A stretch of 62,236 bases of DNA, the filler included, from Globobulimina sp. (lineage: Eukaryota), in the NCBI GenBank assembly GCA_003354225.1. It is 12 parts of 12 records of this genome, joined end to end, with 100 filler letters (N's around TTAATTAATTAA, not from the genome) between each part and the next. Parts side by side here need not be neighbours in the genome. Positions count along the whole stretch, not along the records: positions 5,206 to 10,310 come from PIVH01000724.1; 11 more parts are not named here. One strand, written 5' to 3'. A model generated the notes under the pieces. That model was not told where the DNA came from, did not search any database, and saw only the letters and a program-made list of their open reading frames with translations. The position numbers were made by a program, and so were the translations under genes. Below are positions 1-62,236 of this stretch, in pieces; positions within the stretch are counted from its first letter, which is position 1, and each line of letters opens with the position of its first letter.

Positions 1-13
1 CATGTTATACTTA

Positions 14-140
14 TACAAATATATATACATCGGACCTGTGACTTGGCTTCAGACATATTGGTATTGTGCAGGTAAAACCTGCTTTGTGTCTTTTACTTGG
101 CGGTAGAACCTGCCTCACAAAGACGGTGGGATTGAAAATG
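14..140 (+). repeat. Dispersed ~125-bp repeat, copy 1, with GCAGGT-AAA-ACCTGC hairpin
   Basis: Aligns by eye with 4756-4874 (TACAAATATATA..TACATCGGAC..TTGGCTTC..AGACATATTGGTATTG.GCAGGTAAAACCTGC...AAGACG...TTGAAAATG). Confidence 0.85.
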
Positions 141-175
141 AGTTAGTAAGATGTTTTCGTACCTTTAACTTTAAC

Positions 176-3100
176 ATGGCTTCGTTGCTTTACCCAGTAG
201 CTGACTTTCTGTTAATTTATCATTTGCAACATATTGTCCAAAGCCAAGAATCATATCGCTTACCAACAACAATCAGACCCATCCATTATGACTTAGACTT
301 CTTTCCCAAATTTACAGCACCAACTTACGAATTAGATGGTTACAGCCAAATACTAATAAATGTATCTCGGAAACATGTAGAAAATGAAGATATTGATTTA
401 TTAGAATCGCCATTCTCCATTCAAATGAACATTGGTCCAAATATGAGCATCATTGAGAGCCACCTCAATTTCACAGAATTGAACCACACAAATATTACAC
501 AATTAGTTGAGCTCCGACAATATAGCCCAACCACAGAAATTGTAACATTTTATTACAATGTTACCAATCAACAAATATTGAACCATTTAACAAATAATAA
601 TTCATCGCATCCATCAACATACATATTATGCCATTTACATTTCCAATTTGCATATCAAATGAAACGAGCTGGTTTACGAGGACTATATGTCAGTAGTTAT
701 CACTATGAATCCACGAACATTACCGTACGAAATGCTGTTTCATCCTTTGCTTTGCAGTACGCACGATACGCCTTTCCATGTTATGTCTCTCTTCCATCCA
801 TAACACAGATTTATAGTTTACTCACTTTGATGGCACACAAAAGGTTTTGACGAACCTGCATTCAAAGCGGAATTTGATATTGATATCTACGGACCAATTA
901 ATACCACCATATTATCCAACGCCGCAATTGAAACAGAAACCGCGCAAAGCCGTTTTGTGAGTGCCTGTACATATCAATATATTAATGGCGAAGCGCATCA
1001 ATGCAAAGATGTCAAATTTGAGACAACGCCGATAATGAGCACATATATTATCTCACTTATTATTGGATCGTATGACAGCATTTCTGCAGTTGACTCAAAT
1101 GGTATTATTCAAAGTGTTTATGTACCGATCGATGAAAGTGAGCATGGACAGTTTGCGTTGAATGCTGGCTTGCAAATCTTGCCATACTTTGAGGAGATTC
1201 TTGATTTCCAATATCCATTGACTAAGATGGACAATATTGCATTGACACAATTTTCATGGGGCGCATTAGGTACGTATTGTATGTGCAATTTATTCAATTG
1301 TGTATATTCACAAAAATGAATTAAACAGAAAATTTCGGAGCCATCGTATATAGAAAATTATCATTACTGAGTGAGGTTGAAAGCAGTGATCGGCAGTTAG
1401 CCAGCATTGCCACTCTTGTGTCTCACGAATATGCGCATCAATGGTTTGGAAATACTGTGACCTGCGCCTGGTGGGATGATACTTGGCTGAATGAAGGGTT
1501 TGCGTCATTTTTCGGTTATGAAGCCGCGCATATATTTTACCCAAATCTATTGATTTATAGTACCTTTCTAACTGCGATAAATGGTTTGATGATGAGTGAT
1601 GCCTCGATTTTTGTTGCCAGCACCATTGGCGTTGACGTAGAGAGTCAAAGTGATGTATTGGATATGTTTGGTGGCTTACAATATGTGAGGGGCGGTGCTA
1701 TAATACGAATGTTGCAGGGATTTATGGGCAATGCGTCATTTTATGGAGCATTACGAGAATATATTGCAACGTATCAATATAATATTGCTACGTCAGCCGA
1801 TTTATTTGCTATATTGGATATGTACACAGCAAACAGTGGAGTGATGGCGGAATCGTTTACGAAACAAGCTGGAATTCCTGTGGTTTATATGAATATTGAC
1901 AGTAAAACAAGTGAAGAGATAACACTTAAATTAAGACAACAAAGATTGGTAAAGGAAGGTCCAAGTTTCTATGCGAATGATACAAATGGGAAAGATTATG
2001 GTTACAGTAACTTTTCCAGATATTTTGATGGAGAATTAATTGAACAATTTGCGAAACAAAAATGGTGGATTCCAGTGAAAATCGAGACTGTGTCGGATAA
2101 TAAAACCGAAATTAATGCATTAATGAATGAGAGGGAATATTCAATTTCATTTGATAGAGTCACTGATGGTATGTATAATGAATATTATTTATTGAATAGC
2201 GGATTGAAGAGTTATTTTCGTGTTCATTATGATAATGAGTTATTAGCTATGATTAAAGAGTCATGGCATTCGTTATCATTTTGGAGTCAATTTAATATAA
2301 TTACAGATCGATATGAATTAATGGCATATAGCTATGCATCGAGTGTATCATATTTACAATTATTGAAAGATATTATTGATGAAAATGACAATGAATATGA
2401 TTATTTATCATATATTGTGTGGAATATTATAATTGATTCATTTTATACTATTGATGATCGGCTTTGTGTTTCGGATTCAAAGTCAAATGATAAAACGTTG
2501 CAAGCTTTTAGGCGATTTGCAAAACAATTATTGAAACCTGTGTATGTAGATTTGAATGGCTATGACATTGACGAAGCGGATGATACAAATATTTTAAATT
2601 TGCGCAATTCTGTCATTATGGCATTGCTTCGATTTCAGGATGAAAATGTCATTAAAGTTGGAGTTGATATATTGAATGATTTGGATGAGATAATCGTGGA
2701 TGAATTTGGTCAAATTAAAGGAATAAATGGTAATATATTGCAAGCTGTAATTACTGCAGCCATTGCCTCAATGGATAAAGATTTTTATCATTTATTGTTT
2801 GCTTTATATGGTAAAAGTGATGGTGTTCAAAGAGGTTACATTCGCTTTGCGTGGAGCACATTATATTGGAATAAAGATATTGTAATGGAAACATATGAAT
2901 ATATTTTGAGGGGACATGCGGTGAACGGCACAATATTTGAGTTTTCACCGAGTGATAAAGTGAATGGATTGAATAATTTGGCGAGCTGTACAGCGAATGG
3001 ATATGTTTGGGATGGATTGGGAGCTGATAATAATAATAGTTTTAATGGAACAGACTGGCAAATGTTATTTGAGGCAGGATCGAGTATTAATACTTTAATT

Positions 3101-3493
3101 CGAATGGTTGACACATTTGCGACAAGCAATAGATATGATGAAGTTTATAGGTTTTATTATGGAGAGAATGGTGCTTTACATAGAAATGAAAATAGTGAAA
3201 GAGTGATTAATCAAACTTTAGAAAGTATTGCAATGAATACAATGTGGATAATAAATAATCGACAAGAAATGGAGGAATATTTGGTTGAGGATGGTGATGA
3301 GGGATTGGAAGCGTATAAAATTGTATTTATTGTGGTTGGATGCATATTGTTTTGTATTATATTGTTTATACTGTTTTATTATTGCAAAAAAAGAAAAAGA
3401 AAAAGAACAGCAAACTTTAAACCTTATGCACAAATGACTTCTGATATTGATATTGGACATGGATATGGTGCTACTCATACAACTCGTAATTAA
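176..3493 (+). CDS. M1-family zinc aminopeptidase (aminopeptidase N-like), 3 exons, C-terminal TM helix
   Basis: Removing GT-AG introns 780-843 and 1270-1328 restores AFPC|FDEP and the GAL|EN motif in frame. HEYAH-x18-E (WLNEGFA) zinc site present; hydrophobic helix near C-terminus. Confidence 0.93.
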
Positions 3494-3514
3494 ATATTGA
3501 ATTTTTCACACTAA

Positions 3515-4708
3515 TCAAACAAAAATGGAATCAAATCCAAGTTGCAATATCTGTTCATTTAAATACTTACCAATCACAACCATTTTGCATAAGCATGCTT
3601 GTTTGTTATTATTATTATTGTCGATCCATTTTGTATTTCCTTGTTCAATTTCATATAAATCTTGCACAGCTGATAAATAATGATTGCTTCCATCCTTTGT
3701 CGGCAAAACTGCCTTCATTCGATAAATATCCATTTTATTGTCATTTGAATTGTCATTATCATTGCTTTTATTCTCTGCATCGTTGGTTTCTTGATATTGA
3801 TACTGATCATTCCATAATAACTCACTGAGCCAATCATTGACCTTATCCAAATCAACACATTTCTCGACACATTCCATATTAAAACTTTTTATATTCGCAT
3901 CGTGTGCACAGATCATATGATTCATGTCCTCATTCTCTTTGTTTTCCACTTCTTTATCAATGATAATATTGTTTTGTTTCAATAACATATCAAAGTTTGG
4001 TGGCTTAATAATATCATATGCGCGAATATAGAGCACCTCCGATAATTTATCAATTTTCGACCTTTCTGTGATTAAAATCTGTCCGACATTATTTATCGAA
4101 TGAATGAGTGACTGCAACTTATCCAAATCTGTCTGATTTTGGATTAAATCTTTTTTATTTATCAATATTTTGTCGGCGTAGGCAATTTGATGAATGATCT
4201 GCAATGATTGTTTGTCATTCACTCTCTCATCATCAGTATCCTTCAAATATGCTGTCAAATATTTGCCATCCACAACAGACAATACTCCATCTAAATAAAT
4301 TGAGGATTCTAAGTCCTGATCGATCCAAAACATTGAGATTATTTTTGCAGGATCAGCCATTCCGGAACATTCTAATAAAATATAATTATATTTCTTCTGT
4401 GATGCTAACTGTTCCACCGCCAATGCAAAATTATCACGAACAGAACAACAAACGCATCCATTTGCGAGTTCCACCACATTTGTGAATATTGCACCATCTG
4501 AGCCGGACATAAATGCATCTTCGACACCGTTGCTTGAATCACCAAATTCGTTTTGTATTATGGCCACTTTCTTATTCTCATTAATTAATAATTGTAATAG
4601 GTTGTTGATTAAAGTGGTTTTGCCAGAGCCTAAGAATCCAGTCACAATGGTTAATGGAATCACTTCTTGCTCTTCTGTTTGCGGCAAATCAGTAGAAACA
4701 ACTGCCAT
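3515..4708 (-). CDS. ZNG1: COG0523/CobW-family GTPase metallochaperone (ZNG1/CBWD-like)
   Basis: GFLGSGKTT Walker A, NEFG, GCVCC metal motif, ECSG, NKxD, and CobW_C-like C-terminus (YRMKA..VQDLYE..VVIG). Confidence 0.9.
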   Translation of the reverse strand: MAVVSTDLPQTEEQEVIPLTIVTGFLGSGKTTLINNLLQLLINENKKVAIIQNEFGDSSNGVEDAFMSGSDGAIFTNVVELANGCVCCSVRDNFALAVEQLASQKKYNYILLECSGMADPAKIISMFWIDQDLESSIYLDGVLSVVDGKYLTAYLKDTDDERVNDKQSLQIIHQIAYADKILINKKDLIQNQTDLDKLQSLIHSINNVGQILITERSKIDKLSEVLYIRAYDIIKPPNFDMLLKQNNIIIDKEVENKENEDMNHMICAHDANIKSFNMECVEKCVDLDKVNDWLSELLWNDQYQYQETNDAENKSNDNDNSNDNKMDIYRMKAVLPTKDGSNHYLSAVQDLYEIEQGNTKWIDNNNNNKQACLCKMVVIGKYLNEQILQLGFDSIFV

Positions 4709-4755
4709 GTAATGCCTTCAAAACTTTTAACGGAAAGTCAATTAGTTTACTTTAC

Positions 4756-4874
4756 TACAAATATATAATATACATCGGACATGTGGCTTGGCTTCGATCA
4801 GACATATTGGTATTGCGCAGGTAAAACCTGCCTTGAAAATGATATATTGCGTTAAGACGACAGGGTTGAAAATG
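4756..4874 (+). repeat. Dispersed repeat, copy 2
   Basis: Direct-orientation diverged copy of 14-140; hairpin at 4817-4831. Confidence 0.85.
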
Positions 4875-4932
4875 GTCGATAAAAATTACCCACTGCGGAG
4901 TCTGCACCTTGAAAAAAACCCGCTAATCAGTA

Positions 4933-5105
4933 ATGTCAACAGAAGCAACACCAAACGCATTTGAAGCAGGTGATGATGCAGAATTGTCAGAGTCTGGCAG
5001 TGAAACCGAATGGATTGATACAGACACGTCTTCTTGGGCTCGTCCATCTGGGTTGGTAGCAAAACATTTTAAAGAAGATGCTCAGGACAATGAAACACTT
5101 TACAT
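4933..5105 (+). CDS. Hypothetical protein N-terminus, truncated by contig end
   Basis: ATG-initiated acidic ORF that runs into the spacer. Confidence 0.45.
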
Positions 5106-5205
5106 NNNNNNNNNNNNNNNNNNNNNNNNNNNNNNNNNNNNNNNNNNNNTTAATTAATTAANNNNNNNNNNNNNNNNNNNNNNNNNNNNNNNNNNNNNNN
5201 NNNNN
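5106..5205. other. Artificial contig spacer (first of 11)
   Basis: N run, TTAATTAATTAA (stops in all six frames), N run; 100 bp; recurs about every 5.2 kb. Confidence 0.99.
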
Positions 5206-5293
5206 GAGACACAAACGATCGAGGACATTAAGCTCAAAGCAAAACTTTTTTGTCTTCGCAGCATCAAAAACAATGGATGCCCGTAGCAGCGAA

Positions 5294-5790
5294 TTTATTA
5301 TGGTATTTATGGCGGCGAAGCCGCCTCATTGTAGTTATTATGGTATTCATGGCGGCGAAGCCGCATCATTCTATTTATTATGGTATTATGGCGGCGAAGC
5401 CGCCTCATTGTATTGTATTATTTATTGTATTTATGGCGGCGAAGCCGCCTCATTATATTGTATTTATTTTGGTATTTATGGCGGCGAAGCCGCTTCATCA
5501 GCAGATATTGCATTTATTTATGATATTTATGGCGGCGAAGCCGCCGCATCTTATTTATTTTGGTATTTATGGCGGCGAAGCCGCCGCATCGAATTCTATT
5601 TATTATGGTATTATGGCGGCGAAGCCGTCGCATCGTATTCTATTTATTTTGGTATTTATTTATGGTATCTATGGCGGCGAAGCCGTCATCGTATTTATTG
5701 TGGTATTTATGGCGGCGAAGCCGCCGCATCAGTCGATATTGTATTTATTTTGCTATTTATGGCGGCGGAGCCGCCGCATCAGTCGATATC
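5294..5790 (+). repeat. Tandem array of 11 GGCGGC-GAA-GCCGCC hairpin units with AT-rich linkers
   Basis: Cores start at 5311, 5351, 5390, 5435, 5480, 5531, 5571, 5615, 5673, 5711 and 5761; spacing 38-58 bp. Confidence 0.95.
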
Positions 5791-5801
5791 CATATAAAAT
5801 A

Positions 5802-5865
5802 GTGATGATAGCTCAATACGAGCATCTTATTAAAGAAGATTTGGGTCTAAATCCCAATCATCACA
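5802..5865 (+). ncRNA. Minimal tRNA-like cloverleaf, copy 1 (TAA in anticodon position, no variable loop)
   Basis: GTGATGA TA GCTC aatac GAGC ATCTT attaaag AAGAT TTGGG tctaaat CCCAA TCATCAC A: perfect 7/4/5/5-bp stems; T-rich tract downstream. Confidence 0.65.
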
Positions 5866-6167
5866 TATTTAATTTTTGTTTTTTTGTTTCTATTTATGAT
5901 ATCTAGGGACTATAAAAGTGTTTTTTTGTTTCTGTTTTATAATTCTTGTATACAATAATAGGTTTTTGCATAGCATAATAAAAGTAAAATAAAGTTACTT
6001 TTATAGGCGTTTTTGGGAATAAAATTTCATTTTAGGGAAACGCAAGCTTTTAATTGACACAAATGTTTCTGTATTTTAATTTCTGTGAAAACCTTTCAAG
6101 AGTAAGTATTAGTATTTTATCAGAAGTCAGTAAAATCGAGGCTGGTAACGAGTGATGATAGCTCATT

Positions 6168-6229
6168 GTGATGATAGCTCATGGAGCATCTTATCAAATA
6201 AGATTTGGGTTCAAATCCCAATCATCACA
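6168..6229 (+). ncRNA. Minimal tRNA-like cloverleaf, copy 2 (CAA in anticodon position)
   Basis: GTGATGA TA GCTC atg GAGC ATCTT atcaaat AAGAT TTGGG ttcaaat CCCAA TCATCAC A, then TTTTTT. B-box GGTTCAAATCC and A-box-like TAGCTCATGG. Confidence 0.72.
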
Positions 6230-6351
6230 TTTTTTGTTTTTTATTTTGTGATGCAGCCAATGTTTGTTTTTATTATGTACAAGTTGTGTTTTTCTTTTCT
6301 ATTTTACTACCTCTAGGGCTTTTGACAAAGGAATTTCTGAAAAGGAAGGAT

Positions 6352-6598
6352 CATATCCTTCCCATATCCTTCCCATATCCTTCCTATATCCTTCCTATAT
6401 GTATCCAAGATATATCCAGATGTATCTCAGATATATCTGATGTATCTCCGATGTATCTCAGATATATCCAGATATATCTCAGATATATATCAACGTATCG
6501 AGATACATCTGAGATACATCTGAGATATATCTAGATAGATCTGAGATACATCTGAGATACATCTGGTTATATCTGAGATACATCCAAGATACATCTGG
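6352..6598. repeat. 11-bp-period minisatellite that switches polarity (long imperfect palindrome)
   Basis: (CCCATATCCTT)n, then (AGATGTATCTC)n, then the reverse complement (GAGATACATCT)n after about 6495. Confidence 0.85.
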
Positions 6599-6606
6599 TT
6601 TGTTGA

Positions 6607-9600
6607 TTGCGACACGCTGATGCCATACGACGCAATATTATATTAAGACAATTCATATTCGATCGACACGCAGATATTTTCAGACATTGCACAAAATTGC
6701 AGCAACATGAACATCATTTACAAAAATATGATTTTGACATTAGTATTGGTAAAGAATTCAAGCCATATTTATTATGTTTAGAACATAAATGTATCGTTAA
6801 AATGAAATCGATGCAAAATGTTGAACGACATTTACAAAATTTACACAAACCATTATATGACCAATTTATTAAAGAAGAGTCGTGGACTGAAAGGAAACCA
6901 AAAACATTAGAATCAAAAACAGAAACATTAGAAACAGATATTGGTAAACAAAGAAACAGAGAGTGGGAAACCTGCGATAATAAAAATTACAGAAACAAGA
7001 ATAAGAAACAAAAATTGTGCACAGAGAGTGAAAATGATGAGCCATATAATGATGATTTATTAGATGACTATGAATGGAGCAAATATCTGCCAGCATTAAG
7101 TGATGAAAATGAGGACGATGACGTTTTAAAGAATAATATCACAAATAATAATGCAGCAAATTTTAATTTTGAAAATAATGATAATAAATCAAATAAATCA
7201 CATTTATCAACAACAAATTCAACATCAACACCAACACCGATACCGTTACCAATAACATTTGCAAATATATGTAAATTCAATGTCGATTTACCAAATATTG
7301 ATGATATTACAGCACAAATAAAAGATTTAAATGCCATAAATTTACCACCTTTGCATTTACCATCAAAGCAAACACCATTTTCAATTTCAACATTATCTCC
7401 AATATCATCGCCAACAGCAACGCCAACAGCAACGCCAACATCATCGCCAACAGCAACTCCAACTGCAACACCAACAGCATCGGCAACAAAAATAACAGCA
7501 GAAAAGGCAAAAGAATGTAATTTATTTAGTATTGAGCCCAAACCAAATGACTCAGAAACACCTTCAACAAAACCACCGACTTTAAAAGAGTTCAATGCAT
7601 TTTTTGAAGAGGCCAAAGTTATAAAAAAAACAAAAATAAACAATACAAAGTTAAGTGTGAATTTTTATACACTTTTGTATAATACAAAATATCTCAAATT
7701 TAGTGGTGGTTTTGCCTGCAATGATATCATTGAAATAGATTTAAATGGATTACAATATAATGGGTGGTCAGTATCAAAATGTAATTATAACGATGGATAT
7801 TCATTATGTCAATGGTGTAGTATTAGGAAAATTGAATATTTTCATTGGGGTCCAACTATGAAAAATCACCTCATTGTTCATGTTAAACAATGCGTTAATC
7901 ACAAACCGTATGAAATTGTTAATTTATTATTTGAAAAAAGAAAAATTGAGATTATTGCACCTGAATTTATTACGCCGCATCCATTTATTATACGATTAAT
8001 TGATACGTTTGATAAAAATAATAAAAAATATAAAACAAGCAAACAAATTATAAGAAGCGCAGTAAGCAACACAGGATATTTTATATCAAAAGAATTATAT
8101 AACACAATTTTTAAAAATCTATTGAAAAAAATGAATTTGCGACGAACATGGGATCAAATTAATATTTTATATCAAAATCAAGAAAATGAGCGAGTTTTGC
8201 AGCAAACGAAGTAGATAAATAATGCAAATACAGCAAATATCATATTTAGTTATACATTTTTTAGGGGAGTAATAATTGCATCATTTACTGATATAACAAT
8301 TTATTTTGTTAATAAAATATATGATGAATTGCATACAATTCCATGGCAAGAATATAATGTCGACGGTGTGGAATCGTGTACAAAATATAAAGTATACAAT
8401 TTAGGCCATAAAAAAATTGGATACAAAAACGGCCATTGTTTACTATATAATGAGTTGGGATGGATTGTGGGTGATATTCCATTACAAAATGCCATTGAAT
8501 CAAATGACAACATTGGTAATTTTATTAGAGATTCAATATGGAGACAAATAACACATCCAAGAAGTGTTCGTGCGCATTTATTAAAAATTAAATTCGGTAC
8601 AGACGCAGCAAAAAAACATGGAAACGTTATTGTTTCCACTATTAAGCCAGGATTAAAACAGTTATGTTTGGATTATCAAAAAAATCATAAATTGGAACAA
8701 AATTATAACAATTTCGAAATAAATGGACATAAATATGATTTTGATAAAGTCAATGGGCTTATTGCCAAAGAAATAACTCATATTGTTCGAAAATCGACAA
8801 ATTTAATACCTATAAATCACCAAGAATATGAAGCATTGTCTGAGGCATTTTGGGCTGTTAATTATCGCTCGAAAATAGCCACAAATTTTATTGATATTAC
8901 CGATTATAAACAATTTATAATTAATGAAGAACAAAAAACGATTGATTTAAATACTTTGATTGGAAAATATAAATTAAAATATTCATTTGAAGAGTTATGT
9001 AAATTCCAATCGATATTTAAAATGTGGTGTTATTTAAAAGAGACAGAATCATTAGAATTAAAACAAACGATTTTAGATAAATTAAATAAGCAAAACGAAG
9101 TTAAAAAGCAAGTCTCTAATTTGATTGTGCATTTTGTTACAATTTATCCTCCAGAATTTGCATACCGTTTGCTGTCAATATTACATTTTGGTACTTGTTG
9201 GGATGATTTATTAGATGTTAAGCAACAAATTGATTTAAAATGCATTAAAAATGAGACGATTTATTTAGTAAAAATTACAGAATTCACAGTACCGCCCCCA
9301 ATTTATAATGAAATGTTATTATTTGCAATCCCTGAATTTGATGGTAAATTATTTGATGAATATGCATATAAAAACAAGTGTTTCCAGACACCTCGACATT
9401 GCCAATCATATTCATTAGCATTATATTGGTGGTTTAATAAAGTTACAATTTTTGCGCATCCATCAGAGACGAAACCAGTGATAAATACAGATAGAAAAAA
9501 GTGGAAAACACGACTTAATGTCTTGTATAATATGGTACATATTTTAGCGATTTATAATGGTAAATTTTGGAGTAATTTTAAGCAAATGTGTTCAAACAAA

Positions 9601-10310
9601 AATGAAGTCTGACATTTTAGATGGATACGATTATTGGATTATATAAAAATATATTTATTTTAAATGAGAATTATTACAACTTACGCGCTGAAATTGAAGA
9701 AGAATTACGCGCTGAAATTATGAATTTATGTATTGCTTTATTTAAAATGTTTGATGAATTAATTAATATATAATATGCGTTTTTTGGATAAATTATTTAT
9801 AGAAAATGGTGAGTTTATTAATTTGTCATTTAATGGATATAAAAATGTTGATAAAATGCCAGTTGATCAATTTAAAGAGTTGCATAATATGCATTCATCC
9901 AAACATAAAAAAATAAAATCATTTTGTTTAAAAAAATTAATGGTTATAATTCAAAAAAAATATGATCCATCAAACAATAAATTGGACGATAGAATAATTA
10001 ATGAAATATCATCGTTGCCCGCATACGAATCGTTCACTAAATTTGAGATTTTTAATAAAATATTTCGTTTTTTCAAATCGTTTGTTGTATATAATCTGTT
10101 TTTTTTTGTATATATTTATTGTTTATAATATGCAGAGTACATAGGACTACATGGGATGGTATGATTGAACAACAGCAAAAAATTAAAAAGAAAAAGAAAA
10201 GCAATTCATTACTGAGACGAAAACATTGTCAAACAAAATTGAAAAAAAAACCCAAAATCATTAAAGTACCATCTTTTGCTGTATTTGTTAATGAAAAAGG
10301 AGAAAAATTG
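6607..10310 (+). CDS. Large multi-exon orphan protein with BED-like and Cys/His zinc-finger motifs; start and 3' exons uncertain
   Basis: Intron 8211-8264 joins ORFs 6607-8214 and 8329-9612 in frame; probable intron 9535-9620. Motifs CLEHKC..NVERHLQNLH and CQWC..NHLIVHVKQC; PTAT-rich linker. Confidence 0.6.
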
Positions 10311-10410
10311 NNNNNNNNNNNNNNNNNNNNNNNNNNNNNNNNNNNNNNNNNNNNTTAATTAATTAANNNNNNNNNNNNNNNNNNNNNNNNNNNNNNNNNN
10401 NNNNNNNNNN

Positions 10411-11242
10411 TATATAGTAATTATATGTTGAATCATGGAGATGTAAAAAGGAGATATGCGGCCACCTATCATCCAGAATGTAATGGTCAAATTGAGCGAT
10501 TACATCGTTGGTTGAAGGAAAGGCTCGCATTAATTGCCCAAGACGGAGGGCTTAACTTTTTGAATGGGACCGATGATTGGTCCGATTACCTCCCAATCAT
10601 CCAATATACATACAATTCATTGCCGAACAGTATGACTACGTACTCGCCCATGAATATCGTATTTGGCCGCGATCCGTATAAAATATTGGATTACGTGTTC
10701 GACCGTGATAATCCATTGGAATATACCAGATTTATGGCCAATCGCCTGAATATAATACGAAATATATGCGGATGCAATGCCCGTAATGATAAATTGCCGC
10801 CATCGCCAATATCGCCAAATAATGAGTTTTGTAATTATTGCGATTTTGCGTAATCGGAATTTGGTTTGCCGCGATCGTCAGATTCATTAAATGATTAATG
10901 GACAATTGCCGCGATCGGCGAATTGACCCATTTTGGACTGACCATCGAGGCCGTGATGATGGGTGATTCAAACATCAATTGATTACCAAGTCAATCAATG
11001 AATGAATCGGGTTCAAGACGTAAAGCCAAGAAACCATGGTTGCCGAGGACAAAGGCAGAGAAAAGAAGTTTTTTGTTTTTGATGAAAGACTAAGAAAATT
11101 CAAGAACTTTAAATAAAAAAAAAGGGAGTAATGTAGTATATTAACATATTATACCCCCTATTGTAAGCCCCTAAGCTAAAACTATTCCTAGTCCTTAAAT
11201 TGGTACTTCACCATTCCTAGTAAGAAGTCACGATATACCACA
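10411..11242 (+). mobile_element. 3' remnant of Ty3/Gypsy-type LTR retrotransposon (integrase core fragment, PPT, LTR)
   Basis: YHPECNGQIERLHRWLK...WSDYLPIIQYTYNS...YSPMNIVFGR is the second half of an rve integrase. PPT AAAAAAAAAGGGAG at 11115-11128. Confidence 0.88.
11132..11242 (+). repeat. Putative 111-bp 3' LTR
   Basis: Begins TGTAGTATAT 3 bp after the PPT and ends ATATACCACA (9/10 inverted match, TG...CA). Confidence 0.7.
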
Positions 11243-11350
11243 GTTGTATAGGTAATAGTAACAAAAAGAACAAGATGCTGCTGCTGCAGTAAGTACAAAA
11301 ATCAGCAAAAATGGAAAACGTAATAAACAGTCCATACTTCATATTATTAA

Positions 11351-12678
11351 TCATGGAGATTCCGTTTCACTCTGAGTCTGAGCAAGTGTTGAATAAGACC
11401 GTGATTTATTTATTCTTAACGACATCCATTTAATTCCAATACCTGCGCATAATCCGAATATTGCACATAACCCAAATATCAGACATAAAGCCATAAAAAA
11501 CGAATCAGCAAAAACAAAATGCCATTTATATATTTCTAACTCATTAGCTTTCAAATCCAATGGTTCGACATCGATATTATATGCGGCATTATTAGGAATA
11601 TCTATGGTGTCAGTTACAGCTAATCCGGATCCCTGACTCACCCAAACCATGCCATCAAAAGTTACCCAATTCATTTGTTGTAATGTTAGTCTTCCATTGC
11701 CACTGTCCAATGCATGGAATATTGGTGCATTGAAAGTAGCTGATATATCGGAAACATCTTTGACATACCACGAATCCTTAAACGATGCAGTATTCACATA
11801 AATAATGGGAATCGACCATGATTCCAAAGTAACAAAACCATCCTTTCCCACTTTCATGACACAGTCTGTTCCATCTTCATTTGTTACAGAGAATTCTTGA
11901 TCAAAATATGGCCTATCATTTATATTATCAATTTTTAAAATAAGATTGCTGCCATTACCCATCGGATCACTTCCTTTCCATGTTAGCGATCCCGTTAATG
12001 CCACAACAACATTATTCGTAAAATACACTGGTTCCTTATCCAAATATTTCCCCCACGTATCCTCATAGAATGTGCAGCCATTTGGTACATCAGCATTATA
12101 TGATGTGCAATCTCTCCAACTGGAGTCATCAGGAGTACTGCTACAAAACACCTGTTTTCTTTCTGAAATAAATATTAAAGTGATAAGTTATACAGTGTAA
12201 TATAAATATATTAATTAAAAATAAAGTACATACAATCACACAGTGCATATGCTTCTTCATTATCACAATTTGCACTCTCCCATAAACTGTTCATTGTATT
12301 TAAAACCACACAATTTCCAGTACCATCTGGTTGTCCCTCTGCCCATGGTTCAATACCTGTCGTTGGATTGCCACCTGAGTCAAAACCATACGAACCGAGT
12401 GCTGTGGTGCCATCATCCCATTTCCATGCATCGTCATTATCTTTAAATAACCCAATCCAACACGTTGTTGTAAGTGGATCAGATGGATTATTTTCAACGC
12501 TTCTTTGACATATTGTTTTTGCGCCTATTAAATCTTCAAAACTCTTTATGGTGGCTACATTTGAGTGTTTTTTTTGACATTTAGATGCTGCTTCATCATA
12601 TGCAATTGGTGCCGTTCCACGAATATAAGCATTTGAAACAGCCAATAATGCACAAAATAGTACAGTTTGAGACGACAT
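11351..12678 (-). CDS. Type I membrane protein: signal peptide, C-type lectin domain, uncharacterised domain, TM; probable intron within about 12152-12233
   Basis: CTLD motifs CWIGL, WKWDDG, WAEGQPD, NCV, WESANC, YALC. The second ORF lacks a start and has a C-terminal TM. Exact junction not resolved. Confidence 0.75.
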
Positions 12679-12734
12679 TATTCACCAAAAAAGAACACTT
12701 GAGTTAAAATGTAAAGTGCAAGGATATGGATATT

Positions 12735-14195
12735 TTAATATTCAGTTTCTGTGTCATTGTCATTGTGATCAACTGTGGCAACGAAAGACTTGCATCCCAT
12801 TCCAACGAATCCAACCCAAATAGATTCTGTACATTTCATTCCAATCCAACCACATAAGACAATGATTGAAAGTCCAACAACCCCAACAATAAATAAACAA
12901 AATATACCGAATGGTAATTTAATAGATTCATAATCGTTTCCAACTGGAATATAGACTGTTTTTGGTTGATTTTCATTAATATTTGCACTATTCACATCAT
13001 TCACGGTGGTTTCTGTGGTCTCATCTATGAATTTCGATTGTTGACTCGCATAAACGATCCCATCCATTGTAACAACCGCAAGTTTATTCCAATCGATAGC
13101 TTCTGGACTTTGATTATTGTTTCGAATTACTACTTTATTGTTGGGATCATTGTTTGTTACATTATCTATATTATTTTGATCAACATAATACATGTCACCA
13201 TCTGGCGCATGATAAGAAATAATGGGAAGAGACCATGATAATAAAGTAATACTGCCGCCGGCGCTCACTTGTATAACACAATCATTTCCATTATCATTTG
13301 TAACAGAAAACACTTGATCAAAATATGGTGCGTTCAAAGTTGAAGTGGCTGTATCATCGATTTGGCTCAGTTGGTTTCTGGCTGGTGCTCTTGGAGAGGA
13401 TTTGGTTGCCATTAGATCTGCAGTATCAGTCCAATTGGCAGTTCCAACGAGTGCCACAACGACACAATTTGTCAAATATTTAGTTTGTGCGCCAGGGTCA
13501 ACACTCCAGGGAGCAATTAATGACAAAGGTACTTCAGTGGCTGAATCACATTCATCTGAATAGGAAATATTTAATAAAATTATTATCGTGGAAAATGATA
13601 TATAATTTAAAACAATACAAAAATACCCGTTGGTTCCGTTGTTGGCTCGGAAGTTGGTTCTGATGTTTGATCCATGGTTGGACTCAATGTGGGGTCCCCT
13701 GTTGGATTTGCGGTTGGACTCAATGTGGGATCCTCTATTGGACTCAATGTGGGATTCAATGTCGGATACTTTGTTGGACTCAATGTGGGGTCCTGGGTTG
13801 GACTCAATGTCGGATCCTCTGTTGGACTCAATGTCGGATCCTCTGTTGGACTCAATGTCGGATCCTCTGTTGGACTCAATGTCGGATACTTTGTTGGATT
13901 TTTTGTTGGTGCAATGGCTGCGTTATATTTTATATATTAATATAATAAATGCACGACTTTGTGATGCAAACATACTCGTACTAAGACACTGATTGTTACA
14001 CGATTCACCCCTACAATGTGCACATGGCTGATCGCCAGGACATACACATTGATGGCCAGATCCACCACATCCATGAACAACACATAGCGCGGCTGGATCG
14101 CTACATTGATGATTTGGCGATGGAGTACAATCATTCGCTCCTGGACCGGAGCGAACTGCAACAACAATTAATAACAACCATTGAAACGACTTCAT
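12735..14195 (-). CDS. Type I membrane protein: signal, Cys-rich domain, (PTEDPTLS)n stalk, uncharacterised domain, TM; 3 exons
   Basis: Introns 13918-13981 and 13556-13626 restore one frame from the ATG at 14195. C-terminal domain is paralogous to 11351-12151. Confidence 0.82.
13630..13910 (-). repeat. Coding 12/24-bp tandem repeat (Pro/Thr mucin-like stalk)
   Basis: GGACTCAATGTCGGATCCTCTGTT-type units on the plus strand. Confidence 0.9.
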
Positions 14196-14330
14196 GTTGA
14201 AACAGTTTTCCTTGCACTGTAAACTAAGAAAAATCACAAATACGAAGGTGACCAAAAACGCACAAGTACAAACAAAAAAAACACAAACAATAATATTTTT
14301 TATATACAGTACTGTCAAATAGAAAATGGT

Positions 14331-15511
14331 TTATTCTTCAAAATTGTCCTCCTTCGGATTCAATTCAATTGTTTTTGTTAACTGTATTTTTAAATTAGTT
14401 GAACCTTTTGAGGTATTCCCATTTTGCAGATCATCATCAATTTCATTGTCATCCTTATTCATTGATAATTGAATAAATTGCAAGTTGACAAAAGTTGAAT
14501 TAATTTTAATTTTTTCTGTGCATTGTTTATAAAAATCAATATATAATGAACTCGTGGCATCCTTCAATGCCTTCAATATTGCCGCAGTATTATGATGGTC
14601 TAAATATCTTATTTTTGCCTTAACTAAAATGCCTTCAATGATGCTTTGAATATGAACAATTTCGATTTGAGTCAACTGAACTTTTAACGCTTCAGATATT
14701 GCTAAAGATAACAGAAAGTTTGTATGAATATGATAATTTTCAATAATTCCTGTTTTACTCGATTTAAACTCAAATACCATACGAATTACATTTAAATTGT
14801 CACCTCGTGCTTTTGCAAGAATTCCATAGCAAATTCTTGATAAAACCGTTAAAACTCCAAATAATATGCCTTTTGGACGAAATGGGCAATAAATAAAAAG
14901 TATAAAAATAAAAGGATATAAAGTACCTAAGACACTAAATGCTGTCGCTAATAACGATATACTCATTCCTCTGGAGAATACATCATCGGTTGATGTTAAA
15001 TATAAAAATTGGATGTAAAGACAAGGGATATTTTCAAGAACCACATTATTGATGATCTTCATATTCAAGATCCTTTGTTTCGTATTTATACCAATTTGAA
15101 ACGAAGTTATATCCAAATGGAATAAGTGAGTGGTTAATATTTCAATGGCTCCATAAAAGCCAGCAAATAACGATAAAATAACAATAATTTTGTCATAACT
15201 CGACGCATAATTTGATATAATGGGTTTTGATTTATTTTGTCTCCATTTAACAATAAAAAATACTCCGATCAATATGGACAATAAATGTGGACCGAATGTA
15301 AATACAGCAGACCAAAGCCATAAATTATCACTCAACGCATACAAACTCAAAGTAAATATCGCATCGGTTCCAGTGTCACCAGCCGAACTAAAAAATTTAA
15401 ACACTGAAATATAACCCGGTCTATCTGTACCACTTTTTTTTCGATGAAAAGCAAATGCCGCAATGTTCAAAAACAATGGTAAAACCACAATAACTCCCAA
15501 TACTATATAGC
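14331..15511 (-). CDS. Multi-pass membrane protein, 5'-truncated
   Basis: Several hydrophobic helices and a VVLENIPCLYIQ motif; probable in-frame 57-nt intron 14870-14926. Confidence 0.7.
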
Positions 15512-15611
15512 NNNNNNNNNNNNNNNNNNNNNNNNNNNNNNNNNNNNNNNNNNNNTTAATTAATTAANNNNNNNNNNNNNNNNNNNNNNNNNNNNNNNNN
15601 NNNNNNNNNNN

Positions 15612-16210
15612 CATCTGCCAATACAATCTCATACGTTCCATTCATATCAAACACATCTAAATCATATTCGTGGTCAGTAACATTAGTATTATTTACATCT
15701 GCATCGTAATCTTCTTCTAAATCTAAACCTAAATAAATCAACCTTTGGATGTTTATATCTTTATTCATAAATTTGCAATAAAGGTTTGATTGAATGGGAT
15801 TGAATTCGTCTAGTTTATTATATTGGATATGAACGGAGTTGTTACCTTTTTTAAATAACAAACAACATAAACAACACGGATATAGCAACAAACAACACAG
15901 AAAAGAGTGTCTAACTTGAAAGTCTGTTGCTAATTAGGTGGTAATTGGAATCATTCGTGGTTGAAATATAAAATCCAGTTTTAAAATACGAAGCTTTCAG
16001 TAGATTGGCATTATCTTTTTGAATGTACCAAATGGGGGACATTGTTGTTTCAGAATTTGATTCATAAGACAGCTCGAAATTTATTTCAATTTTTTCATTT
16101 GCATTTGATAGTATGAGCTCATTGGCTGACATTAATGTTGATAACGATATTGCACATATTAACAGTGTTCGTAGACTGGCTTGATAGCGAACATAATGCC
16201 CAAATGCCAT
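15612..16210 (-). CDS. Hypothetical secreted/luminal protein, 3'-truncated
   Basis: Signal-like N-terminus; intron 15846-15915 joins two ORFs in frame. Confidence 0.65.
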
Positions 16211-16288
16211 GGTTTGATTGGTTTCACAAGGACACAACTGATGCTTTAGTAAAAACTTTTACACACTCCAGTGATAGTGACATTTATC

Positions 16289-18004
16289 ATGGAGCTCTTG
16301 CGTTTGTTAGTATGGTCGTTATGCTTTCAACATATAACTGAATCTTTAGTAAATATTGCAACCAACAAAGAAGCTTGGTATTGCAATAGAAAACCATTAG
16401 ATTTGCATCCAATATCCGCATTATCAAATAATGATTTGCTACGCATAAATAAATTAAAGCAATTACATGTGATGACCAGACATGGAAGTCGAACACATTC
16501 GGAAAACCTACAAAAATACTTCCCAAACAATACACAATATTATCACTGCAACATATCAACCATTACATCGAGAATCGAATACAACGATGAACAAAATAAA
16601 AATAAATACTTTGTCTCAATGCTCAAGCAATACGAGTATAACAATCAATATTTATTGCATTCAAATTGTCAACGAATGCAATCATATCCATCATTAATTC
16701 AACAGCATCAGCAAAATGCACAAATTCTAATCAATGCATATATGAATAATAATGATGAGCCTTCGCAATTATTTAATATCTATGAATTGAACAAACAATT
16801 CCAAACGCAACAAAATATAAAAACATACACCTCGAATAAAGAAAGGTGTATGCTCTCAACAATGACTCTCATATCAACGTTATTAAACATTTCAGCCTCA
16901 AATGATACATTAATATCGCCGACGATAACAACCATAACAAATGATTTGGACACGAATCCATACGAATCTCCCAAAAATGTTCTATGTCTAGAAAATGAAC
17001 AATTTAATGAGTGGGAAAATAAATATATCTCTGACATAACTGACAATTTTATCGCAGCAAAACATGACCAAATACTGTCACAATATGATGGTGTTTTAAA
17101 CGAATATATGGAACAAGGCGGCAAAATAATAAATGAGTCGAGCTCGAACTCAATTTATAAGTATAATGATCCCGGTTTTCATGTGACATTTTATTATTGC
17201 AATGGCTTTGATATTCCATTGCGGAATGATACATTTTGGGGAATGGTGGCCGCAAACTATCAACGTTTTGTCGCTATTCATCCAAATAAAAGCAGCAAGG
17301 ATAAGAATGAAAGAGAATATGCGACAAAGAAGGAATGCTATAATCATTTCTTAGCCATTCCAATGTACAGTCGCTATTTTGGTGACATTTATGCATTGAT
17401 AAATAATGAAGAAAATTCTAAGAAATTTATTTTACATTCGGCGCATGATTCGTCTATAAAATGGTTCTTGAATGGTTTGGGTTTGCATGATGGCATTATT
17501 CCGTATTTCGCACAAATGTTTACATTAGAAATTTATGCGGCAAATCTTGATGGAAATAATAAATATAATTCTGATCGGAATATTACATATTTGTTTAGAT
17601 GGACAAACAAAGGAAAGTTTGTTGGATATGAATATTGTAAACAGGAATATGAGGCAACTAACGGCGAGTTGTGTGATTTGAATATTTTGCTAAATAATGG
17701 ATTTAAAGATGTTAATGTAACACAGAGGGATTGGGCAACAAATAAATGTAAAACATTGTTGGATGACTGTGTCTGTGGATATTGCAATGAGAATACGGAT
17801 GGTAAAGGATGGATATTTGAGCAAATTAGTTTTATAATTGGGTTATTCTCTGGTTTGATAGCATTTGCTTTGTGTCTTTTAGTTATGAAATATGCAAAAA
17901 GTAAATTAAAATCAACACAAAGAAACCGAACTTATCAACAAGCGCTTGATATCTCTGACATTGAAATGGAAGACAAATTGGAGAATGCAACAATAACTAA
18001 ATGA
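16289..18004 (+). CDS. Histidine acid phosphatase (branch 2), signal peptide and C-terminal TM
   Basis: RHGSRT catalytic motif and HSAHD; topology like lysosomal acid phosphatase. Confidence 0.9.
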   Translation: MELLRLLVWSLCFQHITESLVNIATNKEAWYCNRKPLDLHPISALSNNDLLRINKLKQLHVMTRHGSRTHSENLQKYFPNNTQYYHCNISTITSRIEYNDEQNKNKYFVSMLKQYEYNNQYLLHSNCQRMQSYPSLIQQHQQNAQILINAYMNNNDEPSQLFNIYELNKQFQTQQNIKTYTSNKERCMLSTMTLISTLLNISASNDTLISPTITTITNDLDTNPYESPKNVLCLENEQFNEWENKYISDITDNFIAAKHDQILSQYDGVLNEYMEQGGKIINESSSNSIYKYNDPGFHVTFYYCNGFDIPLRNDTFWGMVAANYQRFVAIHPNKSSKDKNEREYATKKECYNHFLAIPMYSRYFGDIYALINNEENSKKFILHSAHDSSIKWFLNGLGLHDGIIPYFAQMFTLEIYAANLDGNNKYNSDRNITYLFRWTNKGKFVGYEYCKQEYEATNGELCDLNILLNNGFKDVNVTQRDWATNKCKTLLDDCVCGYCNENTDGKGWIFEQISFIIGLFSGLIAFALCLLVMKYAKSKLKSTQRNRTYQQALDISDIEMEDKLENATITK

Positions 18005-18058
18005 CGTTGACAGAAGAAAATAAATAAATAAAATATTTGAAATTTAAATTAATAGATT

Positions 18059-20179
18059 TTACAAGCGACTCGGATGAATATTTAGAAAATCCGACCTGTC
18101 GCTATCTTCCAGTGGTGTAATAGATATATTTCTTTTTGAGGCAATTGAGAGTTCAGAGCTAGTTTTCAGTGATTCTTCGATATCTGCTGAATTTTCAAAA
18201 TCCTTTTGGAATGAAGCTTTGTTTAAAAAAGAGATGATTGCACTTCCTTTCCTCTCGCCTGAGGGTGGTTCAATTATTGTATTTATAGAATAGCCAAATT
18301 TTGCTAAATATACCTCAATTTTACTCAGATTCTCTTTAGACAATGAAGGGTCCAAATTGAGATCATCCAAAACAACGGTAGTGAGACCTGGTATATCTTG
18401 TGGATGATGTACTGAATAACCATATTTTTTCAGATATTTCTGAATTTTATGTATATTTTCTTTAGTCATTGTCGATGTTCTGATCATCAATATTTCTTCA
18501 ACGATATCAGGAGAATATTCAATGCCTTTGTGGATTGCAATGAATTTGGGCAAAGATATTGAGATAACAACCACATAAATCACTATTATAATCATGATAT
18601 TTTGATAAAAGCACTTTGTGACGGGATCAGAGGATACCAACGGAAACAATGCCTCTTGGAATAATAAGAAAAGCATACCAATTATGGTTATAATTGAAAT
18701 CATTCGGAATTCATTGAATTTAATACTTAAATGGCGCATATTCCATGATATTTTGGCGAGGTATAAGAAACCAATCAACTCCATTACTAATAATGCGGTG
18801 TACCAATCCATAAATGTTTCATTCCATACACAGACTTCTGGAAAGATGACGCTTTCAAACACAATGGTTTCCATTCGCATCGGATAAAAAAATAATAAAA
18901 TACACAAATACATCAATACCACCAATAAGGCGGTCAACAATCTGATAAATAATGATATATTTGCAATTTGCTTCGGTTTTTTGCCCAGTTCTGCTGCATT
19001 TATATAATATTTCAATCGCCACATTTTCAATAATAATGAACCGAACATGATGATGAATGCAATTTGGAATAAAATTGGTCGCGATGTGTTTGATAAAAAC
19101 GGGATTATGAAACCAATCAAAGCGCCAAATAACATCATTAATAATATTTCATATGATGTTGCTTTAAAAACCTGTTCTGAGCGATTTCTCAAAACTTTCA
19201 TCATTAATATAACAACAAATACAATGCCAAATGCAGATAATATGTCAGATATTTGACCGACTGACTTTTCAAAAGATTCATCTTTTGATTTGGCGCAATA
19301 TTCCAACGCATACTCCATCCCGAATTGATCAATGATTATATCATCAATATCACCAAACATTGTATTTTTACCTTTTAAAATTGCTCGAGTTCGATCATTG
19401 GAATCAGTTGTTTTAGTGAGTAATTCTAATATCGTATTATCGGAGACGTGCTCACAAAAATGATTCAAATCGTGGCCATGATCCATATCGCGACCATCCG
19501 GACACATTGCATGTGTGATCCAGGCATCCCACTTTGATTCAAATTGATGCAGCCATTTACATGAATAATCGAGATTTTGTTGTGCGTTTTCAACATTTAT
19601 GCCATGATCTGTGTGTATTGCATTATAAATCGAATTATAATCATCCGCAGACATTTCAGTTGCAATCAGAAAATCATAGGCAAATTTCGATAGATATCGA
19701 ATGTTTTCATTAATTGCCTTAAATACATATTCAACTTTGTTCAATGCAGAATCCTGTGGAATTGAGATATGTTTCCAATTTGCAGAGACTTCAAAAATTG
19801 ATGGCGTCCAAATCTCATAAAGTGCGCGGGTTTGATTTTCTAAATGCTTTTGCCATAAATCGGTTGCTAATATGTTCCAATTGGCACCGAGATATTTTAC
19901 ATTCCATTTTAAATTATGTTCATTAATTAATTCTGAATGTAAATGATAACTGTATTGCGGTATAAATGTTAAAATGGACAAACATTCTGATTGTGACTCA
20001 GCACTGCATTGGGATGGATAAAATGTGCCATTATAAATCTGGTTTTGTGTATCATTCAAACATCCATTCGGCCATTCGAGCCATCCATCAGTTTCATCAT
20101 AACACATTCCACCATTTTCAACTTGCGAGGATGGAGTCATTGCATTGATTATTTCTGATTCAACGATGGATCCACGCAA
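18059..20179 (-). CDS. Class C-like (7tm_3) receptor with extracellular binding domain; N-terminus missing or uncertain
   Basis: Seven hydrophobic helices with class C-type motifs (VFKATS, FGSLLLKMWRL, KFNEFRMI, LPKF). Confidence 0.8.
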   Translation of the reverse strand: MRGSIVESEIINAMTPSSQVENGGMCYDETDGWLEWPNGCLNDTQNQIYNGTFYPSQCSAESQSECLSILTFIPQYSYHLHSELINEHNLKWNVKYLGANWNILATDLWQKHLENQTRALYEIWTPSIFEVSANWKHISIPQDSALNKVEYVFKAINENIRYLSKFAYDFLIATEMSADDYNSIYNAIHTDHGINVENAQQNLDYSCKWLHQFESKWDAWITHAMCPDGRDMDHGHDLNHFCEHVSDNTILELLTKTTDSNDRTRAILKGKNTMFGDIDDIIIDQFGMEYALEYCAKSKDESFEKSVGQISDILSAFGIVFVVILMMKVLRNRSEQVFKATSYEILLMMLFGALIGFIIPFLSNTSRPILFQIAFIIMFGSLLLKMWRLKYYINAAELGKKPKQIANISLFIRLLTALLVVLMYLCILLFFYPMRMETIVFESVIFPEVCVWNETFMDWYTALLVMELIGFLYLAKISWNMRHLSIKFNEFRMISIITIIGMLFLLFQEALFPLVSSDPVTKCFYQNIMIIIVIYVVVISISLPKFIAIHKGIEYSPDIVEEILMIRTSTMTKENIHKIQKYLKKYGYSVHHPQDIPGLTTVVLDDLNLDPSLSKENLSKIEVYLAKFGYSINTIIEPPSGERKGSAIISFLNKASFQKDFENSADIEESLKTSSELSIASKRNISITPLEDSDRSDFLNIHPSRL

Positions 20180-20712
20180 CCAAACAGGCGCAGATAATGG
20201 TTATTTAAATAAAACGCATTGCACTCAAATGGCAAATTTTCCGTCAACAACACAAAACCTTCTTCGATGTTGCCATCGTCGTCGTCATTATCCACAAAAC
20301 CGTCCTCCAAGTCGCCGTATTCAGGGTACATCCGATCGCCGTACGTATACACTCCCTTTACAAAGTCGCCAGACTCTCGCCACACTTTGTAAGGTGAGAC
20401 ACTGCATAGCCCCCAACCCTCAATCCACGCATCCTCCGTCGCCATGTTGTACAGCTGCGACACGGGCGGTACTCGCACATCGATACTATTATAAATCAAA
20501 TCGTACGGCATAAACCATTGCAGAATATGCCGCCACTCAAATCGTTCTGTATCACCTGACCGGGGTGGACATATAACGGATGATTCAAATCCGGACAATT
20601 GTACCCTAACTCGCTCATATCCTCAAAGTCGCCAAAACGATGGTCCATACTGCCACCGCCGTAATCTTCGTGGATGGCGGTATCCCAATAAAAGCGAGTG
20701 GGACGCCCGAAA
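20149..20712 (-). pseudogene. Frameshifted 3' part of an unknown GC-richer gene
   Basis: Two overlapping open frames (FGRPTRFYWDTA...FCNGLCRTI* and ...WFMPYDLIY...NQK*) with no intron-like sequence between them. Confidence 0.45.
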
Positions 20713-20857
20713 NNNNNNNNNNNNNNNNNNNNNNNNNNNNNNNNNNNNNNNNNNNNTTAATTAATTAANNNNNNNNNNNNNNNNNNNNNNNNNNNNNNNN
20801 NNNNNNNNNNNNGACGACCTGAAAAGCAGCTACAAATAGTATCAATTGGTGTAAGTG

Positions 20858-22326
20858 TTAAACAGATTGTATTGAGCCATACTTTATTATTCGTTTAATT
20901 CGTAGTTTTGAATGCGAGACTGCTTCATCCCAATTAACAAAACATTTGAAATGAGTAAACATAGCAATTACAGCCAAAATATATCCAAACGTGACAACAG
21001 ACCAAATACTAAGGGAGGCCAAAACAATTTTATCTCTCCATCTCAAATAAAACAAATAAGAATTTGTATCGGAATCCCGATGAGATATTGGCATATCGCT
21101 AAAACGATAGCAGCATATTTCGGAAATCCCAATCCGCGATAAATACACGCTAAAAAATAAAATATATTATATGGAATCTGGAAAATAGCTCCAATAATTA
21201 ATAAATCACCGCACAAATGAACAACATTAGCATCTCTTGTCCATATTTTCGGTATGTTGTGTCGCGCAAAAAATATGATGCAAAACAATGTGAGTAATAA
21301 TAGCGAATCAAAGTAGCAAAATGCAATTTTCGCAGATTCTTTTGATTTATAAATATTTGCCTGACCGATATAATGACCCACTCGAATCGCAACAGGTGCG
21401 CATAAACCAATTGTTATGACTCTGCCAAACGAATTAATTTGTGTGGCGATAGCAGTCGCAGTCAACGCAACGGAGGTATCGACAGTTATAAATCCTGTAA
21501 ATAAGACTACTAATTCTGTGATCCACCAACTTGATGCGGTTTGTATTAAGCCGGGAATGGATAATTTCAAATAAATATAAATACCGTTTTTCCATTCAAA
21601 TATGTCTTTCAATGGCAATATTACAAAAATATATGAATGTCCTTTGTAACAAAGCATGGCAATGACCATTAATAAAGCAATTAATTGAGTTAAATCGACA
21701 GAGACTGCAGTCCATAAATAATTATATTGCAGCCAATCAACAAATAGATAATTTATTAAATAATTTGAAGCAGCGCTCATTGTAAATATTATCATTAACT
21801 CTGTATTATACATTAAGGGACGACACACTCTTTGCACAATCATTAAGAAATTAGTTAGCCACAAGAAAGGTATTAAGCACCGACAATACGACGAGATAAT
21901 ATGACATAAATTTGGTGGCTGGCCAATAGCACATAAAATATCACCACTATAAAATTGTAATATTGATAAGGGGACCAAGCCAATAATGGAAATTACTAAA
22001 CATTGCTGGCTATATAATGATATTAAATATTTCGATTGCAATTCATTATCATTTCCAATTGCTTGCGGAATTAATGTTTGTAAACCTAATGTTATGCCCC
22101 ATGCAAACGACAATGCAGTAACATTTGTGAATATTCTAGCTAACCCTGCTCCTGCCATTAATTCTGTTGAATTCTCACCATAATGACCAATAAATGTAAA
22201 TGAAATTGCAGTCGGTAAGAATAACATAACTCCACATGTTGCAATTTTTAAAAACATTCCAAATATTATTGATGCCTCTTCAAACGAGGAACCACTTGAT
22301 ACGGATTTAACTAACGAGGATTTCAT
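20858..22326 (-). CDS. MATE-family efflux transporter with a frameshift near 21055
   Basis: MATE motifs (GLQTLIPQAIG, IRVGHYIG, IYRGLG). The last TM and NWDEAV tail lie in another frame (ORF 20858-21148). Confidence 0.88.
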
Positions 22327-22380
22327 TATTTATTTATTTATTTAGTGCATAAAGTTTTTTACTCCAAACTCAAGCATCAC

Positions 22381-23166
22381 ATGTTTGCGTTGTTACTTAA
22401 TCTCCTGAAACTTGGTGCCATTCACAATCTCTATTTACTTTGCAAGACGTTTGCGATTAATAATGTGGAGCAATCCCTGCTTATCCCAGCTCAAATCCTC
22501 ATAATGGTGAATATGTATCGTTGTATTTTCCCGCTTCGATATACGGGTAATATTGTCCTTCATGATTTGGCTGCGAGTTCGATATTTTTGACCAGATTAC
22601 TTGCCACATTCTCCGAAATTGCTTATATTTATCAGTTAAGCGCTGTGTGTCGCGATTTGAATGATGGTAATATTGCATGTATCGATATGCTGTCGTGGTT
22701 GATGGTGATTACAGTTTGCATCTCTCAGTGTTTTGTGTGGACAGCAATTCTTAGCAAACGATGTGGCTTTTTTTTTTGGGAAGAAGTTGGATGGGGCATT
22801 ATATATGGAATCAACACAGCAATCAATGCTTATTTCTTATTTGGTTGGAGTACCAGTCATAAACTTGAATTTGGAAAGAAAAATGAATGCATTGTGGTGT
22901 CAACTATTTTTGGACTCTTTTATATTCCGTGGCAGCTTATATTTCATCTTCCTTCTTTATACAAAGATATGTTGGAAGAAGAAAAGCTTGTTTTTGCATC
23001 TGCAGTACAGTTGAATTGGTACAATGCTCTGTTTATTCGAAATGCCAGTCTCAATCCAAAAGATTGGGGAGGAGTGGTCGGTGCTGTCTGGATGACTGGA
23101 TATTGGGTTGGCATTTCTTTTTGGATGTTCAGAATCATTGAGGTCTATAGTTTGTATAATGACTGA
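22381..23166 (+). CDS. Uncharacterised multi-pass membrane protein
   Basis: Intronless ORF with about 6 TM segments; motif YRCIFP..VLHD..SSIFLTRLLATFSE. Confidence 0.75.
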   Translation: MFALLLNLLKLGAIHNLYLLCKTFAINNVEQSLLIPAQILIMVNMYRCIFPLRYTGNIVLHDLAASSIFLTRLLATFSEIAYIYQLSAVCRDLNDGNIACIDMLSWLMVITVCISQCFVWTAILSKRCGFFFWEEVGWGIIYGINTAINAYFLFGWSTSHKLEFGKKNECIVVSTIFGLFYIPWQLIFHLPSLYKDMLEEEKLVFASAVQLNWYNALFIRNASLNPKDWGGVVGAVWMTGYWVGISFWMFRIIEVYSLYND

Positions 23167-23370
23167 CTAGTACATTATAAAATAATTAATAACCTGCTTT
23201 TATGTTTATATCAGACACTCCAATGTGAAACAGTGTTTTTATACAGAAGTGAGCAAAAACTTTTCATGGCAGCTGATTCAACATCAACTTTTTTCTCGGA
23301 TATGCGCATCATAATTCATAATTATAATCCATAAAAATAGATAACAACAATTCATAATTATTATTTAAAA

Positions 23371-24237
23371 ATGACAAGCAAAAGGGATTTACAAAATAAA
23401 GAAAGCAACCAACCATTAAAAAAACAAAAAACAGATACAACCAATCAACCAATTCTTGATTCAAAACAAGCAATACAAAAAATATTAACAGACCCAAGTG
23501 ATTATAAAAGATATGAAAATATTTATCAAACTCTATGTAATGTTTTGAAATTCGACGATATTGGTATATTTTCACAAATAGCTCTATTTGCAACAGGTAA
23601 TATTGAAACATGTAATTTATGCAATAGAGAAATATTAGAATTGCAAAGTGGACCATTCAATTCAACATATATGAGAAACAAAGGGAGAGATGGCACACAT
23701 TCCTGGATTTCTGAGCATATTTACTGTGTTAATTGTGCCAACAATGTGGCAGATGACAATAAAGAACCTGGTGATTATGAAAACGATAATGTTTTTTTTC
23801 ATTGTGAATCAACTCAATGTAAACCAGGATATTATCCAAAGACAGAAATTATAGAATGTGATTCTTATATATTAGAAAGGAGTGTTCATTCAATTTGTAA
23901 AGAATGCATTACCAATATTCCTCTAACTATCTGCAACAATGGTTGTGGCAATTACTTGCATGGAGGAAAAGGGCCTACTCCCGACATTTTTTTATCGTAT
24001 GAGAGATGTGATACTTGTAAGCAAATGATATGCCCTAATTGTAGTAATCAAGCCATTCATCCAGATGCTGAGCCAGAAGATTTAAATGATACTTCATGCG
24101 ATGGATGTGGAGAATATATTGAGTGTTATAATTGTGCAAAGTGTAGTTGTTCAGCATATTTTGGTGGATACTGTGATTTAAAAATTTGTCCGGAATGCAA
24201 AGAAGATGATTATACAATGCAGAGCATTCATTGTTAA
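23371..24237 (+). CDS. Cys-rich putative zinc-binding protein
   Basis: Many CxxC pairs; basic N-terminus. Confidence 0.7.
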   Translation: MTSKRDLQNKESNQPLKKQKTDTTNQPILDSKQAIQKILTDPSDYKRYENIYQTLCNVLKFDDIGIFSQIALFATGNIETCNLCNREILELQSGPFNSTYMRNKGRDGTHSWISEHIYCVNCANNVADDNKEPGDYENDNVFFHCESTQCKPGYYPKTEIIECDSYILERSVHSICKECITNIPLTICNNGCGNYLHGGKGPTPDIFLSYERCDTCKQMICPNCSNQAIHPDAEPEDLNDTSCDGCGEYIECYNCAKCSCSAYFGGYCDLKICPECKEDDYTMQSIHC

Positions 24238-24346
24238 TGCAGAGCTCGTTGACTGTTGACCATTTTTTCTTAAAGTTTTTTTCACTAAGATTTAGAGTAA
24301 ACTATAAATCTTTTAAATATTGAAAACAGCGAACTCTAGTCATCCC

Positions 24347-25911
24347 ATGATACTCAAGAATGTATTCAAAAGAAGCTTTAATGTGAGCAGCCAGAGCTTG
24401 ACAAATCATTACCTATGGTCACAACGATGGTATTGTTCATTAATAAATGAGTATGTATCATCACCTCCAAACAATCCGGAAATTCCAAGTTTATTTCAAA
24501 GATTATTTTCCGATGGAATATTACGAGAAACATTTGAAGAAACATCCAGTAACTTTTTAAATGGTTTACATATAATAAATAATTATGATAAATACAGAGA
24601 TAAGTTCCAAATATTTAATGATTTTTCAAATGATACAATATGTTTAAATGAGATGATATCATATTTAATAGAAAATGCATACAGCGATGACTTATATGAG
24701 TTTGTATTATTTTGTGATGAATTAAATTTATTTAACTTAATAACACCCAACAATATGGAAAATATTCTGGATACATTATTAAATTCGGGAAGGACCCACG
24801 ACACAATTAATATTGGTCTGAAATTTAAACAATTATTAACACCATCAATGCATGAAACCATTGGTATGGCCATATGTTCGACGCCATGGATTAATAAATT
24901 GCATCATTCATTACATTCTCCCATTATTATGTGGTTTAAAATTTTAGTAAAACAATACGTTTTTTATTTCAATAATAATAAAGATTTATTAAATATTGAT
25001 TGGTTCGATGATGATCACAATCAAGAAATGCCTTTAATACGTCCGAAATTTGAATCATTTTTCATTTACATCACACATTTATTGGCACGAGACGGTGTTT
25101 ATAATGTTTGCACAGAAATATTAAGAATTATTGAACCAATGATAATCACTGTTAAGTAAAGTGTGAATTTTCACGAAATTAATTTTGAGAATTTATAAGA
25201 ATTATTGTTTTTGCTCTATTTATTAATAGTTTAAGTCCGTAACATTGGAATATGGTATAATGGGAATGTATGCATATTTGGGTGATGTAAATAATGTGGA
25301 ATCCATATTTAAACAGCAATTATCTGTTAATAAACGATCGGTGACTTTATTATCAATGCATTTATTGATGGTGGCACATTTAAATTGTTTTATAAATAAG
25401 AAACATATAAATAGCGATATCGATCAGCAACATCAGTTAACAGATATTTTGTCAGATATCTTATTATCGTTTCCATCATTTAACATATCACCGACGCGAA
25501 TAACGTATGATTTATTAATAAATGGTGGCTCTTTATCTGATAATAAAGAATTTATTTTGGATCAAATACATAATTTATCAAATTTAATGATTCCCAGCGG
25601 TACAAAGTTTGCAATGAATCAAGATCATAATTTATATTTTACTCTGACATCGCGGACTTTTGTGGCTTTAATATATCCATATATTGAAAATGATAAATTA
25701 AACGATGCCGAAATATTATTAAAAATGATAAATGATTATATTCCGATGAAAAGTCAACAAAAAAGACGGGATTGGAAGACAATGGAAACCAAATTCATCG
25801 AAGAATCAATAAGTTCGATTGAACCGTATATATATTCATTCCAACAGGATTTTATAAATATATTTCCAGCACAAAAATGTAAAACATTATTAAAACCATT
25901 ATATTCTTTAA
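24347..25911 (+). CDS. PPR-like helical-repeat protein, possibly mitochondrial; 3'-truncated
   Basis: Intron 25151-25229 joins the ORFs in frame. Presequence-like start; motifs YGIMGMYAYLGDVNNVESIF and ISPTRITYDLLING. Confidence 0.6.
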
Positions 25912-26206
25912 NNNNNNNNNNNNNNNNNNNNNNNNNNNNNNNNNNNNNNNNNNNNTTAATTAATTAANNNNNNNNNNNNNNNNNNNNNNNNNNNNNNNNN
26001 NNNNNNNNNNNTGCGTTTTGTTGTGTTTTGTATTGTTTTTTAACTGTTTCATCACTGTTTTATCATGTTTTGTGTTGTTATATAATGTGTTTTGTTTTGT
26101 ATAGGATAGTGTGTAATTGATACAACACAAACACAATACCAAAATGACGAAAGAGTGATGAGTTTGAAAAGATTTTCAAAAATTCAGTACTAATCGGAAA
26201 GCCTGA

Positions 26207-27893
26207 ATGACCCAAACAGACAAAGATGTGTATTGGGATTTATTTGGTGATTTTGAACAGCAACAACCAGATGAAATTGAAGGTGATCCTTTTTCGTGGG
26301 CAGATAACATATGGGATGACAATCCATGGCAAGATCAAGAAACGCAAACAGCAAACCAGTCCACAGAGGATATTAATAACACCAAAAAGAAAAAGAAAAA
26401 GAAAAAAAAGAAAAAGAAAAAAAGCAAAAAGAAAAAACATCAACCACATCAACTAGAACATGCCGGAGAAAAGGAAGAAAAGGAAGACAATGAAGATGAG
26501 AGTGATGAGACTGAAGCATTACAAACAACAAACAACAACGACAAAACTACTGGTCATGATACATGTAATTACAATGAATTCGAATATGATCAACAGCACT
26601 TACAGCAGCCAAATGATATTGGTATCAACATCAACATCAACACACAAAATGATATCCATGTTCTCAAAATAATGTATAGAAAGCAATTAGTCTCAACTAT
26701 AATTGTCACCATATTGGTAGTCATAGCATTTATATCAGGCACCTTTTGTTCAAGATTTTTATACATGGCGAGGTATTACGTTTAATTTGCTAATCCTATT
26801 TGGCTGTGGCTTGGGCATTTATTGCGGTATTAATGATGACGACAAATCTCCACAACAACCTCTCACAAAATTAAAATTTCTGTTGACTTATTTCTTGCTC
26901 TTAATGTATTAATATCATCCACTCTGATATTTGGGATTGGCATTGTTTACTTATTTGTGATCCCCATCCGTGTCGCCGATGATTATTCCAGCAGTGTATT
27001 ATTCGGATTATGTTTGTTTTATTTGTTTGGATTGCTATTTTGGAGCATGTTCGTTGCATTTTATGTTGATTTGGTCGCTCGTTCCTGTTTAAAAAGAGGG
27101 CGTATCGGTTTCACTGTGGTTAAATTGGTGGATACATCTTCCAAACGGCAAGAAAATAAATGGTTCAAAATATATTCGTTTGTGATAAAATTTAGATTGA
27201 AATTTCGTTTGATTCGTAGGTATTTTACACAGATGACTGGCATCCAATGTTATGTACAATTTGTGTTTCGACAATAATTTATTTGATGTACATATTTTAG
27301 GTATATTTGATGCCCAAAAGCGGGAAGAAAGAAAATATTCTTCCAAACAACACGAAGAGGATAAAGTGATGGAGATATTGCATGAAAATGAAATGGATAC
27401 AACGGAATTTAAAACAAATATGGTGTCCAGCTGTGGTGCATTATGTGGTGGAATATTGATATGTTTATTGTTTCCATTTTATTTATTATATCAATGTTTT
27501 ATTAAATGTTTTGAAGCCATACTTGAACTATTTGCGTGTTGGAATGACAGCAGTTCTTCTTCTACGAATTGGACATCGACATTAGTTTGCTGCAATATTT
27601 TCTGTTTATTGTTATTGGCGTATATATTTTTTCCATTATTTATTCTAATAATATTAACTGCAATATTTATGATACCGTTGTTTTGTGGATTTTGTGGCTT
27701 GGATACTGAGGAACATATGGCAATGTGTGCATGTTTGGCATGTTGTGTTTCATTGCCAATTTGGGTGTATGTATGGTGGCTTATTATTTGCCAGAATGCG
27801 TCGTTTGACAGTGATGGTTGGGACTGGAATGCTCAATGTTCTATGTGGAATCTTACCACTTGGTTGTTGGTTGAAGTGTTGTTCGGATCCTGA
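26207..27893 (+). pseudogene. Multi-pass membrane protein with poly-Lys N-terminus, broken by about two frameshifts
   Basis: Hydrophobic coding-like sequence continues across frame changes near 26738 and 26905; probable intron about 27248-27300. Confidence 0.55.
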
Positions 27894-28081
27894 CCTGAGT
27901 CTTGTGGTTGTTTAATTTGTAATGTTTTCTTTTTTTTGCTGGTTTTTACCGAAAAACTTGAATCGAAAACCTGGTCGTATTAGACTCGGATATTAAGATT
28001 GTTTCTGAAATAAAACATTTATTTAGGACTTGTGGTACTATTCAAGATATTTAAAACAACGAAATATTTCAGACTCCAGCA

Positions 28082-28468
28082 CTATTGACGTACATTGCTG
28101 TCTTTGTATTCATATTCATATTCATCAATGTCGAGATCATCCATTTCTGCTAATTCTAAGTCATAGATTGTTTTGACAGGTGGCAATTTTTGAAATACAT
28201 CAAAATTGTCTTTATCCTCAAAATACCACAATTTATTAACCACTTTTTCAACAAACTTATCATGATATGGTACTTTGTTATGATGAAATGCAACAACCCA
28301 TGGAAATGAACAACATAACACAAATAAACCAGCTTGAAAATACCACCGAGGCCTCCATGTTAATGGTTTAAACACGGATCCTGGACTTGGCCGCCGTAAT
28401 CTGTTTTTGTCGTAGGCGTGAAAAAATGATGTTCGTTTACAGACATTTAGTATTGACCGTGCAGACAT
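28082..28468 (-). CDS. Small single-TM protein, possibly mitochondrial
   Basis: Arg-rich N-terminus, one TM, acidic tail. Confidence 0.65.
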   Translation of the reverse strand: MSARSILNVCKRTSFFHAYDKNRLRRPSPGSVFKPLTWRPRWYFQAGLFVLCCSFPWVVAFHHNKVPYHDKFVEKVVNKLWYFEDKDNFDVFQKLPPVKTIYDLELAEMDDLDIDEYEYEYKDSNVRQ

Positions 28469-28556
28469 TGTCTATTGCCTCTATAGTTTTTACTTTAAAG
28501 TTTAAGTTTTTCAGTTTTAATAAATGTCGAGGTGCTATTTTGTCACAACTGGCAAA

Positions 28557-29462
28557 TTAAAGAACAGTGTCTGACTCAGAGCTAGTATCAATTTCAACTG
28601 CTGTCCAATTCTCAAATTCATTAAATATCGAGACATTGCTTTCTTTTTTCTTTTGAGCTTTTGGCCATCGACTGTTTGTATGAATAACTTGAGCCGCTTT
28701 GCCACACAAAATATTCAACAAATCCTTTTCATCAAATTGTAGACGATTTAGATCCGCCGAAACTAATTCATAATATTCAAGCAAACCATTATAATTATCA
28801 TCGTTTATATTTATATTTATATTAATATTCCATTCCGCTAAAATACGAAAATCGTTTCTGATCTTTTTCTTTTCTCGTTTTGAGACAAATCCTTTTCCAT
28901 TTTTATAGGATGCGATTAAAAACATTATGTCATAGTACATAACCGCTAATTTATTGATTGCGTAGCAATATTCGTCATATTTGCCTCGCACATATAATAT
29001 GTCACCCATTCCATGCCGAAATATTATGCCTTTCCGGCGACGAATAACAATCACATTTTGCACCACTTTGTTCTTATTGATATCCATTGGCTGTTTTGTA
29101 TTTGCTGCAAACGATAAAATTGGAATTAATGAATCGAATGAAAAAGCATTTAGTAATAAATGTAATTTATTAAACGATGAATTTATTTCAATGTTTGATT
29201 GCTTTATATTTAATAAAATGTTTGGTCGAAACAATCGATGTTCATTTTCATTTTCATTTTCATTCAATATTAATACATGGCATTTTATATAATATTCTCC
29301 GTCAGATACAATAATTGAAGTGTTTGATTCAATCTTTTTGATTTTAGCAATGCATCGACGGCCATCCCATTTCGTATTGCCTTCGCAGCCAAGTTTGGCT
29401 TTCACATAATCCAATATCCATGGTTTGATTTTTTGTTTTCTGCTTTTTGAGGATCGCGACAT
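28557..29462 (-). CDS. Putative TPP1/Est3-like OB-fold telomere protein
   Basis: IKPWILDYV, IIVSDGEYYIKCHV, LHLLLNAFS and DINKNKVVQ occur in the same order as TPP1 OB-fold motifs. Confidence 0.6.
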   Translation of the reverse strand: MSRSSKSRKQKIKPWILDYVKAKLGCEGNTKWDGRRCIAKIKKIESNTSIIVSDGEYYIKCHVLILNENENENEHRLFRPNILLNIKQSNIEINSSFNKLHLLLNAFSFDSLIPILSFAANTKQPMDINKNKVVQNVIVIRRRKGIIFRHGMGDILYVRGKYDEYCYAINKLAVMYYDIMFLIASYKNGKGFVSKREKKKIRNDFRILAEWNININININDDNYNGLLEYYELVSADLNRLQFDEKDLLNILCGKAAQVIHTNSRWPKAQKKKESNVSIFNEFENWTAVEIDTSSESDTVL

Positions 29463-29611
29463 GGTTTGAACTTTAAAGCAAAAATGTTTGAGATGTGGTT
29501 TTTTTAATTTTGTGCTGGATTTGCAAACCTAAGACAAAGTTATAACAAATCCAAGACAAAGGTATAGCAAATAAGCAGATATATCATTTCTTGCAAAACT
29601 GATTGTAGATT

Positions 29612-29986
29612 TTGGCAAATAAAATGGAAATATTACAATGTAAAGCATTAAGAGACAGTGCTATTAATATTCCGTTGCTTGAGAATGGATATTGGTCGTT
29701 GCATAATAATCGATTAAAAAGATATATCTCTGCGTATGATACAAATAAATTTAGTTCAGATTCGTTCGATTTATTAGTTGGATTATTAAATATTGATCAG
29801 GACAAACGATTGAATGCTATGGATGTATTACAACATAAATGGTTCAAATTATATTTTAAAAATTATCATAAACAAATTGAAAAAAAAGCAGCGATTCAAA
29901 AAGCAAAATTAGAAAAACAAAAACATGGATTAAGAAATTTTCCTTTTTATCAAATGGCGCAATGTGAAAAAGTACGTTTGTTTTAA
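29612..29986 (+). pseudogene. Ser/Thr kinase C-terminal fragment
   Basis: Subdomain XI-like FDLLVGLLNIDQDKRLNAMDVLQHKWF; no upstream catalytic core before the neighbouring gene. Confidence 0.7.
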
Positions 29987-30284
29987 ATTTTGAAAACAAA
30001 TAATATATATTTCGTAAAATATAAATTGAGGAATATATTATATATTTACCTGATTGTGTGCGCATTTGTTTTTATATTAATATTATTTTAATTTATGTGA
30101 TGTATTTTGTGTGTTTGTGTTGGAAATTATTTTGTTTTTTTTGTATTATCATGTGTAATTCTACATTTTTTTGGTTATACTTTGTATCATATTATTTGTG
30201 TTTTGTGGATTTATAATGTTTATACGTCTCCGTTAAATACTAACTGTCGTACTTTTACAGTTTTTATTTTACATAAAAAACATC

Positions 30285-31108
30285 ATGTCGCCGTATTTCC
30301 TTTTTTTATTTGCAGCAACAACATACGCAGCTAGATTACCATCCAAATCCCTGGGGTTCTATTGTTTAATTGCAGACGATGGAGACTCTGTTTGTGTTCT
30401 ATTACTACCAATAATACAATATAATGTATACAAACACTCACATATAAAAAGCAATATTCATCCACATCAAATTGGCAGCCACAATTATATGATTACATTA
30501 TCAGCGGCTCAAACGTCATCTGGTTAACATTCATAAATCCTGAGAAAATGCCTTCAGTCCCTCCGGCTATGGCAAATCTCGCCAAATGTAAAGGCCAACC
30601 TGGCTGTCCCGGCATAAACACGCCAGTAATATTCAGTATTGGCGGTGAAGGCTATTCTAAAAAAGCATGGTCTTGGTTAAGCTCGCAAGCTGCCGCAGAA
30701 AACATGGCGGCCGAAGTAGCCACTTGGGACGCAAAATATGGCGCAGATGGCGTGGATCTTGACATTGAGGGCCCTGCAGGTTCAGCCAAGCATGGTGGTC
30801 AAAACATGGTGTATTTTGCTAAGAAATTACATGCTTTAAATCCAAATATGATTATAACGCAGCCCGTATATGGATATCCACAAATCGATGCGGAGAATGA
30901 TGTGGTCAATGCAGGGTTCACCGCAGATGGACAGGCAAATGGTTTAGTTGCTGCAGTTGGGTTAATGGTGTATAATGATTTAGAATCATTGAATTGGGTC
31001 AAAGATTATGCAAATGCCACAACTCAAAACCTTCCGATTAAAGTAAATGTGCCGACTGCAAATATATTGGCTGGTATTCAAGGACCTGCATCGGATTCGG
31101 TGATCCAA
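30285..31108 (+). CDS. GH18 chitinase-like hydrolase, secreted, 3'-truncated
   Basis: Signal peptide, intron 30390-30451, SIGG and DGVDLDIE motifs. Confidence 0.9.
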
Positions 31109-31208
31109 NNNNNNNNNNNNNNNNNNNNNNNNNNNNNNNNNNNNNNNNNNNNTTAATTAATTAANNNNNNNNNNNNNNNNNNNNNNNNNNNNNNNNNNNN
31201 NNNNNNNN

Positions 31209-32393
31209 GTCGCGGTCGACGACAAACGCGAAGAGTGCGAGAAATCGTACGGAACGGCGGTGATTTTGAATGATCGCTTGATATTTTCCGGCTTTTTGAT
31301 CCATTCTTGCATCGAAATGGGGCACCGAACGCGGAACAGATTCCGTGATTTTGTCGGCTTTGTCAATTTGGTGTCGCACGAATTCGAGCCGGAATGGGAT
31401 TTGTTGCCATATTATTCGATTGGAATCAAGCTACGCAGCGACGGCCGGCCCTATTTCCTGGGTTTGGAGTGCTTGAACCGTAACAAATTGATGATATTCA
31501 ATGGCATCATCTCAGTGGCGGCGACGCCCGACGATGAGTGGGATTATTACGAGATTCCTTTGCATCATTTCCGGCCCTATGACCACGGCGAATTCATTCA
31601 AGGCGAAAACTGGATGAAAGTGCGTTATTTGCGCAGTATCGGCATCCAAGCCGTCGGCGGAACGGGCTCCTTCAAGCTGGAAATCGCATGGATTCGGGCC
31701 ATGGCTTATGAGGCTCGCTTCGATGTCGCTGATGAAAATATCACATTTATCCAAGATATCGATGCATTGGGCATTTACAAGGACGACTTAATCAAATTCC
31801 ACATCATTCAGCACCAGTATTTTATCGACGACTTTGCGGATCCTTTCCGCTTCGAAGATAATGGCGTCTTTGACGACAATGTGTATTTAGGACCGCCCAG
31901 AGCGCAAAGACAGCATTTTAGTAAGTTGTCGCCGGACTTGTTGCGATATGTCGACGTGATCGACGACATTCCATTGACGGAGGAGACGCAGAAATATCTG
32001 CAGTATTATTTGGACTCCGATGACATGTACATGTTTGAAAACTATTTGTCCGACAAATTGATTGGAGACACAAAACATATCCAACAGCTGTTCAAATCCG
32101 ACACCATTTCTATTTGCGACGCGACCAACAATTTGTTGTACAACCAATTAAAACATCAATCCAAACACAATCAATATCTGACTTCAAACGTGTATCACAA
32201 TGAAAATATCCATATGGTCAACACCAAGGAACAGCACATTCAACATAAGACACCCTTTGTTTTCAACGATGTCAAGCAAACTTCAAACAATCCAATCACT
32301 ATTTTGACGCAAAGACGGCGACAATTGCTACGCTTTTCTCTCCCGGAACACTTGCGAGAAAGGGAGGTGGGCAAATGGCCGCATTTAGTCTGA
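31209..32393 (+). CDS. NDUFAF1: CIA30-domain complex I assembly factor, 5'-truncated
   Basis: LRSDGRPY...WDYYEIPLHHF...LRSIGI...GSFKLEIAWIRA. Confidence 0.75.
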   Translation, partial: VAVDDKREECEKSYGTAVILNDRLIFSGFLIHSCIEMGHRTRNRFRDFVGFVNLVSHEFEPEWDLLPYYSIGIKLRSDGRPYFLGLECLNRNKLMIFNGIISVAATPDDEWDYYEIPLHHFRPYDHGEFIQGENWMKVRYLRSIGIQAVGGTGSFKLEIAWIRAMAYEARFDVADENITFIQDIDALGIYKDDLIKFHIIQHQYFIDDFADPFRFEDNGVFDDNVYLGPPRAQRQHFSKLSPDLLRYVDVIDDIPLTEETQKYLQYYLDSDDMYMFENYLSDKLIGDTKHIQQLFKSDTISICDATNNLLYNQLKHQSKHNQYLTSNVYHNENIHMVNTKEQHIQHKTPFVFNDVKQTSNNPITILTQRRRQLLRFSLPEHLREREVGKWPHLV

Positions 32394-32451
32394 AAATAAT
32401 AAAAAAACTTTGTATACTAGTAATTAAATGTCAGTAAGATTTTATTAGTAG

Positions 32452-33336
32452 TCATGAGTAAGTCTGAAAAGTTTCGTTTTGTGAGACTTTCTCATAGCTT
32501 TTATTGGCTTGATGCGCGTCCTCGTCCTCTCCATGCTCATCGTACCAATTTAGATAATCTTGGTAAGTCACATCAAACTTGAATTTGAAATCATATTTCA
32601 TGCACACTCCATAAAACAAAATAAACATTAAAAATATGATAACAAATGAGATAATCCAGCCAGAGATGTAAGTGATGCACAAAGATAAGAACCAGGCGCC
32701 CCACAAAGATTCACCAGTTTCTTTTCCACTTTTCCAAACAAAATATATGCCCAAACCAAACAATCCCACCGATATGACGCCCCATACAGCCATACAGACA
32801 TAGCCCGCCAATTCAAATTTGACTCTGGCTCTGGTCCCTTCTTGTTGGAGGCACGTGCATGTTGCCATTTGTTTCAATATGGAATTTACAATGGTTTTTA
32901 CGAGACCTCCTAAGATTGAATATCCATAATACGCTGCAAAATTGCGGAAGTCGTCGTAGATGGCATCTTTTTCAACTTTCACTGTGATCAAATATAATGT
33001 GACCGAAGCAGCCCACATTGAGGCAAACGCAAAGATAAATAGTTCGATGAACAATCTTTCCCATCTCCCCAAAGGATGCACTTTGAGAGACAAACAAATG
33101 GATAACAGGTTGTGTTCCTGTTTGGTGTAGAACCATATGTCGGGCCACCAGTCGCCAGTCCAAACGAGTTTATGTTTGGCTAAATCTTCACGATATGCTG
33201 CCGTTGGTTGATCATACACATTGTCATCAGAATCATACTGAGAGATATCCTCGTTATCCACTGTTCTGTTTGGATCCTTGTCGGGGTCATCTTTGTATTT
33301 TAGAATCCAAACTCCACGGTATTCATCTGCATCCAT
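32452..33336 (-). CDS. Uncharacterised 4-TM membrane protein
   Basis: Intact ORF with four hydrophobic helices. Confidence 0.75.
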   Translation of the reverse strand: MDADEYRGVWILKYKDDPDKDPNRTVDNEDISQYDSDDNVYDQPTAAYREDLAKHKLVWTGDWWPDIWFYTKQEHNLLSICLSLKVHPLGRWERLFIELFIFAFASMWAASVTLYLITVKVEKDAIYDDFRNFAAYYGYSILGGLVKTIVNSILKQMATCTCLQQEGTRARVKFELAGYVCMAVWGVISVGLFGLGIYFVWKSGKETGESLWGAWFLSLCITYISGWIISFVIIFLMFILFYGVCMKYDFKFKFDVTYQDYLNWYDEHGEDEDAHQANKSYEKVSQNETFQTYS

Positions 33337-33418
33337 TTGACTTTTTGCTTTCAGTGAAATGGTCGATGGTTAGAACGATTTTACAGTTTTCGCAGACTGA
33401 CTTGCTTTTAACAGAACC

Positions 33419-35012
33419 GAGCGATTCTAATGAACTGATCATTCAGTGTGTACCCATCATCGCATATTTTGGGCAGATATGACCGGTCATTGGTGGAGCA
33501 ATGACCGGTCATCGGTATAAATTGCATAAATTATGCTTGTATACCATGAATTATTAGATCTATGATTTATATGATTTATATAAATTGTATAAATTATAGT
33601 GGTATAAATTATATAAATTGTATAAATTTTAGTTGTATACATGATTTATAAGATTCATGATTTATACAATTAATATAATTTATGCAGGTATACAAACCCA
33701 TAAATTACATAAATTATATAAATTATAGTTGTATACATGATTAACAAGATTTATGATTTATAAAATTTATATAATTTATGCAACCTATAAATTGTAAAAA
33801 TTATATAAATTATAAACTTTATATAAATTAGATAAATTTTATAAATTATGTAAATTCTATAGATTACAAGAAGAACGGTGGATGAAGCACTTGAGAAGAA
33901 CGGTGGTGCGGCAGATTTGGATATGATATTGGATGAGAATCCTTAATTATTTATTTTGTTTTTGCTTTGTATCTTAAGACTTAGTAATATTTATACTTTT
34001 AAAAACTTGCAGTATGATTATCATAATTCTGTAAATTTAAATAATTATCATAATTCCTGGACATTTTATTTGCAAAATGTCCAGGAATTATGCATCAGTA
34101 ATTATTTATAAATATATTAATTATCATAATTCGGTAAATTTAAATAATTATCATAATTCCTGGACATTTTATTTGCAAAATGTCCAGGAATTATGCATCA
34201 GTATAATTAATGTAGTATAATTAATATAATTTATATAAATCGCATAATTCATGTACATCTAGTAATTCATAGTAAGTAAGCATGATTAATACAATTTATG
34301 CAATTTATACTGATGACCAGTCATTGTTCCACCAATAATTTATATAATTCATGGTATACAAGCATAATTTATGCAATTTATACTGATGACCAGTCATTGC
34401 TCCACCGATGACCGGTCATACCTGGGCCAAAATATGCGATGACCGGTCATACCTGAATGATCAGTGTATACCAATAACAATGACGAGGTCATAGCTTAAA
34501 AAAAAAATGCAATAGGGATATTTTTATAAATTATATAAATCAGATGAATTATGGCTTGTCTAAGTCAGTATATAAATCACACAAATTTTATAAATCATAA
34601 AAATCTAATATCAGAAATTATACAAATTGTATAAATCATTTTATATAAATCCTATAGATTCCATAAATTCTATAAATTATATTCTAGTGAATCATGTAAA
34701 TTATCTCAATTATCAAAATTGTATAAAGCACTGCTAGTATAAATTATACAAATTGTATAAATCATTTACATAAATTATGTAAATTGTAGTAATTCTCTAA
34801 ATTATATAAAGCACTGCTAATACAAATTGTATAAATTGTATAAATCAGATTTATAAATTATATAAATTTCATTAATTATTTACATAAATTGTATAAATTA
34901 TATAAATTTGGTATACACAAAATGCGTATACACAAAAAGACCGGTCATTTCAAAATTGATTTCTGACAAATATGAATGACGAATCTGAATGATCAGTTCA
35001 TTAGAATCGCTC
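33419..35012. mobile_element. Non-autonomous foldback/MITE-like element with perfect 28-bp TIRs
   Basis: GAGCGATTCTAATGAACTGATCATTCAG (33419-33446) is the exact reverse complement of 34985-35012. Interior is non-coding TATAAAT-rich repeat with nested inverted repeats. Confidence 0.88.
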
Positions 35013-35291
35013 AAACGGACGAATAATTATAAATGGTATGATACAAACTGTGGCAATGTAAAGTATTTTGTATGTTTAAAAAGACCATCACCATCACCGC
35101 CAAGCAGTGCGAGTAGTGAAGCTATTCAATTATGGGATGGTGTAAATTTCAAACAAGATTTATATGAACAAGTAAAGCAAATGCATTTAGTGATGGTTGC
35201 TTTATGTGCCGCCGTATTTATTATGTTTATTAAAGTTTCCACAAAATCTGAGTTGAATAAGATTTCGACAATGTCTGATAACGCATTTTAA
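35013..35291 (+). pseudogene. 3' remnant of a C-type lectin membrane protein
   Basis: KWYDTNCGNVKYFVC (end of a CTLD), Pro/Ser linker and TM, starting right at the TIR. Confidence 0.65.
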
Positions 35292-35545
35292 TTTGTTGTT
35301 TTTTGATACGTTATATAACTTATTAATTTATTTATTTTTTTTAGTATTTATTTTATCAAAAAATTGAAAAAACGCTTATCTTTTAGGCTATCCTCGCACA
35401 TACGCCGCGTGGTGATACCATTATTATAGGAATTTAAAAATATTATCAATAAAATAAAAGTTTAATATTCAATATTATTGCATCTTTTTATGAAAAGTTA
35501 CTAAGGTCCGCTAACCTTATATATAATTAAACCATTCTGTCGACA

Positions 35546-36304
35546 ATGTTCAGAGTGTCTCGATCAACGTCTCGATACTCACGACCCGTTACTCAAACTG
35601 TAACAAAGTAAGCATACATTGCATTACTTCCATATATTGATTCTATGCATTTATATTTTGTTACTAATAAAGAATACAATCGTCGACACTTAAAACCATA
35701 CAAAATGCCACCACCACAATGAACATAGACGAAGACTCCGACATTTCTGCACCATCTTTAATAAGAAATCCCTATTCATGGTTGCAACACAACCACGGCG
35801 CCAATGCCATTCGTGCCTCATCCGTAGAATACAACCGCTGGTTCCAAGCAGCCCCGGCAGTGGCCACCATGTTATGTTTGGGCGGAATGTATTCCTGGTC
35901 CTTATACAATGGCCCTTTGACCCACCACATCGGTGTCATCACCCAAGTCGCAAACGACTGGTCCTTAGCGTCGGTAGTGCCTGTTTTTGGCACTTTGGTC
36001 TTTTTCAATGGAGTCGCTGGCGCAGTGTTAGGCAAATGGATCGATAGAAGTGGTCCCCGTATTTCTTATGCGGTCGGCGGTGCCATGTATGGCGGCGGTA
36101 TGATGTTAGGTGGACTTGGCGTGACTATGCATTATCTGCCACTGCTATATGCTGGCTATGGCATTATCGGCGGTCTTGGGCATGTATGTATTATTTCATT
36201 TCGTTTATTATAAAATCAGCAGCAAATCAAAAAACAATAAGGCAATATGCTACATCTCGTCCATATCGACCTTGATCCAGTTTTTCCCGGACAAAAGAGG
36301 CTTG
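35546..36304 (+). CDS. MFS transporter, oxalate:formate antiporter (OFA)-like, 3'-truncated
   Basis: Introns 35608-35672 and 36184-36241 restore the frame. Motifs GGMYSWS, GKWIDRSGPR, YGIIGGLG, FFPDKRGL. Confidence 0.88.
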
Positions 36305-36518
36305 NNNNNNNNNNNNNNNNNNNNNNNNNNNNNNNNNNNNNNNNNNNNTTAATTAATTAANNNNNNNNNNNNNNNNNNNNNNNNNNNNNNNNNNNNNNNN
36401 NNNNAATACCACATATGCCGTACAACAATACAGTATACAACAAAATTATCAATGTTTCAACAAAAACAAGGAAGTAAAGCAGCGCCACGGCATATTTTAG
36501 AGAGAGAAGAAAAGTGCA

Positions 36519-37769
36519 TTACATACTTGCTGCAATTGTCGCTACAGCCAATGGCCAATTGACCGGTTGTTTATTCCTAATGAGATCTTCCAATGCATTC
36601 AAATTCTCAGATAATGTCTCATCGACCATATTCATTGAACGTTTCGGCCCAAACAATTCCGCCACTTTCTTCCTATCCTCAACCGTCGGAATATAATTAA
36701 ACGAATTCGCGCCTCCGACGCCAAACGTACTGGCAAAGTGTTGCAATTTCTGCATTGGAGTAAGATTCATCGGTTGATTTACATTCATTCTCTTCATTTC
36801 TTCCAACAACGTTAATAATTTCCTTGATTCTATATTTGATAATGGGTCATTATTAATTTGTTGATTTGCCAATTGATTTATTTGTGGCGCAGCAGGACCT
36901 AAAATATTCTGCGTAAATGCTTGCAAATTCATGCCATTTCCGTCATTACTCGCATTCACATTGCTGACATTCAAATTACTCATATCCAGATTTACAGCCC
37001 TCTGACTTGATACTGCTGCACCTAAATTACTCGCATTCTGTGCTTTGGGCACCGGAGGGTTAAAAAGAGGAATTTGTTTATTTAATCCTGCTTCAATTGC
37101 CCTAAAGTGTGTCGCTGCAATTTTGCACAACGTCTTCCCATCGATTAACTGCTCAATTTTTTGATAATTCAAAACAACCGCTTCATTCGATAATGCTTTT
37201 TTAAATTCCAACGCAATGTCAATAAATAAATCACTAAATTTCAATCTTAATTCCGTTAATGAATCAGCCTCATCCCTACAAACACCAAATTTCATTAAAT
37301 CATTGTAATTGATATTTAAAAAAGTAAAACCTTTCTCCGGTGATGCTGTTGCCCGCCAAATCGCTAACTGATCATTGATCTGCTGTTCCGCGTCAATGAC
37401 TACCTGCCTTATAAAGCCAACCTTTGCTGGTTTCAATGAACCAATCGCAGCAATCATGAACTTGGTCATCATGGTAATAATCTTCTGCCCCTTCTGATAA
37501 TTATTTATCTTCAATGTTTTAAAGAAAGGCATAATCATTTTAAACACCCTGTCTTGCACTTGCTTCGTGGTAATCATTATCTTATTGTTTGCCCACGTTC
37601 TAATCGCCACCGCTGAATCAATTCTCTCTAAACCAAACATTACATCATTGTACGTATCACTGCATACTACAACGTGTGTTACAAATATTGACGTTGCTAA
37701 GACTCGCGAGAAATTCGCCTGCATTTTGTTATATTCATTCAACTGAATATTTGTTATTTTATTAAGCAT
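36519..37769 (-). CDS. Hypothetical protein, ends uncertain
   Basis: 416-codon ORF with no recognised motif. Confidence 0.6.
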   Translation of the reverse strand: MLNKITNIQLNEYNKMQANFSRVLATSIFVTHVVVCSDTYNDVMFGLERIDSAVAIRTWANNKIMITTKQVQDRVFKMIMPFFKTLKINNYQKGQKIITMMTKFMIAAIGSLKPAKVGFIRQVVIDAEQQINDQLAIWRATASPEKGFTFLNINYNDLMKFGVCRDEADSLTELRLKFSDLFIDIALEFKKALSNEAVVLNYQKIEQLIDGKTLCKIAATHFRAIEAGLNKQIPLFNPPVPKAQNASNLGAAVSSQRAVNLDMSNLNVSNVNASNDGNGMNLQAFTQNILGPAAPQINQLANQQINNDPLSNIESRKLLTLLEEMKRMNVNQPMNLTPMQKLQHFASTFGVGGANSFNYIPTVEDRKKVAELFGPKRSMNMVDETLSENLNALEDLIRNKQPVNWPLAVATIAASM

Positions 37770-38001
37770 ATTGCTTCGACTAATTGTTAATTGTTTCTCT
37801 TTCTTTTGCTTTTCTTCTGTTGCCCTTATGTTTGAGAAAGAAAAGTTTTAGCAAGTCAGTGATACTCAAAAACCACTTCAGAAACACACAACATTTATTA
37901 ATTAAATAATCTCAAAAACAAAAATGAAACATCCGTTTTAGCAAACGTAGAGATTTATATGGTGAATAAAATGATTTCACTCGATAGAATTGAAAGACAT
38001 T

Positions 38002-38928
38002 TCAAAATAAACTGTCAATATACAGGCACTGGCATGGTTTATAAATGAATTTCCAAAAATATCCAGCTTTTGAGTTTGGTGTTACAACAAAATAAATGCA
38101 TGTGTTTGATATCAATCCTTGTGCTAATAATACCAATGGATATGTGTTTGAATGAAACACATAAAATGATACAATAACATTAAATGCTGCTGCTTTGACC
38201 ACAACGAAAAATATAATCCGACTCAATTCCATTACAATCAGCTTTGCTGTGGTACGGTTTATTTGTGGATCTGTGCAGATATGGTTCAATTTCTGTTGCA
38301 ATCCGCATATGGTTAGCACGTATAATGTATATATTACAATTGCAATCAAAGCATAATGAGCAAATACAGCGATTGCATCTGCCTCAACTGAACATATTTT
38401 AAAAACGCCATAATGAAAAGTAGTCACTGCAGTTATCTTATTGTGGTGCAAAAAAGCCGTTAAATGGAACCCAATGTATGAATGTAACAAAAGTGTGCAA
38501 ATTCTATAAATTCTATATCTTTTCAAATCAAAATCATATTTATTTTCAAATAATATATTTTGAACATGAAGAGATGCCATAATAAATAATAAACCTTCGC
38601 CAATATAAAACAGGAATGTTGTAATGTTTATAGCTTCGGCACAATTAGTTACTGTGTATTCCTCTGATTGAAAAAGTCTATGTGCGTTATTATACAAATA
38701 ACTGGTATTGAAACTAATGGTGCATTGAATTATAAATAATAAAACAAAACAGTATGACAGTAATTTGGTAGATAATCCAGGTTTCATTTCGGGCTGACAT
38801 TTTGTGAAGTAATCTGACAACAATAATGTATGTAACCAAAAAGCTCCTAAACTCACTATATTTGTGACATTACAATAATCAATCAACTTCATGAGTATAC
38901 AGATGTAGCTAGCTACAGGTTTTGTCAT
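38002..38928 (-). CDS. Divergent 7TM-like membrane protein
   Basis: About 7 hydrophobic segments with loop cysteines. Confidence 0.65.
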   Translation of the reverse strand: MTKPVASYICILMKLIDYCNVTNIVSLGAFWLHTLLLSDYFTKCQPEMKPGLSTKLLSYCFVLLFIIQCTISFNTSYLYNNAHRLFQSEEYTVTNCAEAINITTFLFYIGEGLLFIMASLHVQNILFENKYDFDLKRYRIYRICTLLLHSYIGFHLTAFLHHNKITAVTTFHYGVFKICSVEADAIAVFAHYALIAIVIYTLYVLTICGLQQKLNHICTDPQINRTTAKLIVMELSRIIFFVVVKAAAFNVIVSFYVFHSNTYPLVLLAQGLISNTCIYFVVTPNSKAGYFWKFIYKPCQCLYIDSLF

Positions 38929-38995
38929 TAAAAATCAACACTGCTAAACATGGTATTACGTTATTTTACCTAGCAAATTGCAACTAAATGACATG

Positions 38996-39394
38996 CTATT
39001 TTTGTTGTGCTACATTTTCCTTTATTATTGTGTCAATCACAAGTTGTACATCAGAATCAGGCTCCGTTTCCATAACATCTGTTCCATGTTTTTCCAGATA
39101 ATGTTTATAAACTTCCTTTTCGTATGCAGATGGCCGTAAAGATGCTCCTCCTTCCAATCTGAAGTGACGATCTATTGCATATCATATTGATGTCAGATTA
39201 TTGATAATGATTTGAGTAACATACAGTTATCTTGGTATGTCCATTTATACCATTCAGCACCAGCACCCATACAAAATGCAACTGGGGCGGCTCTTGTCCA
39301 CCAAAATGTTATTCTAGCATTGCGTGTCCTGTATCTCAGTGTTGCGTGTTCATACCATCTAAGACTTAGTCCGCGTAAGCCGTCCTTTAATGAA
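38996..39394 (-). CDS. Small spliced protein absent from the ORF track (first exon unresolved)
   Basis: Intron 39172-39224 joins SLKDGLRG...RAAPVAFCMGAGAEWYKWTYQDN to YRHFRLEGG...QQK*. Confidence 0.6.
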
Positions 39395-39558
39395 CTGTTT
39401 ATTTAATTTGTTATGATGCGTTTAAATTTAGAAACTATAAGAATTTTACAATAAATGGTACATTCCCAATGGTAGAAGACATGATGAACACTTTACGAGG
39501 CTTGTATAATAAATTGTGTTTTTTAGTTTTTAAGTCTTTTTTTTTTATTTTTGCAACC

Positions 39559-41244
39559 ATGTCGTGGTTCACCTGGTTGTACCCACTATACTGCATCATA
39601 CACATCTCACTGCACCACATAAACAGCCAACAATTCATACAATCAGCTCTTCTAAAACCATCATCCATATCCACCTTATCCGGCATATCAGTCTCAATGA
39701 GTCCCTCCGTACGCATAATAAACGACAAATGGAGTGTCAATGTGGCCACTCAACAAGGCTCAGATCTAGCGATCTCAATGGATAATCGATGGGGTTTCCA
39801 CCCATTGTATCCATCCTCATTACAACTCCATATCACCGGCAATACGTCCAATCAAACTGTACGCGACGACGGTGAATTATTATTCATATTTAGTGTGGAA
39901 AACGAATATTTCACAGAAATGGTCTCGTTGGACAATCGAAAAACTGCTTATAAAGAATGTCCAATTTCCCGCTCAAACTTATTAATCCGTGACATGGATG
40001 AAATGATTAACAGCATTGCCCCCGACCGCTACCATCGCTTTTGCAATAATTCGGTAAGAACCACGCAAAACAATGTGATTGATTATTGGCACAGCGTCGG
40101 CAGCACCAAATTGCCGGCACAGTGGCCAATGTTCATCAGTATCGCCAACAATCCACTTTTAAACATCATACAGTATTCGTGGACCGATCGCAGCAACGCT
40201 TTGAACCGCGTCTCCTCGCAATACACCTCTTCCTTTGCCACCCAACAAGGAATAAACATATATATTTCTGGCGACGATAAGTACGAAGCTTTCTACATCT
40301 TTTCCATCGACGTGAGCTATAGATATACCATACCAACCTCCACCAAATCGCCCAGCACAAATCCCTCCAATCTGCCATCTGCGGCACCGAGCAAATCCCC
40401 TTCCATATTCCCCACTTACTCTCCTTCCAAACTTGCAACATTTTCACCTACTTTGCTTGCACAGACAAGCACAGTTCCAACGGCAGCGGCAGCCGCAACG
40501 ACATTGCCGCCGAGTTTATCGCCTTCGTATAGCATAATCACTGAGATAATCCGTCATAACTCCACTGTGGTTCCGGTAGTGATGGATAGTGAGAGCGCGG
40601 CCCGAATGTCCTGGTTCCAATCATTTGTCATTATATTGTCAGTCTTTGTGTTTTTAACTGGCTGGCTTGCCTTCTTTGGCTTTGTCTATTTCACCAAACA
40701 CAAAAAGAAAGCCAGATGCCAGAAAGAGTCGGATGTGGTGGTGTCTGTGCGCGAGGGCATGGATATGCACATGAACGCATATGACGGCAATCTGGATGCG
40801 ATCACTGTGTCTGATAAAGGCAGTTATAAGTCTGAGTCGGCGCTCATTGCGGATGAGTCCAATAGAAACGCAAATGCTTCAGCTTCCGGCTCTAGGTCGA
40901 CGAGTGAAGTGAGTGTGGATGGATCGTCATCCACATCGCAGCCAATTGCTTGCGAGAAGCAGAAAGAAGATAATGTGCCAATGTTGAATGCAATTGCCAT
41001 CATTAACAATGATATCCATAATCCGATGGATTCGCCAGTCTTGCAATCTGAAACAGGAACGAATGACTCTGAGACTGATACCGATACGGAGACGAATAGC
41101 AACACAAATACGTCTGAGTCATTTATGTACGAACCAGGGAATAATGGGTATGCTTTTCATGGCTTTCATCTGCAACATTCCATCAGACAGCAACAGTTAT
41201 ATAAAAATAAAGCGGCAGCTAATTATTCCGCGAATATGAATTAA
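39559..41244 (+). CDS. Type I membrane protein with uncharacterised beta-rich ectodomain and Pro/Ser/Thr stalk
   Basis: Signal, ectodomain, stalk, TM and Ser-rich tail; paralogous to 41896-43161. Confidence 0.8.
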   Translation: MSWFTWLYPLYCIIHISLHHINSQQFIQSALLKPSSISTLSGISVSMSPSVRIINDKWSVNVATQQGSDLAISMDNRWGFHPLYPSSLQLHITGNTSNQTVRDDGELLFIFSVENEYFTEMVSLDNRKTAYKECPISRSNLLIRDMDEMINSIAPDRYHRFCNNSVRTTQNNVIDYWHSVGSTKLPAQWPMFISIANNPLLNIIQYSWTDRSNALNRVSSQYTSSFATQQGINIYISGDDKYEAFYIFSIDVSYRYTIPTSTKSPSTNPSNLPSAAPSKSPSIFPTYSPSKLATFSPTLLAQTSTVPTAAAAATTLPPSLSPSYSIITEIIRHNSTVVPVVMDSESAARMSWFQSFVIILSVFVFLTGWLAFFGFVYFTKHKKKARCQKESDVVVSVREGMDMHMNAYDGNLDAITVSDKGSYKSESALIADESNRNANASASGSRSTSEVSVDGSSSTSQPIACEKQKEDNVPMLNAIAIINNDIHNPMDSPVLQSETGTNDSETDTDTETNSNTNTSESFMYEPGNNGYAFHGFHLQHSIRQQQLYKNKAAANYSANMN

Positions 41245-41895
41245 TTGTTAATTAATATTGTGAGTTATTGTTTTTTTTTATTATTGTTACTTTTTGGGTG
41301 GGCGGGTTTTCTTTGTTATGTAACCTTTTATTATGTTTATTATATCTTTTTTTTTCAAGTTTTTTTTTATTTGATTTAATTCAATGCAAAACCACAAAGT
41401 CTATACGGTATATGCATGCTAATCGAAATAGTTTCTGCTGTGTACGTATACAGAAACACATTCAAAAGCGATTCCAAATCGATTAAAACATGTNNNNNNN
41501 NNNNNNNNNNNNNNNNNNNNNNNNNNNNNNNNNNNNNTTAATTAATTAANNNNNNNNNNNNNNNNNNNNNNNNNNNNNNNNNNNNNNNNNNNNGCCGAAA
41601 ACAAAAAGTGCTTTTATAACGTGTGCTAATATTAGTAATATATAGACTTTAATATGGTTAATCAATCACAAAAGAAGTGTTTAGAAGTGTGAACCTAAAA
41701 ACTCAATTACGTCATTCATGCAGAAAAATAATAAAAAAAAACATGTAAAATTAAACGAAAAACTATAATTATAAGGACCTTAATATTTCTTAGAGTTTTG
41801 AAGAAAATTCTGGGCTCCGGTTAATATGAATTATGATAGGCTATCAATAATATAGTATACTTAAACTAGGCCCAAGATTTTATAAAAAACGAATT

Positions 41896-43161
41896 CTATC
41901 TATCAACAAATATTGTAACATTATTTATGTTTTCACCTCCCTCTATACTTTCTATTGTTGACATATGTTCTATTTCGACATTTGTGTCATGACTCTCATC
42001 ATCTGCAACACATATTTTTTTATCATCATCCTGTAATTGAGCCAATTGAAGATTTGCATTCATTTCATTTGCATTGCCACTAAATTCACTCTCACCATTA
42101 AACATTGTTACACCTGGGACTGCCTTAGGACTCTTAGCTATATCCTTATTCATTTTCCTTTTATAAAATATAATACCAATTATAATGCCTGCCACAAAAC
42201 ATATCGCTGCAACACTCACAATCACCAAATATATTAAAATCTGGTTGTTTGTAGCAATTGCGACTGCTGAAGAACTAGTTTGCGATGTAGTAGGAGTCAT
42301 AAACGTAGTTGTGACGGTTGAAAGACTTGGAGTTGCTGTTGATTTCCAAGACTGTGTTGGAATGGATGTTGGTGAAAATGTCGTTTGGTCGAATGTTGTG
42401 GTAGTAAATGTGCTGGGAGTCGGAGATGACGAATACGCGATTTCGAATGAAAACACACCAAATGCTTTATTGCTCCCAACCTCATTGTTCATGATATATA
42501 TATCCATTCCTTCATTCGCATCAAACGCACTATCAAATGTAGCGGTTATTAGCGTGTTTTGGGACTGTATACATTCATAATATACTTTATTATTAATTGG
42601 ATCATTGATTATATTAATGTTCAATGGCCATCGCAACCCGCGCAGATATGGTGTTTCTCCAATATCGTTCCATTGATTGTTATTTGATATTCTATCCCAT
42701 CGAGTATCGCCACTTTGGATAATATTATTTACAATATCATAATTTGTGGCTAATTCTGCGCCGTGATCATTTGGATATATTTTCCATGGAATGTCATTCT
42801 CCAAATTAATAACAACGCTAAAATATTTGTTGTTGTTTGAGCTGAATAAAATCAACATCGCACCAATTTGTGCGAAATTCGGAATAAATCCATCGATTGT
42901 GATACTAAGTGTTGATTGGGAGGCAGCATTGAAGCCCAATTGGTTGGTTATCTGAAGTGCTATATCATAACCAATATGTGATATTGGATTTACTATCCAT
43001 TTGCCATTTAGGATGTTGACATTGGACGGAATTATTTGTACAGCTATTCCATTGTTTGTGATTGTAGATGCATTTATATCTGGATAGAATATATATGCAT
43101 CAATACATGATAACTGTAAAAATAGAAACATAAGCATGACGAATGCAGTTTTGGCTCCCAT
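41896..43161 (-). CDS. Type I membrane protein, same family as 39559-41244
   Basis: Shared motifs KWxVN, GxDxA, WPxxIxIxNxP, GxxIYI. Confidence 0.8.
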   Translation of the reverse strand: MGAKTAFVMLMFLFLQLSCIDAYIFYPDINASTITNNGIAVQIIPSNVNILNGKWIVNPISHIGYDIALQITNQLGFNAASQSTLSITIDGFIPNFAQIGAMLILFSSNNNKYFSVVINLENDIPWKIYPNDHGAELATNYDIVNNIIQSGDTRWDRISNNNQWNDIGETPYLRGLRWPLNINIINDPINNKVYYECIQSQNTLITATFDSAFDANEGMDIYIMNNEVGSNKAFGVFSFEIAYSSSPTPSTFTTTTFDQTTFSPTSIPTQSWKSTATPSLSTVTTTFMTPTTSQTSSSAVAIATNNQILIYLVIVSVAAICFVAGIIIGIIFYKRKMNKDIAKSPKAVPGVTMFNGESEFSGNANEMNANLQLAQLQDDDKKICVADDESHDTNVEIEHMSTIESIEGGENINNVTIFVDR

Positions 43162-43342
43162 GGTTTTTGCTATATAAAACCTTTGATTTAATACTTAACC
43201 ACCATGAGTCAGCGACGACCGCCAACATCTGGTCCATCTGGATCATCCCAGCGCCATACATCCAGTCATGCATCAGCGCCTCGACGTCAAGCGTCACAAC
43301 GTCGTTCCCTGCGTCCAGGTTTCGCATCGTCAAGCCTCGTCC

Positions 43343-45232
43343 ATGGCTCTCGTGCAACAAAAATTAGCTGAAATGGGAAGTTATGCTAAATACTACAAAG
43401 CCATAACACAGAATCCATTTCAAGTTAAAATCCGCTGTGCCTGTGGTCGTTCTCGTAACATGGCCTGGATGTTTTTATGCACTTATTGTGCCACTGGAAC
43501 CAAAGTAGAAAAAGAAGCTAAATCCGATACATCCAATGCATTGTCCAAAGTAGCATCCACCAAAGAAGAAGATACTAAAAAACAAGCACCCAAAACAGAA
43601 GAAAAAACCCAAGCACACAAAACAGATACCGCACAACGTGCATATTTAAGTTGTGATTTATGCGCGCAAAAAATGACTGAATCCTATTATTGCCCGCATT
43701 GCTTAGCTGCGTACCCTGCTCATTATGTCAAATTACACACTCGGTGCACCCGTTGCGTATCCTGTCCAGTCTGTACTTCCCCGTTAGAAAAAATCGTATA
43801 TTCCGGCTCTTCCAGCTCCAAATCCAGCGATGTGAGTGACAGTAAAAGCAGTCGTACCAAGCCAAAAAAAGACGTGTATTTATACCAATGTCCATTTTGT
43901 TTCTGGAGCTCCAATATTGTCGGTTTGGAAGCTTCCGAAAGTGAAGCACTGTTAGAAAATCTCAAGGAGAAATTAAAGCGGCCCGTCGAGGAAAAAACAT
44001 TGATTATGAACGAGATCAAAAATAAATACTTGCAGATGAATGAAGAGCTACGCAAAGAAGAGGACCGCATCGAGAAAAGTAAACGTTTTCATACCTATAA
44101 AGGTGGCCGCTCACTGTTCAGCAATGGGAAGAAGAAAAACGATTCAATGGACAAAAAAAGCAAAGTGAAAATCTCGTTGGCAGCGCCGCAACATCAACAT
44201 GGCAGACAACCGTCGATGCAAAGTGTAGAAACGCTCAATGCTTTGGAGACTATGAAGAAGAAATTGCGTAAGAAATTTGAAGTGAACCATGTATTGAATA
44301 CTGCGCGGGAACGCAATATTGAACCACCATTGGATCAACGTTACGTTTCCCAGTTTCATTTGCGTAATGTGTCACCGTTGGAACATCGCTTGAACGATCC
44401 GCTGAATCAATATGTTGAAATGGACCGATATGTACCGCAGAGATTTCATTTAATGACCAAGGAATCGTACAAATGCCCCAGTGAGCATTGTGGCAAATAT
44501 GTGTGTAAGCCGACGTTGCGAGGTCGTCAGGCCAATTATGATAAACGCACCGCAGTGTTGGACTATTTGCCACGGATTAACATCGAAATGAAGTCCGTGT
44601 CGGGCATGATCACTGGCAATAAGACTGAGATTGTAATCATGGTTCAAAATCGACATTTGTATGAGGCGAGTTTTAAATTTGACGCCAGTATTAATGAAAA
44701 TGATTTGTATTCCACCGCAAAGATATCGTGTTCATCGGAGTGGTTTGTGATAGATCCGGCGGACATTCATATTAAAGGAGGCAAACAAAAGGATGTTACC
44801 AAGGCCAATGGGGATTATGTGAAGGGGAAAGAAGCGGGGATCACTTTTATTGTTGTGCCCAAACATTACAGTACGGGGCCGAGGAATGTCAAATTCAGTG
44901 TACGCTGTGTGTTTAAAACAAAGTTGCAGTTGAAAGACGATAAGAGTACGGATAAGAGCTCGAGCAGCAGCGGGAGCGGTGGTGGCGGCAGCAGTGCTTC
45001 GGCAAAGGAGAAGAATAAAGCGCCATTGCTTGATACTCATTTGCCGTATATTTTAGATTTTGAATTGGGTGAAGCCAAATCACCGGATTCGTTGCAAGCT
45101 GGCTTACCGAATATAGCGGAACAGCCGAAACCAAAGGCACCTGAAAAGGAGAGGGATAATCAAAATCAAAATCAAAATCAACCACAACATAAATCAAGAA
45201 AGTCGAATGAGAATATACCAACTAATATTTGA
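43343..45232 (+). CDS. DCTN4: Dynactin subunit p62
   Basis: SYYCPHCL, RCTRCVSCPVCTSPL, YQCPFCFWSS and LMTKESYKCP..C..YVCKP. The true start may be 43204 across a frameshift. Confidence 0.85.
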   Translation: MALVQQKLAEMGSYAKYYKAITQNPFQVKIRCACGRSRNMAWMFLCTYCATGTKVEKEAKSDTSNALSKVASTKEEDTKKQAPKTEEKTQAHKTDTAQRAYLSCDLCAQKMTESYYCPHCLAAYPAHYVKLHTRCTRCVSCPVCTSPLEKIVYSGSSSSKSSDVSDSKSSRTKPKKDVYLYQCPFCFWSSNIVGLEASESEALLENLKEKLKRPVEEKTLIMNEIKNKYLQMNEELRKEEDRIEKSKRFHTYKGGRSLFSNGKKKNDSMDKKSKVKISLAAPQHQHGRQPSMQSVETLNALETMKKKLRKKFEVNHVLNTARERNIEPPLDQRYVSQFHLRNVSPLEHRLNDPLNQYVEMDRYVPQRFHLMTKESYKCPSEHCGKYVCKPTLRGRQANYDKRTAVLDYLPRINIEMKSVSGMITGNKTEIVIMVQNRHLYEASFKFDASINENDLYSTAKISCSSEWFVIDPADIHIKGGKQKDVTKANGDYVKGKEAGITFIVVPKHYSTGPRNVKFSVRCVFKTKLQLKDDKSTDKSSSSSGSGGGGSSASAKEKNKAPLLDTHLPYILDFELGEAKSPDSLQAGLPNIAEQPKPKAPEKERDNQNQNQNQPQHKSRKSNENIPTNI

Positions 45233-45454
45233 TGATTTATTCGTTTTTATAATTGTTGTGCTTTGGGTATTTGTTTTTTTGTGTGCTTTGTCATTGCTTT
45301 TTTGTATTTTTTGGTCATCGTTCAGTTGTTGTTTATCACCAAAAGCAAATCACAAGAACTATTCTCTGTTGAAAGCAGTTTTTGAGATTTTCTAAATTTA
45401 AAGTAGTACACTAAACGTTAATTTATATTTTAGCATCAACTTGAGCTGAGGAAT

Positions 45455-46681
45455 ATGTTGATTGAGCTATTTATTGTCAGTATTTTTCCAATCCAAACAT
45501 TAAGCGAAATACGAATCGAATCAGCAGGAACAATATTAAATGATAATGTATTTGAAGAATTTGGCGGCAGATCTCTTTTAACTTCGAATAGAAAATCATT
45601 TACAAATTCAGATAAACTCTCAATTCTTAATTATCATAATTATTATCGCAATTTAACAGCATCGGGATTTATAAGAAACCAACCAATCGCATCGAATATG
45701 AATGAATTATTTTGGGATTTGGGATTGGAAATAGTTGCAACGAAATATGCATCCAAATGTAGCCATAATCATAATTATCAACGAGTCTCTGAATTAAATA
45801 ATGTCAAAGAATTTGTGTCATGGAAATACGATTTGAATGGATTGACAATCGGAGAAACATTATACATTGGAAAACATAATGATATTTTAAATGGTGTGTT
45901 GTATGGAATTGATTTGTTTTTCGAAGAGCACAAAGATTATAATTATCAAACATTAGAATGTGATGAAAATGCGAGGTGGAATACCTGCGACCATTATAAA
46001 CAAATAATATCTGCAGATACTCGATATATTGGATGTGGCATCAATCATTGTGATGTGGTCAGCATTGATTCCATCAATTATTATAATGTTATTATTTTTG
46101 TTTGTAATTACTTCCCCTCATTCGTATCCAGCCAAAAACCATATAAATCAGAAGGTGGTGTATGCTCTCAATGTGACAGTGATAGAATATGTGGCAAACA
46201 CATCATCAATAAATCAGTAAATGTAAATGCACTTTGTTCCGGTTGTATGTCTGACTCATTTGTTTTTTGCAAAGACTCAAGTGATGTTTGTAAAAAATAT
46301 AAATTGGAATGTGAGTCATCGCCAACATTTCAAAGTTTATGCAAAACATCATGTAACTCTCACAATTGCAGTGTCGCAAAAGAAATAGCAAACTGTTGTT
46401 CCATCGGAATTGACAACACATTAAAATGTCCAATTGTATTATCTGAGGATGATCTAAACAAAGATACAAAATATGTGACAACCACAACCAAGACAAGTGA
46501 GGGTGATATCACTGATATGAATATGTTTGAAAATACACAAAGTACAAATTATATTACTACCATGACAACTGATCATGATGGCGATGATATTGTAATACTA
46601 CAATCTGAGAAAGATATGGTGTTTACCACAAATTCAACATTTACTCACAAGATTATTACAGAAATCGCTGTTATATTATCC
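45455..46681 (+). CDS. CAP/SCP-domain protein with Cys-rich (ShKT-like) region, 3'-truncated
   Basis: LNYHNYYR, ASNMNELFWD, CDHYKQII, IGCG, FVCNYFP. Confidence 0.9.
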
Positions 46682-46781
46682 NNNNNNNNNNNNNNNNNNN
46701 NNNNNNNNNNNNNNNNNNNNNNNNNTTAATTAATTAANNNNNNNNNNNNNNNNNNNNNNNNNNNNNNNNNNNNNNNNNNNN

Positions 46782-48097
46782 GCACTGAAAAATAAAAATA
46801 TAAAAAAGATTAAAAATTGGTATAAACCGTCATGGATTATGTTGTACAGAAATGTGGGACAAAATGGACGGATGAATGACAGCAAAAATTGGAATAAATA
46901 ATTAATGGATGACAGAGATATTTTATCTGCGAAAGAAGAAGAAGAACGTATCTCTGTTCTGTCGCGTTTGGCAATGTTTGAATTTGTATTTGTATTTACT
47001 TGGAATATTTTTGTGGTTAATTGTTTAGCAAAAAATGTCAATGAAGTATCAATGACTAATAACCATAATATGACCCAATCACAAATTATCTCAAATAATA
47101 CGGGATTGATATTAATGTACTCATTCATCGAATTGCTAATAAATGTTGGAATGTACGATAATAAGTAACAACACATTGAATACGCAAATAAAATGAAGGC
47201 GCGGCAGCACCAGAACTCCAACCAAACGCGTAATGTTTCTATGCATTCTTGTAATTTACCTGCAACGTATAAAAAAAAACAGTTTCAAAATTCAAACTGA
47301 AAAATTTGAACAAGTCTCAATTTCAAACTGAAAATTCAAAAAAATGTTGATTTTAAACTTTTTTTTTTCAGTTTGAAACTGAATTAGCAACAAAATTGCA
47401 CTCAACTCCGTTGACTATTTGATGGATTTGGAGGTAAGTTTGCTTTGAAGGAATCAGAATATGTTCGGACAATGGCATAAGTTTTGAGTGCTGGGAATAT
47501 GAAACAACCGATAAATAATAGAACATGATGCGATGCGTAAACATGATCGGGAGAGGACCAAATGAGTGAAAATAAAATAAACCACCAAATTAAATGAGGG
47601 AATATTTTGGCGCTCATTTGTGAGCGAATAGAGATGAATGAAATTAGTTTCTGCCATTTTAAAACAAACCATTTTTTGATTTTGCGTAATTTGGCACTGA
47701 AATAGTTGTTTGTTCGCTGAATGTAGCGGTTTTTTTTAATCCAATACGAGAGTATGATGGATAAAATAAACGCGATGATGGAGAGTTGTACTGTTAAATC
47801 CAATGAGTTCCAGTAATTGTAAGGCTTAACGAATAAGGGTTTGATGTATGGATAGGACAATAAAATGATGTGTATTGTTAAACGACATAAATAAAATAAT
47901 AATTTAATCCATGACTCGCATGCAGTTAAGGTGGCAGACGCAGCAATTAATAATTTCTGGGTAAACAATGCAAATGTTGCTGATAGTTTTTCGTTAGATA
48001 AAGCTTCAAAATCTGGTATGCATTGCATGTATAAGTCGTTAAACCACAGCAGAATTGAGTCTGCGTCAATGGTGAGGCCAAAAGGTAACTCCCACAT
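46782..48097 (-). CDS. Membrane protein with HVA22/REEP (TB2/DP1)-like segment, 3'-truncated
   Basis: Intron 47260-47406 joins the ORFs; motifs GCFIFPALKTY, WLEFW, ILWLL. Confidence 0.6.
47281..47380. repeat. Small intronic inverted-repeat element
   Basis: Ends AGTTTCAAA/TTTGAAACT; TTCAAACTGAAAAA pairs with TTTTTCAGTTTGAA. Confidence 0.55.
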
Positions 48098-48234
48098 GAT
48101 TTCTTAGGAATATATATAACTCAAAAAAAAAACTCAAACTAATCACAGTTTTTCGTGGTCGGCTTAATCCTGTCAACTCGAACAGAAAGTGCCAATCTAA
48201 CATATCGAATCGTTGAGAGTAGTACCCTGCGAAC

Positions 48235-50839
48235 ATGAAGGCCTTGAACGTACATATTATGTTGATCGTATTTTTATCATTGTTTCACGAAACCCACAGC
48301 AGCTTGTGGGGAATCTACGACAAGGCTGAAAAGTTTGTTAGTGATGCTACGGACGATGCGGAGAAGACATATAACTCTGTAGCTGATGAAACAACCGGCG
48401 CAGTCTCAACAGTCAATAAGATATTCATTGACATTGCAGAAACATCAGCTGACGCCGTACAAATTGCAGTGGAGGTTATTGAGTCCATCGAAACAGGTTA
48501 CTTATAATTAACAGTTCTATCGTTTGTTATAATATGTATAGTTATATAATAAACAATATAGTGCCAACATTGGCAGTTGAGGCAATCGAAGATGTTGTGA
48601 ACGGTTTCAATATCACAACATGGGATAAATTAGTGGATGACGCAAAATATGTCATCGTGAACCTACATCAAGATATTCAACATCATATAGCAAATGGTAC
48701 GTGTATGAGTTATATAATTCATATCAATATACTTTATGACATGTTGTGTGATAATATATATACAAAATAGGTTGTAATTATTTATCAGAATTAGCTGACG
48801 TTGAATTCTTACCGCATCCATTAGATGTGATGGAAGAGGCTGATTTCGAGGCATTTACAGACTGTTTAACCGATAATGTGTATGATTTAGCGGTTGGTTG
48901 GACCAAAGAAGTCGCGACAACCTTTGCTTCAGTTGTCAGTGCAGCGGACTTTTCCACATTGATGGACTTTCAGCCACTTTTAAACACAGAGCCAGTGGAA
49001 AAAGAGTTGAATGATACCTATCATTGTTTGCATCGTTTAGCAAAACAAATATCAGAACGAGAAACCAGTCAAAGCAAACCGAATATATTCGACATTCAAG
49101 TGTTGTCTGATTATTTCAGCATTGACGATTTGACCATTACGATGCAGCTATCATTCACCGCGTGCACCTTATCGTGCGGTACAGCCTCATTGGGATTGGC
49201 TGTGAGCAGCACAGATTTTGATCTCCATCGGCCATATTATCAAATTGCCGTAGGTTTAGATACTAGCAATGTGGTCGGCGCTTCTCTCAGTTCATCCATT
49301 GGCTTTTATAAAAATTTCAGTGCAGTGACTGGAACATCGCATGTTGTGGGCATGGAAATTGAGCTTCCTTTATTAGCGGATTTTATCTTGGATGACACAA
49401 CAAAGCGAATGTCAGATATGAAGATGGTATTAAGTGCAGAATCCGAGACTGAAGGTGAATTTCGGGGCTTTTATCTCGAATCAGATCTCATTGAATTCAG
49501 TTTGGGGCATAATGGTGCATTCAATTTAGGTTATAACTATGTGGAAAGTGAATGGGTGTTTACCTCTGGCGATTTGAGAGATTTATGGAATGTGTCACCG
49601 GAGGTAGTTGAGGATGGAGGTGTGTCTGAAGAGGGAGGGGATGTGGTGGCCGATGCGTATATTGCATTGACTGCAGAAACGTTAGAGAATGGTGGATTTT
49701 TTGTAAAAGCTTATGATTCCGCAAAGTGTCAATGCCCATCAGCAGTTTCTGGAAGCACTGACATTTCTGATTTGTCCGCGTTGCAATTAGGTATTATGGA
49801 CATTTATGAGGTGGTTTATGGCAATATTGAGGTTGATAAAAATTGTAACAGTACGAAGGCATATACGGCAGTTCGGGATTTGTGCCAATATGGAAAGGCA
49901 TGTTCAGTTTCTGTGAATGCAGAGGTTTTAGGGAATATTAATTGTGACAATGCAGCGAACAGAAGAAGGTTATGGGGAGCATTCGGTTTTGATGATTTGG
50001 CTACGTTGGCAGATGAAGCCGGTACCATGAATTTGTCAGATCCCTTGTCAGTGATTTATGGCTGTCCCGATCAAGCGGATGTATTCAATTTGGGTTGTTA
50101 TGGCGTGGATTTTCTGACAGTAGTCTCGAATCAATGGTTCCGTGATTATAATGATGAGATGCTTAATGATGGCTGGATTCATCGGGACAATGGATTGGCA
50201 AAATGCGCCAAAATAGCATTAGAAAATGGATATCGCGGCTTTGGCATTTATAATTCTGGTATGTAGTAAACGTTTTGTTGTTTGTTGTTTGTTGTTTGTC
50301 AAAATATTATGTACAAACAAATACAATCAGGAATGTGTGTGATGGCACATGATTTGTTTGAAGAAGGAGTATATAATGAAGTGGGAGCAGTGAGTGATAC
50401 GATAAGCTGTCCGGTGAATGGCGTCGGCTCCGATATAGCAATGAATTTATATGCATTTGCCAATGGTGATATTGCTTATGCAGATTTAGGCTGCATCAAT
50501 GATACACAAATTGCGGTGTACAATGCTGAATATAATACCAATATATATCATGAATTTGATTCTTATGAACTGCAACATTTTCTATTTCAGGATCCATGGC
50601 AATTGAGAGGAAATGCAGTGGCAAAATGTGCACAATTCGCTGAGGAATATGGTTATAAAGGCTTTGCAATGTCTGATGGCGGCAAATGTCTTTTAAGCAA
50701 TAAGTTTAGATCTGATATTATTAACAAAATACGAAAATTAACCAATGTGGATAATAGCACAACATTATCCTGTTCAAAAGGTCTTATTTATGCTTACAAT
50801 GTGTTTGAATTTCCGCATATTGATCTTAATCAAGGTTAA
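48235..50839 (+). CDS. Secreted 4-exon protein with SUEL-type lectin-like domain and two WSC-like repeats; 3' end uncertain
   Basis: Introns 48497-48561, 48697-48788 and 50259-50330 all restore frame. YG..C..VRDLC..GKACSVSV..LG..C..LSVIYGC; two LGC..AKCA..GYxGF..GGxC units. Confidence 0.75.
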
Positions 50840-51109
50840 TCTATCTAGGTTGAGTTATGTCGCTAGATTAGGGACTTCTGTTCTGTTCAAGTCAGGTAGA
50901 GCATTTTTTAACCTTGTAAACTTGTAACCTCTATTAATATATGACATTAGTTTATAAGCAAAAACAGTCCACTATCGCATCAGAATGTGTCAGATGAAGA
51001 GCTGCCCCCGTATTCCTAAATAGGTCAACGAAGTGCAAGTTTTTAGCTATCTTTGTGCTGGACCAAGAGTTGTCTGCCATGAGAACCAAAGCAGAGTGTG
51101 TTAGATAGT

Positions 51110-51139
51110 ACCGAGGGCTTCGTGGCTGAGGCCCTCGGT
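51110..51139 (-). terminator. GC-rich stem-loop downstream of the bacterial-type gene
   Basis: ACCGAGGGCTTC-gtggct-GAGGCCCTCGGT, 18 bp past the stop codon; no clear U-tract. Confidence 0.55.
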
Positions 51140-51157
51140 TTAAGTTATACCTGTGAG

Positions 51158-51868
51158 TTAGGCATTACCATAATCGGAAGCTTTCTCCTCGATATGGATT
51201 GGATCCTCGGGTTGCTCTCCGGCATGCTCGGCGAGGGATTTTTTGCTACGTTTCTCGATTATTAGATAGAGAACTACGCCAACGCCTAAGCCCCAGGCTG
51301 CGCCGTAGACGGCCAGGACAACGCCCATGGTGCCTGCAACACCCATAGAGGTGGCATTGTCGACTTGTTCAACGGCAACACTGATACACAGATAACCGGT
51401 GATCAACAGGGTGATAGATAGCGCGATCGGCAGTACTGGCTTGAACAACGTAACCAGTGGCAACATAAACAGCGCAATAAAAGCGACAATCCAAAAGATG
51501 CCTGCACCACTGTAGATGGTATCCATAGCACTTCGGCCGTAGCGGTAACGCTCAGCAATAGTCGCCATTGCACCGGTGAACAGCGGTCCTGCAAGGCCTG
51601 GGTAAGGCGCTAACAAGCTGTGCATCAAATTACGGATGCCGGTGATGATATGCACTTGGTCAACATCGACCTCGATTTTTTCGTCTGGGCGCAGGTGATC
51701 AACTCTGTCAAGCAGACTCTGACCAACGATTATGTCACCAAAGGCGATGATATAGGCGATGATAGCGGTGGGAATTGCCATCCACAGGATTTCAAGACCT
51801 GGGAAGCCGATGGTCCAAGGCATCGAGCTTCTGAGGCTTGGACATGCGACCGAGAGCAGCTTCAGCAT
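51158..51868 (-). CDS. Bacterial-type permease (NCS2/xanthine-uracil permease-like), 5'-truncated
   Basis: Intronless, much GC-richer than the host genes; AYIIAFGDII..RPDEKIE..RYRYGRSAMDTIYSG, multiple TMs. Confidence 0.7.
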   Translation of the reverse strand: MLKLLSVACPSLRSSMPWTIGFPGLEILWMAIPTAIIAYIIAFGDIIVGQSLLDRVDHLRPDEKIEVDVDQVHIITGIRNLMHSLLAPYPGLAGPLFTGAMATIAERYRYGRSAMDTIYSGAGIFWIVAFIALFMLPLVTLFKPVLPIALSITLLITGYLCISVAVEQVDNATSMGVAGTMGVVLAVYGAAWGLGVGVVLYLIIEKRSKKSLAEHAGEQPEDPIHIEEKASDYGNA

Positions 51869-52598
51869 NNNNNNNNNNNNNNNNNNNNNNNNNNNNNNNN
51901 NNNNNNNNNNNNTTAATTAATTAANNNNNNNNNNNNNNNNNNNNNNNNNNNNNNNNNNNNNNNNNNNNTTATGCTAACTCGAATGATTTTTTGTGGTGAT
52001 GACTGATGGGCGATGTATGCTCATATATATATATATGATCAAAATTTCTATGTACGGATATATGTAGTCGTGTGATCATATATATCATAGCAGAAGACAA
52101 ACAGAAGACAAACATCGTTCAAGTGTCACAACTGATTGTAAACCCAAGCCATACAAAATATCAAACCATCATTCGTATTATTTAAAATGATAATTTATGA
52201 TGAATTATTGCTAGGTTTGTGTTCGGTTTGCAGTGTGTTGTGTCACATCAAGTTTAAAATCCAAAATATGGTACGTATTTTTCAGACAAATTCAGCCAAA
52301 TTGATTTGGCAATTGTGAGTGCTAAATTGCATCATTTTCAAAAATTCCAACTGTTTTGTTTTTAAAATATCTAATATTGTCTCAGACCCGGTTTTAATCG
52401 CTCAGACCCGGATTGAGATTATTCAGAATTCTGAAAAATATGTACCATTTTTCAGTTTTGAAACTTGTTGTGTGTTCAGCTGTTATGTAAATTATGATCA
52501 CATTATTAGATTATTGATTCCTATTATTATATAATTAGTATCGGAACTTCTTTTAACAGACATTCTTACCTACATTTTGAATCTCACCCTACAAAGAT

Positions 52599-53462
52599 AT
52601 GTTGAATACAATTGTAATGAGCGTGATGGTCCTGTGTGTAATTACCATTGCACAACAATACTTATGTCCAAACATTGCATTCCTAAATCAATTACCAGTG
52701 TTGATGATTGGATACAAAGGTGGTAAAAGTCAATTATTAGCAATGGCAATTTGGTGTGCATATTTTGCAATTTTATGTTATCCTATATCTTATTTTTTGT
52801 ATTTTATTCCATACAATTGGTTATTATTGTCAAGTTATTCCACCTTACTCGTTTTAGGATCCAAACCAGATCGAAACACATTGGCTGATAAACTATGGTT
52901 TAGATTATGGAATAAATTATTTTTTACTGCACCTTTAGTGTTAGGATATAAAATTGTATCAGCAGTTGGTGGACAGATGTCAAAACCATTAATATCAATT
53001 ATTGATGATAACATATGTGTTGGTGCATTACCACTTACAGATAAACATGTATCAAAATTGTACAATCCTCCATACAATATTCGTGGTGTGATCAATTTAT
53101 GCGATGAAGCTACAGGTCCGATAAATATTTATCCGAAGTACGGTATCAAATATTTACAATTACCAACGATGGATGCTACACCACCAAAAATTGATTCAGT
53201 TGAATTGGGAATTAAATTCATTCAAAAAGTATTACAACCCAAAAAAGAAGACAATAATGATCAAAGAAGAGTGTTCATTCATTGTAAATTGGGTATCGGA
53301 CGTAGTGCTACAATGGCGTTATGTTGGTTACTATCGGAAGGAGTAAAATTAGATGATGCAGCAACAATGATAAAATCATCCAGAAAAGCTGCGGAAATAA
53401 CTGAAATTAAAAAATATAACACAACTAGATATTTCGTAGACAAACAATCAAAACAAAATTAA
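52599..53462 (+). CDS. Dual-specificity phosphatase, PTPMT1-like, with N-terminal TM region
   Basis: VGALP, GVINLCDE, LPTMD, VFIHCKLGIGRSAT (CX5R). Confidence 0.85.
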   Translation: MLNTIVMSVMVLCVITIAQQYLCPNIAFLNQLPVLMIGYKGGKSQLLAMAIWCAYFAILCYPISYFLYFIPYNWLLLSSYSTLLVLGSKPDRNTLADKLWFRLWNKLFFTAPLVLGYKIVSAVGGQMSKPLISIIDDNICVGALPLTDKHVSKLYNPPYNIRGVINLCDEATGPINIYPKYGIKYLQLPTMDATPPKIDSVELGIKFIQKVLQPKKEDNNDQRRVFIHCKLGIGRSATMALCWLLSEGVKLDDAATMIKSSRKAAEITEIKKYNTTRYFVDKQSKQN

Positions 53463-53529
53463 TGTAATGTATGCTCTTAATCTCGTCTTGTTTTCATAAA
53501 AATTTCTTGGTCTCAGCATCAAAAACAGA

Positions 53530-54251
53530 TTACAAATCTACATCAAACCTATGTTGTAATGATTTATCATTGTAGCATTTTGATAAGATTTTTATCCTCC
53601 TTTTAAGCATTCCAGGAGACAGGTTCGTTTCTGCATTATTTTTTTGAAATTGCATAATCATTTTCGTTACCAATGCAAGAATCAATGTATGCAATTTTTT
53701 TAGAGTTATACATTGATTTTTTGAATCAACCAACACTTACTGCGTTCTTCTGCATTTTGATAATAATCATTCAATTTTTCATATCTAATTCTCATTTGAT
53801 CAATTTGTAAAACCATCCATTGAAAAGTACGGAAATATTTGATAGAATATATGAATGATGGAATATATAAAAATATTTTTCTTCAAACTTATTTCACTTG
53901 TTGGCTCAATTTCCGATGTACAATTATTGATTTGTTCTCTATTCAATTGGTTATTATTCATACATTCCATAATTACCTTTGACATTTCATACATTTCAAC
54001 ATTCCATTATTTGCAAATAAACCTAAAATAATTGAAACTAAACTTTGTAAATTCTTTTTACTTTCACCACAAAATGCATCAGCACCTGTTGCACAATATT
54101 TACTTATTGTTGTGTCATGTTTTAAATGATTCCATCCACAAATATAAAATAATTCCCATTCTGTGGATGACTGTTCATCATCACTCGCATGTTTTTTGTG
54201 TACAATTGATTGATCAATCATGTGTTCTTTATGTATACGATCTCGATTCAT
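53530..54251 (-). pseudogene. Fragmented hypothetical gene
   Basis: Three short collinear ORFs in shifting frames. Confidence 0.35.
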
Positions 54252-54453
54252 TTAATCCTTCCAATCATGTCAATGAAAGAATAATTAGAGGTGTAAATCA
54301 ACAAATAATCAATAAGTGTCATGTAGCTGCATTGACTAAACTTCAGAGGGGCCATATAGATATTTATAGACACATAATTACTATTGTTAACTAATTAGAA
54401 TTATAATCTTTCACTCTGTTCTTTCTATCTCAACTCTAACTAAAACTCTATAA

Positions 54454-54855
54454 ATGGAAAACGTTTTTCAAACAGCAAAACAAGTGGCAATTGCCAAAAA
54501 AGAGAGTTTGAGATTTGCGTTTTTTGATGCAGAAGCAAATTTGATTTGTTTTGACAAGATTGAAGGAAGTAGATCCATCTTAGAACGTACTGCTCAAGGA
54601 AAAGCGATTGCAGTATGCAGGAACAATTCTAATTCAAACATGACTTCCAGCTTGCTTCTGATATGGTGTTGTCATTTGATTCCATGGCTTTGTTGCGGAG
54701 CAGGGCTTCCTGCAAAAGGAGGTGTAGTTTGTAAAATGGATGGAAGAAAAGTTATATTTGTGGTGACTGGAGCAAGCGCTGATGTTGATTTAGAAATTGC
54801 GACATTAGCTTTGAAGGCAAATAATATTCAGATAGTTGATTGTATCCGTGACTGA
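54454..54855 (+). CDS. GlcG/HbpS-like heme-binding family protein, divergent
   Basis: AFFDAEANLICFDKIEGS..TAQGKAIA..GG..VTGASADVDLEIA. Confidence 0.65.
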   Translation: MENVFQTAKQVAIAKKESLRFAFFDAEANLICFDKIEGSRSILERTAQGKAIAVCRNNSNSNMTSSLLLIWCCHLIPWLCCGAGLPAKGGVVCKMDGRKVIFVVTGASADVDLEIATLALKANNIQIVDCIRD

Positions 54856-55310
54856 TGTTATTGTTAATTACTTTGCTTTTTGGTTGATATTTTGAAATGC
54901 ATGGATCTATACATATGATACTTTCTTTGATATCCGTAATATGTTTATGATACTTTCTTCTATGATACATATAATACTTTCGTGAACCACCGCGTTTATT
55001 CCTTTCTTTGATTGTATATTGTTTATTGATTGGCTTTCTCTGTTGTTTTGCTGTTAATCGAACTGGCATTGTATTATTCTACGATAAACTGGAATGAATT
55101 GTTTTCAAAATGAATGAATTGTAAATGTCCGCGTTTATTTTATGTTGCTAGTATTCACTTGTTAATACTAGTGTATTCAGTAAATTGAGAGGATCTGACG
55201 TGAAATGAATCATAATAGATGATCATAATTCGCGTTCTCAATTTCTGATCCCTTCTCTCAATTTTCGCGTTCTCAATTTTTTAGACAGATCAGAAGTTTT
55301 CTAAGTCTAG

Positions 55311-55577
55311 TCACTTCAACAAAGAGCCTTCCAATCCCTTCGTGACCGTGTCCGACATTTGGTCAAAAGCATCTGCCGATTATGTGGCTTGGATCCAGAT
55401 GCTTTTAGCTCTCACCAGCTACGCTGCGGTGGAACGGTGGATTGGCTATGCCTCAGAGTCACAGACAGCATCATTCAAGAGCTGTCCAGATGGGCCAACC
55501 TGGACTCGATGGTCCCTTACAAGAAACTGTCCAATGCGAATCTGGCAGATATTTTAAAGCAAAGCCTTGTGCGTTAG
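55311..55577 (+). mobile_element. Tyrosine recombinase C-terminal fragment (DIRS/Ngaro/Crypton-like)
   Basis: GLDPDAFSSHQLRCGG...SRWANLDSMVPY: HxLR, W and catalytic Y. Confidence 0.82.
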
Positions 55578-55642
55578 CGTTTCTTTAATTTAAACTTGAG
55601 TTTTTTACACAAGCAAAACTTTACACTCTTGCCTCTAAAACA

Positions 55643-56964
55643 ATGGCACTCCCAAACACTCCCTTTTGCAGTATTTGCGGGACCGATCGTCCCAAGTTCT
55701 ACCCCAATGGCGTCGTCTCCGATTTATGCCTGGAATGCAGAGCAGTTGGATTTGGGTGAGACTCATTGATCGCGCGTAACTATGAAGATGTGATGCTGCA
55801 GGAATCGGCCCTCTGTGAAGCAGAAACCAACCGACGCGTGCTCTCCATCGCTAACCGGCCGGCGAGAGATATAAGCGATTTACATGAGACGATCCGGCGG
55901 ATTGAGGATGCGATCGCGGATCAGAAAGCGGAGCTCTGGGCCACCCGCGAGCAGTTGGCGAAACTATCGGCCCTCGACAGCAGCAAGCTCGTTGAGGAAG
56001 CCACCGCCAACATGAAATGCGAGATGGCGCGCATTTTCGACAGTAAAGCCATCGATATCAGACGGACGATGAGGAGGAACGTCCGGGACGCAGTCATATC
56101 AGGCCGGCATAGCCATCGCGGCCGCTCGCCACAGCGCCAGCACTTATTTAGCTCACGACGCAGCAGGAAGAGCAGCGCTACGAAACCGCGCCGACACCCC
56201 CCGTTTAGCCCACGGCGCAGCGACAAGAAGCGTCGGCAACGCAGCAACAAGAGACTGCCCCGGAACTCGCGGTTCTATGTGGAGCCAGACGTTAAGACGC
56301 GCACGCGCGTTTATCTCACCCTTTTTCCGCGGACTTCGTCCACCTTTGTACCCTCTTTTGTACACTGATACAGTTCCCGCTGGACGTTCGTCGCCGCTAT
56401 CATGGCACGATCGAGGGATACGTCTTCGATACCGGCTCGTATTTTGTTAAGACGGATTGGGGCACATTATTTGGCTGTTTTGAGAGCCTGGTATGCAAAG
56501 AAGCAACCACGTTCTGCAAACACAACGTGAAGCGGAAGCTGGACGTCGCCCTGGTTGGCCGGGTACCGTGCAAACTGACGGTAAAATTAGGCTGCGGCGA
56601 TTTTGGCACTCGGCCCGACGCCATTTCAGTGACCAAAGTATACGGCAGCAGGTGGACCTGCTGGGCGCTATGCTTTCGATGCGACGCCCTGACCGAGAAG
56701 GAAGAAGCGCACGTTAAAGCGCAGGCCAAGTACGGATTGGAACTCCTGTCCCAGCCCCACTCTCCCTATGGTGATGCGAGCGCTACACGTGGAGAACCCG
56801 TAGCAACACGCGGAGGACCGGTGGCAACCCGCGACAATCCCCCCTGGTCGATCTTTGATACGGACCAATACTCTGACGAGTCCGGGGGTTTGGATGAGTT
56901 TAAGACTGATTATGCCAGCGATCATGACAATGATGATGATCGCGCAGCGACCGCTGGCTTTTAA
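55643..56964 (+). CDS. Element-associated gene: zinc ribbon, coiled coil, Arg-rich tract, cold-shock/OB-like domain; internal TGA at 55757
   Basis: The ATG at 55643 is in frame with ORF 55766; intron 56291-56373 joins it in frame to ORF 56527; GC-rich. Confidence 0.55.
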
Positions 56965-57814
56965 AATGTTTAAATATTTAATAATCTCTATGTGTTTGCG
57001 TTATTTATTACACCAGCGCGCGTGATGTGTTTGCGTTATTTTATTTTCAGCGNNNNNNNNNNNNNNNNNNNNNNNNNNNNNNNNNNNNNNNNNNNNTTAA
57101 TTAATTAANNNNNNNNNNNNNNNNNNNNNNNNNNNNNNNNNNNNNNNNNNNNTATTTCATTTATGATTATTATAATTATTAACTTCTATATTGTAACGTT
57201 TTTTAAACTTTCGGACTTTAATAATCATTTCACAACATGCAAATTATGAAAAGAGCCATTAAGTTACAGAGGGATACCGTCCATGCACATGGCCCGATTA
57301 CTATGCATTAGCTCCATCAAGAAATACGATGTAAGTAAATGTAGGTTACAAACATGTATCTACTGTAAAGTTGAAAATACGTGAAAAAAAATATTAGTAA
57401 TACGTGAAAAAAAATACGTGAAAAAAAACTAATATAAGAAAAACATCAAAAAAATTAAAAGCATCATTTTTTTTACATTTTTTTATTTTATTTAATTGTC
57501 GAATAATTGCAGCTCAAATCAAACTCTACGTAGTTCTAAGTTCTTGAAATTATTTGTTTGCATTTGGGTGTAAATCTCATGATTGGTTCTTTTTGAATAA
57601 CAAAATGCGATTTCAAAATGTAAATTATATGGAGCCTGAAGGACAAACAACCGGCTCAAATAAAGTTGGCACAACAAAACAAGATGGCACAGCTTACATA
57701 AATCACACAAAGTTCAGATATATAGCTGTACTTATCATGGTCCCTACAAACATTTTTCCTGTTTGATTAAATATTAAATATTATTATTAATAAATATTAT
57801 AACTTAAAACATGT

Positions 57815-60278
57815 TCAACATCTACGATTACAATTGTCACAACAATGACGATTTGACCCAACCACATAATTTTGATCAAAATATTTTAACAACAACTGCC
57901 TTCTACATCGGTTTGTATTTATTAACTCCTTCATTCTTTTCTCATTTTCAACCACATTGTGTCTGTTTCTCTCGACCTCATTCCAATCAATTTTATTCTG
58001 CCATTCTTTTGTTAATAAAATAATGGCGCCCGATCTCACCAAACTTGTATAGCGAATCAATCCTTTTTTTGACAAACAAGCTAAAGATTTTGTTAATTGT
58101 GTCTTTGTTATCTGTAATTTCTGCGTCAATCTGAATGTAAATAGTTCAATCTCATTATTTCGATTTCTATTTCTATCCGATATCTCGTTCCATAATATCC
58201 AATGCATTGAATTCTGTCTCATATTCGCATTCCCGCCATTTAAAAATGTAACAGTTACCGGCAATAAGTCTGCCTTAATTTTCTTTAAAATGCCATATTT
58301 TGCAAACATTTTCACGCACTGTGCCACTGTCGCAGTGGTAACATTGTCATTAAATTGAAATCCAGTTTGCTTTAAAATATCCGTTGTACTCAATGTTTGC
58401 CGCTCATTTAATGTGAAATTGCCACAGATTATATTCGCAATCTTTTTAATGACAAAATCTTTTGGATTCCCAGTTTCAACCAACCAGTGGCTATATTTCG
58501 CAGATAACCAATCCGTGCCACCCGTAATGCTCACAGCCATACTACTTTTACCATTCCTTCCCGCTCTGCCAATCTGTTGATAATATTCCTCAATCGACGG
58601 CGGTGAGGTTTTATGGATAATTAAGCCAACATTTTCTTTATCAATGCCCATTCCAAAGGCATTTGTGGCAGTGATAATGTTAATACTTCCATTTATAAAC
58701 TCATTTTGAACCTTATTTCTATCGACATCACTCATACCGCCATTATAGGCGGCAACTTTATTATTTTTCATATTGTCTTGTAAATATTTTGCTGTTTTGG
58801 TGGTTGCATTTTTTGTGCCACAATATATGATCACTGGGTCGTTAATGGTGCCTCTTTCCTGTTGATATAATTTAACTTGTTTCAGTATTATATCTTCAAT
58901 GTCGTCACGTTTGCCATGCATTCGAATGCATTTTATAAAAATATTGGGACGATCAAAGGACGCAATATGCACTTTGCATTGATGCGTATTTAAATCGAGT
59001 TGTTTTAATATGTCTGATTGGACACGTTTGGTAGCGGTGGCTGTACAAACCATAGTAACCGGATCATACAAAGTATTTCGTATTCGATTTAATTTGGTGT
59101 AACTTGGACGGAATGAATGTCCCCATTCAGAGATACAGTGTGCTTCGTCAATGACAAACAATGTAATAATTCTATATTTTAATAATGATTCAATGATTTT
59201 ATTTGAATTTGCCGTAAATAATTCTGGCGCGCAATAAAGCATTTCGATTTCATTGTTTTTTAATCGATTTTCAATGGTGGTACGTTGTGATTTTCTGCAA
59301 TAAAAAGTTGCCATTCGCAGTTCGAGAGTTGTTAAAAAAAACTTAGTTGGGTTTGTTGTGGGAATGACAACTGTTTATTGTATACAATTACCTCAATGAA
59401 CTATTTATAAATTCAGCAGCAATGCCAATGGATTGTAGCTTATGAATCTGATCATTCATCAATGAGATTAACGGTGAGATAACAATGCCAATCCCTTTTT
59501 GTATTTGACCGTATTTTTGTTGTTTATTACATAAATCATTTAAAACTAAAATAGGAATTTGAAAACATAATGATTTGCCGCCTCCTGTGGGTAGTATTAA
59601 CATTGTATTTTGTCCTTTAATTAAATCTTGAATTACTGCATATTGTGATGCTCGGAATTTTTTATGACCAAACCTTTGTAATTGAGTTAATGCCAAATTC
59701 ATAATATTTTCATCAATGTCACATTCTGATTGTACAACGCTAACATTTTGCTTGTGTTCATGGATGGATTCATTATTTGCCCTCTTATTTGCACACACTT
59801 CGCAGTGAGTGTTATTTGCATTATTCCTAAATGTACAAACAAAACATGCCCATTCATTTGGATTTTGGTTGCGTGGAATAGTTGGTATTGTTGGTATTGT
59901 TGGCATTGAAGGTATTGGTGAATGTATTGAAGGTTTTGAATTATTGCATAGTTCACAATTTGGTCGGTTTTGATCATTTTTCAATGTGCACTGAGAACAG
60001 ATCCATTGGGAAACGTGCTTTGTTGTTGTTGATATCGGATTTGTTGTATTTGTTGTAAATATTGATTGAGATTTATGACATTGAGTGCATGAATTTTCAT
60101 ATTTTGGATTTATTATTTGGCATTGATCACATTTCCAAGATTGACAAGATTTGCATGAACGTAATGATTGATGATTACTAAAATCACAAAAAATACAAAT
60201 CCATGCAACACATGGTCTTTTTGACCGTGGTTCATAGGAATTGTTAACATTAAAATCACTCAATGCTCGCTTGGCCAT
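57815..60278 (-). CDS. RecQ-family helicase with four N-terminal RanBP2/NZF zinc fingers
   Basis: PTGGGKSLCFQ, DEAHCISEWGHSFRP, TATAT, AFGMGIDK, QQIGRAGRNG, CRR..YF..CCDNC; intron 59295-59391. Confidence 0.93.
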
Positions 60279-60429
60279 ATTGGTTATTATATATAGTCTG
60301 TTACCATCATGCTCTGAGGACTGTCGACTGAGGCTGAAGTGAAAAAAATTGGGTTAATGTCAGTCTACACACTATTTACATGTAAACAGTAGTTGACTTA
60401 TTTGTATGCGTTGCTGATTGCTTAACGTG

Positions 60430-61008
60430 TCATACATTGCTTGTATTCAAGAAAGAAAACAGCATTTTCATATAATTTGACAAGTGTGAGTGTTGGTAAT
60501 AAAATATGAAATGCCGAATTCCTCCGTATTTGAAAAATGTCATATTATTCTGCATGGATTTCAACTCATTGTCATCATCTGCAAAATTTAACAACCACAG
60601 TACTGCAATCTGATGACACTGAATGTATCTATACATATTTGAATCAGTCAATAAATCCTTAAATTCACGCACTTGTAATATTTTCATGTAAATCCCGTTA
60701 TTGTCATATCTCCAAAGCAAGTATTCCTGATACATATCATTCAATTGTTTTGATGCATTATCCGTGCAATCCACATAAATTTGCAATTCACCGTCCAATA
60801 TTTTAAATATATTCGATGATTGAAATAGAGGCGTACGATTTGAATAAGTTATCAATAAAACAAGTTTAAACTTTGCAGTTTGATCAATGTCTAAAGAATA
60901 CAAATCGCAGATACTATTATAATCTAATTCTGCTCTCAAATTATTAGTATTTACAGCATCGCCATCGGCGATAATAAATAAAGGGTTTGTTGATAATTCA
61001 TGAGCCAT
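60430..61008 (-). CDS. Hypothetical protein
   Basis: Host-like ORF from MAHELSTNP. Confidence 0.5.
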   Translation of the reverse strand: MAHELSTNPLFIIADGDAVNTNNLRAELDYNSICDLYSLDIDQTAKFKLVLLITYSNRTPLFQSSNIFKILDGELQIYVDCTDNASKQLNDMYQEYLLWRYDNNGIYMKILQVREFKDLLTDSNMYRYIQCHQIAVLWLLNFADDDNELKSMQNNMTFFKYGGIRHFIFYYQHSHLSNYMKMLFSFLNTSNV

Positions 61009-61054
61009 AGTAATTGACCTTGCATCACATGGATGGACTTTACACTGTCCTTGG

Positions 61055-62236
61055 TTCAGTGATGGTAGTGCCAGTGCCTCTGTTCTCCCAGGAGGAGAAG
61101 TTATTTCACACGTGCCCTTCACCGGGGAAATGGGTACTGAGGCGGAACGAGTTCTGCGTGAAAAACAGTTGGAATGTCGAACACATGAAACACTTAGTGT
61201 AGCACATCATGCACTTCTGCTTTCGAAGAGCACAGAACTCAGTGGTTTCAAGGTGTGTGTCCGTCCGATATCCGATTAATACTTTACTACTACAAAACAA
61301 AGTACTTAGTTATCTATCCACTTATTCAAGACGTCATCTTCACTCACTTCCTCCCCTCACCCTCATGCATCGTCGCAAGTCATACACTTCTGTTGGTGGT
61401 AAATTGGCCTCCTGTTCTTCAGTATCTGCTGGTCAAGTCAGCTTAATAGGGCATAGTTTTGGGGCGACAACCGTGTTTTCAGCTTCAACAAGTATTGAAA
61501 TGAATGAATGTGAATTGATTTCTTCATCTCAACTTGGAGTGTCTTTGATGATGGACTTATGGCCATTACCAGTGAGCAAACAGAAAATAAAGTTGGAACG
61601 CGGGTAAGTGATATATATATATATATATAGTCTTAATGAATGAATGGAGATGAGAGGATGAGATCATGGTTGTTAAATTGAACAACTGCATTGATGGTAG
61701 CTTGTCGTCATCATGGCAATCAATGTGTAACGACGTGCGTTGATTACACTTCCTCAGAATGAGCACACCATCTGTATTCATAACATGTGATTCGTTTCAG
61801 TACGAAAACCAGAAAAAAATCGAGACACTTATTGCTAAAGCTTCAAAGGTAGTGTGTGAATGTCGAGGCCTACCTCCACCTATGCGTTTTACACTTACTG
61901 AAGGTAAACAAGACATTTGTTTTTGTGCATGTGTCATTACAATTGGGTAGATATAAGCCATCACCTACGTGGAAGGAAGTTGACATGGAGTTTATTTGTT
62001 CTCAGGCCGACATATAAGTTACAGTGATGCCCCACTTTACTTTCCTTTCTGTACGCGCTTTCTTTTTAAAGAAAGGAACCCTATAGAGGTACAGAGGGGG
62101 GGGGTTACATTTCAGATTCAACACAAAACCACCTGAACAACCAATTTGAACCAATTTGCAACTAACGTACCCCCACCATTGTATAGACATTTAACACAAT
62201 ATGTGAATTTGCTCTAATGACCTTGGAAGGGAGGCT
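61055..62236 (+). CDS. PAF-acetylhydrolase-like alpha/beta hydrolase, partial, many short exons
   Basis: SDGSASA..REKQLECRTHE, LIGHSFGATT nucleophile motif, MMDLW and PSVFITCDSFQ in successive exons; exon boundaries not resolved. Confidence 0.65.

Follow-up and report, generated by a model that had tools for sequence, protein, structure and literature searches.

Miniature tRNA-like units in a Globobulimina assembly: a multicopy family with Pol III-type signals and a possible role as non-decoding tRNA mimics

Two short stretches of one contig in the assembly of Globobulimina sp. (GCA_003354225.1) fold as tRNA cloverleaves, and they raise the question of what a tRNA-shaped unit of barely more than 60 nt can be. 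We analysed a 62,236-nt stretch of DNA (the window hereafter) made up of 12 unrelated pieces of ~5.1 kb each, linked by N44-TTAATTAATTAA-N44; the contig that bears both units (PIVH01000724.1) occupies positions 5206-10310. The features that concern us, in window coordinates, are these:

5293..5779, + strand: tandem array of 487 bp, period ~40-50 bp, with a GC-rich hairpin (GGCGGC-GAA-GCCGCC) in each unit (repeat search)
5802..5865, + strand: copy 1, a 64-nt miniature tRNA-like unit (95.5 bits with covariance model R1; RNAfold; alignment)
5873..5885, + strand: T5 and T7 runs, 8 nt 3′ of copy 1 (sequence)
5877..5967, + strand: T-rich 42-bp repeat, 2.2 copies, 3′ of copy 1 (repeat search)
6152..6167, + strand: 16-nt tandem duplicate of the 5′ end of copy 2 (period 16, 1.9 copies, 100% match)
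6168..6229, + strand: copy 2, a 62-nt miniature tRNA-like unit (40.8 bits with RF00005; 90.8 bits with R1; RNAfold)
6175..6185, + strand: A-box-like stretch of copy 2 (unit positions 8-18, TAGCTCA...), read from the sequence
6208..6218, + strand: B-box-like stretch GGTTCAAATCC of copy 2 (from unit position 41), read from the sequence
6230..6235, + strand: T6 run resembling a Pol III terminator, directly 3′ of the discriminator of copy 2 (sequence)

The two copies sit between the 487-bp array, which stops 26 nt 5′ of copy 1, and further short tandem repeats. Two long orphan ORFs lie beyond the units on the same contig, and the ORF at 6607-8214 had no relatives among 8000 scored candidates. A CobW gene was dismissed as a taxonomic marker for this contig, given that it sits on a different piece of the window. 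A putative third copy on the opposite strand at 5060-5083 was likewise discarded as a chance partial match in coding-looking sequence beside a linker.

As read from the sequence, each copy has four stems: an acceptor of 7 bp, followed after 2 linker bases by a D stem of 4 bp (loop of 5 or 3 nt), then a middle stem and a T stem, both of 5 bp and both closed by loops of 7 nt; the discriminator is A. These are exactly the stems listed in an earlier note on this DNA, which had described two tRNA-shaped cloverleaves with identical stems and divergent loops. The description held: both units are cloverleaves of 62-64 nt, shorter than any standard tRNA, and in the alignment the differences between them are confined to D-loop, middle-loop, and T-loop columns. 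In RNAfold, the cloverleaf of copy 1 was both the MFE and the centroid structure (-21.0 kcal/mol, z = -4.57, 0 of 200 shuffles as good); copy 2 folded at -21.8 kcal/mol (z = -4.35, again 0 of 200), with its middle loop closed to give a 7-bp stem and a 3-nt loop. Homology between the copies begins at acceptor base 1, and downstream of the units only a T-rich tail is common to both. The T loop of copy 2 is the canonical TTCAAAT, and that of copy 1 is TCTAAAT, which makes its B box degenerate. The canonical B-box (GGTTCAAATCC at 6208-6218) and T6 run (6230-6235) that the note had assigned to copy 2 are both present, the box-like stretches of copy 2 being judged against the A-box and B-box consensus motifs.

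We searched for further copies with covariance model R1, built from copies 1 and 2, and with a 24-mer bait from the T arm and the 3′ strand of the acceptor. R1 found only copies 1 and 2 in the window, the next best place scoring 11.8 bits. Outside the window, the 24-mer returned 11 loci in a metagenome collection, all confirmed by R1 (71.2-88.1 bits), and 7 more in a single record set whose title names a gammaproteobacterial MAG, all 7 again confirmed. An R1 search of the 3.1-Mb MAG record added one more copy (L023), independently of the 24-mer. The family comprises 21 copies (2 in the window, 11 in the metagenome collection, and 8 on contigs of the MAG record), plus one divergent relative (L011:1062-1126), which keeps the short D arm of the family but differs in its acceptor and T stems and has a middle arm ending in a tetraloop. 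All loci are distinct, and flanks differ even between identical units: the unit at L016 equals copy 1 over 64/64 nt, whereas the 150 nt upstream are alike at only 113/154. All copies perhaps come from one sample. A viral origin of the units was rejected, the 24-mer having 0 matches in viral contigs.

The neighbours of the units point to a eukaryotic host. Contigs that bear them carry fragments of eukaryotic genes (myosin head, RabGAP-TBC, and a dsRNA-binding motif, dsrm), and for the myosin of L001, the closest named protein was that of Reticulomyxa filosa (58% and 50%), followed by chlorarachniophytes (37-41%). The MAG-titled contigs are short (592-1568 bp) and carry the same arrays, and the seven found by the 24-mer have a GC content of 0.32-0.41; we infer that these contigs are misbinned host DNA. 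As part of the explanation that we favour below, the units would belong to the nuclear genome of a foraminifer-like protist. An organellar tRNA, or a nuclear copy of a mitochondrial one, was rejected on the strength of the 21 dispersed loci, their nuclear-type neighbours (myosin, RabGAP-TBC, and dsrm), and retarian mitochondrial genomes without tRNA genes, as described in a part of PMC10127745.

Contigs (of unspecified kind) from three runs of one sample were also compared with the window at 80% likeness. In run X1, 256 contigs match the stretch; their depth sums to 3047-4751 over copy 1 and reaches 33,187 over the 3′ half of copy 2, against 4.84 in a single-copy bin. No copy number can be derived from these figures because runs X1 and X2, both from the same sample, differ ~280-fold in depth ratio. 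The flanks of the units are likewise multicopy in the run contigs, and the variants listed among run X1 contigs cluster in the middle loop. Past the unit, the sequence ends in run contigs are genomic flanks, without CCA. Contigs often stop at a unit, most within 12-40 nt of it, as is seen at repeats. In practical terms, the units break short-read assemblies and also turn up on contigs binned as a bacterial MAG.

Do the units behave as tRNA genes in the eyes of tRNA models? RF00005, the Rfam tRNA model, matched copy 2 above its gathering score (40.8 bits against 29) in a 601-nt scan only; copy 2 was lost at the filter stage when the whole window was scanned, and copy 1 gave no row at E up to 10 in the 601-nt scan. 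The Rfam comparison foreseen in the earlier note therefore came out positive for copy 2 and negative for copy 1. Beyond the window, 8 of 12 units in L001-L011 scored 37.7-50.5 bits (gathering score 29), and those falling below the gathering score were copy 1 and four units with a TCC T loop. Apart from tRNA, no Rfam family reached threshold for the window units. ARAGORN, also foreseen there, was split by mode: standard mode found 0 tRNAs in the window and rejected 12 of 13 units (window plus L001-L011), and metazoan-mitochondrial mode named both window copies Leu (taa and caa), among 33 mostly spurious calls. For annotation, this means that standard tRNA finders miss the units or name them tRNA-Leu, Ser, or Ile.

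Conservation among the copies is concentrated in the stems. The alignment holds 19 copies, 16 of them distinct, with L018, L023, and the L011 relative omitted for insertions or divergence. The 5′ strand of the acceptor, which was not fixed by the search pattern, is identical in 20 of 20 tabulated copies. Of the aligned copies, 16 have GCTC/GAGC as their D stem and the other 3 have GCTT/AAGC, which amounts to a compensatory change from C-G to U-A. Across the columns free of the search pattern, 2/15 stem columns vary vs. 7/8 unpaired columns (Fisher P = 0.001), and the two varying stem columns are both sides of one compensatory pair (3 sequences). Random disruption of the stems in further copies, which the earlier note had named as evidence against its reading, was not what we found: over the 16 distinct sequences, 98.5% of stem cells are paired in one register of the middle arm (register A, defined below) and 98.1% in the other (register B). 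In 12 pairs of copies, the units are 94-100% alike, and in 11 of these pairs the 150 nt upstream are 52-87% alike; the twelfth pair has only 15 nt of upstream sequence, all alike. The stems are nearly invariant and covariation is thin, being limited to one pair in register A and two in register B. Since the stems hardly vary, homogenisation by gene conversion stays an alternative to selection.

Sequence signals of a Pol III type-2 gene accompany the units, namely A and B boxes at tRNA spacing and a T run just downstream. A T run of at least 4 begins within 2 nt of the 3′ end in 14/20 copies and within 8 nt in 18/20, against backgrounds of 3.3% and 9.0%, respectively, for randomly chosen positions of that DNA. 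Half of the copies (10/20) have the canonical T-loop/B-box sequence; the T loop of the other 10 reads TCT or TCC, off the B-box consensus, with C56 in 4 of these. Such departures from the consensus should weaken TFIIIC binding. The D loops are short (3-5 nt) and poor in G, with at most one G in most copies, none in 5/19 parsed copies, and GG in L017 only, so that pairing of G18 and G19 with T-loop positions 55 and 56 is not generally available to the family. A few copies have decayed: L018 has insertions, L023 has a mismatch at the terminal acceptor pair, and neither L023 nor L010 is followed by a T run. Taken together, the 21 copies, conserved stems, variable loops, and T-run terminators resemble a family of small-RNA genes, and on sequence grounds they favour that suggestion of the earlier note.

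The T loop also divides the family into two clades that differ in their flanks. The TCT/TCC clade has 10 copies, copy 1 included, all behind a tandem array of 40-57-bp units; each array unit holds a GC hairpin, and the hairpin stem has a compensatory variant (GGCGGC/GCCGCC vs. GGCGAC/GTCGCC). The TTC clade, to which copy 2 belongs, has 10 copies without an upstream array and with only 4-38 nt of upstream flank in common; homology among these array-free copies runs from -4/-38 to about +100 and includes a T-rich tail. A T-rich sequence related to the repeat at 5877-5967 is also seen 3′ of other copies. An upstream GC hairpin was considered as a general feature of the units and rejected: it occurs in 6/11 copies with enough flank, vs. 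a background of 21%, and marks one clade only. Subfamilies have upstream flanks in common, and the family seems to have spread at the DNA level, half of the copies travelling with the upstream array. Position relative to genes is variable, the unit being 65-150 nt 3′ of a gene on the same strand in L001 and L010, upstream of a same-strand gene in the window and L008, divergent in L007, and convergent in L011.

It is over the middle arm, where a tRNA has its anticodon, that our reading parts from that of the earlier note. A short internal repeat after the D stem makes two registers possible. Register A has 5 bp and a 7-nt loop, and lacks base 26 and the variable region; in register B, base 26 is unpaired, TCTT pairs with the first AAGA (4 bp) beneath a tetraloop, and AGAT(T) becomes a variable region of 4-5 nt. 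The absence of base 26 and of any variable region, which the earlier note had taken as a property of the units, is therefore true of register A and not of register B, and the two are close in copy 1 (-20.2 kcal/mol for A vs. -19.7 for B). They lie within 0.5 kcal/mol of each other in 5/16 distinct sequences, copy 1 included. Register A wins in another 5/16, all of them with T38 and copy 2 among them, the loop shrinking to 3-4 nt and the stem lengthening to 6-7 bp, and register B wins or ties in 6/16, or is equal or better in 11/16 when near-ties of 0.5 kcal/mol are counted. The 5-bp/7-nt form itself is the MFE in just 4/16. Substitutions that break register A in L008, L011, and L001 fall at unpaired places of register B, and L002 has a compensatory change from U-A to A-U in register B, for which L015 is a mismatched intermediate.

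These properties bear directly on decoding. The earlier note had read TAA and CAA in the two window copies as anticodons for Leu UUR codons, and this found no support in the comparison: six triplets (TAA, CAA, TGA, CGA, TCA, and TAT) occupy the register-A anticodon position on the same acceptor, D, and T arms, the middle loop is 6 nt long in 4/20 copies and 11 nt in 1/20, and the other register is better or equal in 6/16 distinct sequences. In the TCA copy and two relatives, the register-A stem is broken (-14.0 vs. -19.4 kcal/mol). With such varied triplets and loop lengths on one body, the units do not look like a family of decoders.

We consider it somewhat better than an even bet (a probability of roughly 0.55) that the units are a dispersed, multicopy, tRNA-derived gene family of Pol III type, making a non-decoding tRNA mimic with a compact junction like that of mascRNA. 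Each copy would be an autonomous transcription unit, with internal A- and B-box-like sequences and a T-run terminator after the discriminator, and its predicted product is a tRNA-shaped RNA of 62-64 nt. The acceptor stem stacked on the T arm, together with the D stem, would form a constant half that tRNA-processing enzymes read, and the arm at the anticodon position would be a short hairpin drifting among three forms: a 5-bp stem closed by a 7-nt loop; a 6-7-bp stem whose loop has 3-4 nt and which lacks junction linkers; and a 4-6-bp stem capped by a tetraloop, in which base 26 and a variable region of 4-5 nt are present. The constant half is what processing and CCA addition would need, and the variable half is what decoding would need; because the former is constant and the anticodon-position arm drifts, the RNA is expected to be tRNA-like in its processing yet non-decoding. 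It would be cut by RNase P and RNase Z, receive CCA in the manner of a tRNA, and act as a mimic. Thin covariation, TCT/TCC B boxes in 10/20 copies, G-poor D loops, and decayed copies speak against the mimic reading.

The units could instead be an inert repeat, whether tRNA pseudogenes or SINE-like or segmental duplicates without RNA function, with stems kept uniform by recent amplification or gene conversion. We hold this to be unlikely, though deserving of real weight. The high copy number with repeated flanks, the contigs that often end at a unit as they do at repeats, the half of the copies that move with a tandem array, the decayed L018, L023, and L010 together with the relative at L011:1062-1126, and the degenerate B box in 10/20 copies all agree with it; but changes are concentrated in unpaired columns (7/8 vs. 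2/15), units are much more alike than their flanks (e.g., 64/64 vs. 113/154), T-run terminators persist in subfamilies with unrelated flanks, and the units have neither a body nor an A-rich tail, homology stopping ~35 nt past the unit. A role at the DNA level, in which the units are TFIIIC/Pol III binding sites that mark chromatin boundaries or seed arrays and any RNA is a by-product, appears improbable. It would suit the intergenic position of the units beside genes in every orientation, the tight link to arrays in 10/20 copies, and the precedent in Entamoeba of tRNA genes flanked by short tandem repeats (alluded to in a part of PMC3079666). A and B boxes alone would suffice for such a role, however, which leaves the invariant acceptor stem and the compensatory D-stem change unexplained, and it is the array-linked copies that have the poorer B box.

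Could the units be true miniature tRNAs, the copies with a 7-nt loop (UAA, CAA, UGA, and CGA) being charged and reading UUR or UCR codons, perhaps in mitochondria to which they are supplied? Every 7-nt-loop copy has U33 and A37, ARAGORN in mitochondrial mode names both window copies Leu, and the discriminator is G in both intact Ser-triplet copies (L006 and L007) and A in all Leu-triplet copies, following the rules for cytosolic Ser and Leu. Against this, the triplets found on one identical acceptor/D/T body stand for three or more amino acids, with an opal-reading triplet besides, loops of 6 or 11 nt occur in 5/20 copies, the register-A stem is broken in the TCA copy and its two relatives, and the units lack the long variable arm on which the cytosolic enzymes for Leu and Ser rely. 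The mitochondrial side of the idea draws on retarian mitochondrial genomes without tRNA genes (in a part of PMC10127745) and on one planktonic species with only trnK (in a part of PMC13421374), while ordinary Leu and Ser tRNA genes exist in a foraminifer according to a section of PMC3079666. On balance, we find decoding tRNAs very improbable. A bolder version has only a slim chance in our estimation: a miniature-RNA class specific to foraminifera, with many Pol III genes and a junction switching between linker-free and tRNA-like forms, whose 7-nt-loop members (UAA, CAA, UGA, and CGA, each with the fitting discriminator, A or G) would function as minimal tRNAs that their shape excludes from cytosolic translation and that are delivered to mitochondria. 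The least probable of all these readings is a processing signal of mascRNA type, in which a longer Pol II transcript ends with the unit and RNase P, cutting at the 5′ end of the unit, forms the 3′ end of that transcript. In its favour, the compact junction is like that of mascRNA and menRNA, the units of L001 and L010 lie 65-150 nt 3′ of a same-strand gene, and for one foraminiferal actin gene, in a passage of PMC3079666, no polyadenylation signal was found after it; yet orientation to neighbouring genes is inconsistent (window, L008, L007, and L011), the units have box-like sequences and T runs of their own, and no Rfam family besides tRNA reached threshold. For the idea that the units serve as primers, sites complementary to the 3′ end of the unit plus CCA, with at most 2 mismatches, numbered 0 in the window and 0 in 26 loci.

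If the units are indeed genes for a non-decoding mimic, a multicopy, apparently self-transcribed family in a rhizarian protist would mean that the compact-junction shape has arisen independently, and its many natural variants could be used to probe what RNase P, RNase Z, and the CCA enzyme require. To our knowledge, few cases of non-decoding tRNA-shaped RNAs are known, and these are mostly single loci. Besides mascRNA and menRNA, viral tRNA-like ends and the trypanosome SRP partner are RNAs of this kind. In the literature on foraminiferal and Reticulomyxa tRNA and on protist tRNA-like Pol III repeats, no such family was found among the matches listed. A passage of PMC11980380 states that there are no tRNA abundance data for any foraminifer.

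Compared with nuclear tRNA genes, the units have the same 7-bp acceptor, 4-bp D stem, 5-bp T stem, and 7-nt T loop, the same kind of internal box-like sequences and T-run terminator, no encoded CCA, and, for copy 2 and 8/12 units in L001-L011, RF00005 scores that exceed the gathering score. They differ in length (62-64 nt vs. 72 or more), in a D loop of 3-5 nt without GG, in the many "anticodons" on one body, and in a middle arm that either lacks base 26 and the variable region or has a 4-bp stem with a tetraloop. With tRNA-derived SINEs and tRNA pseudogene repeats, they have in common a tRNA derivation, Pol III box-like sequences, and many dispersed copies, some of them decayed. Unlike SINEs (compared without Dfam or Repbase), the units have no body or A-rich tail and end at the discriminator and T run, their cloverleaf is near-perfect with changes that avoid the stems, and upstream flanks are common within subfamilies, which fits DNA-level copying.

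Entamoeba has arrays of tRNA genes with short tandem repeats, and tRNA-type genes lie between short tandem repeats here too, on both sides of the two window copies. The Entamoeba genes, however, encode ordinary tRNAs, and long arrays repeat the unit as a whole, whereas ours are miniature genes dispersed among protein genes, with an array at half of the copies. The reduced mitochondrial tRNAs of animals resemble the units in a short D loop without GG, AT-rich stems, and calls by the mitochondrial mode of ARAGORN, but the units are multicopy, on nuclear-type contigs, with Pol III-type terminators, and the mitochondria of the host group encode few tRNAs or none at all (in parts of PMC10127745 and PMC13421374).

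In size and shape, the units resemble mascRNA and menRNA, as the earlier note had proposed. In the crystal structure of these RNAs, as described in a section of PMC11693755, the D arm is small, the middle stem is longer and its loop compact, and all eight junction linkers are missing; according to the same section, RNase P and RNase Z recognise the elbow and gauge distance along the acceptor/T stack, and the mascRNA elbow needs two D-loop guanines. The likeness to the units consists in a length of ~60 nt, a D arm that is reduced while the acceptor and T arms stay intact, a compact middle arm, and missing linkers (same section of PMC11693755); this is the shape of copy 2 and the other T38 copies, and the layout of copy 2 bears the proposal out (small D arm, long middle stem, compact loop, linkers missing). 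Five distinct sequences, copy 2 among them, have this mascRNA-like junction (a stem of 6-7 bp, a loop of 3-4 nt, and only 2 linker bases); the 6 that favour or tie on register B do not. The two D-loop guanines that are conserved in mascRNA (same section of PMC11693755) are not conserved in the units, and the sequences do not match beyond a general likeness to tRNA. Furthermore, mascRNA and menRNA are cut from animal Pol II transcripts (MALAT1 and NEAT1) at one or two loci, whereas the units have terminators of their own and are multicopy in a protist. We rate the family as akin to tRNA-derived Pol III elements or tRNA mimics.

The window was made up of 12 contigs of 5084-5105 bp each, ordered from longest to shortest and joined by linkers of the form N44-TTAATTAATTAA-N44, and genes flanking a linker are not genomic neighbours. 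The features surrounding the two copies of the tRNA-like unit, together with the linkers, are as follows:

5106-5205, 10311-10410, 15512-15611 and eight more: linkers
5293-5779: tandem array of 40-57-bp units
6399-6597: short tandem repeats with 11-bp units, directly 3' of copy 2
6607-8214 and 8329-9612: a pair of long, AT-rich ORFs in the same contig as copies 1 and 2

Tandem arrays also precede the unit on its 5' side in the metagenome loci L003, L004, L005 and L009 and in L012, L013, L014, L016 and L017, and they are restricted to the 10 unit copies with a TCT or TCC T loop. Every 40-57-bp array unit carries a GC-rich 6-bp hairpin whose loop is GAA or GGA, and comparison of loci reveals a compensatory variant of the hairpin stem. 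The unit and eukaryote-type arrays occur on eight short AT-rich contigs (L012-L018 and L023) of G001, a record set whose title is that of a gammaproteobacterial MAG; these contigs are probably misbinned host DNA.

Neither ORF matched a Pfam family above threshold, and the one at 6607-8214 had no relatives among 8000 scored candidates. The 11-bp repeats form a long imperfect palindrome (arms of 54 nt, 89-91% complementary) with sub-threshold Rfam matches to four microRNA families.

We compared contigs from two sequencing runs of one sample, X1 and X2, over window positions 5750-6290. Single-copy depth was comparable (X1: 4.84; X2: 3.9), and depth over the 3' half of the unit was ~280-fold apart (X1: 33187; X2: 117). 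The two libraries must therefore be unlike in kind or in amplification bias.

In copies combining the D loop AATGA with the middle loop ATTGAAG, the minimum free energy (MFE) structure is a third fold, in neither cloverleaf register:

L006:40-103, minus strand: copy with the third fold as MFE
L001:1768-1831, plus strand: copy with the third fold as MFE

In both copies, the third fold is predicted to pair the D region with the middle arm (the hairpin in anticodon position) in a 9-bp helix, at a computed -21.7 kcal/mol vs. -20.2 kcal/mol for the cloverleaf.

Copy 2 (6168-6229) scored 40.8 bits against the Rfam tRNA model, RF00005, in a 601-nt Rfam scan; whole-window scans missed this match under both gathering and E-value thresholds, because speed filters hid the unit family from them. 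A divergent relative was found in another metagenome locus:

L011:1062-1126, minus strand: 65-nt tRNA-like unit (29.9 bits with R1, the covariance model built from copies 1 and 2; 37.7 bits with RF00005)

It has no T run, its middle arm consists of a 5-bp stem and a tetraloop, and its variable region is 5 nt long. Compared with the family, its acceptor and T stems differ and its D arm (GCTC-5 nt-GAGC) is the same, a hint at the existence of mini units with different acceptor stems.
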